Positions 1-18,464 of a DNA stretch of 18,464 bases are shown here, one piece after another. Position 1 is the first letter of the stretch. Each line of letters opens with the position of its first letter. The notes under the pieces are model-generated. The model was not told where the DNA came from and did not search any database. It worked only from the letters and a program-made list of their open reading frames with translations. Origin of the DNA: Planctomycetota bacterium (lineage in GTDB: Bacteria > Planctomycetota > UBA8108 > UBA1146); contig JAYZBV010000007.1 in the NCBI GenBank assembly GCA_036338595.1, positions 1-18,464 of the forward strand. The letters are read 5' to 3'. The position numbers and the translations under genes are program-made.

Positions 1-212
1 TTCCACGTGTAGTATGAAGTGGTGCCGTCGATAGCGACCGCGTTGGCTGCGAGTTCGAAGGCCGGGTTGTCGGGATTCGCCTGGTAGACCTGGTACACAC
101 GACTGATCGGGAACACCATCGTTCCATGGCCATATGCGACCGAGCCCAACAATATCGTCATGCCCAGGGAAAGCAGTGCCGCTAACGCGACCGGACTTTT
201 CAATCGCTGCAT
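1..212 (-). CDS. AA10 lytic polysaccharide monooxygenase (chitin/cellulose-binding, LPMO10), N-terminal part; runs off the left edge
   Basis: Manual translation from ATG at 212: MQRLKSPVALAALLSLGMTILLGSVAYG|HGTMVFPISRVYQVYQANPDNPAFELAANAVAIDGTTSYYTW. A 28-aa Sec signal peptide (AYG cleavage site) places His (codon 126-128) at mature position 1. The HG-x-M-x2-P-x-SR...P-x-NP...A-x4-G...Y-x-W pattern is typical of AA10 N-termini. Not in the supplied ORF track. Confidence 0.85.
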   Translation of the reverse strand, partial: MQRLKSPVALAALLSLGMTILLGSVAYGHGTMVFPISRVYQVYQANPDNPAFELAANAVAIDGTTSYYTW

Positions 213-312
213 GGTAAACCCTATCCGTATCGAAATGTTGAGAGCCACAGCCACGCGAGCGCCAAGCGATCTCGATACTTATCTCGATTGCTCTCGCGCT
301 CTAACAGTTCGA

Positions 313-1587
313 TCAGTCGCCGATCAACTTGCGCATCGAGGCCAGTCGCTGCTGCATCTGCTCGGCGGTGATCTTGCCGTCTTTCACCATCTGCTCCATC
401 TTGGCCTGGGCATCTGCATATTGCTGGCGAGTGACGGTCCTTTGTGAAGTTTCTTCCTTCTCGGATGGGCGGCCGATCATCTTGCGCATCCCGGCCAGTC
501 GCTGCTGCATCTGCTCGGCAGTGATCTCGCCGTCTTGCACCATCTTCTCCATCTTGGCCTCGGCTTCTGCATAGTCCTGGCGAGTGACGGTGCGTGGCTT
601 CTCTGATGGGCGGCCGATCATCTTGCGCATCCCGGCCAGTCGCTGCTGCATCTGCTCGGCAGTGATCTCGCCGGCTTCCACCATCTTCTCCATCTTGGCC
701 TGGGCTTCTGCATAGTCCTGGCGAGTGACGGTCCTTTGCGAGGAGTCTTTCTCATCGCTGGCTTCCTTCTCCTCGGAATCCTGCTGCCCCTCTTCCATCA
801 TTTCGATGTAGATCTCGACCGCCTGATCCTCGGTGATCTTTCCCGCAGCGATGCCCTCTTCGAGTCGAGCTCGAATCAACGCCCCACGGCCTCGGTCATC
901 TTTCTCCATCACCTCGATATATTTTTGTCTCGCCTCTTCCCAGGTCATCGCCCCCGATTCGATGGCCGCTTCGAGACGCTTACGCACTCCGGCACCGTCC
1001 ATGCTGCGCTTCTTCTGCGGCTTGGCCTGCTCCTTCTGGTCGGCAGCGCGAGCCTTGTCATCGGCCAGTTTCTTGCGCAATTCCTCAAAGCGGGCACGGC
1101 CCTGCTCACGAGTGATCTCGCCAGCGGCAATCGCCTCACGAAGTTTGATTCCCGCCTCCCGCAGAAGTCGTTCCGTTTCGGCAACCGCTTCATCTGCTTC
1201 TCGTACGGTGCCACGCTCTCGAGTGGCGGCGAGACGCTTGCGCAGCGCCTCCATCCGCTCTCGGCCCTGTTCAGCGGTGATCTCGCGCGCTGCAATCGCC
1301 TCGCGGATCCTGCGTCTCGCCTCCTGCAGGCGGCGTTCCATAACCTCGTCCACATCGTCATCGTCATCGTCAACTTCTCGTTGCTGGTCCGAGTCAGGAT
1401 CGGGATCCTGCCCGACAGAAAAATCGACAGAGCCGGGACTCACTGCGACTGATTTCGCATCACCTATCGATGGAATCGCAAGCAGTGCCCCCAGCAAACC
1501 AGAGAAGAAACAAATGAAAGCGAGATTCGCTGACAAAATGGAACGGGGTTCCTGGTCTCTACCCAGGACTTTGTAGATGTGCTGCAT
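313..1587 (-). CDS. Membrane-anchored or secreted charged helical-repeat protein (7 copies of a 'xx(A/D)G(E/K)IT-x-EQ' SHOCT-like motif), function unknown
   Basis: 424-aa ORF. AGGAGG SD lies 7 nt upstream. N-terminal hydrophobic segment, acidic linker (DDDDDD), then repeated GEITxEQ helical hairpins. Confidence 0.8.
   Translation of the reverse strand: MQHIYKVLGRDQEPRSILSANLAFICFFSGLLGALLAIPSIGDAKSVAVSPGSVDFSVGQDPDPDSDQQREVDDDDDDVDEVMERRLQEARRRIREAIAAREITAEQGRERMEALRKRLAATRERGTVREADEAVAETERLLREAGIKLREAIAAGEITREQGRARFEELRKKLADDKARAADQKEQAKPQKKRSMDGAGVRKRLEAAIESGAMTWEEARQKYIEVMEKDDRGRGALIRARLEEGIAAGKITEDQAVEIYIEMMEEGQQDSEEKEASDEKDSSQRTVTRQDYAEAQAKMEKMVEAGEITAEQMQQRLAGMRKMIGRPSEKPRTVTRQDYAEAEAKMEKMVQDGEITAEQMQQRLAGMRKMIGRPSEKEETSQRTVTRQQYADAQAKMEQMVKDGKITAEQMQQRLASMRKLIGD
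319..738 (-). repeat. Intragenic tandem repeat, 3 units (periods 153 and 141 nt; 51 and 47 aa)
   Basis: gccgatca recurs at 319, 472 and 613. A long identical block gatgggcggccgatcatcttgcgcatcccggccagtcgctgctgcatctgctcggcagtgatctcgcc starts at 464 and 605. Encodes RTVTRQDYAEAQAKMEKMV..GEITAEQMQQRLAGMRKMIG. Confidence 0.95.
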
Positions 1588-1594
1588 CAGAGGA

Positions 1595-1600
1595 CCTCCT
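1595..1600 (-). promoter_or_regulatory. Shine-Dalgarno site (AGGAGG) for the 1587 start
   Basis: cctcct on the + strand, 7 nt from the ATG. Confidence 0.8.
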
Positions 1601-1711
1601 CAGGAAGATAGAAACGATGGTGAAGTGTGAACTCGAATTGATTCCAGTGACAGCACTGACTGCGGATTCCTCGGTGCTGGCACCCTCTCGACATCGATGC
1701 AATTCGAAACA

Positions 1712-3907
1712 TCAGAAGCAGGGCAGACCGTCTGGCGTGGGATCGGGTGCTGGAGTGCCGGTCGGAGGTGGGATCGGTGGAGATCCGGGCACGAACAACG
1801 TGTTCAGGAAGTAGATCTGATCGGTCAGGTTGACGGTTCCGGTGTCATCGGTATCGCACGCCTTCAGGCACTGCGGCGGAACACCGCCGGCAAACAGGTA
1901 GGTGAGACCAAAGATGACATCTGCGAGATTCACCGAATCGTCGCCATTGCAATCTCCCCTGAGAAAGACGGCCTGCTCCAGGAAGGTGATCACTGCCGGA
2001 TCGATGGATGGTCCCGTGGCCACTCCATCGACATAGACGAGATTGTTCACCTGAGAAGGACCCAACCCATCGACAAAGTTCAGTTCTCTGACATCTCCAT
2101 TGACGAATCCCGATGCGGCCACGGAGAAATCGATCGACAGGATCGACCGGTCATCTCCTGCAGGAAGTTCCTGACCGGCAAAGGGAGGTCCGGCATCGAA
2201 GATCACCTGAACCGTGATGTAGCCGCCACTGGTTCCATCGGCAACTTCGACGATCACCTGTTCGGCACCGAGATCACCCGCTTCGGTTCCATCCGTGGTG
2301 ACATTGTTGATATCGAGCAGGTCCGATGGAAATTCCAGAGACAGATCATAGGCTTCCACCTGGGCACTCGACGACAGGAACACCGGCATCACCATCGATG
2401 CCTGCCCTGCGATGGCGGTGGCATCGTCGATGGCGACCGAGATCTCGACGATCGTCACCGAGCAGTTCTCTGCGAGGGAAGCATCGCCAGCCTGCACTCC
2501 CCTGACGCCATACTGGAAGGACCCCGGAGTCACCGCTGGATCAGAGAAACTGATCGCATCGCCGGGCAGCGACGCCAGCGGCAATCCATCCTTCTCGACG
2601 ATCACTTCGTCGTAGGCGACGGGGTTCTGCCATGCCAGGTCAACACCGTTGGCAGTCTGTGCGCAAGCCATGTTGGTCGGTGCTTCGACCAGCGAACCGA
2701 CGGGAGCCAGTACCGGAACATTGACCGTCGAAGGAGAGCCGGGCTTGAACAGGGTCACCGTCGCGATGGCAGCGGTCGGCGGCAGATCCGTGATGATGCG
2801 ATAGTTGTACATGAATCCCCAGCGCAATGCGTTGGCATCCGGATTCTGAATGTACGGCTCCGTGGCCCAGGTCACTCCCGCCGGGGTCACAGCCGAACTC
2901 CACAGGTCGGTGTCGTAGGGCTCACCACTGTGGTGGGCGATGCCGCGATGGCCGACTGCAAAGAGATTCGCCGAGGCAGATACCGGCACCGTGAAGGCAC
3001 CCGCACAACGATCGGAGTTCATGTTGTAGAGCGCGTAATCGTAGCGCCACTGGCCCGATCCCAGATCGGTGACCTTGTATCCGAGCAGCATCAGCCCCTC
3101 GCCGGGGACCCTGACCTCCTCGATCACCACTTCCGGGTCGTAATCCTGCCACGCCTGGATGCCGGGCTCACCCGCCTGGGTCGGAGATCCCGCAACGAAG
3201 TTGAGCGGAAAAGAAGCGGGGTTGCCACCGATGGTGACCTGGCGGTAGGCGACATTGTTATCACCGTTTCCTGCCAGAGCATCATCTGGAGTGACATAGT
3301 GTCCGGTGACGAAGTAAAGAGTGTTCGGATTGAGAGCGGGATCGATCAGCGCCTCTGCCACCTGCAAACGGCGATGGACCGTGTTGGTGAAGGGCGGCAT
3401 CGTAGGATCGACCGGATAAGGAAACACACCGGTATGTGCATTGACCTGCGACCGGGGCCCCAGGTTGGACTGCTGTCCATTGAGGCCCGCTGAATACGGA
3501 TCAGAACAATCGATACCGAGGGTGTCGCAATCGGTCGCCTGGCAGGGACCACAATCGGTGAGGCTGAGCGCACAGAATCCGTGCTTGAGCCATGAAACAC
3601 CGATCTGCTCCAGTACACCATCGTAGAGCCTGTACATCTCCTGCCCGATCACAGGATGAAAACTGTCATTGGCGTGCCACAGCAGTTCTATATCGCCGAT
3701 GTTGCAAGAAGTGGTTCCGACCGAATAGGCATAGATGCCGTTTTCCTGACCGAAGTTCCCCAGTTGTTGAAGGTCAAACAGAAAAACATCGGGAGCCTGA
3801 GCGTTCAGCGAACCCGAGATCATGGCGATAAAAAAGACCCAGATCAGTACTGGGCCTGCATGCGCTGGATCAGAAGACACTGTCGAAGATCTTGAAGATA
3901 TTGACAT
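1712..3907 (-). CDS. Secreted multidomain protein: lysyl-oxidase-like N-domain, beta-sandwich, FN3-like, cohesin-like, C-terminal dockerin-like domain
   Basis: 731 aa. GGGAGGAG SD at 3913-3920. Signal peptide ending SLNA|Q. Cys-rich N-domain (CNIGD...HPVI...YRL...WLKHGFC...CSDPY...NN). FN3-like APTNMAC...W.N..AYD (~2450-2686). Cohesin-like segment with FVDGLG (~1985-2443). Duplicated Ca-binding loops GDCNGDDSVNLAD / CDTDDTGTVNLTD (1712-1966). The CDS is confident; domain labels are by eye. Confidence 0.85.
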   Translation of the reverse strand: MSISSRSSTVSSDPAHAGPVLIWVFFIAMISGSLNAQAPDVFLFDLQQLGNFGQENGIYAYSVGTTSCNIGDIELLWHANDSFHPVIGQEMYRLYDGVLEQIGVSWLKHGFCALSLTDCGPCQATDCDTLGIDCSDPYSAGLNGQQSNLGPRSQVNAHTGVFPYPVDPTMPPFTNTVHRRLQVAEALIDPALNPNTLYFVTGHYVTPDDALAGNGDNNVAYRQVTIGGNPASFPLNFVAGSPTQAGEPGIQAWQDYDPEVVIEEVRVPGEGLMLLGYKVTDLGSGQWRYDYALYNMNSDRCAGAFTVPVSASANLFAVGHRGIAHHSGEPYDTDLWSSAVTPAGVTWATEPYIQNPDANALRWGFMYNYRIITDLPPTAAIATVTLFKPGSPSTVNVPVLAPVGSLVEAPTNMACAQTANGVDLAWQNPVAYDEVIVEKDGLPLASLPGDAISFSDPAVTPGSFQYGVRGVQAGDASLAENCSVTIVEISVAIDDATAIAGQASMVMPVFLSSSAQVEAYDLSLEFPSDLLDINNVTTDGTEAGDLGAEQVIVEVADGTSGGYITVQVIFDAGPPFAGQELPAGDDRSILSIDFSVAASGFVNGDVRELNFVDGLGPSQVNNLVYVDGVATGPSIDPAVITFLEQAVFLRGDCNGDDSVNLADVIFGLTYLFAGGVPPQCLKACDTDDTGTVNLTDQIYFLNTLFVPGSPPIPPPTGTPAPDPTPDGLPCF

Positions 3908-3970
3908 CTAGACTCCTCCCTGCAACAGCACGCTGTTGCTGCCGCGACCGAAGTGATGTCAGAAGCGCCT

Positions 3971-4165
3971 CTAGCTGGTGCTCAACATCTCAGGTGGCGG
4001 GCTCACATGATCGATCAACTCATCCAGCTGCGAAGACCTGGCTGCTTCCAGTACCTTCTGGCGGATCCGTTCCTGGATCGCCGCGGCAGACTTCAACTGC
4101 TCCGGGATGCGTGAGGCCAGGCTCTCGCCAGCTCGCTCCAACTTTTCCGGGATGTCGTTGATCAT
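3971..4165 (-). CDS. Small hypothetical protein (64 aa, predicted helical)
   Basis: AGGAG SD (ctcct at 4171-4175) 5 nt upstream of ATG. Fills the gap between two co-directional genes without overlap. Confidence 0.6.
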   Translation of the reverse strand: MINDIPEKLERAGESLASRIPEQLKSAAAIQERIRQKVLEAARSSQLDELIDHVSPPPEMLSTS

Positions 4166-4284
4166 TTCTACTCCTACCCCAAATTCCCATCGACAGAGAA
4201 GTTGGCGGCCATCCCCGACGGCCGCACACGACTCTTCCCGACGATGCTAGGGCGGGCGAACAGGTGAGGCAAGTGCAGTCGATA

Positions 4285-5223
4285 CTATTTTCGAGGCTCT
4301 GAAACGCCGAATTCACGCTCCAGAGGTCCCAGGTGGCCTCCAGAAGCGGTCAGACGCCTCGCCGCCAGATTCACATCTCCGCCCGCCCAGCAGGTCGCGA
4401 TCGCATGCCGTAAGTCACCATGGCAACTGGAGATCGACTCATCGGCCGTGGTCTTGTCAACCATCGCCAGATCCATGACGATCTGCACCGCTCGATTCCG
4501 CAACTTACGGTTAGAAGCGGTCAATGCGACCATCCGCCCACGATGAATCCAGCCATTCCTGAGTGCACAGATCGTCGATGCCCGCTGCAACAATCGATGC
4601 GTGGCAGTGGCAGCCTTGAGACGCGTCGAGCCGGCGACCGGCTCCGCTCCGGTGTCGAGCACGATGCGAAGTGAGGAGCCGATGGCGGCATCGGGGTCAC
4701 AGGTGATGAACACGGTATCGGCTGACGCCTCTGCTGCAGCAGTGAGTCCTTCGCGAACCCACGCAGCCGATCCCGAGGCACTGATCCCGATGACCAGGTC
4801 TCCAGCACCGGTGGCCACTTCTGCGATGCGATCCCGAGCCGCCTGTCCATCGTCCTCGGCACCTTCCTGGGCTGCGGTCAAAGCCGCATCTCCTCCGGCG
4901 ATCAGTGCCAGTCTGCGATCGGTTGCAATCGAGAAGGTCGGTCCCCACTCCGCCATGTCGAGTGCCAGCAGTCGTCCGCTCGTTCCTGCGCCCAGGCCGA
5001 TGACACGACCCGTTTCTCCGGCAAGGGTTCTTGCCATCCGCTCCGACAGTTCAAGAATTCCCTCACGCGCTTGGCTCAACGCTCGCTGAACCGTGGGCTC
5101 CTGCTGCTCGAACAGTTGCCACAGTTGTTCGGGGTCCGATATTGCTGCTGCAGTCGGGTCGACCTGTTCCGTCGAGGGGCCATCGATCAAAGCCCACCGC
5201 CAGGGCCCTGGATTCGTCTCCAT
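4285..5223 (-). CDS. murQ: N-acetylmuramic acid 6-phosphate etherase (MurQ family, SIS domain), divergent
   Basis: Motifs STEQVDP, GAGTSGRL..LD.AE..PTF, LIAGG..A...A.EGAED, GISASG, TGAE.VAGSTRLKA, MV...ASN.KL..RA. The ORF-track start (5460) lies deep inside the upstream gene. The likely start is ATG 5223 or TTG 5190 (TTGA overlap). Confidence 0.85.
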   Translation of the reverse strand: METNPGPWRWALIDGPSTEQVDPTAAAISDPEQLWQLFEQQEPTVQRALSQAREGILELSERMARTLAGETGRVIGLGAGTSGRLLALDMAEWGPTFSIATDRRLALIAGGDAALTAAQEGAEDDGQAARDRIAEVATGAGDLVIGISASGSAAWVREGLTAAAEASADTVFITCDPDAAIGSSLRIVLDTGAEPVAGSTRLKAATATHRLLQRASTICALRNGWIHRGRMVALTASNRKLRNRAVQIVMDLAMVDKTTADESISSCHGDLRHAIATCWAGGDVNLAARRLTASGGHLGPLEREFGVSEPRK

Positions 5224-6173
5224 ACCCGGCCGATCTCGGTGCGAGTTTGCTTTTCCCACGGTGCGTGCGGGTAGTCCTTGAGGATTTTCTCGAGTGCGGA
5301 AGCGGCCTCCCCGAGACGGTTCTTTTGCTCCAGTTGCTTCGCTTTTGCCATCGCTTCTCGCCATCGCTTCTCCACGATCCCGAGCACCTCGAGCCGACGC
5401 TGAGCCGGCGGAGACGCGGATGGAAGCGCAAGTTCGGCCACCTGAGAGAGCAGCCGACAACAGCTGGCGGTGTCATCCTTACCGAGCACGAGGGTCGCCC
5501 GGTCGAGCAGTTTGGTGGCGGCATCCCACTTCCTCGACAGCACGATGCTCTCCCTGGAGGCGTTTCGTAACACCTTCTTCAGGGCGCTGGTGGAGAGTTT
5601 CTTGCCCGCATGCTTGGCTCGTTGGCGGCCAAACTGATCGAGAATGCCGACGACAGTTGTGGATGAAGGGGTACCGAGAGAGGTGCTGAGAAGTTGCTGC
5701 ACCTTTTGCCTCGACCATCGGTGCGAATCGTCATCGGGGGAGGCGTCATCCAGTTTCGGTTCGGCAGGCCAGCCCCAGCCGCCGCCAGCGTCCGGTTTCC
5801 ACACGACCCGTACCAGCACCACCTTCTCGAGCAACCGAGCGATCGAGGGCGTCTGTATCAACTGATCGAGATGCAGCGCTGGATCGGCATCCGCGGGAGA
5901 TTCGAGCAACACCAGTATCGGCTGGCGCTTCTGCAGAGCACGCGGCAAACCCACTTCCGGATCGAGCCAGCGGCTACCGGCAACGACATCGGCTGCCAGC
6001 GGAGCCGAGGACAGCGGAGCCGAGGACAGCAGTGCCGTGGATAGCAGTGCCGTGGACAGCAGTCCACCCAGCATCAGGATTCGCCAGGTGCCCGTCGATC
6101 GGCCACCAGCGATGGAAGATGCACAGAATTTCTTCAGGTGCTTGCCCGCGTACGGCATCGATCGAGCCTCCAT
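5187..6173 (-). CDS. Secreted protein with thioredoxin-like N-terminal fold (no CxxC) and C-terminal TPR-like helices
   Basis: Signal-like hydrophobic stretch, then RWLD.E.GL.RA....QPILVLL...VVLVRV...VGILDQFG (Trx-like pattern) and A..ALEKILKDYP (TPR-like). Start uncertain: 6293, 6173, 6158 or 6074. Confidence 0.6.
   Translation of the reverse strand: MEARSMPYAGKHLKKFCASSIAGGRSTGTWRILMLGGLLSTALLSTALLSSAPLSSAPLAADVVAGSRWLDPEVGLPRALQKRQPILVLLESPADADPALHLDQLIQTPSIARLLEKVVLVRVVWKPDAGGGWGWPAEPKLDDASPDDDSHRWSRQKVQQLLSTSLGTPSSTTVVGILDQFGRQRAKHAGKKLSTSALKKVLRNASRESIVLSRKWDAATKLLDRATLVLGKDDTASCCRLLSQVAELALPSASPPAQRRLEVLGIVEKRWREAMAKAKQLEQKNRLGEAASALEKILKDYPHAPWEKQTRTEIGRVWRRIQGPGGGL
5997..6063 (-). 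repeat. 15-nt tandem repeat (about 4.5 units) encoding LSTAL-LSTAL-LSSAP-LSSAP in the signal region
   Basis: cagcggagccgagga x2, cagcagtgccgtgga, tagcagtgccgtgga, cagcagt. Confidence 0.9.
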
Positions 6174-6330
6174 TCGAGGCATCAGTCTAATCGGTGGCGC
6201 CAACCGAGGCCATCCCCCCACCTCTTCGACTTGCCCGGAACTCGACCACAGCCCATGATCAGACGGTTGCTCCCCGGACTGTTCGAGGCGCATCTATCGG
6301 CTACCGCTGAAAATTTCGGAGGCTCTCGCC

Positions 6331-7101
6331 TTGTTGCCCGATCCGACCACTGCTCCCGATCCGCTGGCCCCGACACCGGGTACGGCCCCGGGTCCGCATC
6401 CGATGCTCGACAAGGATGGGCACCAGATCCAGCAGATGTTCGATGAGATCGCTCCCCGCTACGACCTGCTCAATCGGGTCTTTTCCTTTTGCATCGATCT
6501 GTGGTGGCGACGAAGGGCGATCGAGAGCCTGCGCGCGGGCGCGGGTTCGCTGATCCTCGACGCTTGCTGTGGCACCGGAGACCTGGCGCTGGCTCTACTG
6601 GAGAAAACCCCCTCTGCCCGTGTGATCGGCAGTGATTTCTCCATCGGCATGCTGCAGGCAGGGCGCAACAAGAACAGAAGCGGCCATCACCCTGCCATTC
6701 TCGCTGCGGATACTCTTCACCTTCCCTTCGGCGACTGCACCTTTGACGGAGCGATGGTCGGATTCGGCATGAGAAATGTCGTCGATGTCGATGCTGCGTT
6801 GAGAGAACTGAGGCGAGTCCTCAAGCCCGGGGGGCGCCTGATGATTCTCGAGTTCACGCCGATGCAAAACCGCTGGGTCCGGCCCTTTTCCGATTTCTAT
6901 CAGAGCCAGATCCTGCCACGACTCGGCAATCGATTCTCCGGCTCAAAGCATCGGGCCTACAGTTACCTCGATGAATCGGTGCGCGACTGGCCCGATGCAG
7001 AGAGGCTGGCACAGAAGATCCGCAACGCACCACTCCATGCCGTTCGACATCGAACGCTGTTCCCGGGAAACGTTGCAGTGCATGAAGCTGTGCGCGGCTA
7101 A
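6331..7101 (+). CDS. menG: Demethylmenaquinone methyltransferase (UbiE/MenG family)
   Basis: MFDEIAPRYDLLNRV.SF..D..WRR, SAM motif ILDACCGTGDLA, LPF.D.TFD, FGMRNV, RVLKPGG, AYSYL.ESV. GGAGG at 6318-6322 precedes TTG 6331 (alternative ATG 6403). Confidence 0.93.
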   Translation: MLPDPTTAPDPLAPTPGTAPGPHPMLDKDGHQIQQMFDEIAPRYDLLNRVFSFCIDLWWRRRAIESLRAGAGSLILDACCGTGDLALALLEKTPSARVIGSDFSIGMLQAGRNKNRSGHHPAILAADTLHLPFGDCTFDGAMVGFGMRNVVDVDAALRELRRVLKPGGRLMILEFTPMQNRWVRPFSDFYQSQILPRLGNRFSGSKHRAYSYLDESVRDWPDAERLAQKIRNAPLHAVRHRTLFPGNVAVHEAVRG

Positions 7102-7111
7102 GGGGTGATCG

Positions 7112-7921
7112 TTGGAGCGCTTTCATCACATCCTGATCTCGCCTGGATCTGAGTTCCAGCCCGCCACCATCTCGCGCCAGACGGCACCGATCCTCGGAAG
7201 TGTGCTGTTCGACGAAACTCGTCGCCTGAAAATCTGTGGTGGCTGGTGGCTCAGAGATGGAACCGAACAGCAAGCTCGCTCCATCTCGCAGGTCGCCGCA
7301 GAACACGGTGTCCCCTACCGACATGTCGAGTCAGCCACCAGGTCCTCCAGGGTCGAGACGATTCGCACGATCCGGGTCTGCTTGCAGGACGATCGCCTGG
7401 ATCTGGTGACTCCGAAACAATCGCGAGAACTCCCTGTCACTGCCATTCGCACTCTCGACCTGTCGCTCACCGCCACTGAAATCGACGAGGAAAAACCGCT
7501 CGACCATGCACAGCGCAAGGAGCAGGTGCTGCGTGGCATCGCCGAGGCGATGCTGATGGGCACGCCGGCGGGCGACTTGCTCGAGAAGATCTCGGAAAGT
7601 CGATTGATCCACCCTCAGCCGCGCCTGTTGCTGCTGGGCCCCGATTCGCAGGCGTGGTCGATCGATCGCACGACGGTATTCCCCGATCTTGCCGCCCAGG
7701 GAGCAGCGCAGTCGCTCGCCAACCTGCTGAGGTTCAGCGGGATCCTCATCGGATCCCTCGCTGCACACAAGACCACGCCGGAGACGAGAGCACTGTGGCA
7801 GGAAGGAGACCTGTCGGGAATCCGCAGGGATTCACTGGAGGAACAACAGGCGCGTATCGAGGCGCTCCACGCGTGGATCCAGGACGGGGGATCTCTGGGA
7901 CCGGTCACGGATAGCCAGTAG
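7112..7921 (+). CDS. Hypothetical protein (269 aa) inside the menaquinone operon
   Basis: TTG start 10 nt after the menG stop with a GGGGTG SD-like sequence. Fills the menG-ubiX gap. No recognisable motif. Confidence 0.7.
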   Translation: MERFHHILISPGSEFQPATISRQTAPILGSVLFDETRRLKICGGWWLRDGTEQQARSISQVAAEHGVPYRHVESATRSSRVETIRTIRVCLQDDRLDLVTPKQSRELPVTAIRTLDLSLTATEIDEEKPLDHAQRKEQVLRGIAEAMLMGTPAGDLLEKISESRLIHPQPRLLLLGPDSQAWSIDRTTVFPDLAAQGAAQSLANLLRFSGILIGSLAAHKTTPETRALWQEGDLSGIRRDSLEEQQARIEALHAWIQDGGSLGPVTDSQ

Positions 7922-7953
7922 GATCCAGGGCCAGGAAAGTCGCAGAGGTGATC

Positions 7954-8586
7954 ATGTCAGAATCGAAACCAGGTGAACTGAGCGCAGGGCCGACAGACAG
8001 TTCGAAGGAACTCGTGGTCGGTGTCAGCGGTGCCAGCGGCTCCATCATCGCAGCACGCCTCGTCAGCCATCTGCTGGAGGCGGGACATCGAGTACACCTG
8101 ATCGCCTCGAAGACGGGGAAACTGGTCGCCCATGATGAAATGGAGGTCCCGGAAGGGACCCGGGGCGTATTTGCCGATATGGAGCATGAGAATCTGAAGG
8201 AGTGGGGCGAAAAGAACTTCTTCGCCCCCTTCGCCAGCGGCACGGCTCCCATCGATGGCATGGTCATCGTGCCTTGCTCGATGTCCACCCTCGCATCGCT
8301 GGCGCACGGCATCTCCGACAATCTTCTCAAGAGAGCCGGAGAGGTGATGTTGAAGGAGCGAAGGCCTCTGATCATCGTGCCCAGGGAATCTCCTCTCGAC
8401 CGAATTCACCTCAAGAACATGCTGACGCTATCCGAGTCGGGAGCCGTGATCATTCCCCCCGTGCTGACCTTCTATCAGCACCCAGGAGACTCGGTGCGTG
8501 AACAGGTCGACTTCGTGGTGAGCCGAATTCTCGATCATCTCGGAATCTCCAATGAGTTGTTTCAGCGCTGGGGTAGCGAAACTTGA
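7954..8586 (+). CDS. ubiX: Flavin prenyltransferase UbiX/Pad1
   Basis: VVGVSGASG, APFASG, MVIVPCSMSTLASLAHGISDNLL.RA..V.LKERRPLIIVPRESPL..IHL.NML.L, PP..TFY..P. Start GTG 7948 or ATG 7954. Confidence 0.95.
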   Translation: MSESKPGELSAGPTDSSKELVVGVSGASGSIIAARLVSHLLEAGHRVHLIASKTGKLVAHDEMEVPEGTRGVFADMEHENLKEWGEKNFFAPFASGTAPIDGMVIVPCSMSTLASLAHGISDNLLKRAGEVMLKERRPLIIVPRESPLDRIHLKNMLTLSESGAVIIPPVLTFYQHPGDSVREQVDFVVSRILDHLGISNELFQRWGSET

Positions 8587-9503
8587 GCAGCTCCGTCTCC
8601 ACAACTCGCGGAGTGTTCGCTTCTTGCCGTGAATTCATGGAGATGATCAAGGTCGCTCACACTCTGTTTGCGATGCCGTTCGCCATCGGAGCCGTGTTCC
8701 TGGCAAATCGGGATGACCCTGCTGGCTCCATCGAACTCGCCGTGTTGCTCGCCAAGGTAACTGTGGCTGTCGCTCTGGCGCGAACCGCTGCGATGGCCTT
8801 CAATCGCTGGGCCGATCGATCGATCGATGCGCTCAATCCCAGAACCAGCGATCGCTCGATTCCGGCAGGTCGCATCGGCTCGAGGGCGGTGCTGCTCTCC
8901 AGCATCATCAGTTCCACTGGATTCATCGCCGTGACCGCTTCCATCAACACGCTGGCGTGGCAACTGTCGCCGGTGGTTCTGCTGGTGATTCTCGGCTACT
9001 CCTGGACGAAGCGATTCACGAGCCTGTGCCACCTGGTTCTGGGGATCGGACTCGGATTGGCTCCGGTGGGAGCCTGGATCGCAGTACGCGGATCACTGTT
9101 CGACGGCAACGGCAACGCCGATCCGGTGCCGTGGATCCTCGGCGGTGCAGTGATGCTGTGGAGTGCCGGTTTTGACATCCTGTATGGATGCCAGGACGCC
9201 GAGTTTGACCGCCAGCAGGGTCTTCACAGCATCCCGGCTCGAATCGGTGTCGAGAGAGCATTGCGACTCTCCAGCGTCCTTCACATCTCGATGGCCGCTC
9301 TTCTCTGCTGGCTCTGGGTCGAGGCGAAGCTGGGCCTCCCCTTCGCCCTTGCGACGATGGTCGTCACTGTTCTGTTGATCGTGCAGCACCGTCTGGTGAA
9401 ACCGGATGATCTGGGAAAGGTGCAACGCGCCTTCTTCACCCTGAACGCCATCATCAGCGTGCTGCTGATGTCTGCCCTGATTCTCGAAGGCATCTCGAAA
9501 TGA
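8583..9503 (+). CDS. mqnP: UbiA-family prenyltransferase, MqnP-type (futalosine menaquinone pathway)
   Basis: MIK.AHTLFAMPFA, ARTAAMAFNR.ADR.IDA.NPRT..R.IPAG, YS.TKRFT.LCH..LG, GFDILY..QD.EFD...GLHSIPA..G, AFFTLN. Multiple TM helices. TTGA overlap with ubiX. Confidence 0.88.
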   Translation: MSSSVSTTRGVFASCREFMEMIKVAHTLFAMPFAIGAVFLANRDDPAGSIELAVLLAKVTVAVALARTAAMAFNRWADRSIDALNPRTSDRSIPAGRIGSRAVLLSSIISSTGFIAVTASINTLAWQLSPVVLLVILGYSWTKRFTSLCHLVLGIGLGLAPVGAWIAVRGSLFDGNGNADPVPWILGGAVMLWSAGFDILYGCQDAEFDRQQGLHSIPARIGVERALRLSSVLHISMAALLCWLWVEAKLGLPFALATMVVTVLLIVQHRLVKPDDLGKVQRAFFTLNAIISVLLMSALILEGISK

Positions 9504-11362
9504 TCCTGGAAGACAGAGAACGCGAACTGCTGATCACCCGCACATCCAGGCGGCAACCCGCGCTGCCCGCCCGGCGCGGTGCATGGATGCGTGGCCTCGT
9601 GGTCGCCGTGGCGATCTGGATGCTGCTCTTCCCGCTGGTCCCGCACGGTCCAGAGATGGTGGGCAGCTGTGAAGTACTGGTCGAAGCCAGCCCCTTCGAT
9701 ATGCGGATCCCGCCTGCACTCTCGGTGTGCAGGACCCTCACCGCGACCGCTTTTGGCCTCTACTCCCCGATGATGGCTGCTCCATTGCTGTCGATCCTGT
9801 TCACAGGGCTCGCCTGTGCGGTCTGCTTGATCTGGTCACGCCAGCAAGATGCTGCCCGCCCCGTCGTGATCCCGGCGATCTTGATGCTGGGATTGAGTCA
9901 GGGCATCACTGACATCGCCAGGACCGGTGGATCTGCGCCACTGTCGATGCTGCTCGGAATCTCGCTGATCGCAGCGACCGAGCAGATGCGAGCCGAGGCG
10001 GGTCGAGGCATCCTGTGGTGGGGCATGGTGCTGGGAATGACGGTCGCGTGCGGGCCAGTGGCGATCCCGGCATTGATCTACTCGCTGCTGAGTCTGCTCT
10101 GTGATCGAGGGCTTCGAGGCGTCCACCTTCGAGTCTTGCCTGCGGCGTTTGCAGGGGTGCTGCTGGGGATGTCGCTGATCATGCTGCTGGCTCTGCCCGC
10201 TGACATCCATGGCTTCCGGGGCGTCATCGATGGATTCCTGGCCAGCTGGACCCCTGTCGATGATCCCGATTTTTCTCGGCTGGGATGGCATCTCGCAGGA
10301 ACCATCGAGGGCAGCGGGATCTTGCTCGCGGCACTCGCCATTCCTGGAATCATCATCGCCTCGATGCGCCGACCCGGGGACCTTGCGCTGATCCTGACAC
10401 TCGCCAGTTCGGGGCCACTGCTTCGCCCCCTCTATCACGATTCGGTTGGCCTCGGCGATCCAACCATCTCCGAGGCCGATGCCGGGATGGCTTTCACACT
10501 GATGGCCTTGACGCTGCTATCGGCGTGGAGTTTGACGGTGATACAACGGAGGCTGGGCAAGCACAGCCAGCGAAATCGCCATTTCCTGACGGCGGCACTG
10601 ATCCTTCTTGTCGTCACCTCGATGGGGCTCCGAACTCCAGATCCCTTGACTCCCGAAACACGGGTGGTCTCTCAGTGGGCTCGATCGATCCTCAACGGCG
10701 CTCCCGAGGATTCGCTGCTGCTTTGCGGCGGGTCTCATCTTGGATCCGCACTCATCGTGATCCAGCATCATGAGGGGGTTCGCCCCGACATCACGGTGCT
10801 CGACCGGACGGGGGCCATCGATCCTACGGTGCTGGGGCTGGGCGTAGATACGAAGGCGACGAAGGTACTTCAAACGGCACAATCCCTCGTCGAGGCGGGC
10901 CGTCCTCTGGTGGCACTGCCACTCGCACTCGACCATCCACTTCTGAGAGGAAGAAGCCTGTCCCCCTGGGGACTGATGCTGAGGGCCAACGCTGTCGGCG
11001 TTGCGCCTCCCGATGATTCCGGGGCGTGGAATCAGGTCGACATCGCCGACCTTCCTCTCGACCCGCTCGGTGCGTGGCAGTGGATCCGGGGTGAGGGAGA
11101 GATCCGTTACGCCAGCGGACAGATGTCAGCAGAAGTGGCTGCAGCAACATGGTTTGCCGTCGCGCGAAGAAATGGCCACCTGCGCGGAGATGGTCCCTGG
11201 TCAGGAGTTCTCGCGCTGCTGGGAGATCTGCTCCTCGATCCTGCGGGGACTCGTCGCTGGGCTCGTCATCAACCTGCCGATCTCATCGGACAGGGTGCTC
11301 CCGTCAGCGATCCTCGAAACGCTGGCTCGCCCGATCCAGGAAGCGACGCTCCTCGCGACTGA
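9500..11362 (+). CDS. Polytopic membrane protein, degenerate DUF2723/TMEM260-like (GT-C-type) homolog
   Basis: ATGA overlap with mqnP. About 10 hydrophobic segments. WARSILNGAPEDSLLL.GG...IQHHEGVRPDITVLDR resembles the post-membrane motif of DUF2723 proteins. The family call is tentative. Confidence 0.65.
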   Translation: MILEDRERELLITRTSRRQPALPARRGAWMRGLVVAVAIWMLLFPLVPHGPEMVGSCEVLVEASPFDMRIPPALSVCRTLTATAFGLYSPMMAAPLLSILFTGLACAVCLIWSRQQDAARPVVIPAILMLGLSQGITDIARTGGSAPLSMLLGISLIAATEQMRAEAGRGILWWGMVLGMTVACGPVAIPALIYSLLSLLCDRGLRGVHLRVLPAAFAGVLLGMSLIMLLALPADIHGFRGVIDGFLASWTPVDDPDFSRLGWHLAGTIEGSGILLAALAIPGIIIASMRRPGDLALILTLASSGPLLRPLYHDSVGLGDPTISEADAGMAFTLMALTLLSAWSLTVIQRRLGKHSQRNRHFLTAALILLVVTSMGLRTPDPLTPETRVVSQWARSILNGAPEDSLLLCGGSHLGSALIVIQHHEGVRPDITVLDRTGAIDPTVLGLGVDTKATKVLQTAQSLVEAGRPLVALPLALDHPLLRGRSLSPWGLMLRANAVGVAPPDDSGAWNQVDIADLPLDPLGAWQWIRGEGEIRYASGQMSAEVAAATWFAVARRNGHLRGDGPWSGVLALLGDLLLDPAGTRRWARHQPADLIGQGAPVSDPRNAGSPDPGSDAPRD

Positions 11363-12263
11363 GCGAATCAATGCCATCTCTGGATACTTTTTCGAGCAAC
11401 GCATCGACCCTGGATCTCAGCTGTTGCTCCCGACGAAACTTCTTCTGCTGGCGCTTGCTCTGGAAGTGATCGCGTTGACGTTGCCACCAACCAGGTCCCG
11501 AACTGGTGCCCCCTCGCCACGATTCGGACGAGGTGGATTCCGCGGCCATTTGCTGCATCTGATGACTCTGGATCCAGATCAAGACCGCGATCGCCAGCAC
11601 CAGACCACCCAGGTCGCTCGAAAGGAACCAGATCACCGCCAGTGCCACGCCGACGAGTTTACCGCTGCGGGCCGCAACACGTGTCGCTGCCCCCTCACCG
11701 CTTCGCTGCCATAGAATCGCATGGAGAATGCGTCCGCCATCGAGTGGAAACGCCGGCAGCAGGTTGAAGAGGAGTAGATCGAGGTTGACCGCTGCAGCCA
11801 CCGCTACCGGCTCGGTGATGGGTTCCGCTGACGGCCACAAGAGAAATGAGCCGACACTCGCATCCATCGAGATGACAAAGGGTAGCAGTGCCAACCACAG
11901 CACCAGATTCACGACCGGCCCACCGGCAGCCACCGCCAGATGCGCAAGTGGGCGCCCGGGAACATCGACGGAGGCGAGCCCTCCCAGTGGCCAGAGGATC
12001 ACCTCGCGTGCGGCACCACCGACCTGCCGAGCGGATCGACAGTGGCCCATTTCATGGAGAAAAACCGATCCGAAAAGCAATCCGAGGTAGATGGAGACCT
12101 CTTGCAAGCCACCAAACCGATTTGCCTGGAAGAACTCGAATGCAGCCCAGATCAGGAAGATCCAGTGCAATCGCACCGTCACCCCCGCCACCTGGCCTAC
12201 GCGTATCCCTCCCCTTTCGAACAATGTTTCACCCTGTTTTCTAGCCGCTGCTCGCCGCTTCAA
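11304..12263 (-). CDS. Site-2 protease (peptidase M50) with C-terminal DUF6576-like helical tail
   Basis: HEMGH zinc motif, LWPLGG, AAGGP.VN, FNLLPAFPLDGG. Tail RVDALLEKVSRDGIDSLSREERRFL. Start TTG 12263 (TTGA overlap) or TTG 12224. Confidence 0.92.
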   Translation of the reverse strand: MKRRAAARKQGETLFERGGIRVGQVAGVTVRLHWIFLIWAAFEFFQANRFGGLQEVSIYLGLLFGSVFLHEMGHCRSARQVGGAAREVILWPLGGLASVDVPGRPLAHLAVAAGGPVVNLVLWLALLPFVISMDASVGSFLLWPSAEPITEPVAVAAAVNLDLLLFNLLPAFPLDGGRILHAILWQRSGEGAATRVAARSGKLVGVALAVIWFLSSDLGGLVLAIAVLIWIQSHQMQQMAAESTSSESWRGGTSSGPGWWQRQRDHFQSKRQQKKFRREQQLRSRVDALLEKVSRDGIDSLSREERRFLDRASQRFEDR

Positions 12264-13786
12264 TCACCAAACTGGATCCCCTGTGCCAGCGGCAACTCCT
12301 TGGAGTAATTGATGGTGCAAGTTTGACGGCGCATGTAGGTCTTCCAGGCATCCGATCCCGACTCGCGGCCACCACCGGTGTCCTTCTCGCCTCCGAAGGC
12401 ACCACCGATCTCGGCGCCACTGGTCCCGATGTTGACATTTGCGATGCCACAATCGGATCCGGAGGCGGCCAGGAACTTCTCCGATTCCTGGATATCTCTG
12501 GTAAAGATGGCACTCGACAGTCCCTGTGGAACATCATTGTGCCAACCGATGACTTCATCGAGATCACGATACCGCATCAGGTAAAGGATCGGCGCAAAGG
12601 TCTCTTCATGAACGATTTCCATGTCATGGCGAGCTCGCACCAGCGTTGGTTGAACATAGTAGCCACCCTCGGGAACACCATCTGTCAAAGATTTTCCACC
12701 GTAGACAACTTCACCCCCCTGTTCCTGAACCACTACCAGAGCCGCCATCATGTCATCCACGGCACCCTGCTGAACCAGAGGCCCCATCAGCGTTCCCTCC
12801 TCGAGGGGGTCGCCGATCTTGACCTGCTGGTAGGCGGCGATCAGTCGTGATTCCATCTCATCGGCGATGTCCTCGTGGAGGAACAGCCTGCGAGTGGATG
12901 TGCAGCGCTGACCGGCGGTACCGCAGGCCCCGAACACAACGGCACGCATCGCAAGGTCGAGGTCCGCCTGATCTGAAACGACGATGGCGTTATTGCCACC
13001 GAGTTCCAGCAGCGTTCTTCCCAGACGAGTTCCTACCACCTCGGCCACTCGCCGCCCCATGCGACACGATCCGGTGGCACTCACCAGTGGCAAGTTGCGA
13101 TCGGCCAGCATCGCCTCCCCGACAGGATTTCGATCGGCGACCACCAGCCCGAAGATGGGAGGTGCATCCATATCATCCAGAACTTCCTGCGCGATGTTCT
13201 GGACCGCGATGGCGCACAGCGGTGTCGAGGAAGATGGTTTCCATATCACAGCATCTCCGCACACAGCAGCGACCAGTGCATTCCAGGACCAGACCGCCAC
13301 CGGAAAATTGAATGCAGTGATGCATCCGACAATCCCGAGCGGATGCCACTGTTCGTACATCCGGTGTCCGGGGCGCTCTGAATGCATCGTCAGTCCATAG
13401 AGTTGTCTCGAGAGGCCGACAGAGAAGTCGGCGATGTCAATCATCTCTTGCACCTCTCCGATTCCCTCGGGGAGGATCTTTCCCATCTCTGCGGCAACTA
13501 ATCTGCCGAGTGGATCCCGTCGCTCGCGCAGTGCCTCGCCAATTCTTCTCACCACCTCGCCTCGTCGGGGAGCGGGCCATGTGCGCCAATCGAGGAATGC
13601 TTCTCGCGTGGTCTTCACCGTCTGGTGATAGTCATCCATCGTCGCGAGCGAGACCTTTCCCAGCGATGATCCATCGACGGGTGAGCGGCTATCGATCCAC
13701 TGATCAGAAGCCGGCAGCCAGCCGCCTGCGAAGACACCTGGGTTCTCGGATCGAATACCGAGTGAATCAAGAAATGACAGTTCCAT
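12260..13786 (-). CDS. amaB: Aldehyde dehydrogenase family 7 (alpha-aminoadipate semialdehyde / piperideine-6-carboxylate dehydrogenase)
   Basis: GEVQEMIDIADFSVGLSRQLYGLTMHSERPGHRMYEQWHPLG, AFNFPVAVW, LELGGNNA, GTAGQRCT (catalytic Cys), GAEIGGAFGGEKDTGGGRESGSDAWK.YMRRQT.TINYS..LPLAQGI. Confidence 0.95.
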   Translation of the reverse strand: MELSFLDSLGIRSENPGVFAGGWLPASDQWIDSRSPVDGSSLGKVSLATMDDYHQTVKTTREAFLDWRTWPAPRRGEVVRRIGEALRERRDPLGRLVAAEMGKILPEGIGEVQEMIDIADFSVGLSRQLYGLTMHSERPGHRMYEQWHPLGIVGCITAFNFPVAVWSWNALVAAVCGDAVIWKPSSSTPLCAIAVQNIAQEVLDDMDAPPIFGLVVADRNPVGEAMLADRNLPLVSATGSCRMGRRVAEVVGTRLGRTLLELGGNNAIVVSDQADLDLAMRAVVFGACGTAGQRCTSTRRLFLHEDIADEMESRLIAAYQQVKIGDPLEEGTLMGPLVQQGAVDDMMAALVVVQEQGGEVVYGGKSLTDGVPEGGYYVQPTLVRARHDMEIVHEETFAPILYLMRYRDLDEVIGWHNDVPQGLSSAIFTRDIQESEKFLAASGSDCGIANVNIGTSGAEIGGAFGGEKDTGGGRESGSDAWKTYMRRQTCTINYSKELPLAQGIQFGD

Positions 13787-14232
13787 CCCTGGGCCCCTTT
13801 CTGGGGGGGGGTGATGTTGCTAGAGCTCAGGAGATCGCACCTCTGAGATACGATTGGCCAGTACGGTAGCCGTGCCAGGAGATTCCGTCGAGGATTCCCG
13901 TGATGCTCGCCGTTATTTCTGCTGCCCTTTAACGACTCTACAATCAGCGGGCCCGCTCCTGCGGAGAGGACGATTTCATTTCCCTAAATCTAAACCAGTA
14001 GTGGAATTACTATTTTCTCCCGGAGGTGTCATTGGTGCCTCACCGAACCCGCTGAGAAGAATCTGAAGTTCACCCGGTAAAAAACGGCGCAATTCTGGAT
14101 CAAGTCCCTCGCCTGAGGGATGACAGCCGTTACTATCGATAGAGACTCCATCTGACCACACAGGCCCCGAAAAGGTGTCTGGTTTTGTCGGATAGACACG
14201 ATCTTCCCGCCGAGGAGGGAATGCTATTTCGC

Positions 14233-14251
14233 CCTGGAAGAGTCTTCCAGG
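14233..14251. promoter_or_regulatory. Perfect 9-1-9 palindrome, candidate operator in the divergent intergenic region
   Basis: CCTGGAAGA-G-TCTTCCAGG. Confidence 0.45.
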
Positions 14252-14331
14252 TCCAGATGTATCAACTGTGCTGAGCGGGTGTACTAGGGTTCTTGCAGTC
14301 AGGAAAATTAGATAATCAATCTCCAGCGAGT

Positions 14332-14350
14332 GAAACTCGTCATGAGTTTC
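14332..14350. promoter_or_regulatory. 7-5-7 inverted repeat about 90 nt upstream of the surface-protein gene
   Basis: GAAACTC-GTCAT-GAGTTTC. Confidence 0.35.
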
Positions 14351-14420
14351 CAGTTTGTTTCAGGTACTAAGCGTGCCAGGTGGTGCTCTCCTGTGGTGTG
14401 CCCACCGGCAACTCAAAATA

Positions 14421-14444
14421 AGGAAGTCGAGGGAACGAATGCGT
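14421..14444 (+). repeat. 24-nt leader/RBS/start sequence duplicated at 18204-18227
   Basis: AGGAAGTCGAGGGAACGAATGCGT is identical in front of both paralogs. This supports ATG 14439 rather than 14355 as the start. Confidence 0.9.
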
Positions 14445-17400
14445 AAGTTGTTTTTGATCACAACCATGCTCGCTTTTTCTGCCACTGGCCTGTGGGCGCA
14501 AACTGGCGGAGACGAGTGTGTTGTTGCTGACGATATCGCCGTTGCTGGATTTGGTACCTACGTCGTTGCGATGACAAACGTCGGCGCGACCACCGGAACC
14601 GATCCTGCTCCCTCAATTCCCTGTGCAGTTTTTGGCCAGAATACCGATGACATCTGGTTCTCTTTTGTCCCGGATGCCGATGGTGCCATCGATGTCACCA
14701 CCTGCGATCCAGCAAGTTGGGACACCGACCTGCTTCTCTACGATGGATCTGGCGGCTGCGGAGCTCTTCTCGAGTTGGCCTGCAGCGGAGATGCCGTCAC
14801 CAATCCTGGTCCATGCCAGGGCTTCTACTCCGAATTCGATGCGCCGACTGCGGTCACCGGAGGAGTCACCTACTACCTCCGAATCGGTAGCTGGGGTGCC
14901 GCTGGATCTGGTGGAGCTGGCAACCTGACTATCGATTTCTTCGCCGTGGGAGCTGAAATCTGCGACGACGGCGCCGATAACGATGCCGATGGCCTCATCG
15001 ACTGCGCCGATCCTGACTGCATCGGGGTCGGTCTCTGTGGACCCGAGATTTGCGACGACGGATTCGACAACGATGGAGACGGTCTCGTCGACTGTGCCGA
15101 CATCATCGATTGCCCCATTGGATCCCCGCTTTGCCCCCTTGTAAATAACGATGAATGCCTCGGTGCCATCGCCATCGGCCCTGCCGCCGCAGGATTCGGA
15201 GTCTACACGGGATTCATCGATTCGACGCAGGCGAGCGCTTCAGCGAACCCGATTCCAACGATCCCCTGTAATGTGCTGGGAAACCTGGACAACGATGTCT
15301 GGTTCTCCTTCACTCCTGACGCCGATGGCGCCATCACGGTTCATACCTGTGACGCGGCCGGCTACGACACGGATCTGGTCGTCTATGAGGGCGCCGATTG
15401 CACGACGATGGTCGAAGTTGGCTGTAACGGAGATGCCACGATCCTCGTCGGATGCCAGGCGTTCTACAGTCACATTCCTGGCATTTCCGTCGTCGGAGGA
15501 CAGACCTACATGATAAGGGCTGGCTCCTGGGCCCTTGGTGTCACGGGCACGGGTAACATCACGGTCGATTTCTTCTCGATCTCTCCGGAGGTCTGCGATG
15601 ATGGCATCGACAATGATGGTGACGGTCTCATCGACTGTGCTGACACTGTCGACTGTCCCTTCGGAATCCCCCCCTGCGATGCATCAGCCAACGATGAATG
15701 CGATGCCGCGACGGTGATCGATGTCTCAGCAGGTGCCGGCACCTACACCGCATTCATGGATTCGACGCTGGCTTCTGCTTCGGCAAACCCACCCCCGGCG
15801 ATCCCATGTGCGGTCGCCGGTGCTTTCGATAACGATATCTGGTTCCAGTTCACTCCCCCTGTCGATGCGGTCGCCGAGATCCACACCTGCGACCCTGCAG
15901 GTTGGGATACTGACCTGCTCGTCTACGAGGGTCCGGATTGTGCCAGCATGGTCGAAGTGGCCTGTAACGGCGATGCAAATATCATGGCCGGATGCCAGAT
16001 CTTCTACAGCCATGTCCAGTTCGTTCAGTTGACCGGCGGCAACACCTACTTTGTGCGCGTCGGTTCCTTTGGTACTGGAGCCACCGGTACCGGAACACTG
16101 ACCATCAATATGGTCATCCCCGCTGCCGAGATCTGCGATGACGGCATCGATAACGACCTCGATGGATTCATCGACTGCACCGACCCGGATTGTTTCGCAG
16201 ATCCGAGCTGCGTCATCACAGATGGGGACGAGTGCTTCAATGCGCTTTCGGTATTTGAAGGTGCCAATCCCATCGACACCTCCACATACACGCTGGGGGC
16301 CGATCCGGTCGATTACGGTCTTTGCCCCGGTACCCTCGGTGGCAACATGGATCAAGATGGGTGGTACAGCTGGGTCGCTGCCAATGATGGCGCTCACTGG
16401 ATTCATACCTGCGATCCGACTGGTTTCGATAGCGACGTGATCATCTACGAGGGTGCCTGCGACGCTCTGGTGCCGGTCGCCTGTAACGGTGACGACAACC
16501 TTGGACTGATCACTGGTTGCCAGGCATTCTTCTCGTTCATCGAGTTCAACGCCGTGGCAGGAATCGAGTACAAGATACGTATTGGCACCTGGGGAGCGGG
16601 TGGTGGTTTGGGTACCCTGAACATCGTTCCGCTTCTTTGTCCGCCGATGGCAGGGCTTGCCGCAGCCAGTGATTGCACCACCGGTGATGTCACTCTGGGC
16701 TGGACCGCAAACGCATACGACCAGATCGAGATCCTCCGGGATACGGTGCTGATCGATACCGTCGACGGTTCCAATACATCCTATATTGATCCAGGTCTGG
16801 CCTCGGGCAGTTACGTCTACCAGGTCCAGGGAGTCTGTGGCGGCAATGTTGGTGGATCCCAGACGATCACTGCCAATGTTGCATCTTACGGAGGTGAAGC
16901 TCATGTGATCTTCGCCGTTGAGGGTATTGACGATACCGACAGTGTTGCGGCTCTTCAGGCTGCCTTCGATGCCAACGGGATCGGTTATGTGACCACCACC
17001 CTGGGACCCGCTGAATGGGGTTGCCTCGGTAGCGACAGCGTCCAGTGTGCGTGGATGATGTGCGGCACGTACCCCAACGATTACCGCATCAACGATGCGG
17101 ACGGCACAGCACTCGCCTCTGCCGTCGAGAATGGCAAGGGTGTCTACTTCGAGGCCGGAGATCACTGGGGCTTTGCTCACCTGGTCACCGCATACGACAA
17201 TTACGATGGTGTCGATCAAGGAAACGTAGCCGATGGCGATGATTCCTTCACCGCCATGGACGGATACGACTCCGGATTTGGACTCGATGTCAGTGACTTC
17301 ACCGGCACCGCCTACAACCAGGCGAATCCAGGCAACGACTGGACTGACCAGATTCAGCCCGGAGTAGGATCCGGTGGCCCCAATGTCGCTCAGATCTGGA

Positions 17401-17840
17401 GCAGCGTTGGTGGTGGATTCGGCACGGGCAACTTCTACGCCACTGATGATCCGTTCGGAAATACCATCTCTCAATCGTGGGAGTTCGGTGGATTCGGCGG
17501 CGATCAGGTCGACCTGGTAGCGCGCTACATCGCAGCGATGTGCGGCGGCGCTCCTCCTGGAACCGGGTTCCAGAGAGGCGACGCCAACGGCGATGGTGCG
17601 TTCAATATCGCTGACCTGATCTTCCTGCTCGCAGCACTCTTCTCGGGTGGACCGGCTGGGGACTGTGGCGATGCGAATGACGTCAACGATGACGGCAATA
17701 TCAACATTGCCGATGCCATCAACGGTCTCGCTGCACTGTTCAGCGGTGGTCCTACTCCGCCCGACCCGAGTCCGGGTGCGTGCGGTTCGGATCCCACCGA
17801 CGATACGCTCGACTGTGCTTCTTACACAGCCTGCCCCTGA
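14439..17840 (+). CDS. Large secreted Cys/Asp-rich surface protein: 4 beta-rich repeat domains, 4 EICDDG-x-DND-x-DG-x-x-DC-x-D Ca-binding-type repeats, FN3-like, alpha/beta domain, C-terminal dockerin-like domain
   Basis: 1133 aa. Signal peptide [21 protein letters not shown]. Four ~145-aa repeats (DEC..A...D.W(F/Y).F...TCD...DTDL..Y.G..C.....CNGD...C..FYS...Y.IR.GSW). Acidic Cys repeats at 14955, 15045, 15588 and 16128. Dockerin-like [14 protein letters not shown] / [12 protein letters not shown] from 17568. Confidence 0.9.
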
Positions 17841-17911
17841 TCGGGTGGGCACAGGGTAGTCCGCGGGGTTGGTTGCAACGCCCGGACTGAATGCTCATGT
17901 GCTGGATGCAC

Positions 17912-17954
17912 ACGGGGGGCCTTTCCCATTGGGGAAGGCCCCCCGTTCTTTATT
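17912..17954 (+). terminator. Rho-independent terminator
   Basis: 16-bp stem ACGGGGGGCCTTTCCC / GGGGAAGGCCCCCCGT (one G-U pair), ATT loop, followed by TCTTTATT, about 70 nt after the stop codon. Confidence 0.88.
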
Positions 17955-18221
17955 CCACTCTCTCCAGAACGCCGACCTCGCTCTCCACCATTCACAACAC
18001 TACTATGGAACCAAGATCGTTGCAGGAGTCGATCTCTTACTTGAGGTTCACTCTCGCAGTGCTTGGGCTCGAGAATGAAAAACAAAAATGAGAGTTGCGA
18101 TTCACCGATTCACACCGATAGGCGTGCCTTTGTGAACCTCCGGCGATTCATCGCTGCATCGGGAGTTTCCCTCGATGGTGTCGCTTTGAATGGCTCGGAC
18201 TACAGGAAGTCGAGGGAACGA

Positions 18222-18464
18222 ATGCGTCAGTTATTCTTGATCACCAGCATTCTCGCTTTTTCTGCCACCAGCCTTTGGGCGCAAACCGGCGGAGACGAGT
18301 GTGACGTCGCTGATGTAATTTCGATCGCTGGTTTCGGGACCTACGCCATAGCGATGGATAACACCACTGCAACAACGGGAGTCGATCCGGTCCCGGTGAT
18401 CCCATGTGGTGCCTTCATGGGCATTTTCAATCAGGACATCTGGTTCTCCTTTGTCCCGGATGCC
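18222..18464 (+). CDS. Tandem paralog of the 14439-17840 surface protein, N-terminal 81 codons; runs off the right edge
   Basis: [81 protein letters not shown] is colinear with [41 protein letters not shown]...[10 protein letters not shown]. Not in the ORF track. Confidence 0.93.
   Translation, partial: MRQLFLITSILAFSATSLWAQTGGDECDVADVISIAGFGTYAIAMDNTTATTGVDPVPVIPCGAFMGIFNQDIWFSFVPDA

Follow-up and report, generated by a model that had tools for sequence, protein, structure and literature searches.

Co-directional genes on a planctomycete contig encode a protein with lysyl oxidase (LOX)-like, cohesin and dockerin parts (A), a helical-repeat protein (B) and the start of an AA10 LPMO (C). Do these genes form a dedicated oxidative surface system, or is the locus a patchwork? 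The window that we analyzed is the whole contig JAYZBV010000007.1 (18,464 nt) of genome GCA_036338595.1 (G000).

Layout of the locus

A preliminary description had reported three co-directional genes for exported proteins with gaps of 124 and 100 nt. We found this arrangement on the minus strand: gene A (3907-1712, 731 aa), a 124-nt gap, gene B (1587-313, 424 aa), a 100-nt gap and gene C from 212. Each of the three proteins carries a single N-terminal hydrophobic stretch and none elsewhere. Closely spaced co-directional genes are commonplace, and spacing alone is no proof of a system. The co-directional run also exceeds three genes, as a 64-aa ORF, murQ (NF003915 match above the cut-off) and an ORF at 5187-6293 lie upstream of A on the same strand. 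The features are as follows.

3971-4165, minus strand: 64-aa ORF directly upstream of A; similar DNA precedes A in relatives
1712-3907, minus strand: gene A, 731 aa, secreted; LOX-fold module, FN3-like domain, cohesin and dockerin, from the ORF and predicted folds
3800-3907, minus strand: predicted signal peptide of A, residues 1-36, with the single hydrophobic stretch; family homology begins at about residue 37
3134-3799, minus strand: domain 1 of A, residues 37-258, predicted LOX catalytic fold, from the VIA top match 5ZE3_B and conservation
2705-3121, minus strand: domain 2 of A, residues 263-401, beta-sandwich accompanying domain 1; two-domain model pTM 0.94
2444-2680, minus strand: FN3-like domain of A, a repeat occurring in 34 ORFs of G000, labeled by inspection
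1973-2443, minus strand: cohesin module of A, residues 489-645; VIA match 4UYP_A, Z 17.6, rmsd 1.8, 139 aligned
1715-1972, minus strand: C-terminal dockerin of A, residues 646-731; VIA match 5M2O_B, Z 9.9, rmsd 1.7, 70/74 residues
1588-1711, minus strand: A-B spacer, scar of a deletion that took out blaI and the M56 domain
313-1587, minus strand: gene B, 424 aa, BlaR1/M56-type sensor reduced to its C-terminal helical-repeat half, protease domain missing
213-312, minus strand: B-C spacer with an imperfect hairpin, single copy in G000
1-212, minus strand: gene C, truncated by the contig end to the 5′ part of an AA10 LPMO; signal of 28 aa, His1 at 126-128

A sigma-70 promoter search found none, a Pfam search of the 64-aa ORF gave zero matches, and the terminator-like matches all fall inside genes. 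RNA-library contigs from two studies cover the 64-aa ORF and the 5′ part of A. In X1 and X3 they end at 4200 and 4192, upstream of the 64-aa ORF, a weak hint of a start there. RNA contigs from four of the seven listed runs, which come from related strains and have patchy cover, include none that bridges A-B or B-LPMO; owing to the patchy cover, this carries no weight against co-transcription.

We lean toward reading the locus as a patchwork, in which A, a secreted protein, has a predicted LOX fold and is likely an amine oxidase with a rebuilt site, B is a sensor tail and C is a lineage-limited LPMO. This reading combines the observed gene order, its lability and the origin of B with modeled folds and with residue conservation. 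The main new element is the LOX-fold family of A, not the three-gene run.

Protein A combines predicted LOX, cohesin and dockerin folds

The AF2 model of the LOX-like part of A reached a pLDDT of 95.9. Performing VIA comparisons against 48,161 chains, we found LOXL2 (5ZE3_B) as the best match to the A model, with Z 9.8 (a moderate margin over background), rmsd 3.7 and 164 aligned residues at 12% identity. The next matches to domain 1 had Z values of at most 7.4 and at most 115 aligned residues. Foldseek with the two-domain model returned generic beta-sandwiches only, and LOXL2 was not among the matches listed. For the cohesin module, the top 20 VIA matches were all cohesins or cohesin-type modules, and Foldseek gave an E-value of 2e-8. 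The A dockerin scored under the cut-off against PF00404 (E 0.029). The LOX-like, cohesin and dockerin parts of A were all recovered as predicted folds.

By structure comparison, domain 2 resembles pilin and Ig-like folds. We considered YcnI/DUF1775, which we take to be copper-binding, as its family and rejected it; its Z values of 8.8-9.3 tie with pilins, and YcnI matches A's cohesin module as well, at Z 9.4.

A's family keeps LTQ precursor residues and a putative rebuilt metal site

The family of A, for which Pfam has no model, comprises about 2,000 sequence clusters in Planctomycetota. Genomes of the order have 2-15 family matches, and G000 has seven family proteins. PF01186 matched neither A nor anything else in G000, and it is not among the 25 commonest of 60 families across 54 family members. 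Searching the PDB sequences with the family profile gave dockerins only, the ESM Atlas gave unnamed clusters below 0.9 only and zero named matches, and we found no description of the family in the open-access literature. Profile-profile comparisons with LOX gave E 0.054, E 0.0036, with one of 30 column shuffles outscoring the real alignment, and E 0.0044, with H84 aligned elsewhere. These comparisons lend modest support to LOX homology.

In the profile alignment, K108-x-x-F-C and C-x-D-x-Y138 of A align with the LTQ motifs of canonical LOX, and the LTQ precursor Lys and Tyr are present in the family. K108 (3584-3586) is kept in 251 of 258 family rows, Y138 (3494-3496) in 250, and H84 (3656-3658) and H109 (3581-3583) in 256 each. 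Among the 28 rows below 36% identity, 22 keep K, 22 keep Y, 22 keep H84 and 24 keep H109, with four gaps at each position. The calcium-site equivalents, matched to LOXL2 D549, E722, D724, N727 and N728 by alignment and not by coordinates, are D40 (249/258), D/E209 (257/258), N217 (255/258) and N218 (252/258); no equivalent of D724 was identified in the family alignment.

LTQ enzymes are defined by a single copper motif. This HxHxH motif, which LOX requires, is absent in A's family, with H84 as the single His at its place. Just two His are conserved family-wide. The position four residues before H84, at the spacing of LOXL2 His626, is His in one of 299 rows. In domain 2, H326 (codon 2930-2932), a candidate third metal ligand, is present in 270 of 276 main-subfamily rows. 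The divergent subfamily has Met four residues before H84 in 18 of 23 rows, 17 of them without H326, and 11 of all 299 rows have neither residue. As this His/Met swap tracks one subfamily split, it may be one event. Covariation among H84, H109, H326 and Y138 gave only indirect pairs, some low-ranked.

Known lysyl oxidases (PF01186; LOXL2 5ZE3; archaeal HTU-LOX, PMC6452851) resemble A in its predicted fold over those 164 residues, in secretion, in the Lys and Tyr in LTQ contexts (a Phe follows the Lys, and a Cys precedes the Tyr by four residues), and in the Asp and Asn-Asn of the calcium site. Unlike them, A has no His-x-His-x-His, gives no PF01186 match, has the extra beta-sandwich with a conserved His, and carries His in place of Ala beside the Lys. 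PMC9659206 puts that Ala (LOXL2 Ala654, the position of H109) in a patch adjoining Tyr689. Sequence and models make it likely that A is an amine oxidase of the copper/quinone type whose metal site has been rebuilt.

Apart from this family, canonical HxHxH LOX genes occur in 12 of 251 phylum genomes, some with the same dockerin tail.

A large cohesin-dockerin network surrounds A

G000 encodes 141 dockerin ORFs and 45 cohesin ORFs. Twenty ORFs have two or three cohesin-like modules and none has more, the fold having been checked for A's module only. We scanned 93 of 99 candidate dockerin cargo ORFs; none matched a glycoside hydrolase, seven matched di-haem peroxidase families, and M12B peptidase, HYR, P-domain and lamin-tail (LTD) proteins are among the cargo. 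A haem-copper oxidase subunit I is present in the organism, in line with the aerobic host assumed earlier. Judged from sequence and predicted folds, A is likely docked to a network of proteins at the cell surface, to which the LPMO likely belongs as well.

With clostridial and ruminococcal cellulosomes the G000 set shares cohesin and dockerin folds and cohesin-plus-dockerin adaptors; it differs in the aerobic oxidase gene of the host, in having at most three cohesins per ORF and in its cargo free of glycoside hydrolases (0/93). The hypothetical Planctosome of freshwater Nemodlikiaceae (Andrei et al. 2019, PMC6461901), as described in the accessible part of that paper, likewise consists of planctomycete cohesin/dockerin proteins without cellulases and has the same M12B peptidase, HYR, P-domain and lamin-tail cargo. 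The G000 set is far larger than the one described there, and its redox cargo (LOX-fold proteins, di-haem peroxidases, LPMO) is not named in that part.

Proposed activity of A and its alternatives

In our preferred reading, exported A would bind Ca via D40, D209, N217 and N218, and Cu via H84, H109 and the domain-2 H326, with Met four residues before H84 in the divergent subfamily. It would form LTQ from Y138 and K108 and turn primary amines, peptidyl lysine among them, into aldehydes, yielding NH3 and H2O2; the H2O2 release is putative because the canonical copper motif is missing. Its dockerin would attach to adaptor proteins with two or three cohesins, while its own cohesin could recruit one more of the roughly 140 dockerin-tagged proteins. 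The likeliest role would be cross-linking or modifying a proteinaceous surface mesh or a bound protein substrate. Peroxide would be available to docked neighbors; these would be di-haem peroxidases more often than the one LPMO.

We offer a wider proposal tentatively. The Planctomycetota family of about 2,000 clusters may consist of LTQ copper amine oxidases without HxHxH, taking Cu from His84, His109 and a second-domain ligand on an aerobic cohesin-dockerin surface assembly, where H2O2 would feed co-docked LPMOs and di-haem peroxidases via promiscuous docking and not via an operon. The products of prokaryotic LOX genes have been described as for the most part simple, with a single domain and an unknown role (PMC4448552, PMC6452851), and LTQ formation in LOXL2 is still unresolved (PMC5899467). 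If the proposal is true, a large multi-copy bacterial family with the cofactor residues and a rebuilt metal site would widen LTQ chemistry and supply bacterial proteins for the study of LTQ formation.

It is doubtful that the LOX-fold module is instead a quinone dehydrogenase, or has a partner-dependent cofactor, passing electrons to c-type haem with little H2O2. The two family-wide His would suit such an enzyme, as would CxxCH motifs outside the module in 13 of 254 family proteins, the fusions to cytochrome c and PQQ-type propeller domains in selected long members, and CxxCH in 9 of the 141 dockerin ORFs, with five scanned cargo proteins of CCP/MauG type. However, CxxCH is missing from 241 of the 254 family proteins, including all seven of G000, and since unrelated dockerin cargo bears these haem and propeller domains too, they may be accessory modules spread by shuffling.

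We consider it quite unlikely that the module lacks catalytic activity and is a structural or adhesive derivative of LOX, with its conserved Lys, Tyr and His used for binding metal, for stability or for a one-off cross-link within itself. The loss of the defining copper motif, the 2-15 copies per genome in varied adhesin-like architectures, and the pilin- and Ig-like domain 2 would agree with it. Yet K108, Y138, H84, H109 and the calcium-site residues are jointly retained down to about 22% identity, and this retention, like the His326/Met exchange, is as expected of an active site.

Gene B is the tail of a BlaR1/M56-type sensor

B had been listed as part of a candidate cohesin-dockerin system. 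We found neither module in it. PF05569 did not match B, which starts past the M56 domain, whereas 26 of 72 B homologues have it. The hydrophobic stretch of B corresponds in the alignment to the one downstream of the M56 domain of BlaR1-type proteins, and B also aligns with the C-terminal repeats of M56 proteins. Unlike BlaI/BlaR1 (PF03965/PF05569) regulator pairs, B has no M56 protease domain, and this copy of its locus has no blaI, which relatives have upstream. In 10 of 14 other genomes with an A orthologue, blaI follows A; it is missing from the G000 copy. One frame of the A-B spacer retains a decayed trace of the M56 end, broken by a stop. Judged from these alignments, B is a regulatory remnant, a BlaR1/M56 tail whose protease was deleted, and its assignment to a cohesin-dockerin system is not supported.

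The LPMO likely carries a dockerin and is lineage-limited at this site

The C fragment starts with an ATG at 212 and encodes 28 signal and 42 mature residues up to the contig end. The mature protein starts with His-Gly. Against PF03067 the fragment gave E 0.065, and full orthologues pass the cut-off. The orthologues are AA10-dockerin proteins of about 322 aa, 85-96% identical over the shared part. Of the histidine brace the window shows His1 only; the orthologues have His1, the second His in T-A-x-H and a C-terminal Phe, like AA10 LPMOs (closest solved PDB 7ZJB, 6IF7). They differ from these in a C-terminal dockerin that replaces the carbohydrate-binding module, and no chitinase was found in the hosts searched. 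Their tails align with both dockerin loop motifs. The preliminary description had called for a check for this dockerin, and full homologues of 15 of 16 genomes have it at the C terminus; C is likely tagged like its orthologues.

Planctomycetal AA10s are known, 80% of them outside CAZyme clusters according to Klimek et al. 2024 (PMC11131199). The main text of that paper does not contain "dockerin" or "cohesin", and its Fig. 4 and additional files list AA10 modularity, which may bear on the following point: in the open-access literature we found no description of a planctomycete LPMO-dockerin fusion. That AA10-dockerin fusions occur naturally in a host with an aerobic oxidase points to cohesin-dockerin assemblies as possible carriers of oxidative enzymes.

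The order A-(blaI)-B-LPMO occurs in 3 of 16 other LPMO genomes (G001, G007, G018), hence, with G000, in four genomes of two genera. The closest relative, G004, whose A is 96% identical, keeps both A and B, with no LPMO after B. In G006, G008, G012 and G024, the LPMO lies elsewhere, after an AhpC/TSA gene, with A on a different contig. None of 80 family loci has an LPMO within 3 kb (63 had at least 2.6 kb downstream). Thus, the LPMO occupies this site in some lineages only, and the conserved linkage expected earlier is not borne out. The expected co-occurrence holds in one direction: all 16 LPMO genomes contain the LOX-like family, so the LPMO may depend on it, but an LPMO match is missing from 49 of the 54 family-bearing genomes.

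We consider it very unlikely that the run is a dedicated unit, with the LPMO dockerin held by A's cohesin, the LPMO driven by LOX-like H2O2 and the genes linked for that reason: A's predicted cohesin, the dockerin-bearing LPMO homologues, the order in four genomes, the family's presence in every LPMO genome and the pieces of A, B and LPMO in one RNA library speak for it, but the order is missing in 13 of 16 LPMO genomes and all 80 family loci, most genomes with the family show no LPMO match, A's one cohesin faces competition from about 140 other dockerin proteins, B is unrelated, and neither GH18 (G000 and five LPMO-bearing relatives) nor GH5 (G000) was found in genomes 88-94% complete. Since the dockerin is a genome-wide tag (141 ORFs), it shows no special A-LPMO pairing. 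The three-gene run is not to be counted as a conserved system.

In relatives without an LPMO at this site, the sequence diverges from about 303, within the B-C spacer. We rejected the idea that the B-LPMO junction is a recombination site of integron-like or repeated type, as the hairpin is single-copy in G000. LPMO identities between genomes are 94-98% with no genus structure, and those of A are 81-93%, a pattern that would fit gene flow, including recent cross-genus transfer, or simple conservation.

Genes A, B and C do not form a conserved three-gene system

LOX (lysyl oxidase) releases H2O2, and LPMOs use it. The preliminary description had proposed, as a hypothesis, that three neighbouring co-directional genes for a LOX-like oxidase, a repeat protein and an LPMO are a candidate oxidative cohesin-dockerin surface system. 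The window spans its contig end to end, and contains the following features.

1 to 212, minus strand: gene C, 5′ end of an AA10 LPMO gene, starting at 212 and truncated at the contig end
313 to 1587, minus strand: gene B, 424 aa, C-terminal half of a BlaR1/M56-type sensor
1712 to 3907, minus strand: gene A, 731 aa, secreted, with a predicted LOX fold, a beta-sandwich, a domain that we take to be FN3-like, a cohesin and a dockerin
3971 to 4165, minus strand: 64-aa ORF without family match, adjoining A upstream, with similar DNA in relatives
14355 to 17840, plus strand: dockerin protein of 1161 aa that combines galactose-binding-like domains with acidic double-disulfide repeats
18063 to 18464, plus strand: start of a gene similar to the preceding 1161-aa dockerin gene, truncated at the contig end

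The three genes are indeed co-directional, with gaps of 124 nt (A-B) and 100 nt (B-C) and a single N-terminal hydrophobic stretch in each product. The domain calls made for them also stand. Upstream of A, the same run goes on through the 64-aa ORF, murQ and another ORF. The host assembly (2.9 Mb, 114 contigs) is 88.3% complete with 7.2% contamination, and the nearest homologues carry a Planctomycetota label. The bin contains the entire murQ-A-blaI-B block once more on another contig (C59:1-13037, L034), with 83% identity in A; this copy is probably DNA of a contaminating related organism.

Comparing genomes, we found the order A-(blaI)-B-LPMO in 3 of 16 other LPMO genomes (G001, G007 and G018). 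In G029 a paralogue lies on the other strand at a distance of 6.3 kb, and the remaining 12 showed none in retrieved flanks of <1 kb to ~10 kb. In four genomes from both genera (G006, G008, G012, G024), the LPMO follows an AhpC/TSA gene and A is on a different contig. In G004, the closest relative, the sequence departs from that of the window at position ~303, right past the B stop, and no LPMO lies there. From the other side, an LPMO was found within 3 kb at 0 of 80 loci of the LOX-like family (relatives of A residues 37-410), the window being detected as positive control. The three genes are thus not a conserved system. The family is present in 16/16 LPMO genomes, which favours some tie between the two, but the LPMO is missing from 49 of the 54 genomes with the family, and related genomes do not count as independent cases.

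In RNA libraries of related strains, contigs cover parts of all three genes (X1) or of A (X3). Contigs in both libraries, from two studies, span the 64-aa ORF and the 5′ part of A; such libraries may contain DNA, and these contigs do not demonstrate transcripts.

Gene B is a sensor remnant and gene C very likely a dockerin-bearing LPMO

The BlaR1 M56 domain is present in 26 of 72 B homologues. B starts just past this domain, aligning with the next hydrophobic stretch and the repeats. A decayed M56 trace lies inside the A-B spacer, and the G018 copy of B retains a longer one. In 10 of the 14 other genomes that have an A orthologue, A is followed by the regulator gene blaI; G001, G004 and G007 have no blaI, and the G002 contig ends there. 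B retains a purine-rich ribosome-binding sequence, and the protein may still be produced. Searching B for a cohesin or a dockerin, we found neither. This BlaR1/M56 sensor remnant, proposed as the repeat protein of the oxidative assembly, is outside any cohesin-dockerin or oxidative unit.

The orthologues of C are AA10 proteins with a dockerin, His1, the T-A-x-H His and a distal Phe. The dockerin is present at 15 of 16 LPMO loci (that of G018 is located on a second contig). The host copy, a fragment at the contig end, thus very likely belongs to a dockerin-bearing LPMO. PF03067 was detected in 14 of 41 relatives and in 5 of 251 genomes of the phylum, the host fragment being too short for scoring. 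We found no GH18 in the host or five LPMO-bearing relatives, and no GH5 in the host. Planctomycetal AA10s are already known, and PMC11131199 places most of them outside CAZyme clusters. At the other LPMO locus (L024-L027), a GC-rich terminator-like hairpin lies ~25 nt before the LPMO ATG. Two genes on the opposite strand, which we take to be gapA-like, come next.

The N-terminal module of A defines an unnamed family with a predicted LOX fold

What merits follow-up is this family. A residues 37-410 had no match in Pfam or NCBIfam, and we found no description of the family in the open-access literature. Relatives made up 2,501 of 8,000 scored candidates, formed 2,059 clusters at 50% identity in a further search, and were found in 54 of 251 genomes of the phylum. 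The host has seven such ORFs, each with a dockerin.

The model of the module (118 sequences, pLDDT 95.9, pTM 0.94) has two domains. Its top match among 48,161 chains was the catalytic domain of human LOXL2 (Z 9.8 and rmsd 3.7 over 164 aligned residues, pairing model positions 1-222 with LOXL2 546-763). The next domain-1 matches were beta-galactosidase-type domains (Z ≤7.4), which PMC5899467 also gives as nearest fold neighbours of LOXL2. LOXL2 was not among the Foldseek matches listed for the model. Profile comparison with canonical HxHxH LOX of planctomycete genomes was weak, yet collinear: E 0.054 in the first run, 0.0036 over 151 columns in the second (1 of 30 column shuffles scored higher), and 0.0044 in the third, with H84 placed differently.

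Two proteins of the family, P0122 and P0123, carry a tandem pair of LOX-like modules, and the second module of P0122 has lost the Lys and Tyr. Canonical HxHxH lysyl oxidases in other families of the class (L042 to L044; G034, G036, G032) are fused to the same C-terminal dockerin; G034 has both types.

The LOX-like family retains the putative quinone pair and has a candidate metal site

LOX activity requires three His plus the Lys and Tyr of the LTQ cofactor, as stated in PMC4448552. The residues aligned with this Lys/Tyr pair are K108, conserved in 251 of 258 rows, and Y138, conserved in 250; among rows of <36% identity, each is kept in 22 of 28, four rows being gaps. Equivalents of the LOXL2 calcium ligands (from PMC5899467) are retained by alignment at D40, D/E209, N217 and N218.

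The HxHxH copper motif is absent from the family, which places it outside PF01186. By alignment, a putative metal site can nevertheless be drawn. H84 precedes the conserved aromatic Y92 by eight residues, the same spacing as His630 and Tyr638 of LOXL2. H109 replaces LOXL2 Ala654, which sits in a patch adjacent to Tyr689 according to PMC9659206. H326, in domain 2, is kept in 270 of 276 main-subfamily rows. The divergent subfamily lacks H326 and has a Met four residues before H84 in 18 of 23 rows, at the spacing of LOXL2 His626. In these counts, which leave out rows gapped at the scored columns, 17 of the 18 Met-bearing rows lack H326, and 11 of 299 rows have neither residue. This pattern suggests an exchanged third ligand, and the exchange may have been one single event. 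Mean-field covariation on 300 rows weakly suggests that the loop carrying H326 lies close to where the Lys and Tyr of domain 1 are: the top 50 pairs include S153-Y331, V104-R152 and G50-A140, whereas N51-D332 and G53-S327 come lower than rank 200.

A dehydrogenase is a live alternative for the module, since CxxCH motifs occur in 13 of 254 family proteins and cytochrome c and PQQ-type fusions occur among 14 long members, chosen partly for known domains. We lean slightly towards inferring lysyl oxidase-like action, with a copper site that was likely rebuilt.

A large, non-cellulolytic cohesin-dockerin network probably carries the family

In an AF2 model of A residues 489-731 (38 sequences, pLDDT 90.5), the predicted cohesin resembles 4UYP_A (Z 17.6, rmsd 1.8, 139 aligned), and Foldseek concurs; the predicted dockerin matches 5M2O_B (Z 9.9, rmsd 1.7, 70 aligned). 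These modules are not peculiar to A. Using iterated profiles, we counted 141 ORFs with a dockerin, which is C-terminal in 135, and 70 cohesin modules spread over 45 ORFs, 20 of which have two or three; the C59 block may have inflated these counts slightly. With hits up to E 1 admitted, the Pfam cohesin model pointed to 6 places, one of which passed the cut-off.

There are 99 dockerin ORFs whose remaining sequence exceeds 200 residues, and we scanned 93 of these at E 1e-5. None matched a glycoside hydrolase. Matches included M4 (2) and M12B peptidases, purple acid phosphatases (2), endonuclease I, arylsulfotransferases (2), di-haem CCP/MauG (5) and DHOR (2) proteins, one PQQ-type propeller, and FG-GAP and HYR proteins. 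Such cargo agrees with the planctosome that PMC6461901 proposes in other planctomycetes.

The seven CCP/MauG and DHOR proteins lie on C108, C54, C60, C95, C114, C92 and C102 (L157, L163, L164, L168, L177, L152, L169), and are possible peroxide sinks or cofactor-maturation enzymes of the same network. Another dockerin protein (C49:77-2128, L185) contains five CxxCH motifs and matched no Pfam family at 1e-5. Two arrays of secreted proteins (C15:21000-42600, L077; C19:34000-52000, L078) consist solely of one to three cohesins plus a dockerin. Anti-sigma-type zf-HC2 zinc fingers are fused to dockerins at C33:5300-6157 and C93:2113-2895 (L162, L204), an arrangement that would suit sensing of the docking state.
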